Under the pieces are notes generated by a model. That model made no database searches and was not told the origin of the DNA. It worked only from the letters and a program-made list of their open reading frames with translations. DNA of 64,000 nucleotides from assembly GCA_009103225.1 (NCBI GenBank), contig RHPI01003511.1:1-64000 (forward strand), given 5' to 3'. Below are positions 1 to 64,000 of the stretch, one piece after another (position 1 is the first letter of the stretch; every line of letters starts with the position of its first letter). The stretch is from Chlorokybus atmophyticus (Eukaryota; Plantae; Mesostigma and Chlorokybus algae). The translations under genes and the position numbers were made by a program.

Positions 1-1035
1 ACGATGCACTGTCAATGCCACATGCTAGGGTTCTTTTATCTTGCACATGCACAGCGTCAAGTATCTTGCACTTGACATACATTGTTGATACGACATGCAC
101 ACCCTCATGCACAACCTCCAGTGTCATGCACATGAACAGCATGACCAATTTCGCAAATGCACAGCCTATTTCTACTTGCGGGAGCTCACAAGTCGCAAAA
201 GAGAAGCTGCGGAGTCAAACGAACGGGTAATCTATGACCTAGTTTAATGTTTCCAGCGGTAATTAAGCAGTATGCTTGCAGATTGCCATGTTGGTCAGAG
301 TGAACCAAGAGCAGCGCGGCAGGCTGACTGTCTGCCTGGCGGAGTGCAACAAAGCGGAAGACGAGGTAAGCGTGTGTATGCTGATGGGCTAGTCCTCTGG
401 CAGCACGCCACTCTTACAGCATTACCAAATGCAGGTGGTCACTCTCAAAGCGACCATCAAGCGCATGCGCGTGCACGGCGAGGCGCTGACATTCAAGCTG
501 AAGGACGAAGTAGCCGCTGTACTGTCAGCGAGCGAGGCAGCGGATGAAGATGACTCCGGCGTTGAAGCAGAAGACTCGTCGGAGGAGGAACAGGAGGAGG
601 GGGTTTGAGGAGGAGTTCTGAGGCAGGCACCACGGGTTGACAAGCTGCGCATGAGTCAAGCAGCTAGACTCAATATTATAGGATAGTTTCATGCGCAAGT
701 CGGCTGCTCAGTTGTAAGTGGACATACTCTCACCACTGCCCGTACATTGTATATATTGTGGGCTTTTAGGTGCAAGACCAAACAATCAGTCCAAGGTTTG
801 TACAAGCTGCATGGCATGTTAGTGTTGGCTTACGGCAAGAATTGCCAACTTTTGTCAAATGGCAAGGGTCACATATTAACAGCAGTGTAACGGCAAAGAA
901 ACTGCCGGCTATGGCTGTCAGCTGTCCGTAACTACCGGTTAACGGCCGTCTGTGCACATCGACCAAAGGGTAACTGGTTGACAACTCTCGGCCGGTTAGT
1001 GCCACTGACAACCACTTTCGGCCCGCGGCCGTCTG
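1..1035 (+). mobile_element. Partial second copy (right arm) of the Plavaka-type DNA transposon at 2979-6153
   Basis: 1-1035 aligns colinearly with about 5001-6041 (same start acgatgcactgtcaatgccacatgctaggg, same end ttcggcccgcggccgtctg) with scattered substitutions and small indels. It stops at a single N (1036). Confidence 0.85.
165..608 (+). CDS. 3' exons of the transposon accessory gene (coiled-coil with acidic tail), open in this copy
   Basis: GT-AG exons 165-226, 282-365 and 435-608 splice in frame to AYFYLRELTSRKREAAESNER/IAMLVRVNQEQRGRLTVCLAECNKAEDE/VVTLKATIKRMRVHGEALTFKLKDEVAAVLSASEAADEDDSGVEAEDSSEEEQEEGV*. The 5' exon lies before the window. Confidence 0.65.
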
Positions 1036-1036
1036 N

Positions 1037-2978
1037 CCCTAACCCTAACCCTAACCCTAACCCTAACCCTAACCCTAACCCTAACCCTAACCCTAACCCT
1101 AACCCTAACCCTAACCCTAACCCTAACCCTAACCCTAACCCTAACCCTAACCCTAACCCTAACCCTAACCCTAACCCTAACCCTAACCCTAACCCTAACC
1201 CTAACCCTAACCCTAACCCTAACCCTAACCCTAACCCTAACCCTAACCCTAACCCTAACCCTAACCCTAACCCTAACCCTAACCCTAACCCTAACCCTAA
1301 CCCTAACCCTAACCCTAACCCTAACCCTAACCCTAACCCTAACCCTAACCCTAACCCTAACCCTAACCCTAACCCTAACCCTAACCCTAACCCTAACCCT
1401 AACCCTAACCCTAACCCTAACCCTAACCCTAACCCTAACCCTAACCCTAACCCTAACCCTAACCCTAACCCTAACCCTAACCCTAACCCTAACCCTAACC
1501 CTAACCCTAACCCTAACCCTAACCCTAACCCTAACCCTAACCCTAACCCTAACCCTAACCCTAACCCTAACCCTAACCCTAACCCTAACCCTAACCCTAA
1601 CCCTAACCCTAACCCTAACCCTAACCCTAACCCTAACCCTAACCCTAACCCTAACCCTAACCCTAACCCTAACCCTAACCCTAACCCTAACCCTAACCCT
1701 AACCCTAACCCTAACCCTAACCCTAACCCTAACCCTAACCCTAACCCTAACCCTAACCCTAACCCTAACCCTAACCCTAACCCTAACCCTAACCCTAACC
1801 CTAACCCTAACCCTAACCCTAACCCTAACCCTAACCCTAACCCTAACCCTAACCCTAACCCTAACCCTAACCCTAACCCTAACCCTAACCCTAACCCTAA
1901 CCCTAACCCTAACCCTAACCCTAACCCTAACCCTAACCCTAACCCTAACCCTAACCCTAACCCTAACCCTAACCCTAACCCTAACCCTAACCCTAACCCT
2001 AACCCTAACCCTAACCCTAACCCTAACCCTAACCCTAACCCTAACCCTAACCCTAACCCTAACCCTAACCCTAACCCTAACCCTAACCCTAACCCTAACC
2101 CTAACCCTAACCCTAACCCTAACCCTAACCCTAACCCTAACCCTAACCCTAACCCTAACCCTAACCCTAACCCTAACCCTAACCCTAACCCTAACCCTAA
2201 CCCTAACCCTAACCCTAACCCTAACCCTAACCCTAACCCTAACCCTAACCCTAACCCTAACCCTAACCCTAACCCTAACCCTAACCCTAACCCTAACCCT
2301 AACCCTAACCCTAACCCTAACCCTAACCCTAACCCTAACCCTAACCCTAACCCTAACCCTAACCCTAACCCTAACCCTAACCCTAACCCTAACCCTAACC
2401 CTAACCCTAACCCTAACCCTAACCCTAACCCTAACCCTAACCCTAACCCTAACCCTAACCCTAACCCTAACCCTAACCCTAACCCTAACCCTAACCCTAA
2501 CCCTAACCCTAACCCTAACCCTAACCCTAACCCTAACCCTAACCCTAACCCTAACCCTAACCCTAACCCTAACCCTAACCCTAACCCTAACCCTAACCCT
2601 AACCCTAACCCTAACCCTAACCCTAACCCTAACCCTAACCCTAACCCTAACCCTAACCCTAACCCTAACCCTAACCCTAACCCTAACCCTAACCCTAACC
2701 CTAACCCTAACCCTAACCCTAACCCTAACCCTAACCCTAACCCTAACCCTAACCCTAACCCTAACCCTAACCCTAACCCTAACCCTAACCCTAACCCTAA
2801 CCCTAACCCTAACCCTAACCCTAACCCTAACCCTAACCCTAACCCTAACCCTAACCCTAACCCTAACCCTAACCCTAACCCTAACCCTAACCCTAACCCT
2901 AACCCTAACCCTAACCCTAACCCTAACCCTAACCCTAACCCTAACCCTAACCCTAACCCTAACCCTAACCCTAACCCT
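1037..2978 (+). repeat. Telomeric array (CCCTAA)n = (TTAGGG)n, about 323 perfect units
   Basis: Uninterrupted CCCTAA repeat from just after the N at 1036 to 2978. C-rich strand on + is the orientation of a left chromosome end. Confidence 0.97.
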
Positions 2979-4380
2979 GGCGCGGGAAATACACGACGCT
3001 CGATGCCATTCGGGTCGATGAGCTGCAGACCTTCCTAACTCGCCCGCTTCACATCCCCTAACACTACATTCAAAGCGTCATAAAAAATCTCACGTTTTCG
3101 AATAGAGAACGATTCCTTGCCCTGCGCCCAGGTGGGATGCCCGACCACTGCGTGAACCACCGGCAGAAGCGCTATCATAACAACCCCCATGTTGCTAGCA
3201 TACATGTCCCAACTGTAGTTGGCAAGCGATGCCATTAGAGGGTAGCCAGAGCGCTTGCCCGCGCTGTTCAGCGTGGTCTTATCACTGTACAGAATGGCAG
3301 GCGCCAAGTAGGACGCTTCCCCCACCTCTCTCCTCAAATCCACCTCCACATCCTTCCACCAATCGCCCGTGGAAGGATGGCCAAAGCTGTGCTCGTCACC
3401 AGTGTACTAGAGATTGAAGCCATTGGCGGCATGTGGATTGCCGTGCAATCGCGCGAGCCATACCTGCTCCAACTTAGAGCATTACTTACTATGCTGGCCT
3501 CAGAATAGATACTGCATCGATACTGCAATAGGTACTGCATTTCACAGACCTTGGCCGGCATATATGTGACGAGATGGCCCGATCCTCAGGGTCTCCAGGC
3601 TTGCGCAGGTCAGCCGTCACGTAGTTCTGATACGGCAGCACACTCGCATGTGCATATGTGACATGGCTCTGATGGTTGAAGCACATGCACCGCACACCGT
3701 GAACACACCTCAGACTGAGANAAAATTGAGAGAAAGCAATCGTGGTCCGGAGGTAGCTGGCCACATGCACACCGGTCTCCCACTGGAGCTCTTCCGTCAG
3801 GAAGTGTGCATTTCGGATGCACTTGATGATCCGCCCCATGTCGGAGGCCAACAGGCCTTGGCCGTTGTTGCAATGCAGGAATGCCACTGCAAGAGCATGC
3901 TCCGAGCCATACCACCTGGACTCCGACGCGTGCGAAGGGACGCCTCCACTTCCATGTTGGCGTGCCACAGGTTTCTCAGGCACACGCACACATCGAAAGC
4001 CCTCGTTCACTTCCTCCTCCTCCTGTTGCTGATGTGCGTGTGTCTCCTGGAGGAATCTTTCAGCATCAAGCATGTGAGCATCCTGGATCGAACTCCCCGG
4101 TTCAACAAAACCCGCATTGTACTATAATGGACGCTGGCCGACATACAGCTTAATCTGCTTGCACACCCTGCTGCTAATAATATGCATGTAGACCGAGCTG
4201 CGTGTGGCAAAGCGCGTGTGGCAATACGGACAAAAGACTCCCATATCTCACTACTAACGTCGACACAGGTGTCGCCAATGTAACATGCATTATATCCAGC
4301 AACACGCACACCCGCCGCCGCCGCCGCCACCGCCACCGCCACCGCTACCCTTGTATGCCAGAGGCGGAAAACTTGGCCGC
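2979..4380 (-). pseudogene. Plavaka transposase pseudogene (PF18759-like), spliced, truncated by telomere
   Basis: Spliced translation gives HPSTGDWWKDVE...APAILYSDKTTLNSAGKRSGYPLMASLAN...IALLP...RKREIFYDALNVVL...KRAS*EGLQLIDPNGIERRVFP, matching Plavaka motifs (TGDWW, ILYSDKT, YP..GN, G..RR.FP). In-frame TAG stops (FNL*YTG; 3035-3037) and a frameshift near 3560. The start position is approximate. Confidence 0.8.
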
Positions 4381-4395
4381 CATTCACTGGCTCTG

Positions 4396-4445
4396 TCGTA
4401 CCATTATAATGGTACGATCGAGCCATTGCACGTCCAGGGTGAGTC

Positions 4446-4476
<31 letters not shown>

Positions 4477-4595
4477 TCTGATTGAACCGTTTCAATGGTA
4501 CGAAGATGCCTTTGCCAAAAGGTATAGGCATTGTGCAAAGGTACTATTGTAATGGTACCTTTGTACAATGGCAATGGCAGTTCGTACCATTGACA
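4396..4595. promoter_or_regulatory. Perfect 22-bp palindrome TCGTACCATTATAATGGTACGA plus further AATGGTAC/GTACCATT copies between the divergent element genes
   Basis: Palindrome at 4396-4417. More half-sites near 4495, 4551 and 4584, with an (AT)n tract at about 4450-4475. Confidence 0.5.
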
Positions 4596-4751
4596 ACTCT
4601 GGCAATGTCAGTCCCCCTGCGCATGAAAACACCATTGATAGCTCCGCCAAGCTATGCCCTTACAGGGGCGTGATGCCGAGGGTATGTGGCGTTTGGAGGA
4701 TCGTTGGCGGCGCTGCCAGGGGCGTAGTGGGCATTGTGGTCGAGGTCCGGG

Positions 4752-5611
4752 ATGAATTCCATGTTCGCACAGGGCGGGCAGGGTGCCGGAGGGGTGTCCT
4801 CGGTGTCAAACCCCACAAAGACTACCAAGGGCACATCCAATGACAACAGTGACTCGGGCGATATCTTACAGGGCTCCCCCTCCGAGTGGGCAAAGGCACA
4901 CCACAATACTGCCTCTAAGAAAATCCGACCCACCAGCAGCTGCGACCACGGCGACATGATTGAAGGGACCAAACAAGACTGGCATAACCAAGGTGGGTTA
5001 CGATGCACTGTCAATGCCACATGCTAGGGTTCTTTTATCTTGCACATGCACAGCCTCAAGTATCTTGCACTTGACATACATTGTCAATACCACATGCACA
5101 CCCTCATGCACAATTTCCAGTGTCATGCACATGAACAGCATGACCAATCTCGCAAATGCGCAGCCTATTTCTAATTGCGGGAGCTCACAAGTCGCAAAAC
5201 AGAAGCTGCGGAGTACCACGAACAGGTAATCCATGACCTAGTTTAATGTTTCCAGCGGTAATTAAGTAGTATGCTTGCAGATTGCCATGTTGGTCAGAGT
5301 GAACCGAGAGCAGCGCGGCAGGCTGACTGTCTGCCTGGCGGAGTGCAACAAAGCGGAAGACGAGGTAAGCGTGTGTATGCTGATGGGCTAGTCCTTTGGC
5401 AGCACGCCACTCTTACAGTATTACCAAATGCAGGTGGTCACTCTCAAAGCGACCATTAAGCGCATGCGCGTGCACGGCGAGGCGCTGACATTCAAGCTGA
5501 ACAACGGACGAAGTAGCCGCTGTACTGTCAGCGAGCGAGGCAGTGGATGAAGATGACTCCGGCGTTGAAGCAGAAGACTCGTCGGAGGAGGAACAGGAGG
5601 AGGGGGTTTGA
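4752..5611 (+). pseudogene. Accessory gene of the transposon, disrupted copy
   Basis: Same exon structure as 165-608, but with TAC>TAA at 5172-5174 and a 4-nt insertion near 5500 (aagctgaacaacggacg vs aagctgaaggacg). The first exon ends at ...DWHNQ G|gtgggt. Confidence 0.65.
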
Positions 5612-6159
5612 GGAGGAGTTCTGAGGCAGGCACCACGGGTTGACAAGCTGCGCATGAGTCCGACAGCTAGACTCAATGTTATAGGGTAGTTTCATGCGCA
5701 AGTCGGCTGCTGCTCAATTGCAAGTGGACATACTCTCACCACTGCCCGTAAATTGTATATATTGTGGGCTTTTAGGTGCAAGACCAAACAATCAGTCCAA
5801 GGTTTGTACAAGCTGCATGGCATGTTAGTGTTGGCTTACGGCAAGAATTGCCAACTTTTGTCAAACGGCAAGGGTCACATATTAACAGCAGTGTACCGGC
5901 AAAGAAACTGCCGGCTATTGCTGTCAGCTGTCCGTAACTACCGGCTAACGGCCGTCTGTGCACATCGACCAAAGGGTAACTGGTTGACAACTCTCGGCCG
6001 GTTAGTGCCACTGACAACCACTTTCGGCCCGCGGCCGTCTGCGTCAGTCCACTTAAGCCAACGGCAAACCCAACAGTCTAAAAGTAATATTTCAGGCAGG
6101 CTCAGGCAGGCTCAGGCACCAGTCAGTCCCTCAGTCCTTAGTCAGTCACCGTGTAAAAT

Positions 6160-6740
6160 TTGCGACGAATATGCATGTATGCATGTCTAACGGGGAAGTT
6201 TGCAGTAGTGTAGTGTGGTAGATAAACAAGCAATAAGTATAGCCGGTGGTGGTGCATGCTAGCGCGTTTGCAAGTTGGTTGGTGTGCTATTGTTGGGCAT
6301 TATGCATGTCTCCAACTTTCTTGCGCATACCTTGTATAGTAGACTGAGTGCTAGCCCGGTGATGAGTTATATGATGATCGTTACGTGCATGTCGGCGGGA
6401 TTTCTTGCACACCTTGCATGCGGACTTTGTGGCATACCCCTTTTGTACAGTGCTTGCGGAATGCATGCGGCATTGCACGCCCATTGTATGTACACATAAT
6501 GTGAGTGCGATGACTAACCGAGAAGGCGAGTGGAGTAGTGGAGGTAGTATAGCTCGGTGGTGGATTGCATAGCATATCGTTGTATGTGTGGATTATAAAT
6601 GCTACTGTGTGCATAGTTGTGAAAATGACACTCCTTGCATGCAGCATATAAGGCTAAAAATCTTTTGTGCACCCGTGTGGGCAGGTGAATACTATGCTTT
6701 CCAACATGCATGCTGGTGTGAACTAACGGGGTAGGGGTTG
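6160..6740 (+). repeat. Diverged copies of a dispersed repeat related to 47864-48072 and 61563-61765
   Basis: Shares motifs gcatg(t/g)ctaacgggga, tagcccggt and tgtgggcaggtga...caacatgcatg...ctaacgggg. Confidence 0.5.
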
Positions 6741-8126
6741 GTACCTTATGTTGATTATGAGCCGTCCGATGGTATAAAGGTATACATTGGCGTGCACAAA
6801 AGATGCAAGCTGCATCACGCGCATGCAACGCACACGTGTCACATACCAACACACCGCGACATCATGTCACTGCATATGCATATGACACCACCGGGCTATG
6901 CTATCCTACATACTCACTAAGCACAACACCAACTACCGCCACCCCGTTAGACATCATGCAATGCATGCATGGCAATTCACAACCTTTACCTGCACGCATG
7001 TGCAGCTACTTGGTCTTCCACATTGTTGCCTCAGCCAGCAGCATAAGTAGCACATGGACTCCCACTCCCACTCCCACTCTCCCGCTCTCTTTCGAGACGG
7101 CGGCGCCAACGGCGGAAGCGGACGCTGTGTTGGCGGCTGCGGCAGTGTAGTTGTGTGGGTGTGCTTGCATGCCGCTGGCATGCGTGTGAGTATGCTTGTG
7201 CAGATAGGCAGGGATGACAGTACGTAGCTTGGTGTGACAATGTTGCATACTAGTGTGTCATAACTTTCACCCACACTCTCACTCCCTCCTCTCCCTGTCA
7301 TTACATGGGCAGTAACAGTATAATGACACTGACGCAACACACACTACAGCAACGGCCTCAACGGCAACACACACAGTACCACGCTCCCACTGTGTCGGTT
7401 CCAATGTACAAGTTAGCGTTAGGCTTAGCAGAAGGCAGCAAGCAATAGCAATAGCGGCAAGACAAATACAATAGATGTGTTGGGCCCCCCACATCCAATA
7501 GCAGCAACAGTGTCAAGTGGTAGGAACAGAGGCTCACCTGCACGCAAAGCGCCACAGTGAGCAAGTTGCCAACGGGGCAACTTGACACTGTTGACGGCTG
7601 CCTACTTGTATGCCGCAACTTAGGGTTTCCTGCGCGCCACTAAGAAGTGCACGTGCATTTTGCTGAGTGTGATATGACATTGCATGTGTACAAACCATGC
7701 GGACGTGGGTGTTCATGCATCGTTTCATGCATTGTGTCACCATAGATACAACTCAATGCAGGCATGCATCGTCCCATACATTCAACCACAGGGCTATACT
7801 ACTACGTCTAGGCTATCAACTATAGCACCACCCCATGCATTGTGTGACACCTTACATACGACTGCGGTAGCACAGCTCGTGTATTGTACAGGTGATGACA
7901 ACTGCGTGCATGTTTTGCATGTCCAATGGGGTAGTGGTGGTGTTAGTAGTAGTGAAGTAGAGTAGAGGAGCTCTGTGGTAAACATGTTGATGGTAATGTT
8001 TGGTTGCATGCTGTGCATTAGTCACACTGCAGGCATGTCAAATGCATGCGCCATTGCACGCCACATTGCATGTACACTATCTCTTATACACAGTCAACAC
8101 GCACACATTTGCCCGCACTCGCGCGC

Positions 8127-8747
8127 TCAGTGCGCGCTGTCTGCGCAATGCTTCTCGTATGCAGCGGCATCAAGGAGGTCGTCGAGCTCCTTCTTGTTGC
8201 TGAGCTTCACTTTGACGAGCCAGCCGTCCTCAAACGGACCGGAATTGACCTGCGTTTGTTGTGTCGATGAGTAGGCTACAAAACGCCCGAGTCTGACTCT
8301 GATGCACCCGACTGCCCAGCATTTGCCATAAAGCTTGATGCACGTACAGTTGTTGCTATCAGGGGGAGCGGTCAGACAGGAAAGCACACGTGCAACCCTG
8401 TAGCTTACATTTGCGGGTGAGTCGGCGAGGGTGTTGTTGACCTCCGTGACGGTGCCTGTGACGGGTGAGTAGATGTCGCTGGCGGCCTTGACGCTCTCGA
8501 CAACGCCGAGAGTCTCGCCCTTCTTGAGCTCCGTGCCGACAGCGGGTGCGTCAACGAAGACGACGTCCCCGAGTGCCTCCTGGGCGAAGTCGCTGATGCC
8601 CACTACGCCCTCATCCCCGGACACCTTCACCCACTCGTGGCTGGGCAGGTACTTGCAGGACTGGTTCACCGTAGCGAACGGCCTCACCCCGACGCCTCCA
8701 GACAGCAGCCTCCCGGACAATGCACTGCACACGCTTCTCAGCGCCAT
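8127..8747 (-). CDS. GCSH: Glycine cleavage system H protein, mitochondrial
   Basis: Exons 8409-8747 and 8127-8249 with a GT-AG intron at 8250-8408. Transit-like MALRSVCSALSG, HEWVKV, GISDFAQEALGDVVFV, lipoyl-lysine motif GVVESVKAASDIYSPVTG, VNSGPFEDGWLVKV. (GCC)n lies immediately upstream of the ATG. Confidence 0.97.
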   Translation of the reverse strand: MALRSVCSALSGRLLSGGVGVRPFATVNQSCKYLPSHEWVKVSGDEGVVGISDFAQEALGDVVFVDAPAVGTELKKGETLGVVESVKAASDIYSPVTGTVTEVNNTLADSPANVSYRVARVLSCLTAPPDSNNCTCIKLYGKCWAVGCIRVRLGRFVAYSSTQQTQVNSGPFEDGWLVKVKLSNKKELDDLLDAAAYEKHCADSAH

Positions 8748-8748
8748 T

Positions 8749-8779
<31 letters not shown>

Positions 8780-8889
8780 ACCACCACAATGGGGTAGGTT
8801 AGGATGACATGTATGTGGCTCCCGCTGCCTCACTGTCTCTCTTCGCCGAGGCTTTGTTGCCGTTTTTCCCTTCGATTCGAATTTTGGGA

Positions 8890-8898
8890 TTAGGGTTT
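8890..8898 (-). promoter_or_regulatory. Telo-box (AAACCCTAA) in the GCSH/WDR44 divergent promoter
   Basis: TTAGGGTTT on + strand, within the about 240 bp between the two ATGs. Confidence 0.6.
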
Positions 8899-8989
8899 GC
8901 TGCGATCTCTGCCTTGCTGTTTCCCGCCAATCAGTTCGAGTTCACGACAACGACGGCGACGGCGAGGAGGAGTAGAAGGATCAGGGTGC

Positions 8990-11900
8990 ATGGATTTCGA
9001 TGGTGAGGAGGAGAATGAATCTCTAGAAGCGCACGACACGCTGGAGGAGCCCGCCGCCGCCTCCACAAGCGGTCAGTCAGGGCACCTCCTCTACGCCCGC
9101 AGCGGCTCAGGCTACTCGGGGTTGCGGGCAGGCTCTGCTCCCGCTCTCTCCTCAGGCCCCTGTTCGAAGTGCCCAACTTGAACAGCACCCTCGCCGCCGC
9201 CGAAGGATGGGCTTGAGGCCATCTCTCTCTGCCCCGAAGAACTCCCTGCCCCTGCCCCTGCCCCCAACGCCCACTTCCAAGTCCCAGCCACCCCCATGCA
9301 CCAAGCGCCGCCGCTGTCGTGCGCGATACCTCGCTCTAGAGAGTGACACAGCCTCCAGCAGCAGCGAGCAGCCGCTGGGCCTGTCGCAGAAGCGCAGATG
9401 GTGCACACCAGGTACATGCTTGCTGGAAAGCCTACTCCGTCGCCAAACAATGAGGATTGTCCGCAGCAGGGTTTTTGGTTCTTGCGCGGTCCAGCTTAGG
9501 TATTCTCCATGAGATGCACAGGCCTGGTCGCAGCATGCTTTCACAACCCTCACAATGCATGCATGCATGCATGCAGGGCGATGTCCGCTCTAACCGGTGC
9601 TGGCAACGAGCCGCTGTCTTTGCATTGGGATATTCACTTGCAGAAAGTCGCGCATGCGCGTGGATCAAGTGAGAGATTCAGTAGCGCAGACAGCAGTATC
9701 GGCGGGTGAAGGTACAACACTCACCACGCAGGTACTCCTTGACGTTAGACGCTTCTTGCGCATGATGGTGCTCTTTGGTATGAGGCCGATTGCGTTGACG
9801 TCTTCAGGACCGGGCGCTATTGCCACGGGTGTGCGTGGACGCTGGGTACCAAAGGCGGCGCAGACTTGCCTGCGGGAGACACGGCTGTGCAGTTGGGACA
9901 CCTCGAGCTATCCGAGTCCGAGTTGGAGGGCGGGTCCAGGTGTGCTCCACATGAAGGACTTGGACACCGGCAAGGAGTACACTTGAGACAAGGCAAGCCA
10001 CTCCAGTAGGGTCGACACTGGCAATCACCACACACACGAATGAGTATCTGCACTTCATTCAGGTGTTTTGGATAAATGACCTTGACACCGGGAAGTTCAT
10101 TGTTGACGAGGGGGCAAGGGGCGAAGAGTTCAACTGGGTCAAGGACTTGCAGACGGGACAGGAGATCTCCCTGAAAGAGTCTGAGCAGTCCCTTGGTCTC
10201 TCTCCAATACTGCAGGAGGTGGAGCGGAGAGAGCGGCTGCGCGATCATGGCTACCGGAGCGAAGGTGCGATGCGCAGCACATTCTCTTAAGAATGGACCA
10301 CTTGGTAACGCACTCAACATGAGGGCTGCTTTTTTTTGGGTATGCTGTCAGTTCATTGTATTTAGGGCGCGCGGTCGCTTGAACTCTGAATACACTGCGT
10401 GGCTGCTTTAGCAGCAGGTGCACGTTTCAAAGGTAGTGCCCATGCGAATGTGGTTGTCCTGCATGCTGCTTGGGTCGATCTCGACAGCAATGATGATGCC
10501 CAGTGCTACCCGTTATTGAAACCCGCAGTGCGACTCGCTAAACTGCTGATTCATTCCGTGTGGCCTTAGCAGAGCAACTCCAGCAGCATCAAAGTGTCTG
10601 TCAGAAAAGTAATCTCAAGGAGTTTACGAGTCTGCAACTGATGCAGGTGTGCACTGTCTTCTGTGCGCAAACCAGCAACACCATTTGCATGTGTGCCAGA
10701 GGCTCAGACACGTGATGCAGGAGTTGAAGGAACACACCGGCCCTGTGTGGACCGTGAAGCAGTTAAGATGGGCAGTGTTTAGCCAGTGCAGGGCAGGACT
10801 TTGTGGTGTGGGTGTGGTCCGTTGCGAATCGATCTCCTCTGTTGGGACGAGGATGCGCAGGCCACACAGAGGGGGGAAACTGCTAACCAGCAAAACTTTG
10901 TACAAACAGGATGGCTACTTGTGTTTTGGGTCGACTTGTTGGTATGCATTGCAGAGCTTCCTGAGTTCGCGCACAGTATGCATCTCACAAGAACATCCAT
11001 TGCATGCAGGGCAGTCCAGGAAGCAGTGAGCACTTGCAGTTTGCGTAAGAGCCTCATCGTGTTTAATTCGGCCTCAAAGCTGATGTGCTGGAGCTGCGCT
11101 GGTCCAAGACCAACTTCTTACTGTCTGCGTCGATGGACAAGACCGTGAGGCTATGACACGTATGCATCAATGAGTGTCTGCGCATCTTCACGCACAACGA
11201 CTTTGTCACGAAGCTCAACTTCAACCCAGTGCCTCGATGGCAAGGTGAACCCCTTGTGCGTGCGTGCGCATGTGCATGCGCGTGCCGGGCACGTCGATGA
11301 TGTGGTGCCTGTCATAATGAATTTTGCATATGGGTTGTGTACGAGCTTCATGCACTGTAAGACCTTTGGGTTTTGTGTTTGTTGCTGCTGACAGGTTGCG
11401 GTAGTTGGCACTTACAAAGGCCGGTTCTACGGTACCGAAGGCAACAAGTTCAAGTACGTCACGCAAATAGATGTTAGAAGTACTTGCAGGAAAAATGCTT
11501 GGGGCAAATAATTCACGGGCCTACAGGTGCTGATTTGTGCATGTCTGTGTGTCCTGCTTATGGCGGTGCAAGTACTGGCTAACCAGCATGCCTAACTGGT
11601 TTTGCAGGTTTGCAGTTCTTGCCTGGTGCAACAATGCCATCCAGTTGTTGGTCACCACTGCAGATTATGGATATACGATTGCCACACGCTGTGATGCAAC
11701 AATAAAGGTGCGGTAGGGCCGCACATGCATGTTAGGCCTGAGAGACTGACGAGGAGTGTTTCTTGCAGGCTTGCGCAATGTAGCTTCTCAGATACGAGCG
11801 TCTTTCAGCGCATTTGGCGATTATTACATCATCAGCGGGAGGGAGGACGAGCATTGTTACATATGGAGTACTGCTAATGCTTACGTCCCCAGCTCTATGA

Positions 11901-12311
11901 ACCCTGTACTCAATTCGTTTTGGAAAGTAAGCACAGAAGTCAGTTTGCTGTCAGCGATACATGCAGTTGTCGTTATGCACGCACATCTATTCGCTTGGTG
12001 TTATCAACTGGACAAGAACAGCTCATACAAGTGCTTCACCGCCCACGACAACATTGTGACAGTGGCGATCTGCCGACGACGCGGTCGCGCGCAAAGTTTG
12101 TCCCGGCTCCAGACAGGTTGGGTGTGGGTTTGCCGAGCACAAGGGGCTGGTTTAGTCTGGTGCGCAAGGCTGCGGATAAGCATATTTGCGCCGAGGCGGC
12201 GAGCCAAGCCGCGTTCTCCCCCGGCATGATCGTGAACCAGGTTGTCATCACAGCTGGGTACGATGGAGACATCAGAACATTGCCAACGTCGGGCTTCCGC
12301 AGATGCTGTGA
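8990..12311 (+). pseudogene. WDR44: Plant-type WD repeat protein 44-like pseudogene
   Basis: Plant WDR44 motifs: INDLDTGKFIVDE...KDLQTGQEISLKESEQSLGLSPILQEVERRE, QELKEHTGPVWTVK.S*DGQCLASAGQD, GLRNVASQIRASFS, ISGREDEHCYIW, VITAGYDGDIRT. Lesions: TGA 9984-9986; frameshift plus TAA 10764-10766; TAA 11509-11511; TGA 11692-11694; frameshift near 12280. Confidence 0.85.
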
Positions 12312-15300
12312 CAGTGGCATGCCTGCCTTCCAGTGTTGACAACATATCACCGTTACATGTGGTTCTGTTGAGACGCGTGCGGAGTCGTGCATATGTAGCA
12401 AGGATCACGCGTGTGGCTGGTTTTCATACAGGAACACGGTGTGGATGGGCGAGTAGAGTATGTGTGCTTAGCGGGGTTTTTTACACATTGGCGCAGATAG
12501 TTTGGGTTGGTCCGTAACAATTGTAAATTTGCGGCATCCTGACACCCTGCGGAAAAGCTGCCTTTTTATGCAGATATCTATCACCCTCATAATAGGCATG
12601 CCGGTTGCCCTTCTGCTTGGCTGATTACATCATGCATACATCACAGTGGAGACATGTCGTCTCTCTTGCATCAACACATAATACATGGCTGCAATGCTGA
12701 TCAGTTTTGTGGTTGTTCTGCCCATGCCAGTTTCCTGACCTGGTGTGGACTGCGTATGAGACAACATGCTAGTGATGTTGTACCGCTGGCCGGTGGTATC
12801 GGTGATCGCGTTGTGGTACAATAGAGATGGACATTTCGCTGTATCTGACTCAGTTTGGGCAATGCAAGGAGAAATTGAGTGTTGACTGGTCAGCCACTTC
12901 GACAGGAGGTGCACTAGGAGACATCCACTCTCTCTATCGCCAGTGTGTTGCTTATGCTTTGCAAAGTGCGCATATGTCAGCTCTGTAGCGCAAGCACAGT
13001 GCGCCAGCTGTAGACGCCCTGCCTGGCTGGCAGGTTCTGCAAATGACACGGCCTACCACTGTCTCGCTAACGCGTTGCGGCAGCCTCAAGTCCATCAAGG
13101 AATCTCTCAAGCTAGCAGTGTAGGCAATGGTCATAACCGGCTCCATCAACATACTGAGTTGTGATTTCATAATAAATTGTATAGCATAAGGCTGCGTTTA
13201 ATCAACAATGTTAGTATATATTCAGCAACATGTACATAGTGGCTTCTTTGTGAGTCATATAAGTCTGTCAGTCTGTGCGTGGTCCTATTGTTGTTGTTGT
13301 TGCGTCTGTACACATTGGACTTAGCTACTAGCATTGCACATAGCTACATAGTATACAGCACGCTGCACGGAGGACACCATGTCACAGACGGACTGGAATG
13401 CCTTGCAGCGGCAAACCTTGCGGGCGCATTATAAACTCTAGCTATCGATCATCATCAACCGGGAGAAGGTGCAAAGTTTCATGCCGAATTGCATTGAGCC
13501 ATATACGTGAAAGGGGTATTATCTATGCCATATATTCTCTCTCTGCTGCTGCGCGCTAAGTCATACCAACGACTGTACGTGTTGGTGGCAAGGCTCGTCC
13601 TCGCAGTTGAGGTAAGTGAGATAAGAAGGTAACAACATGTACGTGGGGTTGCGCGATGTGACAGGAGCAGACAATCTGTCCCCCAATGTTCTATGTCAAG
13701 CATAAGCTTGGCTTGTACATTGGCATGATATTTTCATCATCACCATCAACCTTAATAGTTTGCCACCTGTGCTGATTAACTGCCTGTATAGCTAAATGCC
13801 TAAGTAACTGCCCAAAGTTGCCTTGTTGATAAGTTGGTTGTTTGAACACGCGAGAGCCATTGCGTTAGATTCAATCGTCTGCAGCCCATTGCACTGCAGC
13901 GTTAGCGCTGGGTTCTAGTAGCAGCATCACAGACCACCTGCGGCTCCATAGCGGCCCTAAAACACATTCAGCACAGCACAGCATTGCATCCTCACGCTCA
14001 CACGCCCCATTGCCTTCTGCCCTACTGTTGCTGCTATACGCGTTGCCTACCTCACCTAACCCAAGAGCTGCTTGCCACATGTTGGTTGGTTGTTGCTACC
14101 TACCGCAACCCTACGTCTTCCCCACTTACACGCACTTAGGCAGTGCACATAGCTGTAGTCTTGCATTGCCCTGCTATAATAAAGTTTTTGCTATGATGTG
14201 CTTGTGCTTGCCTTGTGCGCTTAGTTAGCCTTTTCTATTGCTATTCCTTTACATCTGAACTATAGTTAAGCCCCGCTATGTATAGGCTTGCACACACCAG
14301 TAGACATACCGATGCATATGCGCTTGGGCTCAATTCCCTACGGAACTGCCACCGGCCTTGCTCTGCGAATAATGGTTTCTCAAGTTAATAAATGTACTCA
14401 GCATTAAGGCTAGGCTAATTAATTGGTTGTGCGTTGGTGCTTGTACAATACTCACTAGCATACCGTATAGTGTACAATTGATTAACGCCGCCGCAACGGC
14501 GGCAGCTTTAATATAACCATCAATTACAACGTGCATATATAGTATTCAAATAGGATATGTATATATATGCATATCTATTCATCTGTATATATTCATATAA
14601 TTGCAACGTGCATTGGTAATACTCAATTATAATACATATATATCCAGACATACATACACTTTATGTCTGGTCCATTTGCTGGTGCCGTGGGTTTTGATGT
14701 TGTTAGTGTGGTGGTGTGGTTGGTGTGGTGGTTGTTGTTGCTGTGGTATTATGTGAGGACCTGTGGCTAGGTGCTGGTGTTGACTGATGCTAATTGTGTG
14801 CTAAGGGCTGCATCATTGAGTGCGTGGACTCATTTGTGAGCCGAATCCATCACAGTGTTTGTGCACTTAATGCCTGCGAGAGCTATATGTGCAGAAGGAC
14901 TGCAGGCGTTTTGCTATGGATCCAACCCTATCACTACAGTGGCGGCGCTGTTGGCCGCTCACAACACAGCACTGCACAACCATTCCCACCCCACCTCGCC
15001 TTGACTTGCTGCTGTGGCTGTGCCCTGCTGCGGCCTGCTTCGCCTGCTGAGGAAGACATCTCTCCTGACCCTAGCCTTTTTGTTCAGGTCGCTTGTGCTA
15101 CTTGCTGCCGTGTGCGTTGCCCGGCCTCGCCTACCCGCCCTGCATTGCACATAGGTTGCAAGCACATAGCAAGATAATAGCCCCAGCCTATTGTAATTGT
15201 AACATGCTGGTGTTGATGCTTGCGTATGCTTGCTGTGTGCAGTGTGCTCTCCCATGCAACAGACCTCGAGGAATGCCTATACACACCACCAATGCAATCT

Positions 15301-15326
15301 CAACTATACTGCGTACACACACACAG

Positions 15327-15328
<2 letters not shown>

Positions 15329-15390
<62 letters not shown>

Positions 15391-15720
15391 GTGTATGTAT
15401 GTATACATATATGTATGTATATATATACATTATATATTGCTTATTCATACATAGTATGTATATATACACATACGTATATATATATATATATGTGTGTACG
15501 TAAGGTATATTTTAATCATCTAAATTATACTTATACGTATATCTGCATATAGTGCAATGTATGCATGCATGTTTGATCAGCATATACATATATATATATA
15601 TATAGTGCAATGTATGCATGCATGTTTGATCAGCATATACACACATATATATATATATATACATGCACGCGCACATGCACGCGCACATGCATATGTCTAT
15701 CAGCATATCCGCATATATAT
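15329..15720. repeat. (AT)n/(GT)n microsatellite-rich low-complexity tract
   Basis: Long atatat and gtgtgt runs and duplicated tgcaatgtatgcatgcatgtttgatcagcatatac blocks. Confidence 0.85.
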
Positions 15721-16163
15721 GCCAGTATGTATGCGGCATAGCCATCTTATCCTGTTACTGGCGTTATATAGCCTACGTTGACACAACTTGTGCTGGCGCT
15801 ACGCCGACGTGAAGCTCGAGGGTCCGGTGGTCTCCGATCCTCGTGGCGGGCGGGCGAGGGGGTTCCCTGGGCGATTTCGAACTGTACAAAATGAACGCGT
15901 GGGTTCCGGTCCGTCATTGTCCCTTGTCGGTTCGCAGCAAGTCCAGCTCGGACGGTGCGGGCGCGATCACACCACCGCGAGAGCATGCCCTTGGCTCGGC
16001 GGGCGGCGACCCATGAGGAGGACGACGACGCAGCAGAGGAAGAGACGAAGGTGACTGACTTGACGACACAACCTGCCTAGTGGATGTATACATAGGCTTA
16101 GTAGTCAGTAGGCCTAGTAGTGCTTTCGATGGACCGTGCTGTATGAGAAGGGAGGTGAAGGCC

Positions 16164-19100
16164 ATGCGGCCGCCGCCGCCGCCGCCGCCGCCGCCCTGGT
16201 GGGTGGTGGCGTTGCTCTTGGTGTCGCTGTCGCTGTCGGGGTCGGGGCGAGGGGGTGTTGGCGTCGGGAGGGCGGCGGCGGCGGCGCACGGGGGGAAGGT
16301 CGCAGGCCTCGGCCGCGTACAACTTCTGCTGCACTACGACGACGAGGATGGCCACGTGTTTGGCGACGAGCATATGCGGCGTGCACCTGAGCTGGTGCCA
16401 ACACTGAAGGTAAATGGTGAAATTTCGCTTGCGTGCTTGGCTAATGCTGGATGGTAAAACGGCGCAAACGGTCTGTGTCCATGCCAATGGCACGGTGGCA
16501 GTATCACCACCAACCACCAACGGCAACTGGCATATCTACGTTGTTGAAACCATGCAGCACTACTGTTTGTTTTTTTCTGTTTCCGTGATGGTACTGCAGT
16601 TGTTACCCTTGGTCGTAGCATAGCAGCTCACAACCCAGTGTCGAGTCCAACTTGGCATACACTATCACATTTATACTTTCCCGACAAGCATAAGTGCATG
16701 CACGGATATGCACATGCACTGTGTGCTTGGAAAAGAAGATCCGATAGTCACAGATCTTGAGACAAAACAGAATAAGCTCACTCGGATCCTTTCATGCTTT
16801 CCCAGCAACAGCGAGGCATGCACACCAGCGCACCCACCCATGCGCACTCGCCTGGGCACACTCACGCACGGGCATGCACACGCGTTGCCATCTGAAATAG
16901 CCTCAGTTGGGACGATACACAATGCCGTAATGCATGTGCGCGAGTGTACATACCCACACTCTTCCATCAGGCCCGCTACCACCACCACCACCACCACCAC
17001 CACCGCCTCTCCTCTTCCTCTCTGATCACCTTCAACGCCCTCGCGCACCCCGGCCAGGCGGCCCTCCTCGTCGAGCATCTGCGCAGGGAGCTAGGCGCGG
17101 TGGCCGTGTCGGGAGATGGGGGAGATCACCTCAGCTTCAGTTTGCCGCGAGAGCGCGTGGCAGACCTGCACCACGCCCCCGCACTGCGCTTTGCTGTGGC
17201 CAGCAGTGGACCGCGCACCAACGCAGGCAGAGCCCAGTCACAGGTGAGTGTAGCTTTGGTGGTGTTGTCACAGTATCACAACGGTGTGTCTGTTTCAATA
17301 GAACGGCGCACACGCACGCGCGCGCTGTGTTGTGCAGGGAGACAGAGCCATGCAGTCCGGCGCGCTGAGGTTGAGCGTCCCCGGGTTGAACGGGACGGGC
17401 GTGAAGGTCGGCATCCTCTCGGACTCGTACAACGTCCTCCACGGAGCCGCTGCTGATATTGGTCAGTGGCATGTGTGTGCATCCTCTCCAGCTGATAACC
17501 CGGCACAACTACTTCCAGAAAGCAGTTGCCACTGTAACCACGTGTTGTTGTGTTGGGGCGCAGCGTCCGGCGATCTGCCTCGCTCCGTCACGTTGCTTAA
17601 GGAGAGCGACATGCCCGGAGACTCCGACGCCGGCCGCGCAATGATGCAACTGGTATGGTGTTCATGTTGTCAATAATAATGATGTTGTTAATGGTACTGA
17701 TTATGATACGTTTTGAAGGTGTATGATGTTGCGCCTGGCGCATCGTTGTATTTTTACACTGCCAATGGGGGCAAGGCCGCTTTTGCTAACGGCATCAGAG
17801 CGCTCGCAAACGCCGGCTGCTCCATCATCGTGGACAACGTGAGTGGCTGTCAATTGCTGTCTCCAGGCACGTGTGTGAGAAAGTTGACCCCAACACATAT
17901 TCCTCGTGTGCAGATTCTGTACCCGGATGAGGCGTTCTTCCAGGATGATGTCATTGCACAGGTGTGTTTCAATGCGCGTTTCGATGCGTGTTTGTTCACT
18001 TGAAAGCTTTGCTCAAACACACTTAGTCATGTGTACATACAGATCCATACACGTATCAGTGCATTGTGCAAACATGAGGTAGGCTGTAGATGAGGTGAAG
18101 GTCAAGAACAATGTGGTGTACATTGCAAGTGCGGGAAACTTGGCGCGGGAGTCATGGGAAACAGGTTGGTAGTTACAAAGTGTGAGTTCTCTCCAGATTT
18201 TGTTTTGCTTGCTCGACTTGCTGGTAAGAGTTATATTGCCATAGGAGGACCTTCCTCCACAAGGTTGCGTGTCACAACGAGTCATGTGACTGTATATGTC
18301 TTGGTTTTGTTTCAGTCTCTTGGGGTGAAGACCGGAAAGGGTATTATGTGTTTAACCGCACCGGCGGTCAAGAATACCAGCGCTTTCGCGTGGCGGCCCG
18401 CGACGCCGTTGAGATCATCTTGCAGGTGAGCGCGCGAAGTTGTGGTTTGGGAATGCGTACGCTCTCCCTCTACTCCCTTTGTGTGCTGACGCATGTTGGG
18501 TGTGTGTTGTTGTGCAGTGGGACCAGCCGTGGAACAACTCGCAGGTCGACCTCGACATCTTTGCTTATGACGGAGACCCAAGCACCTCACCCAAGGCGTA
18601 CGACTATGACATTACCAACAACATCGGCGGGCAACCCCTTGCCGTACGTGTGCACGAATGAGCGTGTATCATGAACACACAAACACGCTTCCAATTGCAC
18701 TTCACACATTCCTCACAGACGCTGTATGTGGACAACCTGGATGCCAGTACGGACCTCATCTTCTACCTCGCCATCAACAGGTAGGTGAGTCCCCCCATCA
18801 GCAAGCCAGTCACACATGCCCGATCGTCGTACCATCATCGTGCGCACAGGTACTCGGGGCCCGCGCCTGGGCGTGTGAAGTACGTGTGGTTGTCGCGGAG
18901 GTCCGGCTCGGACACGGGTCCCGTGGAGTTCACAACCGACAGCGCCACCATATACGGCCACGCCAACACCGCAAGCGCCCTCACTGTGGCCGCTGCATAG
19001 TAAGGCAATCTTGGTTGAGTGCTGGAGCGCAAGAGGCCCATGCGAAACAACAAGCAACAACAAGTGTGCTTCTTGCAGTTTCCGCAGCACGCCTCCGTAT

Positions 19101-21234
19101 GGCGTGTCTCCGGCTAAACGCCAGCCGTACTCTTCTGTGGGAGGGACGCCCATACTGTTCGACCCGTCAGGGGTGAGACAAACAACAACAGCCATGCATG
19201 GATGCACACACACCTGCACAGTTGTACATATGCTTGCACACGAGCAGGCAGGCTTGCACACATATCCACGCACACATCTTCATGTGTTGCGCAGTCGTGT
19301 GAACAGTTGTTGTGGCTTGCCTACAACATTGAGACGCATCTTACTCGCTTGGCAGAGCCGTTTGTCGGCGCCAACTTTTAGGCAGCAGCCTCAAATCACC
19401 GGGCCGGGTGAGAGCCCAACTATCAGTGTGGACTGATGGTTTGAGTAACTGAGATGGCGCGCTCTGCTCAACTGTGCTCATTGCACAGATGGTGTGGACA
19501 ATACATTCTACGGTAGGGACACCGACGGCAACGGACTACCCAACTTTTTTGGCACCTCTGCCGCAGGTGAGGGTCATTGCAAAATGATAAAAGAAACATA
19601 ATGATGATCATCGTCGTTGTTGTACTCGTCATCAGTGTGTTGGTTGTTGTGTACGTGTGCAGCGCCGCACGTGGCTGCGGTGGCAGCATTGCTGAGGCAG
19701 GGAAGGACTTCACCACCAGCAGACAAGCTGTATTCGGCGCTGAGACTGACCGCAGACGACATGGACAACGAGTATACGCCTCGCTTCGACGTCGGCTTCG
19801 ACCCCGCCACGGGCTACGGCTTCATCAACGCCCCCGCCGCCTACGTGGCCACGCGCTGCCGCACCGCGTGCGGGAGAACACACCTCCCGTGGCCGTTCCA
19901 CCTCGACCCGGGTTGTGGACCCGATGCCTTCACACTCGGGTGCTACTCCACCTCCGCCACGCCTGTTGTTGGGATATCGGCGGGGACGTTTCCCGTCACG
20001 GGGTTCTATGATGGTTACGTACTCGTGCCGAGCGCCGCCACGAGTCAACTCACAGCGTATGCGTGTCCCGAGGGTGTAAAGGCGAGGACGTTGTCGACGG
20101 TGGGGTCAGCCTTCTCCATCAGCAGCCAGAATGTGGTCATGGCTTATGGCGTCAACCGCAAGCAGGCGACAGGTAAGCAGTGGTTGTTGTTAATGTAGTT
20201 GTCGCTTGCATGTGCGTGACACAATTATGTGCACGACGTGTAGTTACGATGAACACGTACGGGGCGGACGGGAAGTTGTACGTTACAAAGTCATGCACGA
20301 CATCCACATCCTCATCCTCATCACTGGCATACTGCAACGGTACTTCATGCTGTGCTGTGAGCACGGGCCCACGCAACCCCGCGCGCGTGTCCTTCACAAC
20401 CAACGGGCCCTGCACAGGAGGTAAGACTCAGCACAGTGCAAACCTCACGCACACTTACTCACTCACTCACTCACACCATCTCCATCACAGCCAATATCCT
20501 TTACCCTCCCGCCGTTGCCACGTATCGCGTCACGCCTCGCAACGCTAAGGACAACTACTTCCTCCGCCTCGACTTCAGCGCACCGCCGCGGCCGCTCGGG
20601 ACCCAAGGTTGCCCCGTGTCCGTGTGGGGGTCGAGCACGTACTCCTGTCGGTGGCCGAGCGTGATGCGGCCTTACACGCGTGTGAGAGATGCCCTCGTAG
20701 GGAATGCCAACAACAAGGCGCTTGTCGATGAGAAGTACCCGCAAACGCTGACTATGCAGCAGGCGCTCGTGTACGCAGGCACCAACCAGGTGTGTGACAC
20801 ACACCCATGCGCACATGCATGCACACATTGGCACACACGACATACATGGGCACGCGCACATGAGGCATGGTGTCTGCGTGCACTCATGTTGCTTGCGTTG
20901 TACAGTACTACTTGCTGGCGGCGCAAGCTGCGGCGGCACTGCTCAACGCATACCAAGTGCGGTACAGCATCGCCGTGTCTACCGTGCAGTACAGGTTCGC
21001 GGCGTCCCTCAGCTCCTCGGGAAACCGTAAGTTGCAACTGTAATGTTGGGTGATACGTGCCGGTGGTGTACTTGGCGTGTGGCTGCTTGCAGCACTGGAC
21101 AAGCATTGTGTTGGGGTAGTGCTGACACCTCAGGGTACTGATGTTTGTGTGCGATGGCAGCCACGGGACAAGCAGCACAGTTTGCGGCGTATAACAGTAA
21201 CCGATGGTGCCCTGTGAGTCCTTGCCCGGCTTGA
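16164..21234 (+). CDS. Secreted bacterial-type S8 subtilase-family protein with long C-terminal extension, multi-exon
   Basis: Signal-like [26 protein letters not shown] (Asp, 17422), [42 protein letters not shown] (oxyanion Asn), [42 protein letters not shown] (Ser, about 19557), [14 protein letters not shown]-terminus [13 protein letters not shown]...[10 protein letters not shown]. Exons join with GT-AG sites; some internal exon limits were not fully resolved. Confidence 0.85.
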
Positions 21235-22784
21235 CGGACCTCTAGTGGTCGTGGTGAAATGCTCACACTGTAGATCTGATAAGGATATTGAACACTAGTT
21301 ACCCATGATGTCACGTTGCTGTGCGTAAGCGCCAATAGTCTTTATGATTTGCAATAGTAAAACGTTGCACCAATGAACAACCAAACGTGAGCAAGAGCTG
21401 CAGTTTTTTACTGACTAGTGGTAATACATAGTGACACTGTTTGCAATGATGAGCACATATGTACTGCTACATGCATGATGAGCACAGTGTGTGCAATTGC
21501 TGTAATCACCTTGCAGTGCATCTTTTCCGCTCATATGTTGATCGCATTACGTCTTACCAATGTATCAAGCGGCACTTTCATGTTTCATCAATAACATTAA
21601 CCCGCTTGCTGTCGTATTATCGACTGTGATAAATATATATGATGCTCATAGCAATGCTCACATACCGTATGCGACCATTGACATTGTATGCATACCATAT
21701 CATAACTCACTTTGATTAATGACCATACACCACGTGTGCAAAACATGCATGCGTATATAGTACTATAAATACGTCCTATTTCATAATGCATTCATACAAT
21801 ATAGCGTGTAACTCACTTTACAAATCAGTGACGAGGGTGTATAAGAGCAACACAGTTGTTGGAACAATTCATAACACATGTCATATTCAATGCTAATTGT
21901 TGCTTTTAAAACGTGATACTTGTATCGATGTGTAACGGTATGCAACAAACAAATGAATGTTTTTGTTTATAATGTTTAAAATTTGATTACGTATAAGGCG
22001 CTCAGTTGTTCGCATATAATGAATGTAAGTATGTAAATGATGTTTTAACAATTACGTACACACAACGTCTTTCACATAAGCTATTGTGACGGCTATCGTG
22101 TTGATAACTTGAAACCCCCCGCATGAAATGATATGCGGTCTTTGCTTATATCTTATACATCAAAGTAAATCATTGTATATGAGGTATACAATTGCGCATG
22201 CAAGTTATGAAATTGATTACTGCAATAACTTCATTCGTGACGGCATATCTTCTCCATGTCAGTCATGATATCAAGCGATCCATGACCGCACATGACGCAT
22301 GGTACAATGCTGAAGAGTGCAAGGGTGTGGGTGCGACACAAGTAAGCAAACACGAACAAAACAAATCACATTAATTTATGACCTTTAATAAAAAAATAGA
22401 TAGTCTCTAAGAAGCGCGAGCTACATTAAAGCAAACTTCAACAACATTAAACTAATGATGAATGAAACGCATATCGTGAGGCAGGTTGAGGTAGGCTCGC
22501 ATGGCGTTAAACAACGACCACCTATGCAACGAAGGCTTCGTATAAGTACCCCTTGCAATATTCATGATACATGTAAGCAAAGTTGTATAAAAAGCAGTAC
22601 AATTTTTTACCAGCCCACCATCCTTCGGTCATCATCCGTTCATTCACACATCCATGTTTAGCATACCAGGCAGGTATGCTTAATGTCAGATACATGCTGA
22701 TCGTCTAGGCGTGATGAAACAACTTCCGTTCGCGTAATGAACCTTTCATCATGAAAGCCAAGAGCCCCCCCCCCCCCCCCCCCC

Positions 22785-23036
22785 NNNNNNNNNNNNNNNN
22801 NNNNNNNNNNNNNNNNNNNNNNNNNNNNNNNNNNNNNNNNNNNNNNNNNNNNNNNNNNNNNNNNNNNNNNNNNNNNNNNNNNNNNNNNNNNNNNNNNNNN
22901 NNNNNNNNNNNNNNNNNNNNNNNNNNNNNNNNNNNNNNNNNNNNNNNNNNNNNNNNNNNNNNNNNNNNNNNNNNNNNNNNNNNNNNNNNNNNNNNNNNNN
23001 NNNNNNNNNNNNNNNNNNNNNNNNNNNNNNNNNNNN
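22785..23036. other. Assembly gap flanked by poly-C
   Basis: Run of N between C homopolymers. Confidence 0.99.
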
Positions 23037-23587
23037 ACCCCCCCCCCCCCCCCCCGTCCGTGCCCGAGGTACCAGTAGTCTACATTTCGCATTGGCGATG
23101 GGTGCTAAAACAAAAGGCACCCTCGTTGGTAGGGACGTAGGCTTATGATGGCGTGTGGCTCGTTCCACATGGACAGAAGCCGTCACGCCTGGACCACAAA
23201 GACCACTCACACATTGTATTTATATGTGGACTACGTTGAATAGTCCACATGTAAAAAGTACAACATGTGTGACATGAGGGCGTGTCTTCAAGTACAACGT
23301 TTTGTAGTGTGCCACCATCTGGTACAAGCCCCGGCCGTACACCGTAGCGTAGGCCGGATTTTGCGTTAGACGGCGCAATTTCAGCCTGAGAGGCTAACAG
23401 TCATGAGCATCGCTAGTAAACTGCTGCCGATTGCCCATTTCGGCGCAAAGCCCGCCGACCCAAGTCCCGTGTCGCGTCGTTTTGCCGCCACGTACGGAAG
23501 CGTCCGCCGCACCCGACCGACGCCAACAACGCGCTCAACGACAAGGACGCGGAGGACAACGGCGGCGGCGGCGGCCACGGTCAGGGC

Positions 23588-26302
23588 ATGGCGGAAGGCG
23601 AGAGGTTAGCAGCAGCAGCAGGCGGCAGGAGCAAGCAGAGTATCAACTGCGCCTGCTGGCTGCTTCCTCTCCTGGGCTTGCTGGCCGGCGCTGAGGGACA
23701 GGTGCAGTTCACCAGAGGTGAGCAGTCAGTCAGTCAGTCAGTCAAGGCAGCAGCGTCAAAAAGTGACGCGCATGCACTTCCGAGGTTGACTAGTACAGTG
23801 ACCTGCATCAAGTCATGCAGACGCTTGAACCTTTCTGTTCCTTCATGTCCGTGTGATCACGTGTGTGTAACACACCTAGAGTGTAACACACCTACAGCAG
23901 TGTAGCCTTGAGTGTCTGATCGCGAGTGTTGATGCATGCAACGGGGTATGCAAAGGGCAGCGAGCAAGAAGGTGACAAAATGATTAACGTCAAGAGCTTG
24001 ACAAGAGCATATCACGGTAGCGTAGCATCATGGCACACTCTGTTGGGCATCCTCTATGTAGATTCAGTATGGCATGGGAGTTGGGCATTCTCGTACGACC
24101 ATGCCTAAAACTCATGCCATACTCTTAGGAGCATGGCATGCTCGTCGGTGTACATGTAGGTCAAGGATAGTGTAAAAGCATTGTATGAACAAAGCATGCT
24201 ACCAACCTGTTGGACCAAACCAGGTCGAAATCTGCTCCCTGGCGTGGTGGAGGCCACCAGTGTTGTGTGTGCGGGCAAGTTCTTCATCATTGGCGGCTTC
24301 GAATACGGTGAGGAGGCAAGAACAATGCTGAGCCGTTGTACATGGTTACTCATCAACGGATTATAGAGTGTATGTAACCCCTGCACTGTCAAAGGCACGA
24401 ACTACACGGCGGGCAACAAGACACGCCTGTGGACTTCGCAAGACCAGCCCTGGCGGCGCGTCGCGGACTTGCCCCAGGCACGTTGAGCAACGAACTCCAC
24501 CTACCATTGCATGGACAGCTCTAGTATATGATTCTGTTGACGCTGTGCATGCGGCTGTATACAACCCTTTGACAACGTCACCAACATGCACGCACGCACA
24601 GGCTCTGTCACATTCAGCGAGCGTCTGCGCGCAAGACAAGTACGTTGTGGTGCTTGGAGGTTAGTACGACAGGAGTTATGGCGCGATGTGATGTGCAACC
24701 ATTTTTTTAGAAGTCCTCTGCATTGCATTGGGCAACAATGTTGTTGAGTCCACTTATCTGATACATGTAACTCATTCAGGATTTCTGGGCCAGCATCCGG
24801 GTCCTCCGGTAGCCAATGTCTGGGCACTCGACATCAGAGCAAACAGGTATGAGATCTCATGCTTACTCAACATAAGCACGCGCAAGAGCTTCAACACGCG
24901 AGTATGGTGATCACAGACATGTGCGAGTATGCATGCTTGCTCACACACGAACGCCCTTATGCACAAACATACGCATACCCGCGCATGCGCATGCACACGA
25001 ACACCGGCACATACACCATCATGCAGCTGCACGCACGCGCGCACACACACACACACACAGATGGTGGGCCTGGCCTCGTCTTCCCGGTCCGCGCGGCGCG
25101 GGTACCGCCGTCATCCTCCACAACCGCATCTTCTTTATGGGCGGCACCTTCGGCATCGACCAGAGCCAACCCGTGATGGACGCACCGGACGTGTGGTCTC
25201 TCGACACGGGCCGACCTCTATCCCAGGAAGGAAAATGGCGAAGAGAAACACCCAACCCGAGACCCGCTAACCACCTTGGCGCTGTGTTGGTCGGGAGCGA
25301 TGATGATAGTGTGTATATGTATGTGCTTGGGGGACAGAGATTGGCGGACGATGAGAGAGGGGAGCTACGCACCGTGCAGGTGTTCGATGGGGTCACGTGG
25401 GGTGATTCAGAAAGATTGCCTGTCCCGCGATCGCACATGGGGGATAACTCGTTCGAGCTTGGGGAGTACGTGTTCAATATCGGTGGGACCTCCAACGGAC
25501 GAAAGGGTGGACGACCCGTGGATGACATCATCGTGTACAGCCCGCTCTTGCGCCGGTACACACATGAACCACAACACTGCATGCAGTTGTGATGATGACG
25601 GACACAATCACTGTGTTGGTCAGACAGCCACAACTGCCAATGACTGCGACACATTGCACGCACGCACGCACGCATCACCATCATCGGCATTGTCATCGGC
25701 GTGGTTGCTGTCCTGCAGGTGGGTGATATTGGACACAAAGTTGCCAGCGAGGGTGACAGTGGGGCCGACGGCAAAGTACGTGCCATTTGCCGACACCATC
25801 GTGTACACATGCTACTCACTAGCGTACTACATCGACCCCAGCTCACTACTTTCAGAAGCAGAGCTTGCGTTCTCACGTAAGTATGCACGACAGATGCAAC
25901 ATGTACACGCACACATACACCTGCATACACGTATGCACGGGAATATGCACGGAGACATAAACACCGCATCTACACACAGAGAGACACGCGCATGCATGCA
26001 CACACACATTCACTCAAGTACGCGCGCGCATGCCTGCATGCATGCAGAAGGCATTGGACATGCAACTGAGCCATCCTCATGCGCAGTTCCAGTTGAGCCC
26101 TGGAAGCCCACAGCTGTGCCTGTGCCGGCAAAGGACCCGTCGAGGAGTCCGGAGTACTCGTCTCAGCCTCACGTGGTGCAATAACATCAGACCAAAGAGA
26201 GATCACAAAGTTGTAGCTGAGTTGGAAGCTCAACTGCTAGAGCTGAATACATTCAGAACAAAACATGTTGAGAATATCGAGAGCAGGTTGGAGATTGTGT
26301 GA
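23588..26302 (+). CDS. Secreted Kelch-repeat (beta-propeller) protein of bacterial type, multi-exon
   Basis: Hydrophobic N-terminus CACWLLPLLGLLAGAEGQ. Kelch GG..W blades: FFIIGGFEY, VVVLGGFLGQHPGPPVANVWALD, WPRLPGPRGAG...FFMGG, NHLGAV...YVLGGQRLADDERGEL, LPVPRSH...FNIGG. The last exon and stop are less certain. Confidence 0.8.
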
Positions 26303-27168
26303 TATATTGAACAGCTGAGGTAGATCGGTCACCTGTAGAGGGCTGTGTGAGGAGCCTTTGCTCTTACCAATTTTGAATGTGCATAGTGTAGTCTAGAAAT
26401 TCACTGACTGTTGTTGTAGTTGTTGAGAGATGTCGATAGCATTGCACCGTTCTGCGGCATACTTGCACCGATGTCGTCCATGCGTCTCCTGATTGCATGA
26501 ATACGCTGCATCTGTGCACGGTGGTGACGACATATTTTCTCAGTTTCAGCACGCATGCATTTGCAATGCGCGAGGTCATTGTCTGTCTGGTAGTTGTGCT
26601 GTAGTTGTGAAGAATTGTAGATAGCATTGCACCGATCTGGGGGCGTACTTGTGCACCATATCCACCAATTTCTTCCATGTGTTTCTGCCTGCATGACCCG
26701 ATGCATTTAATTGATCTGCACACGGCAGTGATGAGAGGCTCCCTTAATTTGTTTCAGCACCCATGCAAGTAGGTGTGCATTTTACAATGCCATATCTGAT
26801 GCACACATGAGCATCTGTGTCTGCTGCGGGCTTGACGGATGAAACATATCAGTGCAGTGGGTGGTAGGCTATAGAGACTTGAAGCACAAGCAGTTATCAT
26901 TGCTAATCTGCAAACTTGATCATGGCGAGTACACAGCAGTCGCAGCGCTGCAATGCTATGCTGCATGCTGCTGTCAACTTTGTTGACATTACTACCATCT
27001 GATACTACTTGGTTGGTAGCAGCGCCGTGCTGGCGCTAATGAGTAGTGCCAGCACCATGCTGTGTATTGGCAGCAATGTAAAGCAGTACCCCTTCAACCC
27101 GTAACAACACACGCACACGCACACGCACACGCGGCAAGAGCGAGAGCGAGCGAGCGAGCGAGCGAGCG

Positions 27169-27207
<39 letters not shown>

Positions 27208-27369
27208 NNNNNNNNNNNNNNNNNNNNNNNNNNNNNNNNNNNNNNNNNNNNNNNNNNNNNNNNNNNNNNNNNNNNNNNNNNNNNNNNNNNNNNNNNNNNN
27301 NNNNNNNNNNNNNNNNNNNNNNNNNNNNNNNNNNNNNNNNNNNNNNNNNNNNNNNNNNNNNNNNNNNNN
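27208..27369. other. Assembly gap flanked by (GA)n and poly-G
   Basis: Run of N. Confidence 0.99.
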
Positions 27370-28086
27370 GGGGGGGGGGGGGGGGGGGGCTCCCGAGTTT
27401 TAAGTGCGATAACATCCGTTTGTTCTTGACAGCTTCTTTGGACAAGTGCTTGTACCAAGCACATACATACCTCATAGAGCGTTTCATGGGCCTGCGTTGC
27501 TTATAGGAAAAGCGCATTTTGCATGCCAGCGCTTTCCGTAGCAGTGTCATGTGCCTACATTTTCCAAGCGGGGCCGGCATGCAATACGAAGACTTGCACA
27601 TGACTCAATTGCTGTATATATGTGGAGCAGTGGAGCGTATCGTGCGGAGCGATGCAGAAAGCATGGTTACTTGACAAGTTGAAGGTACTTTCGTATCGTA
27701 TGTAGAAGTTGGGGTTGTAACTTGTTGGGCTATCGTAGCATGCATGGCTCAAATGCGTTACATTATATTGCAATTGCTATGGTTTCCAAATCGTGCAGCT
27801 CATATGATGCATGCATATATGAGCTGATTGCGTATTGCCTTCAAGACTTCAGTTGCAAATAACTTGTGACAAGTAATTCTGTTTGCTGACGACATGTTGG
27901 TAGCTTGAATAACGTTATTGTGTATAATATAAAAATTGAAAGTTATAATAATGAGCGATCATATAAATAATGGTTAAATTTATGCATATCACTTTTGTAT
28001 ACTTAATATCGAAAAAGTGTCAGCTATTATACATCGATGTATGATCATAATATGCTGAATTAATGTAACGTAAGCCATACCCGAAT

Positions 28087-28612
28087 TGTAACGGGAGCAA
28101 TAATAATAGGGGTATTATTGCTACCTAAATAACACATTTTGTATGAATAAGTATTCAAATATGCTTATTTATACCTCTTTTCTACGGTTCCTCGCTTATT
28201 AAAGGCTATGATGCTTTATCATAGCTTAAATAAGTCCCAATGGGTGTAGAACCGCTTATTCAAGCCTATTTAGTGTCACATTTGATATAATGTGATCACT
28301 ATCTCGTTAGGTACCTTACGATAGGTATCTTTGGATAGGTACCTTATCGATAGGTACCTTATCTGAGCTGTGATTGGCTCACGCTAGATTTCCTAACTAC
28401 CCTATCTGTAGGGTCGATGTCTAGTTGTGAGTTAATTATCGAGAGGCATATAGTTGATATACTCTTGATATAAAAGGTCACATCAATCTGATGTGGGGAC
28501 TTTCAGTTCTCTGCTCAGTGGCGGCCACGCCGTTGAAAGGCTTGTCATAGGCGGTGTGGGTGTTGGGGTAGAGGATTGAAGGGGCATCACCGGCGACGGT
28601 GGTGCTGTTACA
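28087..28612 (+). repeat. 5' LTR (526 bp)
   Basis: Starts TGTAACGGG and ends GTTACA. By eye it differs from the 3' LTR at one position (ggctatg vs ggctacg). TATA-like gatataaaagg is present. Confidence 0.97.
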
Positions 28613-28613
28613 T

Positions 28614-28626
28614 TGGTATCCAGGAG
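28614..28626 (+). other. Primer-binding site, Met-i-like with two extra bases (TGGTATCCAGGAGC)
   Basis: Immediately after the 5' LTR; the canonical plant Met-i PBS is TGGTATCAGAGC. Confidence 0.7.
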
Positions 28627-29549
28627 CTGGGGGGTGACGTGGGCACTTATAGGGGGCGGCGACCTGCTTTCGGCCAATCAGAAGCGTCGGCGGCGGCCTC
28701 CTATTCGTCCACGCAGCCCAAGCTTCAAATTCGCTTCCCTGCGCTACCTCCACGTTGAAGCCACCTATCAAAGAGGCGGCCTCTCCACGTGTGAGGTACC
28801 ATCACACGTCGGTGACTTGCCTGCTTGCCTGCTTGTCAGCTGCTTGCCAGGTGCTTGCCAAGTGCACGTGTGTACTTTCATGCACATCACACAGTGGCTT
28901 GCCAGTGCACTATCATTGCTTGCAGTGATTGCATGTCATTGCATGCGGTGATTGCGGCTTGCTAGTGTGTTATCACTGTTTGTCACACTTAGTGCACTGT
29001 CATTGCTTGCAGTGATTGCCTATCATTGCATGCGGTGATTGCTTGTCATTGTGCTTGCCAGTGCATGTCACAGTTAGTCACCGTGCGGCTTGCCTGTTGC
29101 ATGCCTGTGGCTTGCCTGTTGCATGCCTGTGACGTACCTGTGACCTGCCAGCGGCTTTGCCGGGTCGTTTGACCCGGGTCGGTAAGTTCCAAACCAAACT
29201 GTTCCCAAACCCTCCCCCTCTGGCTTCGGCCTGGAGATTGGGACTTGGTTAGGACAGTTGTGGGGAGGTTCTAGGACAATCTGTTCCCAAACCCTGTTAG
29301 TCTGAAACCCTCCCCCTCTGGCTTCGGCCTGGAGATTGGGACTTGGTTGAGGACAACACAGGGTTAGGACATTCTGGTCCCACTCAGACTTGTTCTGTTT
29401 GGTGACACTCCAGATCCAACCTTTCCTATTTTGGGACTGGTTTGGACTCTGTTTGGGACTTTTACAACTTGGGGTCATTTTGACCCTCTCGTTGAACCTG
29501 GTCCATTGGTGAGATTCTCACCATCCCATTCTGCCTATTTTGCAGGCAA

Positions 29550-30725
29550 ATGGAAGAAAACTCGGTGCCCACCTCAAAAGGGGAGAGCTCGGAAAAAGAG
29601 CAACCTTCCCGTGAGGAGGAATTTTCATCCATGGAAGATATTCCGAATCCGGATGATGCACCTGATGAGTCTCAAGCTGCTAAAGCTGCGGAAGCTTCAG
29701 TGGATGATAGATCACCTTCTATATTCCCTGAGTTTTCTATTCGCATGACACAGCAGGACTTGATGGAGCATTTCCTTAGTACCTATGATCAGGACCCTCG
29801 TGAGGCAATTGTCTCATTCATGAACTTTCTCTTCCTTTTGGCAGAAAAAGTTTCAAAGCTCACCACCTTTATGGGGCGAGATTGGGAGGGGCAGATGGGT
29901 GAAGGCAAACGTGTTCTGAATATGATCGAGCGTCTTCAGCGTGCTGACGGTGGTCCACCTGTTCAAGCACTTGCTCGTCCTGCCGAGTTTGTTCCCAACA
30001 AGCAAGCGGCCATCTTCGACTGGCTTGTGAAGTTGCGACACTATGTCAACTCCCTTCACATTTCTGAGGAGGGGAAATTGCGTGTAGCTGAGTTGCTGAT
30101 CCCAAACGATGCTTTGGCAGAGTGGTACCGCCGTAAGCAACGGGATACCAACCTCGGGCGGGAAGTAAATCAGTTGTGCTTTTTCATGGAGCAGCGCTAT
30201 GGTGGCGCAGATCCTGCCCAGGTTGCTCGCAACCAGCTGCACAACCTGCGTCAGAACGGGCGTCCGGTTCAGCAGTATATCCAGGATTTTCAGTCGTTTG
30301 TCAGCAAGATCAATGCTGGCAAACTACCTATCAGTGATGCTGATCAGCTGGATATGTTCAGGCGTGGCTTGGACACAGATCTCGTGCAGCATGTGGCCGT
30401 CAACCCCGCGAGTTTGCAAGAGTGGGCCTCGACGGATTTACCAATGCTGATGCAGATGGTTGCTGCTGTGGACAGTGTAAAACGCTCTCACGCCAACATG
30501 CAAACCACGGCAAAAGAGGCAGCCCCGGTTTCAGCTGCAAAGCGCCCGGCCACTGGCAACAAACCTTTTGTGAAAAAGGCGAAACCATCTCATCCTGCTG
30601 GCGCCTACAATGCGGCCAAATCCATCATCACTTGCAGTTTCTGCAAGAAGACAGGTCATGGGGAGGCTACGTGCTATGCAAAACAGAATGCACAGAAGGC
30701 CAAGCAGCAGAGAGAAAAGAAATAG
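29550..30725 (+). CDS. gag: Retrotransposon Gag
   Basis: 391-aa ORF with retrotransposon-gag core (QVARNQLHNLRQNGRPVQQYIQDF...FRRGL) and CCHC knuckle CSFCKKTGHGEATC. Ends at TAG 30723-30725. Confidence 0.93.
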   Translation: MEENSVPTSKGESSEKEQPSREEEFSSMEDIPNPDDAPDESQAAKAAEASVDDRSPSIFPEFSIRMTQQDLMEHFLSTYDQDPREAIVSFMNFLFLLAEKVSKLTTFMGRDWEGQMGEGKRVLNMIERLQRADGGPPVQALARPAEFVPNKQAAIFDWLVKLRHYVNSLHISEEGKLRVAELLIPNDALAEWYRRKQRDTNLGREVNQLCFFMEQRYGGADPAQVARNQLHNLRQNGRPVQQYIQDFQSFVSKINAGKLPISDADQLDMFRRGLDTDLVQHVAVNPASLQEWASTDLPMLMQMVAAVDSVKRSHANMQTTAKEAAPVSAAKRPATGNKPFVKKAKPSHPAGAYNAAKSIITCSFCKKTGHGEATCYAKQNAQKAKQQREKK

Positions 30726-33700
30726 GAATTGTCCGTGGTTGGTAGCTTAGTCGAGCAGAACGACTTTAAAAACTCTGTACTTCTTGATAAAGTTTCCTCT
30801 CTTTGTGATGTATCAGATGTATGGACTGATATGAGCACGCCACATGTGTTGAGAAATGCAAACGGTTGTGTTTTAATCAATGTTCCATTCTCTGAATTAG
30901 TAACTGCTGTTACGCACTTACACAAGTTGCAATTACAACATGCTGTCACTGCATGTGTAGTTATCCCTCGATATCATGGCCCGTGGTCACGATTGTTGAA
31001 AGGGGGAGAAGTAATCATGCAACTCTCACGCAAAGATACAGGAGCTTCACCATTGCAAGTGATCTTGATCAAGTCTGCTACCAATCACGGCACTCCGACA
31101 TTAGCTACATTTGATGGTCACTCAGTGCCACTCAAATGGAGATTTGAGAGTCAACTTATGAATACACCATGTACAGCATTGATTGATACTGGTGCAAACC
31201 ATAACTTTGTTGAACATGCTTGGGTGAAACGTAATAACATTCCTTTCACACCAGTCACGTCGTATGTACGTGCTGCTGGTTCCACTCTCAATGCAATGGG
31301 AGAGGTAAAAGGACGTTTTGTTATTAATGGCCATAAAACCCGACCAGCCTTCATCGTGGTGGATATTAGTATCCCCGGGGTGGATGTTGTTTTAGGGGAA
31401 CAATGGCACACTAAAGCAGGTTTACAATTACACTCTCGAGCCAATACGTGCACCCTTCGTAAAGGGAAACGTACGATGACTTTAACAGCATATGTACTCG
31501 CACGTATACCACGCGATAATGTTCCGCTCCTCTCTGCTATGCAATTGAAACGTTGCATGCGTAAACGTGAGGAAGTATACTTACTGCACTTACAACAGGT
31601 GGAAACACCTGCTGAACAGGCTATCAGTGACCCTGTGGTGCAGTCACTTACGGAACAATACGCAGATGTATTTCAGGATGAACTCCTAGAGTTGCCTCCC
31701 GATCGAAACATACATCATACCATTCCGTTAGAAAAGGGGGCAAAGCCACCTTGGCGGCCTATATACAGGCTAAGTCCCTTAGAACACGCGGACATGGAAA
31801 AACAGCTCAAAGAGTTATTGGACAAAGGTTTAATAACAAAGAGCATATCTCCTTTTGGTGCACCAATTTTGTTCGTGCCCAAAAAGAATGGCAAGCTACG
31901 CATGTGTATTGATTACCGTGCGTTGAACAAGGTCACTGTGAAAAACAGATACCCTTTGCCTCGGATTGATGATTTGTTTGATAAGCTGTCAGGTGCAACA
32001 GTGTTCAGCACGCTGGATTTGACCAGTGGTTATCATCAAATCAAAATCCACCCGTCGGATATACAAAAAACTGCATTTCGCACCCCACTAGGACACTTTG
32101 AGTATAAAGTGTTACCATTTGGGTTAACAAATGCACCGGCTACATTTCAGACAGCAATGAACGCGGTATTTGCTGATGAATTGTACAAGTTTGTACTGGT
32201 ATATCTAGACGACATTATTGTGTTCAGCAAAACCCGGGAGGACCACCACAAACATGTGGAATTGGTTCTAGCTAAATTACGCGAACACAAATTCTATGCC
32301 AACCTGTCCAAATGCAACTTTGCAAAGGATGAACTACCCTTTTTAGGGCATGTGATTGGCAAAGAAGGATTGAAACCAGATCCTCAAAAGGTGTGTGCGG
32401 TAAAGGCTTGGCCACCACCCAAGGATGTACATCAGTTACGTACTTTCTTGGGGCTAGCCAATTATTTCCGCAAGTTCATGCGAGCATATTCTGGCATGGC
32501 AAACCCTTTAACATCTTTACTAAAAAAAGATGTTAAATTTGTGTGGACGGAGGCACACGAGGTTGCTTTTACACGCATCAAAGATGCATTAACACAAGCC
32601 CCTGTGTTAGCCTTCCCCGACCACACCAAGCCTTTTGTGGTGATCAGTGATGCTTCCATCATTGGGTGTGGGGCAGTCCTTCTACAAGATGACAGACCAT
32701 GTGCATATGAAAGCAGAAAGTTCATTCCTGCTGAACGTAATTACACAACCACTGAGCAGGAATTGCTCGGGGTGGTGCACGCGCTGCGCACATGGCGTTG
32801 CTACTTGGAAGGGGTGGAGTTTTCAGTGATTACTGATCACAACCCGCTCACATTCTTTCATACGCAACAAAATCTGTCGAGGCGGCAAGCTAGGTGGAAT
32901 GAATTCATTTCTCGTTTCACTTTCACTTGGCAATACCGTCCGGGTCGCACCAATGTGGCGGATCCACTAAGTCGCAGCCCTGCTCTTTTGGCACTTACGC
33001 GCTCTCGAAGTACGCGTAATGTACAACAGCCTGAAGATCCTTTCTTAAAGGAAGTGTCCGCAGGTTATAACTCAGATGTTTGGTTTAGCAGCCAAACCAA
33101 CTTGCAACAGCTTACTGCTGTTAGCAATCTGTGGTATAAAGGGGAGCAGTTGGCAATTCCCAACTCGGGCGACTTACGTAAGCAATGCTTACATTCAGTG
33201 CATGACCCGCCGTATGCTGGGCATTTGGGGAAACACAAAACACTCAAATCTGCGCAACAGTTATACTGGTGGCCGTCAATGTCAGCTGACGTGGATCAAT
33301 ATGTTCGCACATGTGACGTGTGTCAACGTAATAAGCCACTACGACAAAAACAAGCGGGATTGCTTAAACCATTGGCAATTCCAGAACAAAAGTGGGATAG
33401 TGTCAGTATGGATTTGATTACTGACCTACCTGAAACAGCAGCTAAATACACTGCTATTGTGGTTTTTGTCGACCGTTTGACTAAAATGGTGCATTTTGCC
33501 CCGTGTTGCACAACTGTAAGTGCACGGGACTTGGCACACTTATTTGTGTCCACGGTCTTTCGCGTTCACGGTATACCGCGTGAACTTGTCACAGATCGTG
33601 ATCCTCGTTTTGTCTCCAAGTTTTGGCGAGAAGTCTGTGAATTGTTGGGGGTAAAACAAAGCATGTCGACTGCTTTCCACCCGCAAACGGACGGTCAAAC

Positions 33701-34457
33701 TGAGCGAGCAAATCAAATACTGGAAGAGATGCTTCGCCACTATGTGGCTCCTAATCATGCTGATTGGGACAGGTACTTGCCAATGGCAGAGTTCGCTGTG
33801 AACAACGCGTGGCAAGAAAGTGTAAAGGAAACCCCATTTTTCTTGAATTATGGGATTCGCCCAAACACACCAGCGTCATTGCGTGTACCTCGCCCTGCCG
33901 TGTTTGTACCAGCGGCAAAGGAATTTGCCACTAATATGCAAGAAAATTTGGCTCGAGCCAAGCTGTGTCTGTCAGAAGCACAGGACAGGCAAAAAGCTTA
34001 TGCTGATACACATCGAAAAATGGCCACTTTCGATGTCGGCGATAAAGTTTTGCTTAATGCAAAAAACATAACCATCAAAGGTACGGGTGCTCGCAAGTTG
34101 CTGCCCCGATGGTTAGGTCCTTTCTCTATCATTGATAGAGTTGGTACGCACGCTTATCGACTGCAATTGCCCCCAAGTGTGCGTATACACAACGTGTTCC
34201 ATGTGAACTTGTTGAAACCTTACCGCTCAGACGGTAGAACACAGCCTCCACCACCGCCAGTTGAGGTGGACAGCGAGCTCGAATATGAGGTGGAAGCTAT
34301 ATTAAACCATAAGCTAAATAGTCGTGGACGCGCAACTCGCTATCTGGTGAAATGGAAAGGGTATGGCCCGGAACATAACAGTTGGGAGCCCGATAGGCAT
34401 CTTACGCACTGCCGCGAGTTGCTTCGAGCTTATTGGGATTCAAGTCCTGTCTCATAA
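30726..34457 (+). CDS. pol: Retrotransposon Pol: extra N-terminal module, protease, RT, RNase H, integrase, chromodomain
   Basis: Same frame as gag with no ATG at the start. LIDTGA (PR), YLDD (RT), SDAS (RH), H-H-C-C and DDE (IN), GPF motif, EYEVEAILNH...YLVKWKGYGPEHNSWEP (chromodomain). No internal stops over 1243 codons. Confidence 0.96.
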   Translation, partial: ELSVVGSLVEQNDFKNSVLLDKVSSLCDVSDVWTDMSTPHVLRNANGCVLINVPFSELVTAVTHLHKLQLQHAVTACVVIPRYHGPWSRLLKGGEVIMQLSRKDTGASPLQVILIKSATNHGTPTLATFDGHSVPLKWRFESQLMNTPCTALIDTGANHNFVEHAWVKRNNIPFTPVTSYVRAAGSTLNAMGEVKGRFVINGHKTRPAFIVVDISIPGVDVVLGEQWHTKAGLQLHSRANTCTLRKGKRTMTLTAYVLARIPRDNVPLLSAMQLKRCMRKREEVYLLHLQQVETPAEQAISDPVVQSLTEQYADVFQDELLELPPDRNIHHTIPLEKGAKPPWRPIYRLSPLEHADMEKQLKELLDKGLITKSISPFGAPILFVPKKNGKLRMCIDYRALNKVTVKNRYPLPRIDDLFDKLSGATVFSTLDLTSGYHQIKIHPSDIQKTAFRTPLGHFEYKVLPFGLTNAPATFQTAMNAVFADELYKFVLVYLDDIIVFSKTREDHHKHVELVLAKLREHKFYANLSKCNFAKDELPFLGHVIGKEGLKPDPQKVCAVKAWPPPKDVHQLRTFLGLANYFRKFMRAYSGMANPLTSLLKKDVKFVWTEAHEVAFTRIKDALTQAPVLAFPDHTKPFVVISDASIIGCGAVLLQDDRPCAYESRKFIPAERNYTTTEQELLGVVHALRTWRCYLEGVEFSVITDHNPLTFFHTQQNLSRRQARWNEFISRFTFTWQYRPGRTNVADPLSRSPALLALTRSRSTRNVQQPEDPFLKEVSAGYNSDVWFSSQTNLQQLTAVSNLWYKGEQLAIPNSGDLRKQCLHSVHDPPYAGHLGKHKTLKSAQQLYWWPSMSADVDQYVRTCDVCQRNKPLRQKQAGLLKPLAIPEQKWDSVSMDLITDLPETAAKYTAIVVFVDRLTKMVHFAPCCTTVSARDLAHLFVSTVFRVHGIPRELVTDRDPRFVSKFWREVCELLGVKQSMSTAFHPQTDGQTERANQILEEMLRHYVAPNHADWDRYLPMAEFAVNNAWQESVKETPFFLNYGIRPNTPASLRVPRPAVFVPAAKEFATNMQENLARAKLCLSEAQDRQKAYADTHRKMATFDVGDKVLLNAKNITIKGTGARKLLPRWLGPFSIIDRVGTHAYRLQLPPSVRIHNVFHVNLLKPYRSDGRTQPPPPPVEVDSELEYEVEAILNHKLNSRGRATRYLVKWKGYGPEHNSWEPDRHLTHCRELLRAYWDSSPVS

Positions 34458-34592
34458 ACTGTGGGCTTGGTTTTATGACAGACTGGCAGTGCAGTTTCAT
34501 TACCACCCTGTCATTTCCTGCTATCTCACTGGTTACAATTACTCGAAATCAAGCCTGATCAACTTGAGTTTAACGAGGACGTTGAAAACCTA

Positions 34593-34604
34593 AGTGGGGG
34601 GGAA
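34593..34604 (+). other. Polypurine tract
   Basis: Purine-rich agtgggggggaa directly before the 3' LTR. Confidence 0.85.
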
Positions 34605-35130
34605 TGTAACGGGAGCAATAATAATAGGGGTATTATTGCTACCTAAATAACACATTTTGTATGAATAAGTATTCAAATATGCTTATTTATACCTCTTTTC
34701 TACGGTTCCTCGCTTATTAAAGGCTACGATGCTTTATCATAGCTTAAATAAGTCCCAATGGGTGTAGAACCGCTTATTCAAGCCTATTTAGTGTCACATT
34801 TGATATAATGTGATCACTATCTCGTTAGGTACCTTACGATAGGTATCTTTGGATAGGTACCTTATCGATAGGTACCTTATCTGAGCTGTGATTGGCTCAC
34901 GCTAGATTTCCTAACTACCCTATCTGTAGGGTCGATGTCTAGTTGTGAGTTAATTATCGAGAGGCATATAGTTGATATACTCTTGATATAAAAGGTCACA
35001 TCAATCTGATGTGGGGACTTTCAGTTCTCTGCTCAGTGGCGGCCACGCCGTTGAAAGGCTTGTCATAGGCGGTGTGGGTGTTGGGGTAGAGGATTGAAGG
35101 GGCATCACCGGCGACGGTGGTGCTGTTACA
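34605..35130 (+). repeat. 3' LTR (526 bp)
   Basis: Near-identical to the 5' LTR and followed by the TSD CGAAT. Confidence 0.97.
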
Positions 35131-36274
35131 CGAATACGCCGATTGTAATAACTCGTCATGTGCATTACTTTTTGCATACATCACATGTGTGGGATGGACA
35201 TCAACAGGTGGAATGAACATAGTGGGAATGTTATTTATCTTGCATAAAAACATATATATATACACATATATATGTATACATATCATATTCTTTAATTGCC
35301 GTCATTTGTTAAATGCGACATGCAACACATTACGTACTTCTTAGTAACCGTCAACAATAAATAAATAAAAATGCTTGCCGTGTGTGATTGGATTTCTGCA
35401 TCTGATATGATTTATCTGACATATAGACTTATACATTTGTGTGTATACCTTAATATTTATTTATTAAACCACATTTACATTGCTTTTATCGCAGCAACGG
35501 TAATAATAGGTTATGGTATGTCATAATGCAATATTTAATACATCGATGTTTAATGACATTAATCGATCATAGTGTTAACCAATATATATATCACAACGTA
35601 CTTGAATTAAAAATATGCATCAATCTTAAGGTATTGATAAAAAATATGATATTATGATATTAACTCCTTATGCTATACTTTTGGTCAAGCCCTTGATCGT
35701 GATGTTGTAATAGTATCATAACGAACCGGCAACAATTAACATAACAAGATGGATCAATCTGACGTATAATGTATAAAAAGTTACTGATGTGTACAAATAC
35801 TATTATACTAACTACATGCCCATGACAAGAATATATCATCAACTAAACATGACAGTTACACTCGTTGCAGACAATGGTTGTTTACCAGATGAAGCATGTG
35901 AATGTCTCATCTTCCCAATTTGCCGGTATGCCTCAAGTGACGAGCCTTGAGACTTGGAGGCATACATGAATGCTCTCTCTCCGAGCATGGCACGGCCTTT
36001 GCGACCGAAAATAGCGCTGTCAGACACAACCCCCAGTTGGTCGCCAACGCCCTGACACTAACGTTAGCGGTCCCGAGCCAAACAACTGCCCTGCATCACG
36101 TAATATTAGTTATATCGCAGCAGCCAAAATAGGCGTGCGACACACATACACACAGTGGTCAACTGTGTGTGAGTTTGTGCTTCGGCGTCAATCTTGCTGT
36201 TGTGGGCGGCGGCGGCAGCGGTGGCAGGGTTGAGCGGTGAGACACACACGCAAGCAACTCTCCTTCAGTCCACC

Positions 36275-37176
36275 ATGGCTGTCCCCGTCCAGCATGGCGT
36301 CTGGAGCACCGGCCTGTTCGGTTGCTTCAGCGACTGCAGCATCATGATGTACGGATGCTGCTGCACCGCCTGCGCATACGGAGACAACGCAGACAAAGTG
36401 CGGGGAGGAGGATGCTGCGGACCATGCTGCCTGTAAGGACACTCTCCCCAACTCCTTTGCCCACTCCTCCTTGTCCTGCCTGCCTGACTGTGTGCTCTCA
36501 ATGTGTCATTGCTCCCCGTGCTCGCAAGTTGTTACGTAATGCGCTGAGCAATGGGCGCAACGGGGCTATTCAGGCTGGGGGCTTGCTTGCATAGTTGAGC
36601 GTGAGAGTGTAATGTGAGTTGGGATGTGTCCAACTACTAGTTTACTGAAAGACTCCTGTCTGTTGTGGTTCAGGTACATGATCTTCCCTTGCTGCGCCAT
36701 CTTGTGCTGCGCCCCTCAGGTGCGAGCGGAGCTGCGCGGCAAGTTCGGCCTCCAGGTACGTATTGACCTTGTGCTTGTGCTTGCGTGCGTGCATTGGTCA
36801 GCAACCCTGCAGCAACAACAACTGACCCTGTGACTGTGAACACAACAGCCCGAGCCCTGCGGTGATTGCTGCGTGCACTTCTTCTGCAGCGCGTGCGCCG
36901 TATGCCAGGAAGGACGTGAGCTCAAGGTATGGATTTTGTTGTGCTTACTGCTAGCCAATCCCTTTTACCCTTTTTGCGAGTGCCAAGTTGTAATGGCTTC
37001 ACAAAACTGCATTCCTCCACATAGGATCAGTGAGTGAAGTTTCTCAATGTGGGTTTGTTGTTGTCAAACAGAATCGTGGCGTGGTGAACTTCCAGCCTCA
37101 GAATGTGGTGGTGATGGCCGCCCCTCAGACCATGATCATGGCGGCTCAGCCCCAGAACTACCCTCCCCCCCACTAG
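36275..37176 (+). CDS. PLAC8 family cysteine-rich protein (PCR/FW2.2-like), 4 exons
   Basis: [27 protein letters not shown]...[43 protein letters not shown]/...[12 protein letters not shown]. Confidence 0.93.
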
Positions 37177-38487
37177 ATATGTGTCGCCCGGTAATGGCGC
37201 TCCTGATTGGGAGCGCTGACTCAAGACGTGTACAACTAGAGGTAGCTATTGCACCACATTAGACCAAAGAAAAGTCGCTTCCCTGAAGGCGATGATTGGC
37301 CACATATTGAGCAGGTACATATGCACACTCGGAACCTGTACTTCTGTGTAACCATAAAACAAAAGGCTTGCTGCTTTGCATCTGCTCGCAACTGCTTGTA
37401 CTGCTGGCCGGATTGGCAGTAGTGAGGACCAGAACGAGTTGTCTGCTAACCAAGCTGCACCAAAAGTGCCTATTACTGAAGCTCTGTGCTTGTTGAGCTA
37501 GCACTTCAGAAGACATAACGCGTTCCTCCCCTGCCTGCCCTCGCTGTCTGCTGTTCGCTGTAACTTGTGTGTGTTCGTGCATAGTGCGATACTGCAAGTA
37601 TACTCCCTGATGATGAGACAACACGTGGCGCCGTATGTGCTGTCTTCCTTCTCTCTATTCTCTTACACATGTGCACGAATGCTGTCCACCATTTGTTTAG
37701 CGATGACACAAGGCCATTTCGAGGTACTGATCACGTGCTGGTATTTCCTAATGAACCAATGTTCACCTGTGCAGCCGAGTCAGCATGGGCTGGTAGAATT
37801 TACATGTTGGAACATTGATTGGCAACACATGTCGTGCAGGTTACACGACATACATTGCAGGTTGCATGTACATACAATGCGAAACGGCAATGTGTAGAAA
37901 GGTCTAAGACACTGCATCTGGCAACTGCAGGTTGTCGCTCCAATGTCGTTTGTTGTATTGTTACACATGGGATACCCCGTACACAAACCAGCAAGTCGTG
38001 ACGTCCACATGTCACATGGGGCCACCTGCCAAACGCGTGACTGCATATGATGGGTAAGCTGGTATGATTGCGCATATACATTCACTACGCACTAGGATCG
38101 GTTTTATGCTGCACACTGTGCAGCAGGCACATGCATGAGAGTCTGCTGTGCTTGCAAGGACATATTATCCTGCATACTGCGCAGCGCGAGGAGAACCTGA
38201 AAGCTACCCAACTTAATAACATGCAACAGTTGCACAAGGCAGAGACGATAACAGCAACTTCCAAGCCACACAACAGATGGGGGCAGCTGTGCATGTCCCA
38301 CCCGTAGTCAGTGCACCACTCTGTATGGTCACCGTGCAGTAGCAAACCAAAAAAACAAGCTGGAGGCGTGTCTATGTCACAGGGAGAAAGCTCACACGTG
38401 GTCGGCCTGGATGCCCTTCTGCCCGCAAACCGGGATATATACACCACCCTCTCACACTGGCTGTGAGTGGGAAGCAGGGACTTGACT

Positions 38488-41000
38488 TCACTTCTTCTCA
38501 GAGCGCAGGCTTGACTCGGTCGTGGGCGGGCCCTCATGGCCGGCAGGCTTGTCACCACCGCCGCCGCCGCCACTGGGCTTCTCGCCGGCGGGTGGCTCGC
38601 GAGTTGCTCCCGAGTGGGGCAGACCACGCTCCTTGGCGTACAGGTCGGGGCGCAGCACCACACGGAACTTGGCTTGGCTCTTGGAAACCTTTGCGATACC
38701 ATCATTGACCTTGTCGAGTGGAATCTCCTCATCGATTACTGGCAGGATGTTGTGTTCCGCAGCGAACTTCAGCATGTCGCGGGTCTGCGTGTACATGCCA
38801 CACGTTAATAAGCAATGGTAGCATTGACAGATGTGAAGCCTGCTCGTGCACACGCTCATGCCAAGGAATCTATAGAAGGCGTATAGTGATGCACAACATG
38901 CACCTGTTTGCGGGATCCCACCCAGATGCCAATGATCTGGCGCTCATAGTAGCACATGTTGAACTCCGTCACATTGAAAGGCTCCTTCTTGCTGGAGATA
39001 CCAATCTGAAGCAGGAAAGCAGCATTAGGGTTAGGGTTAGGGCCCTTAAATGCGCAGCTTGGCTGCTATGCTTCACCATCTCTATGGAGTGACTATACTC
39101 GCGCATTAATGGCTTGCCTGGCAGAGCTTCCCACGAGGCTTGAGCATCCAGAGGAGCTCGTCGTAGTCGCGCCAGCGGGGGTTGCAGTCGGCGATGACAT
39201 CAAAGCGCCACGAGGCTTCCTGAATGGCGTTCTTGTCGTGGGCGTCTATGATGTGGTCCGCCCCAAGCTTCTTTGCATCCTCCGCCTTGAACTCGGGATG
39301 GCCCGTGATCGCAGTCACTTCGTTTCCAAAAGCCTTTGCAAACTGCACTGCCAGATGACCCAAGCCGCCAATGCTTGAAACTGCAACCTTCAAGCCGCCC
39401 TGGCTGGCGTAGCGGGACAGTGGGTTGTATACTGTCACGCCAGCGCAAAGCAGCGGAGCCGCCTGAGAACATGGAAGTGTCAGTGCAAACCCCTGCACTA
39501 CGTGCATGTCGTGCAGACTGGCTGTTTGTTGCAAGCCCTGTTTGAGAGACTTCACCACATCTCACCAGTTGTACTCTATCCCTCTCCCTCTCTCATACAA
39601 GTATCTGCCTTTCCTCTCCCGTTCTCTTACACCCAACACCCAACGCCCTGTGTCTCTGCGAACCTGGCGGCTTGGAATTTTGTCAGGGATCTTGAAGGCG
39701 TAGTATGCAGGCGCCTGCAGCTGAGTCGAATAGCCACCGAAGGCCGGATCGTAGCTGCGAGACAAGTATGCAACACATGAATGATGATGCTCGTTGGCCA
39801 TCAGCAAGTATGATAGCTCGATTGGCCACGACTTACATCAGCTTCCAGCCTGGCTTGTTCTGCTCCAACTCCACCTGCAGGGAGTCCACATTGAGTGCAT
39901 AAACCGGCAAGGTGATGAGCATGCGGTACTACTACACAGCGCACATCCAAAGCGGGGCAGGACAGAACGTACGTTGATGCAAAGGTGGTCATTATCAGAC
40001 TTGCAGTACTCGCAGTGGCCGCAGCAGTTGCGGTGTGGGCCAAAGCCAACACGCTCGCCAACTTGCCACTCATCGCCCACAGCCTTGCCCTTCTCGCGTA
40101 CAATCCCAAGAATCTGCAGGTATAGAAGTAGCCTCAGCTGAGCTGCACTCATCATACCAGTGATACCACCCTGCAGTGAACAACAACAACAAGGTGTCAC
40201 AACATGGTGGCTTTCCTACCTCGTGGCCAGGGACGATGGGCCAGATGTGAGGAACGGGCCAGTCCTCGTTGGCGAAATGGATATCAGTGTGGCAAATGCT
40301 GGAGTGAGTGACGTCGATGCGAAGGTCACCCTCGCCCAGCGGAGGGTGCTTGAACAGAATCTCTTTGAAAGGCAGTCTGGGCCCCTCTACACCAAAAGCT
40401 GCTGCATCTGCGTCCTCCTTCTTGACATAGATGATGTTCTTGGAGGGGTGCTCCTGCGTCATAGCCTAGTGTTAGTCTTGACTCGAGTGTGCTAGGGTTG
40501 CTTCAACAACAGTCAAGTGAAAAACGTTTCGAGTCTGCATCCAACCGTGTGTCATGCACAAACGAAGGAAACAGCCAGGCAGGCAGGCAGGCGCGCAAGA
40601 ACATGAGCATGAGCTTTACCCACAACAACACTCGCGGGCATGCGAGCTCTAGTACCCATTTGGAGTTGAATGCATGCTGACAGGCACATGCAAGAAGAGC
40701 AGTCCGTGCATGGCGTGAAACACAATGCATAGGTGACAGACCACGCGACCCAACCGGCAACTGTCACAGCTTGCAGTCGCTTACCACTGGGCCCTTCACA
40801 GCATCCTTTGCTTGGGACACAGTCGAGTAGACGGCCTCTGCGGCCTGCCTGATGGCGTCCATGGGGCGGCTGGGGAAGAACGGCAGGAAGCCGACGGTGC
40901 GGTCGTAGACGCTGGCGACGAGGGCGGCGGCGAACCAGGCCGGGAGAGCTACGCTGTAAAAGATCCACAAGCCAGCTATCTTAGCGAGGGTGGAAGGCAT
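38488..41000 (-). CDS. Zinc-dependent CAD-like/NADP alcohol dehydrogenase (MDR) with hydrophobic N-terminal extension
   Basis: SICHTD, PIVPGHE, structural Zn CGHCEYC...HLC, APLLCAGVTVY, IGGLGHLAVQFAKAFG, FRVVL. The upstream exon (41000-40786) splices in frame (GPV|AMTQEHP). Confidence 0.9.
39025..39042 (+). repeat. Short interstitial (TTAGGG)3 within a dehydrogenase intron
   Basis: ttagggttagggttaggg, about 20-35 nt upstream of the minus-strand 3' splice site at 39006. Confidence 0.9.
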
Positions 41001-41546
41001 CCCAGTCGTCAGCAAGAGAGCCGGAGGGGATTGGATTTATGCCGTGCAGAGGAGGAGACAACGGCACCGCCATCACCGCCTGGGATGCGTGAAGGGACGT
41101 CAAGCTTGCGCCAGGCCTGATGCTGACATGACACTTGTGCCTACCGACGTCAGCCTGTCGCAATCGCACACAGCCTGCCACCAGCTGTGCGGAGGTGATG
41201 TCGCACAATGCACCAACCGGCGGTGCGCTCACAGCAACAGGCTCAAGTTACACATGCCCACGTGATAGCTGTTGCCTGAAAACTTTGTTACCTGTCAACA
41301 CCCTGTCAGTTTGTGTCAGGTCCTACGCGAGCTGCAGCCTGTCTGCCTACAGCTGGTGTCTCTGTCAAACACTGATACGACATGACACAATAAATGTGAA
41401 AGGCTTTCGAGTCAGAACGCCATCAGCTCGCAGCAACGGAAGGGAGCAATGAAAATGATGGCAGTCCTTCACGCAAGCAAAGCAAAGTTACAATGCACAA
41501 ACGGAGCTCCACGGTGTTAGAACCAGTGCTGCTACAGCACAATCAA

Positions 41547-43038
41547 TCATACACGGAACATGTTTTGTAGACTACTTTGCAAGGTGGAGCCTATAGCTTG
41601 ATGTGCGAACTCTGATATCTTTTTCTTGGCATCTGCGAAGGGGCAAAATCATGGTATGAGGTTGGCATGAACGACTGGTACGCTTGTATGCCAGCATGGT
41701 CTCCCTTAGCTGATCAATCAACAAGTGAGAGATGCTCCCTCTGACCTTTTCTGCATTTGGTGTAGCCAACAATGTTGCTGATACTCAGCACGAGCGCCAC
41801 CGCCACGATCAAAAGGTAGTCAAAGTTGAACTTGATGATGCCAATGATACCGAGCGCCAACCAAGCCAGTGGCTGAGTAGACGAAGATTGAGAGGGGTTA
41901 TGCTGTGCAGCATGCAACTACAGCCGCTTGATGTGGTTCAAACAAGGCTACTGGTTGCAATTTGGCACATGAGTCCTGACGACCACGTTCACTCCCAGGT
42001 GCCAGCACTGCCAACACTGTAGCACGCTCACCAAAAACCAGCAAGCTACTCTCTGGATATGACGCTGGTCTCTACAATCCGTATGCAATCCACTGTGTGA
42101 GACTTACCGTGCCATACAATGTCCACCAGAACAACCACGAGTCCTTCTTGCTGATGCCAGCCATGCCCTGCAAACAGATACCTTGTTATGCTCAGCTGAG
42201 ACCAAGTGCTTGATCTATGCAAGTTCGAAACCAATAAACTGTAAATTGACTTCTCTCAGTAACCAGCAGTACCGTCTGGTCCAATGCCTCAAACCGCCAC
42301 TGTGACTCCCCATTTTCTCCAACCTCATTCCACCAGCGAAGGCCGACCATGATGCGGCCAGTAACATTTTTGACAGTCCAGAAATCGAACGCGAGCAGGA
42401 GTATGATAACTACAAAGTTGATGATGAATGAGGAGCTGAAGATGCCGCAGAAGATGTACACCAACACTGCTGCGACCTGTGTTGCACAGTGCCAGTAATT
42501 TATGTTTGTTACTTGATGAAGCGTTCCACCAAAAACCTAGTGACAGACTGGAAGCAACTATGCCACCACACTCGCCCAATTCGTGTGGAAGACCTAAGCG
42601 CACATGCAGAATGCAACATCCACCCACCCACCCCACCCTTACCCCAGAACAACACAGATACACGTGGAACATGTGTCTGTGTTCTTGCTGCAAACAACTG
42701 CAGCATGTAGCGTGGGAACGAACCAAGATGGCACGCAGGAGTCACCACCAATGCGAACATTGCTGTAGCTACTGCAGAACAGATGTGCTAAATGTGACAG
42801 GACTATTCGTTCGTTGGCTCTTGCAATTGTAGGTGAGCAGCACAACCGACCAGGACAGTATACAATGCGACACAGGAGAAGATGGTGTACTGAGGGCTGC
42901 TGCAAGTTATACATACACAACTGCCACCTTGATCTGAACCCAGCTCACTTGCCTTGAACAGGACGTGGAAAAACGCTGCCACAGGGTGCGAATACTTGAC
43001 CACGGGCTGGTCTACAGCGGCGGGTTGCACGTCTGCCT
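41547..43038 (-). CDS. TVP23: Golgi membrane protein TVP23/ECHIDNA; first exon not located (probably up to about 43800)
   Basis: SHPVAAFFHVLFK, LLLAFDFWTVKNVTGRIMVGLRWWNEVGENGESQWRFE, DSWLFWWTLY, DYLLIVAVALVLSISNIVGYTKC, DAKKKISEFAHQAIGSTLQSSLQNMFRV*. Confidence 0.93.
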
Positions 43039-43820
43039 GAAAGGTGCAAATCTCTTTAGCGACTGCAGTGCACCTTGTAATTGAAAAGCTACTAAGGAAT
43101 CGCCGTACTCTTAGTAAATTACCAAGAAATACAAAAACAGCGACCGAGCACGACACAACAATGTGCACATTGTTGTGTCGCGCTCGTTCGCTGTGTCTGT
43201 ATTTCTAACTCTTGTACAGTATATGTGACAGGAATTTGGGACTGTTGGTAGAGGATCCTACTTGAAATGTGAGTAAGAGTTCATGACCAGTAACTGGACA
43301 ACACCTTGTACGCAGCAAGGCTACTGCACGGGCAGTGAAGCTGGTAAGGTCTACAAAGCACCAGCACATATAACAGCATGCTTCTTGCCCAGGTGCGTGC
43401 AATGCATGTACGTGTAATTGCAATGCGTCAGTGCCATACCATAGCAGAAATATTAGCTTAGTTGCTTGTCTTTCAGCTTGAATGACATGCTGACCAATGC
43501 ATAGCACGATGCTCTTCCAATTCAGGAAGTTGTTTGACCAGCAGCTTGACCCATTGATAAAGCGCAGGCTCCATAGCTGACCATAACTGCTGGGGACCGC
43601 CCCCTCAATCTAGCTCTCAGACACTTTCAGACATCACAGCAGCAGCATCGCCAGGCACTTCTCGACCAGGCCTCCTCCCGCCACCACCGGCGCTACTACC
43701 TGCCAGCTTACTGCGACTGCACATGACAGTTGCAGCGTTGTTGTGCTGCAACGCGTCATAAACTGCCTTGAGAGCGTTGTTGATGGTGTTGCGGGTAGCG
43801 TTGTGCCAAACCCTGGCATG

Positions 43821-43829
43821 AAACCCTAA
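43821..43829 (+). promoter_or_regulatory. Telo-box (AAACCCTAA) in the TVP23/SMU2 divergent promoter
   Basis: Exact AAACCCTAA 60 bp upstream of the SMU2 ATG. Confidence 0.65.
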
Positions 43830-43888
43830 AAACTCTACCAGGCCATGCCGGACTAGCCCAGGCCGGGCTGTGCGGCGGCGTAGGCGAG

Positions 43889-46800
43889 ATGGCGGTGGAT
43901 GCGTACGACGACGATGCAGGCGCTATGCTGCCGCCACCGCCTCGGCGCGGTGGCGGTGCTGGGGGTGGGAGCGCCAGGCCGTTGTCGAACGATGATTTCC
44001 GCCGCATGGTCATGGATACCCCCAGGAGGGGCGAAGGAGAGAAGAAGACACAACAGCAGAAGAAGTCAAGGTATTAAGTTTTTGGTCATTCCTTGTTCCG
44101 CATGTGCACCTGCAGCCCTGTGTCATTCCGCTATGTCGAAGAGAATGCAATACGCCTATCCGTTGCGTCCGGTTGTTTCTGTGTGCACTATATGTTGCTA
44201 CGAAGTCGTGGGCGACACAGCGCACACTGGAAGTGTGCACAGCAAATCGCAGTTACCAATTTGCAGCTGGCTGGTGATAATGCGAGTGCATACAAGCGTG
44301 TGCTAGTTACCTGCATGCGCAGTGTGTTATGTGCGCAGTCTCAGATTCTACTGTAGCTGTAGATTGCTCTCAAAAAAGAAAGGTCGCAAATCAGCGTAGC
44401 TTTGAGGTCAAGCTTTGTGGTCGTGTTCAGTCGGCCAATATCATATACACAGGGCTAATTAACTTCAACGAGTGCGAGGAGCACTTGGGTGAGCATTAGC
44501 CAAGTGCTTATTCTTCAATCATGCAGCCAACAGCAGCCATCAGCAGCGTGTCCTGGTCATTGAGGAGTAGTGTTGTGTGCTAATAGCAGACGCATGCTGA
44601 ATGAAATGCAAACCCAAAGAAATGACCAACGTGTGGTGCAGTGGACAGAAGAAGGATGACGAAGATGGCCCAAAGAAACCGAAGTGGAAGAAGCCAAAGC
44701 CAAAGCCTGGCACAGAGGAGTAAGAGCTTGTGCTGGTTGGCATTGGTCAGAGTTGTATTTTCCTGCTCTTGTGATGGACCTTGAAACCATCTTTGGTACG
44801 CGCAGGGACGAGGAGAATCCTTTGTCGTCCAGTTACAGAGATCGGGCTAAAGAGCGTCGCGAAGAAAAGAATCCTGACTATGTCGGCATGGATTTGGAGA
44901 TTAATACCTTCAGCGCTGTCGCCCCACCAACTGACTACATTGAGTAAGAGCGGTTGTGCATGCTACATGTGTCAGCTTGCATGCGCCTTCCGTGTTGCTC
45001 AGTGCTTAAGCCAGTAATATGCTGTGCAGCCCTGCGCAAGTGCAGAAAATGTCCATCGAGAATAGCAAGTACCTTGGAGGTACGCCAACAGCTGACCGGT
45101 AGTGTTGCGTGTTGCGTGGTCAGCAGTTTTAGTACATCGAACTGCAGGTGATCTTGAGCACACTCATTTGGTGAAGGGGCTGGATTTCGCTCTGCTACAG
45201 AAGATCCGCAGTGAGATGCATAAGGAAGAAGCGGAGGGTGTATCCAGAGAGTGAGTCTGCATGGCAGGTTTTGCTTACGGACTGACTGCAACTGCAACCT
45301 GAAGTAACATAGATGCATGCTGCGGGTGGGATTGCAACTTGTCAAAACATTCTTTTGTGCATATCTATTTGCGCTTGTGTTAATGAGTTGACCTTGTTGT
45401 GCAGAGTCAAAGAAGACAAAGTCACACCAGATCAGCCTGTGCGGTTCCAGACAGCCATGGGCAAGGTTGTCTGTTTGTGGTTGCTGTCCAGTTGGCAACG
45501 GCCTCTGCCATGGAAGTGGCTAGGCAGCAACTTAGAGTTAGTTCTTGGCAGGTTGTGTGGCAGCACCTGTTGGCCCCGCCAAAGACCCGGCCTGTCAACG
45601 AGATGTTTCTGCCAGGAAGGACAGCTTACGTCTTTGATATGGTTAGCGCTATTGGATAGTGCAGATTGGTCTTCTCACTTGCTGTGCATGGTAGCGGTTC
45701 GTGTGAGATTCTGCTGTGCTTTCTGGCTCACATGAAGCGACACTCATGCAGGAGGAAGATGCTGGTCACGATATTCCTACCACAGTGCATCGCAGCAAGA
45801 CAGATTGCCCTGCTCCTGAGGTGCAAGCGTCGTACATAACCCGCTGAACATAGAGCATGTGATTGCATGTTGACTTGGGTGGTGCTGCAGGATAGGATTA
45901 CAGCTGGCATTGATGCAGCCGTGTTAGATAGACTGGCCAAGATCATGAGCTACCTGCGCATGGGAAGCGGAAAGGGAAAGAAGCTGCGCAAGAAGGAGAA
46001 GGCCATCAATGGCGTTGCTAGCCAGAGTGATGTCGTGCGCGCAAATCTCCAATCCCTAGCGTCCTCTTCAAAGGCAGAAGCAAGCATTGGAGGTGCTGGT
46101 GCGCCTCCTCTTCCTCCTCCTCCACCTCCTCCTCAGGCAAGCCGACATTCAGTTGGCTGTAGTGTGCTGGTTGAGGGACGTGCCGTGAATGTTGCCCTGA
46201 CAAGCGTAACAACAGGTGGAGGGTAATATATTTGACGATGCCCCAAGTGAGTACGTGTGTGAGCTGCCAGAGCCTCCACCTCCGCCACCAGACTTGCCGC
46301 CCCCACCGCCTCCGCCATTTGACTGCATGCCTCCACCGCCACCCCTACCCCCGCCCCTCCCGCGCGACCTGGGTGAAGCATTGCCACCCCCACCTCCCCC
46401 GCTGCCTGTGCCCCCCCCACCGCCACCACCTGATGCCAATGCTGAGGTCAGTTGGTCTGCTGTGGAACGTGCAAATGCAACATGCATCTCCCTGGTTGGG
46501 ACTGTTGTGAGCCTGCATGGTCTTTTGCATCACACCGACTCATGATGCAGGCCTACGTGGATGAACCCATGCCAGGGCCAACCATGCCAACGCAGTTCGA
46601 GTGGCAGCAAGCACATCAACCGGATTGGCAGCAAGGCTGGGATCATGCACAGTTCGAGGCGCATTATGCGCAACAGTACGCCGAGTATCAGCAACCCGAA
46701 GCCATGGGTGACGACCAGTCCACATATGAAGCGACCAGGGCAGCATCACTAGCGTATCAAGCTGCGCAGGATCCTGCATACAAAGCCTACCTTATTGAGC

Positions 46801-47360
46801 ATGGCCTGCTCCCAGGAGGTCCCGGACAGGTTGCTGCAGAGTTGCAGGGACCCATGACGCAGGCCGAGAAAGATCGCGGGCTGGGGTCTGTGTTCAAGAG
46901 GGACGATGAGCGGTTGCAGGCGATGCGAGAGAAGGACTCCCGCGAGAAGGACCCCAACTTCATATCAGAAAGCTACTCAGAGTGCTATCCTGGCTACCAA
47001 GAGTATGCCACAGAGGTGATTGAAGGCAGCGATGATGAAGAGGACCTCACGAAGATGGACATGGGCAACAAGTTGAAGGGTCGGGTGCACAGATGGGACT
47101 TTGAAACGGAGAAGGAGTGGAATGAGTACAATGAAACCAAGGAAGCCATGCCCAAGGCTGCCTTTCAGTTTGGGGTGAAAATGGCCGATGGCAGAAAAAC
47201 CAAGAAGAACAGCAAAGATCAAAAGTTGAACAACCAGATGAACAGGATCAATCAGCTCATAAAGGCCAAAGGCAAGGACCGCGGTGACAGTGGCGGTGGT
47301 TTTGGTTTAGAAGAAATAGGGGGAGACGGGAAAGAACAGCGCAAGAGGTTGAAAGTTTGA
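43889..47360 (+). CDS. SMU2: RED/IK-family spliceosomal protein (SMU2)
   Basis: LSNDDFRRMVMDTPR, YRDRAKERREEKNPDY, SKYLGGDLEHTHLVKGLDFALLQKIR, FLPGRTAYVFD, ISESYSECYPG, WDFETEKEWNEYNETKEAMPKAAFQFGVKMADGRKT. Confidence 0.96.
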
Positions 47361-47863
47361 GCACTTAAGTTTGCTGATAGTGTACAGATAGATTGAGTTC
47401 GGCGTATTGTTCTTCATTAGTCATCCACCCTGCTGTGCTGCTTGTTGTAGAGCTGGTTCAGGAGTGCAGGTCTTGTATACAGAGCTTGTATACACAATGG
47501 TCCTTGGTCAGGCTACGAGGCTCATGCTGCAAATGACGCACATTATAGCATTGCATAACGCTAGACTAGCACGCACAGCATCCACATACAGCACACTACC
47601 CCACACCAACCCCACCGACCAGACCTAATCGTCGGCAAGGACGCAAGGACCCTGCGCAGTGCAGTGCTGACGTTGGCACTGCAGCGCAAGGGTGGCAGCG
47701 GCAGCAAGACCACCGCGGGGTGGCTCATGCGCAGAGGGTTTGGGAGATGAGAGAGGCAGAGGAAGGGGGTGGTGGCGGAGAAGGGGGAGGAGGGGGAGGA
47801 GGGGAGGGAGTCCTGCTGGTCTTTGATGCTGCAGCAACTACGACGCTGAACAGAACTGACTGA

Positions 47864-48072
47864 AACGGCCCTGTGGGCAGGTGACACCATGTCAACATGC
47901 ATGCATGGCTAACGGGGACGGGCGGTAGTGTCATAGTGATAGTGGTTAGCCCGGTAGTGATGGTGTACAACTTGATAAACTGAATTGGTAGTGTGCATGT
48001 GAGTGTTGGTGTGCATGTGGCATATGTATGCGTGTGTCTCACACTTACACAGCACTTCACATACCCTATACA
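47864..48072 (+). repeat. About 205-bp dispersed repeat, inverted relative to 61563-61765
   Basis: aacggccctgtgggcaggtgacaccatg...cacttcacataccctataca is the reverse complement of 61563-61765, with a few substitutions and a 6-nt indel. Confidence 0.9.
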
Positions 48073-48699
48073 ATGGTTTGAGAGCGTGAGCTTGAACAGT
48101 AGCCAAATAATGCAACAAATCTAGCAAGCAGCTACATGGTCATGCCATTGGTTGATGGATCACCGCAAGGGAGCAATCGCTGCTTGGCATCCTGCAAGAA
48201 CCATCACTGTAGGACACCCCTATTTATCAAACGTGAATTGGGAAACAAACCACGATTCATACAAGCAGAGTACAGTAAATATCCGGCAACATCGCCGCCG
48301 CCATCAACCACAACTTCGCCATCACCACACACGCTGCTCTGCCGACACAATGTGTTGTGCTGTGCTCAGGTTGAGGCGGGGCGTTGGCGGAGGCGGCGGC
48401 GCTCGCTGTGTTTGACCGTGTGCGTGGTCGCGGGCATTGTTGGGTTGGGTGCAAGCTGGTTGGCTGCCTGCACGGCGGCAGCCAAAGCGGCCTGGAATTG
48501 CTGGTGCGATGTCGGAGCAGCAGTAGCTTTGCTCTTTGTAACTTGCTTCCAGTTGACGCCGCAACCCTGCCGAGGGGGCTGGACAGGTTGCTGCTGCCGC
48601 TTCACGGTACGTCCTTGTCCTTAACCCACCACCAGCTCTAGTCTTACGACCAAAGTTGTCTGTGCTGTGCTGTCTGCGGTTGTTGTATTGTCTGCGTGT

Positions 48700-49900
48700 G
48701 CTTTGTTGTATTTTGCTGCCGTCCAAGCCCCCTGCTGTTTCAAGGTTAGGGTTTGGCCGCTAGTGATGGCCTCAGGATGGACGTGCGGCGGTCGCCCGTT
48801 AGGCATACGACCGCACTCCACGACGCAACAACAAAGGCATCTACAACCTGCGCGGTCACACGCGTCCGGCACTTCAGAGCGGTCGGACAATTCTTCGCGG
48901 AGTGCAACGAATCCAAGCAGCGTCCTCCCTTGGCATTAGCACTCGACATTATCCTCAACCCTCCGGCAATTGTGGCAGGGATTCCGGCTTGTTATGGTGT
49001 AAGCATGCAATACAATGTCTCCAGCCTCGATGCATTGCAGGCGCTCATATGATGCATGTGGTAATCAGGTTTTCCATGTGCGTCAAGAATTACGAAAGTT
49101 GCGTACTGACATCAATAAAGACTTCAAGAGGTTGAAAGAAGGTGTCACCACAGATATAAAGAAGGTGCAAGACGGTGTGACGAGTTTAGATAGGACTTTC
49201 ACATCCCAATGTGCAGCATTGAAAGCAGTTATCAGGAACCAACCAAAGCATCACATGCACTGGAAGTAAATCAAGACCAGGTTGCTTTGCTTCCATGTCG
49301 CTTGCGGCATTCACGAGCTCCCAACCATGTTATCCATTGGTAGGCATTGAGGTAAGTGAAGGATTGAAGCTTTGCTTAACTTTGGCAGGGTCATGTTGTG
49401 TGCACCTATGTGTAAGCAAGCCATGCCCTCGACGTGCTCATGTGTCCTCAGTGCAAGCTACAAATGTTGGAGAACAGACCTTGCAAGCACCTCTCTTTTG
49501 TGGCTTAGAGCAAAACACCATGTTGCTGGTGTGTGCGTAGGAGACTACTATTAAGGCTTGGCCGTGCCGGGCGCAGTGTAAGTTATCAATGCTTGAGCAC
49601 AAACCTTGCTTCTCTCATGTGGCTTGACACAAAACACCCGGAAAACATGTTGCTGGTGTTTGGGTTTACTTATAAGATTGCTAGGCAAGGCCATGCCAGG
49701 TTGAGCATGTGTGGCCTCATGCCCTCCAACCAATCTGAGGGAGTATGAAGGGAATGCTGAAAATGCACAACAGGTGGGGGCGCGCGGTAGTGCAATAAAG
49801 TGGTGTGGGTAATGCAGTTGCGCTTGGTGCGGGAAGGTGTACAAGATAGGGTTGAATGTGTGGGAGCAAGTGTTCATATGAGTCCATATGTGCGCGATGT
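48700..49900 (+). pseudogene. Degenerate small gene (hydrophobic segment plus coiled-coil exon), first copy of a diverged duplication
   Basis: Telo-box at 48746-48754, ATG 48765, frameshifted RPPLALALDIILNPPAIVAGIPACY|gtaagc, then QELRKLRTDINKDFKRLKEGVTTDIKKVQDGVTSLD. Similar to 52690-53680. Confidence 0.4.
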
Positions 49901-49958
49901 GATGCAAGGTAGCAAGCAGTGACACGTTAGTGCACTCGTTTACATTTGTATATAATAG

Positions 49959-50511
<553 letters not shown>

Positions 50512-50524
50512 ATGTGGATAAAGT

Positions 50525-50707
50525 ATACAATAACCATCCCGCGGACCTACACACCTTCACATTGTGAGCATGGTTTGCATAGATGCGAGTGCTTCAATGC
50601 AAATTGTCGTTGTTGATACAATAACCATCCCGTGGACCTACACACCTTCACACTGCGAGCATGGTTTGCATAGATGCGAGTGCTTCAATGCAAATCGTCG
50701 TTGTTGA
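50525..50707 (+). repeat. Two-copy tandem duplication with a 91-bp period
   Basis: atacaataaccatccc...tgtcgttgttga repeated at 50525 and 50616. Confidence 0.85.
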
Positions 50708-52127
50708 TAAGAGACGCTGGGAGTGCGAGTGTGCTGTTTTGCAGTATCTCTTGTGATGCTTCTATTTGCCAATTGCTTCTTGTGCATGATGACGTACAAC
50801 CATTGTTGCGATCCATACAAACTTCTTACATTGGAAGCTTAAGGTCGTGGGTTCATTTCCGTTGGGGGATGGAAACACAGCCGTTTTCTTAGCAGAATTA
50901 AAGGGATAATGAACGAGACATTTGGGCGACTTGCCGTGGGCTGGGCGTGGGTTCGCAACCCGCGCCTGCTGATGTGCGCTACAGCCGCGTGAGCGACCGC
51001 GCTGCAATGGCAGGTCGTGTCGTATGACACGTTAAGGGTGGCCGGTGCTAGCTCAGGCAATGGTTGTTCCGATTGTGACAGGTTGCACGCCAAAAGTTTG
51101 CGGGCAGATCGATTGTAACACGATGCACGATGACGCAAGCTAATGTGAGAGCCTGAGGGAAAGGGAACTTGGCGGGTTAAATTGGGAAGGAATGTAACGA
51201 ATTTGTGTAATCGTAATAGTCGTCACTCTTGATGGCGCCATTCGCTATCATAGCCCCCTTTCTTGCAAACACTACATGAAAGATATGAAGAAATGTACAG
51301 CAGCTTTAAGGCATCATGCAAAAACGGGTGGCAAGATCGAACAAGGCAGTAAAGTTGAAACCACAATTGAAAGCACATCTTGCTTCTGGTTTTTGCAAGT
51401 TTGCAAAACACTTATATGGGTCAAAGCATTCAATATTATTGCATCATAAAAGTAAGTTGATAAATGTCACATCGCATGTGCGGTTAACCAGATGCCATGT
51501 TTTTAATCGTTGGCTCGGTGCGTGAAAGATCCCAAACTATGCTTATTGGTATTGTGATCTTTTAACATGGTAAGCTTTCCACCCTTAAATGCTAGCAACC
51601 AATACCTCACTAGGCCACAGTCAGCACTGCTGACATGTCCGTCATATAAAAAGGCACACAGAAGCGCGTACAAATGCATGCACGTACATGTACACATGCA
51701 CCAGCACATGTACGCGCACGCATATACACAAACGGACGACAAACGAGTTCTTAAATAAGTAATGCTTGCTCATAAGTTGCCAATGACGCAAGCTTACAGT
51801 GGCACCATTGATAGCTAATTCACCACCGCGCTTTACTATTGTCTCTTTTGGTATATGTACAATAATAAGAGGCAGCTGCAAGCGGTTGTGACGCAAACGC
51901 TGCGAACCAAGACTTGCTCAGCTTTTACATTGATTGCATTATAAAAGCCATATCATACATAAGTTGACACCACAACAATTGAGAGCCGTTGTTGAGGGTG
52001 CGCATGGCGTTCACAAAGAGTGGATCCCTTACGCATCCCAATACTGAGTCACAATTTGTGCTAACGTAGATGATTGCTGGCCAAATATATGCGTTGCCGT
52101 GTCATATGTGTACAAGGGGGGGGGGGG

Positions 52128-52451
52128 NNNNNNNNNNNNNNNNNNNNNNNNNNNNNNNNNNNNNNNNNNNNNNNNNNNNNNNNNNNNNNNNNNNNNNNNN
52201 NNNNNNNNNNNNNNNNNNNNNNNNNNNNNNNNNNNNNNNNNNNNNNNNNNNNNNNNNNNNNNNNNNNNNNNNNNNNNNNNNNNNNNNNNNNNNNNNNNNN
52301 NNNNNNNNNNNNNNNNNNNNNNNNNNNNNNNNNNNNNNNNNNNNNNNNNNNNNNNNNNNNNNNNNNNNNNNNNNNNNNNNNNNNNNNNNNNNNNNNNNNN
52401 NNNNNNNNNNNNNNNNNNNNNNNNNNNNNNNNNNNNNNNNNNNNNNNNNNN
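52128..52451. other. Assembly gap flanked by poly-G and (GA)n
   Basis: Run of N. Confidence 0.99.
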
Positions 52452-52512
<61 letters not shown>

Positions 52513-52689
52513 GTAATGTGGCTATGCAAATGCAACTGTGTTTATAAATTAATATGGTAAAGCAAAAGCAATTTATTTCTGTATTTGTTCATATAGCTCT
52601 TGGGTGTTTATGTAGGTGGTTGTGTGCATGTATATCTTCTAAACAAAGATGCATATTCATCTTGTGCGTAACACATGCAGTGTTAATGA

Positions 52690-53680
52690 TAGCGCATATC
52701 GATTTAAACGTGAAGAACACTTGCCCTCCGCTGTGTTAAGGTTAGGTATTGCAGCCGGTGATGGCCTTGAGATGGGCGTGCGGCGGTCGCCCCTTGGGGT
52801 TCGGACCGCCTTTTACGACACCACCACAAAGGCGTCCACATCGCCGAAGGCCAGACGTGTCCGGCAAAGCCGAGGCGGATACATCAACGCAGCCAAAGGC
52901 CGGACCAAGGGACGGGCGTCCTCTCATGGCAGTAGCATTTGCATTTATGTAAACTTTACGGCAGTGTTCGCGACAATCTTAGCTTGCTATGATGTAAGCA
53001 AGCAAGCAGTACATTGTAGGTAGCATTGCATTCTAAAAGCCCAGGCAATGTAGTTGTCAGGCGTTTCAAGTGCATCAAAGAACACAAAGATTGAGCGACG
53101 GCATCAATGACGCATTTTAAACGTTCAGCAAGGATGGGATCGCAGATATACAAAGCATGCACAAGGATGTTAGATAATTTGAGCAACTACTTGCAGAGAT
53201 ATGTGTAGCAACGAGAGCACTTATTCAGGACTAACCAAAGCGTAGATAGGCTGCATCGGTTGCAAATTAGACACGACATTAAGGAGATACCATGTGTTCC
53301 ATGGTTAAACAGGTAAGGTAAGTGAAGGAATGAAGCTTGGCTGCATTATGGTCACAAATCCTACAAGCACATCTCTTGTGTGTTTTAGCATGCAAACCAC
53401 TAAAAATAGGTCGCTGATGTTTTGCATAGGTGGTGGCTTAGCAGGCAGGGCCGTGTCAGTCTGATTGCGCGTGGCCGTAGGACCTCGAACCTTGAAAGTG
53501 GACACAGATCCAATGACGGTATGAAGCGGACAATGGAGCGCAAGCACGCAATGCACAATAGGCCAGGGCGTGCGGCGACAACATCAATAGAGGTGTGGGT
53601 AATGTAGTCGTATGTGGTACGGGAGGGTGTGCGAGCGTGTAGTGGCAATTGTTTCATGTTAGTTCAATGTGGTGGGTAAT
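52690..53680 (+). pseudogene. Second, more decayed copy of the small gene at 48700-49900
   Basis: Shared blocks gtgatggcc...gtgcggcggtcgccc, gcttg(t/c)tatg.tgtaagca, aggtaagtgaagga.tgaagctt and ggtgtgggtaatg. Contains stops and frameshifts. Confidence 0.4.
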
Positions 53681-55910
53681 AGCAATGGATAGACACAGCA
53701 GCGCATGTGTGTGCATTTGTAGATAGCAGGCATATAATCTCTCTATCCTCGCAAGGGTCGAGCGCTCATTAGCAACAGCCATCCCATGGACCCACACCAT
53801 AGTTGCACCATACGGCTTCAAACCCCATTGCATACGCGTATATACGTGCATTACATAACCCATAATACATACTTATTACATGCGCGTTTTTTAAGGCCTG
53901 TTGCTGTTGCAGGACAATGCCCTTGCCCCGAGTTCCATGCTGTTCTGCACCGCGCGTCACTAGACTGTGAATTAAAGGTGGCGCACGGTGCGCACTAGCC
54001 CTAAACTCGGGGCAGGGGCATTATTATGGCGGTGGGGTAATACGAAAAGGGTGGATTACCAATGGTTGTATAACATTGTGTGCACGTATTACTGCCGTAT
54101 ACAAGGACGGCCTGTAATGCATACACGTATATACTCGTATACGTGCACTGCGCTTACGATGCATGCCCGTATGGCATATGGTGCAATTATGACCCACACA
54201 TCACCATCGCAGTGCATAAATGCAAACTACAGGTGTTGTAGGTGGTGTTAAGAGTGTCAGCAATAGACCCTTGCCCAATGCTGACTTCTGCCGTATGGTT
54301 GTGGAGACCCTCAAGAGAGGATGCAATAACGAAGCAACATGATAATCAATAGCAAAAGAAGCCAATATACTAAGTTTCTGCCTCAATGCGGATGGGCAAC
54401 TACAGGCATGTGCTACTTAACCATGTTTTGGAGGCTAGGATTTGGGAACATGGCAGATTTTAAAAAGTTAAAAAAGCCAGGACCCATAAACACAAGCAAT
54501 CTCGTTGGGTTCGATACTATCTCTATAATATGCATGCATTGCTGCAAAAGCTTTGGTGACATGGCGCTTGTTCAACATGTACGGAGTACAAGCTTGCATG
54601 GTGTGTTTTGCGTACAATCTCAGTCACTTGTACTCTGGTTGCAAATCGTTGCTGTAACAAGAAGCAAGTGAGCTAGCACCATTAAATTGGTAAGCGTAGT
54701 GTAGTTTCACATCAAGCATACATCCACTTAGTGTTAGGAATGGTCCCACTCCTTTGTTAGTTGAAGCTGAGGAGTAGTGCTGCATGATCGTCACGGCTGC
54801 ATGCAAATATATCAGCCAAGCGACCGATGTGTAGCGTAGTGCACGGTAATAGCATGATGTGCATGGGTTAAAGAAAGCCAAATGGAGCAAGGAAGACCAA
54901 AGCGCACCAAGGAGTGAGAGCTTGTGATGGTCGGCATTGGTCAGAGTGGGCCCCTTCAAGGCGTTCACAAGGTGGCAAGATGGTGAGTCACCACCTTATC
55001 ACCTGATGAACATAGACATGGAGGTGATTGTGGTTTGCAGGCAGCGAGAGGATCTCTTGTCTTTTAATCATATAAAATTGAACGAAGAAACGTTATAAAG
55101 AAAAGAGTGTAAACTACCTATACATTGAGCTTGCAGAAGTGCTTGCGTAAATTAAACGCTGCATATTGCGATGACATTGCATCCTGCAAACTCCATCCAT
55201 TGCTGCGTGTTTACCTTTAAATCTTGTAACTATGAATTGTTTTAACAACTTTCATACAGGTTCGATTGCTATTTGCGCTATTATGCTACACTTGAAGGCA
55301 GTAGTTACAATAGTTATAACGGCTAGTGTAGGTAGACCCCGGTGGTGAGTACTCATTGCATGATCATGAGCTTGGTGAACAAGGCATGTGTCATGCATGT
55401 TGCATGTATCATGATCACTTGCATTTTTGATACACATCCACAACACGCGCACACCACTGTGACACACCTCGCCATGCCCGCAACACTTCTTGCCGCGTCA
55501 GTTGGGGCTCAATCCCCAACCTTCCACTTGAAACGCAGCAGTCACTGCCGCACTAGTAGGGGCAACAACGAATTCTGACAACGCACAATAGGAGAAGGTG
55601 CGGTTGTGCGGCACCAGCACCATGGATGTGGCGTGGGCAGCAAGTGGTGTCTGAGGGTGTGGGCAACAGTGTAACATGATCGGTGTAAGTATAAAGAATG
55701 CAATGCCATGATGGAGACAGTTTGTGCAACGTGGTTTGGGTACGTAGCGCGCGACTAGCAGTCATCTAATTCATCCAGGCTTAAGTGAACACCACCAACA
55801 ACTAGCGCATGGACTAAGACACCATTGCATCAAATAGTGCAACCACAGCTGCTTGACAGCCGGGTAGAAATTGCCCACACAAAGGTACCATTCAACTGTA
55901 CAGTGCCTGC

Positions 55911-58900
55911 TTACAAAACTGTATTCACATGCAACGCCTTGAGCAACGCCAACGCCATCTGCTTGACCATGACCATCTCACCCTCACGCTGCACAAGGCT
56001 GCGCAGGTTGGCGGCCAGATTCTGCTCAACCATCAGCTGCTTGGGTCGGGGGTGCTGCTCATAAACAACCTTGCATATCTTGAGCAATGACACACGCGCA
56101 ATGTTGTCACCGTCGCGAGCTGATTGCCTCAACTTCTCCACCAGCAACGGAGCCAGTCCACCAGTTGTGGACAGCGCCACATTGATGCGCGTTGATTTGG
56201 TCACAATCTTCAAGAACGGGTCCAATATATGCACAAAGGCAGTGCCTTCTGCGGACCCAAACACAGCAACAAGCCGCGCAACAGCATCCGGTTGCGCAAG
56301 GCGGGGTTCAACACGTCGCTGGTCGGCTGCCAGCCACACAGCCATGGCGTCCATTGCCACAACCTGCCAGTGTTCTTCCTGCAGCAGGTCCAGGAACAGG
56401 TCCAGTCCTCCATGCACCCAGAGTTCCGAACGTGTTGCGGGAGAGGCGTGTGCCATGTCGCACAAGAGGGGGAGAGCCAACCGTCGCATAGCTGCTTGAC
56501 TGCCACCCACACCCACGCCAGCAACGATGGGCCGCAGGTGGCGGACGAGGCCTGCGGCTGCAGCAGCTTCTTGCCGCTCCCGGCTAATCTTGCAAAGGTT
56601 GTAGACGGCGCGCAAAGCAGCCCCGCGAACTGTTGCCGTGGCCACCCCGGCGTGCATCTCCAGCAACGGAACAAGCCGGTGCATGGCCCCAGCTTCCTGA
56701 ACAGCTTCAACAGCGGCCGGGTCTGTTGTAAGCTGCGCAATGCACCCAACCACACGCACGAGCACCGGTAACTCCAACGCCGGCAACAGTGAAAACAGTC
56801 GCCCTAGCAGTGCCGGCTCGCATACTGCTCGCTTGACCGCAGAGTCCCCACCCGCAAATGCAGTCAGAAGCATAGCACACCGCCTTGCAACATCTGCCGC
56901 CGCGGCAGCGCTGGCTGCAGCAGCAGATGTGGCGCTGCCACTGCTGCGCGCGCGGTAGTGGCTGCCATACTGTCCTGCACCACCAGGGCTGCTGACCCCA
57001 TTCCTACTCGACCCCGGACTTGCAGTGTAGTAGGATGATGCTGGTGCAACAGGTGGATGGAGCCGCTCGTCATTGGCAGCTTCAAGGATGCCAATGAGGC
57101 TGCTGAGGGCACCCGCGCGAGCAAGAAGGCGTAAATGGTCATTGACTGGTGTTGGGCCTGTGAGCCGCAGCACCCTCTCCAGCACGCCAACCGCCAGTGC
57201 AACAGCTTCACGGTGCTCCCGATAATCAACATTTAGCAGAACTGCCAGTGCTCGCAGGCCCCCACAAGCTATGACTACCTGCAAAGCACCGGCAGATGCA
57301 CAGGTACACCTCGCCAGGAAGCGGGCAGCTTGCAGCCGGCATGCACTGCCGCTGCTAGTGTCCGATGTTCGTGCAAGCACTGCTGGCACCAAGCCACTCA
57401 TGCACGCACGCTCCGGCAGTGGCGCCCCTTCCTCACCCAGCGCTGCATTGATTAACTGCAGTGCCGCAGTTGCCATTGCTTGCGATGATGCTGGGTCCAG
57501 CAGTTCTGCAAGCACAACGGGCACCTGCGACTCCAGCAGTCGTGCCCTCAACCGAGGGTCCCTCTGCACCATGGCGCTGAGGGCTGCAAGCACAGCAGTA
57601 CACTAGAGTTGGGTTCTGTTTTCGCTCAGCAGCATAAAAAGAAAGAGTTTGTATGCGCGCTACATACCAGAACATGCGGCTTGGACCGCTGCCTCTTTGG
57701 TTAATTTGCCATTGCGCACGCTGAGCTTGCCCATCAACCTGCCTACATCCTGCAATGATTCTGCGAGGGTGTCCTCTCCATCCCCTTCATCCCGTGCTCT
57801 CGCCCATTCCTGCTCCACACCATTGTTGACATCAACACTCGAACAACAACATGTAAAAGAGAGCGACTGAAGCGCATGCAAGACACACCTGTTCACCATC
57901 CGTGAACTCTCCAACAACTTCCGTGCCCGGGAGCGATTGTGTGGTGGTTGTGGTGGAACTCTTCGCCAGCTCGCGCTCATCTGCAGCCGACAACTCCGTG
58001 CCTGGGCTGGAACGTTCCACACCCTTGCTAGCGCCATCTGGTGCACACGCGAGGTCGGCAATCAGCGTCTCCAATGTGCGGTTGGTAGCAGCTGCCTCAG
58101 CGAATGTGTCATCGCTGCGGCTGTGTGCACCCGCCACACTGGAGCCTGCATCGCTGCGGTCGTCGACTGTCGTTTCGCCATAATCATGCCGCGTTAGATG
58201 CATGGACACCTGAGTGTGCGGCGCATAGGCAATCAGCACAAACAGTGACATGTTGAGTTGAAAGCCCAACTGGTGCAACACCGGCAACCAGTGTAGTGAG
58301 ATGAACTGCAACTCCTTTCATCAAAAGCAACCAAGAAGCCTTACTTGGCCAGATCGTGTACGCGGCATGAGTGGTGATGGTGAAGGTGGCTGGCTTCTAG
58401 CTGAAAGTCGTCCCATCCTGCCCTCACTGCCACCTCGTTCATGATATATGTAAGGTGACAACGGGCCCACGCCATCATCCAACTGCACCACAAGTAGCAA
58501 AAGATACAGATTGAGGCAACAACAGTCTGGTTGGCTCGAGATTGTATACCATGCAGTACTCACAGGTGACGGTGGGCGTAGCGGGCGTGTTCCGGATGAG
58601 CGATTAAGAGTGCGTGAGTGAGTGGGTGGTTGTGCTCGTGCTCCTCGTTTGACCTCAACTATTCGAAACTCCCCGAGGGCGACGGGTGAGGGAGAGAGTG
58701 CACCTGGGCTGGGAAGAGGGCTGCCGCCTGTGTGATAAGGGGACGGCGAGGCAGAACGCGGTGGCAGTGTGGCAGACGTGGGCACCTCCTCCATAGCACG
58801 GTCCACAACATTGGCAACATCGGCGCTGAGAACCGCAGCAGCATGGCCTCGAGCAAGTGCACGAAGGTGGCCTTGCACCCACGGATGCGCGAGCAACTCG

Positions 58901-59691
58901 GAAGCGGCAGGTCGGGCACGTGCGTCTTTGCGTAGACACTTCTCCAGGAAATCACGTAGTGAAGGTGAAACTGACTTGGGTGGTGCCGATGGAGCGAGTG
59001 CAGGCGGTGCGCCTCGCGTGCTTTTTCCTGTCAACAGCTCCAGCACCGCCAATCCAAGAGCGCGCACGTCCTCGCGTGCTGAAGCAGGAGCAGCAGTTGT
59101 GTCATTGGCAGCATGAAGAACACCAGCCAGGCCCCAGTCCGCAAGCTTCACAAGGCCGTCCTTAGTGGTGAGCAGGTTGGTAGCGCGCAGGGCGCCGTGT
59201 GCAACACCCTGAGCATGCAAGTACGCCAAACCCTCAAGTGCCTGAGAGACGTAGGCGGCGGTAAGGGACTCTGGAAGAGGTCCAAAGCGGCCTCCTGTGG
59301 CAGTGATGGCAGCGAGGGAGCCGTTGTCACAAAGTTCAGCAGCGACATAAATGTGCGAGCGTGTCCGGGCAAAGCCGAGGTAGCGAGCAACGTTGCGGTG
59401 GTTGAGAGCACGCAGGGCCTCGACCTCCAGCTGGACAGCTATGGCCGCCGCCTCCCCGCCGCCGCTGGGCAGAGCGGGGAGATCAATCTGGCGAAGGGCC
59501 GCATGTTCCCTAGCCACGACATCCCAGCACTTGAACACCCGACCTACGACACCCCCACCGCTCCCGGACGGCGACGCTGACGACGATCCGCCTGCGCCAC
59601 CTCCGCCGCCGCCGCCGCCTGCTGCAGCCCCAGCATAGGCCGGTAATGGCTCAGCAGCCTGCCAGCGCTCCCCCACGGCGGACCCGACCAT
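55911..59691 (-). CDS. MAP3K-epsilon (Cdc7/Cdc15-like) protein with degenerate kinase domain and C-terminal armadillo repeats: probable pseudokinase
   Basis: Kinase-like LPESLTAAYVSQALEGLAYLHAQGVAHGALRATNLLTTKDGLVKLADWG...DFLEKCLRKDARARPAASELLAHPWV. C-terminus YEQHPRPKQLMVEQNL...VMVKQMALALLKALHVNTVL matches plant MAP3K-epsilon. Long exons are open; the middle exons were not fully resolved. Confidence 0.9.
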
Positions 59692-59830
59692 GCTGGCCTC
59701 CTCCTCCCGCCCAACCCGTCACCTCAACTCCCCTCCCCCGTCCTCCCCCTCCTCCGGCACCGCCATCGCCGACGGCAAGGATGCCAAGGATGCCGCCAAC
59801 GCCAAGGACCACATTCTTGTGCAGAGTTGC

Positions 59831-59839
59831 AAACCCTAA
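59831..59839 (+). promoter_or_regulatory. Telo-box (AAACCCTAA) in the pseudokinase/phosphatase divergent promoter
   Basis: Exact motif within the 196 bp separating the two ATGs. Confidence 0.65.
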
Positions 59840-59887
59840 TTGCGCTCAGCTGCTGCCACGTGGCAGTTGTTAGCGGCGGCGGTCATC

Positions 59888-61336
59888 ATGGGCGGCTTAG
59901 CGGGGGCGGGGGCGGCCGTGTCGCTGTTGGGGTCGGTTGGGGCGCCACAGATGGTGAGGAAGCTGCGGCAGCAGCGTGCTCCAGCTGCCGCATCCAGGCT
60001 GACGCCGGCGGCGGGGTCAGCGTCGGCGTCGTCCTCCGCAGAGCCTGCCTCCGGGCCCGGGGTGTTGTTCGTGTGCTGGGGTAACATCTGCCGGTCGCCT
60101 GCGGCGGAGGCGGTGTTCCTGGCGAAGGCGCGGGATGCTGGCTTGAAGGTGGGCGAGGGCAATGGGGCCCTGCGTGTGGACTCTTGCGGCACTGGCGGAG
60201 GCGACCGCGACTGGTACATGCCCAATGGCTACTCTTACCACGTTGGCGATCCCGCCGATGCTCGCATGATCAAGGTGCATGACCGCTGCTTGATGCACGC
60301 GTCCACCTCTCTGGTGTGCATGCATGATCAGTGCGAGACTGTTGAGTGTGTTGTTGCAGTTTGTTTTTATTCATGGTATGCTGAATCTCTGTGAAGACCG
60401 CATTGCAGCTTTTTGCTATGCAGCATGACCGTGCTCGCTCGCGCCATCAGCTCCTCATTACAATTAAATGTGTAGGAAGGCACTGCCACTCCAGGGCGTA
60501 GGATGCCACCGTTGGGCAATGTTAGTCAAGCCACAAGATCCTTGGATGAACCATGTTGTCTGCAACCATTTGGTGTATGAGTAGTTGCTCAACACCGATG
60601 TCACTACACGGTGTCACTACACAGTGCAGGTGGTAGGCTCCATGGAAACTGCAGTGAGTTGTTGTTCAAGGCATGCCATCATATTCGCGCGTCCAGGATA
60701 GATGCATTGCGGAGTTTCAACACCTGCAGTTTATGTTACCTCTCTTGTTGTAGATTTGTTTTTGGGCTATTGATCATCGTACATGACACTGACTCCCGTT
60801 AATGCAGGCAGCAGCACAACGTGACGTTGATGTATTGTCTCTCTCTCGACCACTGACGCCGGCAGACCTCTCAACATTTGACTACATCATCGCCATGGAT
60901 GCGAAAAACAAGGGTGAGTAGCCTGCTGTTAGATCTAGTTTTATATGAATCTGCTTCACTCAACACCTTTGCGGCTCACAACTTGCCTGTGGTCTCAGAG
61001 GCGATCTTAGAAGCAGCGCAGTATTGGAAAGGGCAGGGTAATCCTGTGCCTTCAGACTATGCCAGCCGTGTGCGGATGATGGTCGACTACTGCCGAAACC
61101 ACCCCAATGCAACACACGTCCCTGATCCTTACTTTGGTGGTCCTGATGGCTTTGAGAAGGTATGCAATAGGCCGATGTGGAATGGAGGTTGAGGATGTTG
61201 CAATAGTATAGTCTGCACGATGCTTGAAGCAGGTCTCTCAATACTCACCCAATCTCCATCACAGGTGTTGGATCTGCTTGATGACGCGTGCGGAGGGCTT
61301 CTTGATGAGGTGCTTGCTGCTTCACCAAGGTTATAG
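59888..61336 (+). CDS. Low-molecular-weight protein tyrosine phosphatase, possibly organelle-targeted, 4 exons
   Basis: P-loop VLFVCWGNICRSPAAE, DSCGTGGG...YHVGDPADARM, SRPL...FDYIIAMD, general-acid VPDPYFGG, FEKVLDLLDDAC. Ala/Arg-rich N-terminal extension. Confidence 0.95.
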
Positions 61337-61562
61337 CAGTGCTGCAATAGAGCATTCGTGTTGGCTTGCGTACGTCACATTGGCACATTGGCTCGTGTGC
61401 AGTCTTTGCACATTGGATTGTTGCGCGTGCAAGTACACAGTGGCCTATGCTGTGTTGTATTATGGTTCGTCTAGCTAGCTTGGGTTGTACAAACATTGCG
61501 GAATAGATTATGGTGTGAGTGTAGCAGGTATGGCTCGTTCCATCGATATTGTTGAATTGAAG

Positions 61563-61765
61563 TGTATAGGGTATGTGAAGTGCTGTGTGAGACACACGCA
61601 TACATATGCCACATGCACACCAACACTCACATGCACACTACCAGTTCAGTTTATCAAGTTGTACACCATCACTACCGGGCTAACCAATATCACTATGACA
61701 CTACCGCCCGTCCCCGTTAGCCATGCATGCATGTTGACATGGTGTTACCTGCCCACAGGGCCGTT
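61563..61765 (-). repeat. Inverted copy of the 47864-48072 repeat
   Basis: Reverse-complement alignment read directly. Confidence 0.9.
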
Positions 61766-61900
61766 GTGACTGCTATATGGTAATGTGGGACACTACGTGG
61801 CGATGTGCATTGACAACTACTTAAGCCGTGACTTTGCACACACAAGAACAAACCACATGAATGCAATGCTTGTTCCCAATACCATATTTACCCGTCCCCC

Positions 61901-62278
61901 NNNNNNNNNNNNNNNNNNNNNNNNNNNNNNNNNNNNNNNNNNNNNNNNNNNNNNNNNNNNNNNNNNNNNNNNNNNNNNNNNNNNNNNNNNNNNNNNNNNN
62001 NNNNNNNNNNNNNNNNNNNNNNNNNNNNNNNNNNNNNNNNNNNNNNNNNNNNNNNNNNNNNNNNNNNNNNNNNNNNNNNNNNNNNNNNNNNNNNNNNNNN
62101 NNNNNNNNNNNNNNNNNNNNNNNNNNNNNNNNNNNNNNNNNNNNNNNNNNNNNNNNNNNNNNNNNNNNNNNNNNNNNNNNNNNNNNNNNNNNNNNNNNNN
62201 NNNNNNNNNNNNNNNNNNNNNNNNNNNNNNNNNNNNNNNNNNNNNNNNNNNNNNNNNNNNNNNNNNNNNNNNNNNNNN
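61901..62278. other. Assembly gap
   Basis: Run of N. Confidence 0.99.
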
Positions 62279-63701
62279 GGGCTCTTCTTAACACAGGCCC
62301 CTCACGCCCTTTGTATCAAGGAGGCTTATGTTCGGGAGAGGCTTGTAATGGGGTAAGGGGGCTTCTATTCGGATGAAACAAGCTTTGTCAACGCAACCCG
62401 CGTCCAATAGGTGTATCTGCCCGGGCAAATGGCCCCACGTGACGCATGCCAGTGGGGTCTTGCAAATGGTTAGAGGGGGGTGAGGGTGGGGGTGGGGGTG
62501 GGGGTGGGGGTGGGAATACCATATGGGTAGTTATGATGGTCGCCTTAACCGTGAACCGCATGCTTATGTAAGTGCACGCATGAGTATTACTACGCGCGAG
62601 CAACGAAATGGCTGTACATTAACACTTCATGATTGCAATGACACTCAACACCTACCAATCAGCATAGATGGTATATATTAGGTGATGTGGTTATTTGAAG
62701 AGAAGAAAGGTACAACCGACTCTGCATAATATGGCCAAAGTGAACAGGTGTAATACTACGCCAGCATGTGTGATTAGCCTCAAGAATAGTACGCAACATG
62801 AGACACGGAGAATAGGGACAGACTTAAGAGGCCCGAAGATAAATGGTGACATCATGCATGCAAAGCTCGTGCCTTTTGAAAATGATCAAACACACGTAAG
62901 TAAAGTACAAGACCAGTATGTAGTACCAATAATTAATTATAACGTAGGGCCGTAGTGCAAGTGCAATGAAGCACAACACGTGTACAGTCTAGCACACAAA
63001 GCTCAGCAACGCTCACATCAGCATCATTTACGTGTGTTAAATTGTTTGCTACATTCTTTGGTTTGTGCGCTCATTTGTATTTTTGGCCCAATAGCAAAAA
63101 TGAAACTTGTTTTGAAAGTTGTTTTTGTTGTTGACATCAATCGGCATGGCGGGCATCGAAAGTGCAGTAGATATATCAAGGCTTGAGTCATTCTCTCAGA
63201 TACTACTGGCTTGATTACATATAGATTGCTAGGTTTGTAGCAATTGGCACTTGGGGTGCGCCATGTTTCATGTCCTGGGTTACGCAGTGTCGTAATCGGG
63301 TGCATGTATGCAAATGGTGCTGTACCTCTTTCGACGTCACGTGAGCGACTTGACTGACGTGCCTTCCCGGCGTGGAGCGGAGTTTTATTTTCGGCCACGC
63401 AATCTCCGAGCGGCGGCGGCGACGGCGGCAGCAGCAGTGTCGTCTTTGTGGCGGACCTTGACAGCGTGGCCCGCCCAGTCACTGACGTTGGCTAATTCAG
63501 AAGGTGTCAGCAGCTGCTGGATTGGCGCGTGCTCTAGCTGAAAAGGACAAGGCCTGGGTTGAGGCAGAGGTAGAGGTGGGGAGTGGTGATTGTCACCCAG
63601 CAGGGTGGACCAAGCTTGGCTGGAGGCTTGTATAAAACCCGGGTGGATTAACCACGACACACACTCGCGTGCCTGCAACAGTCCGATAACATAAGCTAGA
63701 A

Positions 63702-63992
63702 ATGGGGTCCAATACGCGGGCTGTGCTGGGCGTGTTTGAGGCGTACCAGCGGAGCCGAGTGCAGTTCGTGCAAAGCGTCGCGGAGCTGGCCTCAAGACCA
63801 CAGGTGAGACTAGTGCATGGTGTGTGAAACTGTTTCTTGTCATAACTTCTCTTGTTTTTTGGAGAGATGCCAAATGCTAAGGGAATCAACACCTGCTGTG
63901 GTCCATTGTAGAACATTGAGGCTCTCCAGAGCGCGGGAGTAATGTCGCTGCTGCGGCCGCTGCTGCTCGACTCTGTCCCCTCCATACAGCAG
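63702..63992 (+). CDS. SPAG6: Axonemal central-pair protein PF16/SPAG6, first two exons; continues past the window
   Basis: Exons 63702-63803 and 63912-63992 give MGSNTRAVLGVFEAYQRSRVQFVQSVAELASRPQ/NIEALQSAGVMSLLRPLLLDSVPSIQQ, the SPAG6 N-terminus. Not present in the ORF track. Confidence 0.95.
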
Positions 63993-64000
63993 GTGGGTGG

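Follow-up and report, generated by a model that had tools for sequence, protein, structure and literature searches.

Does the stretch of about 140 amino acids that precedes the protease of a Ty3/Gypsy retrotransposon in Chlorokybus atmophyticus descend from a DNA adenine methyltransferase (Dam) and, if so, what has become of it? The question was raised by an initial annotation, made from the raw sequence, which read this stretch as a degenerate Dam-like module between Gag and the protease of a chromovirus. The accessible text of a May 2026 bioRxiv preprint (10.64898/2026.05.21.726589) describes DAM-carrying Ty3/Gypsy and chromovirus-like elements (DAM-LTRs) of Chlorophyta, and the raw-sequence call agrees with this element class, which was described only in 2026. 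Here, we analyzed the window, i.e., the whole 64,000-nt stretch of DNA (contig RHPI01003511.1), in which all features of the element given below lie on the (+) strand.

The module resides in a young, intact chromovirus

The host element is a complete LTR retrotransposon spanning 28087–35130 (7,044 bp), as judged by its LTRs, target duplication and open ORFs. Its 5′ LTR (28087–28612) and 3′ LTR (34605–35130), each 526 bp in length with TG…CA ends, appeared as an identity run at an offset of 6518 and differ at only 1 of 526 positions. Identical 5-bp target-site duplications flank the pair (28082–28086 on the left and 35131–35135 on the right), and a G-rich polypurine tract, read from the sequence, adjoins the 3′ LTR at 34592–34604. 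A tRNA scan, meant to support the primer-binding site, found no tRNA gene in the window.

The gag ORF (29550–30725) encodes 391 amino acids plus a TAG stop, including a Retrotrans_gag domain and, C-terminally, a zinc-knuckle-like motif; it is followed in the same frame by a pol ORF of 1,243 codons (30726–34457), whose translation has zero internal stops. Specifically, pol encodes an aspartic protease at residues 145–247 (31158–31466; RVP_2 match, with the active-site Asp at residue 154), a reverse transcriptase at residues 384–544 (31875–32357; RVT_1, E = 1.3e-39), an RNase H at residues 607–731 (32544–32918; RT_RNaseH and RT_RNaseH_2 matches), the zinc-binding domain and catalytic core of an integrase at residues 816–986 (33171–33683; Integrase_H2C2 and rve matches), an integrase SH3-like domain at residues 1105–1167 (34038–34226; SH3_Tf2-1 match) and a chromodomain at residues 1187–1238 (34284–34439; Chromo, E = 5.3e-17). 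All hallmarks of a chromovirus are present, namely LTRs with a target duplication, gag followed by the order protease, reverse transcriptase, RNase H and integrase, and a C-terminal chromodomain. A tyrosine recombinase, which would mark a DIRS1-like element, had no Pfam match in the element, which instead carries the rve integrase with its zinc domain. Since the LTRs are nearly identical and the genes are open, the insertion is young, and the retrotransposon at 28087–35130 is an intact chromovirus that looks recently active. A kinase, an ARM-repeat protein and a RED-like protein, all of them eukaryotic, are the products of the ORFs flanking the element.

Direct searches of the module

The pre-protease module comprises pol residues 1–140 (30726–31145), and both peptides singled out in the initial annotation are present there, at residues 49–67 (30870–30926) and 75–93 (30948–31004), ahead of the protease that starts at residue 145. 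A comparison with the Dam family PF05869, which the initial annotation had put forward as a check, came back negative: residues 1–140 matched zero Pfam families, PF05869 included, even at E ≤ 10, and a Pfam scan of the whole pol also gave no PF05869 match. Searching PDB with phmmer, we obtained no sequence match at E ≤ 10 for the window module and nothing for the module of one intact relative. A word-index protein search limited to pol residues 1–145 returned no match, and neither a metagenome scan nor the protein searches revealed close copies of the module. Finally, an exhaustive phmmer search of 1.84 billion representative proteins produced no genuine match to the module; two matches from that set were dismissed as artefacts, being tandem-repeat proteins whose scores summed 17 and 8 weak stretches.

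Relatives carry a Dam domain at the same place

A search with the whole pol retrieved thousands of relatives, the best of which are 45–58% identical. The named sources of the nearest ones are green algae (Haematococcus lacustris, Closterium, Chromochloris zofingiensis and Astrephomene), and many pol relatives are metagenome contigs of 5–8 kb. The protease active-site tetrad is kept in 45 of 63 relatives. According to precomputed domain lists, PF05869 occurs in 12 of the best 120 relatives; in pol, the relatives with this match are 43–54% identical to the window. In all six of the relatives rescanned with Pfam, the Dam match lay upstream of the protease, e.g., at 44–118 (protease at 207–320) in P0122, at 9–78 (protease at 161–266) in P0055 and at 63–130 (protease at 217–305) in P0037. 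Three of these six Dam matches exceed the Pfam gathering score, and profile coverage is just ~19–91 of 169 positions.

Because the direct PF05869 search was empty, the link between the window module and this family is transitive, running through the relatives. A profile HMM was built from the pre-protease segments of 16 relatives bearing N-P-P-F or N-A-P-F, with the window left out, and matched the window segment over residues 48–100 with 20.1 bits (E = 2.1e-8); among 2,000 shuffled controls, the best score was 7.0 bits, and 0 of 2,000 reached that of the window. When compared by hhalign with an independent alignment (A2) of five motif-bearing modules taken from the contig DNA of relatives, window residues 27–101 (30804–31028) aligned with a probability of 92.7% (E = 4.3e-7). 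BLASTP against P0122, run as a single comparison, placed window residues 12–81 on P0122 residues 62–124 (E = 0.001), and phmmer against 120 relatives gave many weak matches that consistently put window residues 48–105 on the relatives' pre-protease region. In BLASTP, the alignments and hhalign alike, the N-V-P-F of the window (residues 52–55; 30879–30890) fell on the N-P-P-F of relatives, as proposed in the initial annotation, which had taken NVPF for a changed NPPF; of the 16 relatives in the profile, 11 have N-P-P-F at this column and 5 have N-A-P-F.

Two further resemblances within the module were set aside. The likeness of residues 78–101 to the integrase SH3 region was treated as chance, with domain E-values of 0.4–10, and a second Asp-Thr-Gly-Ala, considered as a duplicated protease half, was also attributed to chance since the relatives do not conserve it.

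Collectively, the PF05869 matches of relatives at the same place and the two profile comparisons support the central claim of the initial annotation, i.e., that a methyltransferase-derived, degenerate module lies between gag and protease of a chromovirus. At the level of sequence comparison, the transitive link to Dam is statistically firm.

Degree of decay

We next compared the window module with its motif-bearing counterparts. We called a column strongly conserved when 13 or more of the 16 motif-bearing modules agree on its residue; the window is aligned at 14 of these 32 columns and has the same residue at only 7. The catalytic Asn/Asp-Pro-Pro-aromatic loop is absent, its aligned column reading N-V-P-F. 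From the gag stop to the motif, the window has 51 residues versus 97–140 in three relatives, and from the motif to the protease Asp, it has 98 residues versus 113–127. The aligned sequences thus show a module that has no Asn-Pro-Pro triplet and is shortened both before and after the motif. The initial annotation had placed this shortening in the SAM-binding part: the module is indeed shorter, and the missing residues may include the cofactor-binding part. When ranked against the motif-bearing profile, the window came 35th among 55 motif-less modules (54 from relatives plus its own), i.e., in the more diverged half.

The gag-pol junction

gag and pol share one frame, and the gag TAG is the sole stop between them. 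The sequence fits the proposal, already made in the initial annotation, that the module would be translated solely when the gag TAG is passed and would therefore stand at the N terminus of Pol, in Gag-Pol only. The same arrangement, with the module first after a single in-frame gag stop, is found in the contigs of relatives P0122, P0037 and P0055, and the three elements with this common junction (L001, L003 and L004/5) bear N-P-P-F or N-A-P-F. The stop is TAG with G as the next base in P0122, P0037 and the window; P0055 has TGA and then CTA. In one further relative, pol lies in another frame than gag. A search for a stimulatory RNA fold 3′ of the gag TAG, with a tool that is blind to pseudoknots, gave no signal (z-score of 0.05).

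Motif loss and selection across relatives

The initial annotation had raised the question of whether intact NPPF versions exist among homologs. To survey the motif, we used 70 relatives in which 120 residues or more precede the protease and found N-P-P-F in 11, N-A-P-F in 5 and other residues in the remaining 54, which show some fifty forms, nearly all of them unique. About 50 of the 70 retain the hydrophobic strand, ending in Pro, that comes after the helix. On a neighbor-joining tree of reverse transcriptase, RNase H and integrase (a rough tree, without support values), intact-motif elements turn up in five or more distinct places, interspersed with decayed ones, and the window falls among relatives with both intact and decayed motifs; sequences from the preprint are not part of this tree. 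The simplest reading of this pattern is that an ancestral Dam at the pre-protease position probably underwent repeated decay. The scattering of intact-motif elements among decayed ones suggests that methyltransferase activity was repeatedly dispensable while the segment was retained.

At 50–60% pol-core identity, the modules are 0.39 identical in N-P-P-F pairs, 0.43 in N-A-P-F pairs and 0.21 in decayed pairs; the protease, at the same pol-core divergence, shows an identity of 0.25–0.33 whatever the motif state. N-A-P-F relatives also match PF05869 at E about 1e-5, and their good conservation means that replacement of the first Pro alone is no proof of lost activity. A dN/dS analysis, also among the checks named in the initial annotation, yielded figures for relatives only and not for the window's own element. 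In P0011/P0019, a decayed pair whose dS is not saturated, the module dN/dS was 0.30 (bootstrap 0.17–0.54), as compared with 0.11 (bootstrap 0.09–0.15) from protease through integrase. In two further pairs, one decayed and one intact, dS was saturated, and the ratio of module dN to core dN was ~3 for the decayed pair and 1.7 for the intact one. As far as these coding sequences of relatives indicate, the decayed modules appear relaxed yet still constrained.

Predicted structure

AlphaFold, supplied with a family alignment (A1) in which the 140 residues were held in register through the window's full pol and intact modules were included, returned a model with a pLDDT of 69.6 and a pTM of 0.61, rising to a pLDDT of 76–87 over residues 41–118. 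The model shows a pair of short strands that ends at the motif, a helix spanning residues 55–71 and further strands at residues 75–81, 95–100 and 110–115; disorder is predicted for residues 1–13 and 120–131. From the single sequence, the pLDDT was 32.6 and the model unusable. The predicted fold is not proof, being driven by an alignment that contains intact modules, and the window sequence itself may not fold so.

Foldseek searches of the alignment-based model against PDB and BFVD gave nothing at E ≤ 0.001, so that the comparison with methyltransferase structures suggested in the initial annotation lent the module no match at this threshold. Among the weak matches, most were GNAT acetyltransferases and antizyme, ranking level with or above the Dam entries; PDB contributed two methyltransferases at E about 0.1, and BFVD two DNA N-6-adenine-methyltransferase entries, from a phage and a giant virus, with E-values of 0.04 and 0.12.

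A shortened Dam-type remnant as the probable explanation

We consider it probable that the pre-protease segment is a shortened and diverged Dam-type remnant, most likely non-enzymatic, that is retained as a folded segment flanking the protease. On this reading, the ancestor of a green-algal chromovirus group would have carried a PF05869-type domain before the protease, and some living relatives would have retained it with its Asn-Pro-Pro-Phe loop. In the window element, the domain would have been trimmed on both sides and lost Asn-Pro-Pro together with most family-conserved positions, although the structure prediction still shows a strand-loop-helix-strand core around what was once the catalytic loop. 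Ribosomes passing the gag TAG would make the module as part of Gag-Pol, directly upstream of the protease. We infer that methylation was lost and that the module may persist as a folded, non-catalytic protease flank, i.e., a spacer or processing region, possibly keeping some contact with nucleic acid.

It is very improbable that the likeness to Dam arose by chance and that the region is an unrelated gag-pol linker. Such a linker would account for the empty direct searches, for fold searches that are non-specific and for the weak resemblance to the integrase SH3 region seen past the Pro-ending strand, but it is contradicted by two independent profile tests with E-values of 1e-7 to 1e-8 and shuffle controls, by the agreement among many relatives on which window residues match their pre-protease region and by a position and junction type identical to those of relatives. 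If the homology is accepted, the module might still be an active N6-adenine methyltransferase with a variant loop, marking cDNA or new insertions as proposed for DAM-LTRs. The loop retains its Asn and its aromatic residue, the N-A-P-F relatives are as conserved as the N-P-P-F ones and still match PF05869, the element looks recently active, and, according to the accessible text of the preprint, 6mA is elevated on DAM-LTR copies (10.64898/2026.05.21.726589). Activity is nevertheless quite improbable given that just 7 of 32 conserved positions are kept, that, compared with relatives, the sequence upstream of the loop is reduced by about half and that PF05869 is not matched even at E ≤ 10; moreover, the same text finds Asn-Pro-Pro in almost all sampled DAMs and detected no activity of intact eukaryotic DAMs in E. 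coli (10.64898/2026.05.21.726589). The initial annotation had suggested that the domain was repurposed for nucleic-acid binding or for marking cDNA; this is speculation, and the degree of decay speaks against the marking of cDNA.

The module may, on the other hand, be a neutral leftover that stays open only because it is in frame and leads to the protease. The faster change of decayed modules (identity of 0.21 versus 0.39–0.43) is in line with this, as are a module dN of 3–5 times core dN in decayed pairs versus 1.7 times in the intact pair, the dozens of forms at the motif column and the variable lengths. We regard neutrality as unlikely, however, since one decayed pair has a module dN/dS of 0.30 (upper bootstrap bound, 0.54), about 50 of 70 relatives retain the Pro-ending strand that comes after the loop, and most lineages have not deleted the module despite many independent losses of the motif. 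Beyond a retained protease flank in the window element, a broader possibility, which we put forward tentatively and with some doubt, is that the Dam domain lost catalysis repeatedly in many green-algal chromovirus lineages, was kept by purifying selection and was exapted within Gag-Pol, e.g., to read or bind nucleic acid or 6mA-marked chromatin or to regulate protease activation, with the window element as a recently active example.

Comparison with known systems

An extra segment between nucleocapsid and protease that is present only in a readthrough or frameshift product is known from the dUTPase in the pro frame of betaretroviruses and from the lentivirus transframe region. The window module has no sequence relation to either and offers a positional analogy, which would be compatible with a non-catalytic role. 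Gypsy-DNMT3 and SymbioLINE/DIRS-DNMT (PMC5890265) resemble the window element in that a retrotransposon polyprotein has acquired the domain of a DNA-modifying enzyme; in contrast to the decayed module of the window, these domains are cytosine methyltransferases, lie at another position and are reported intact. When PDB was searched with a profile of the five motif-bearing modules, derived from relatives and not from the window, only the cap-specific N6-adenosine methyltransferase PCIF1/CAPAM (6irx and 6irv) was retrieved, non-significantly (E-values of 0.57–0.65), with the alignment centered on its Asn-Pro-Pro-Phe loop and the Pro-ending strand that follows.

The DIRS1-like retrotransposons share the family PF05869 with the module and are its presumed donor lineage, inasmuch as the accessible text of the preprint derives the DAMs of Chlorophyta chromovirus-like elements from DIRS DAMs (10.64898/2026.05.21.726589). 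DIRS elements have a tyrosine recombinase and no DDE integrase, whereas the window element has ordinary LTRs, a target duplication, an integrase and a chromodomain. In architecture, it resembles the chromovirus-like clade of DAM-LTRs, with which it shares its Ty3/Gypsy type, the chromodomain and a DIRS-type, Dam-derived domain in pol; unlike them, its module gives no match by the Pfam criterion that defines the group, lacks Asn-Pro-Pro and is shorter. The window element is a decayed member of this already described kind. In its accessible text, the preprint relied on detectable DAM domains for its screen and makes no mention of decayed in-frame relics or of the site of the domain in the chromovirus-like clade (10.64898/2026.05.21.726589). 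Most of our 70 relatives keep a decayed, Pfam-invisible remnant at the gag-protease junction, such that domain screens detect only a minority of the class, which bears on the extent to which DAM-LTRs are undercounted and on the evolutionary stability of the 6mA-mimicry strategy proposed for them.

Gag-pol junction and probable chance similarities within the Dam-derived module

Analysis of the element's relatives revealed that the type of gag-pol junction differs between them. Specifically, two relatives resemble the window's element in having one in-frame TAG, with G as the next base, at the junction, and a third has a single TGA followed by CTA, with these single-stop junctions located at 1111-1113, 1621-1623 and 1456-1458 of the relatives' contigs L001, L003 and L004, respectively. 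On contig L002, pol lies in a frame other than that of gag, with a short overlap (1841-1911), while in the relative protein P0090 one ORF holds gag, the module and pol.

Within the module itself, we found a second Asp-Thr-Gly-Ala (pol residues 104-107; window 31035-31046), located 50 residues upstream of the true protease active site. Since the corresponding alignment column consists of gaps in most relatives, this second copy is a chance occurrence, and we dropped it as a duplicated protease half. Pol residues 78-101 (window 30957-31028), which follow the Pro-ending strand, displayed a weak likeness to the integrase SH3 region of many relatives (domain E-values of 0.4 to 10), and this likeness is probably also due to chance.

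Genomic context of the element

Outside the element, the window contains host ORFs with RED-like C-terminal (46452-47357, + strand), armadillo-repeat (55914-57593, − strand) and protein-kinase (58324-59691, − strand) domains, indicating that the DNA is eukaryotic nuclear. A search with the kinase ORF yielded no relatives at the overly strict cut-off of E<=1e-40. Each LTR carries approximately four repeats of a 14-nt unit (28304-28363 in the 5′ LTR and 34822-34881 in the 3′ LTR), and a perfect (CT)x275 array is directly followed by two 91-nt tandem units with 95% identity (49960-50709). Runs of N mark assembly gaps at 22785-23036, 27208-27369, 52128-52451 and 61901-62278, and one of these gaps precedes the 5′ LTR of the element by 0.7 kb.

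Near the window start, we identified a CCCTAA array, i.e., a TTAGGG-type telomere repeat, with 324 perfect unit copies (1037-2978). The array starts ~1 kb in from the window edge; single N characters occur at 1036 and 3721, and the 1-kb flank (1-1002) recurs 5 kb downstream at 5000-6008 with 95-98% identity. The array is either interstitial/subtelomeric or the product of a scaffold join. The repeat type is no more than a weak clue to the host, since TTAGGG telomeres are known from brown algae, diatoms and certain clades of Chlamydomonadales (PMC3318450).
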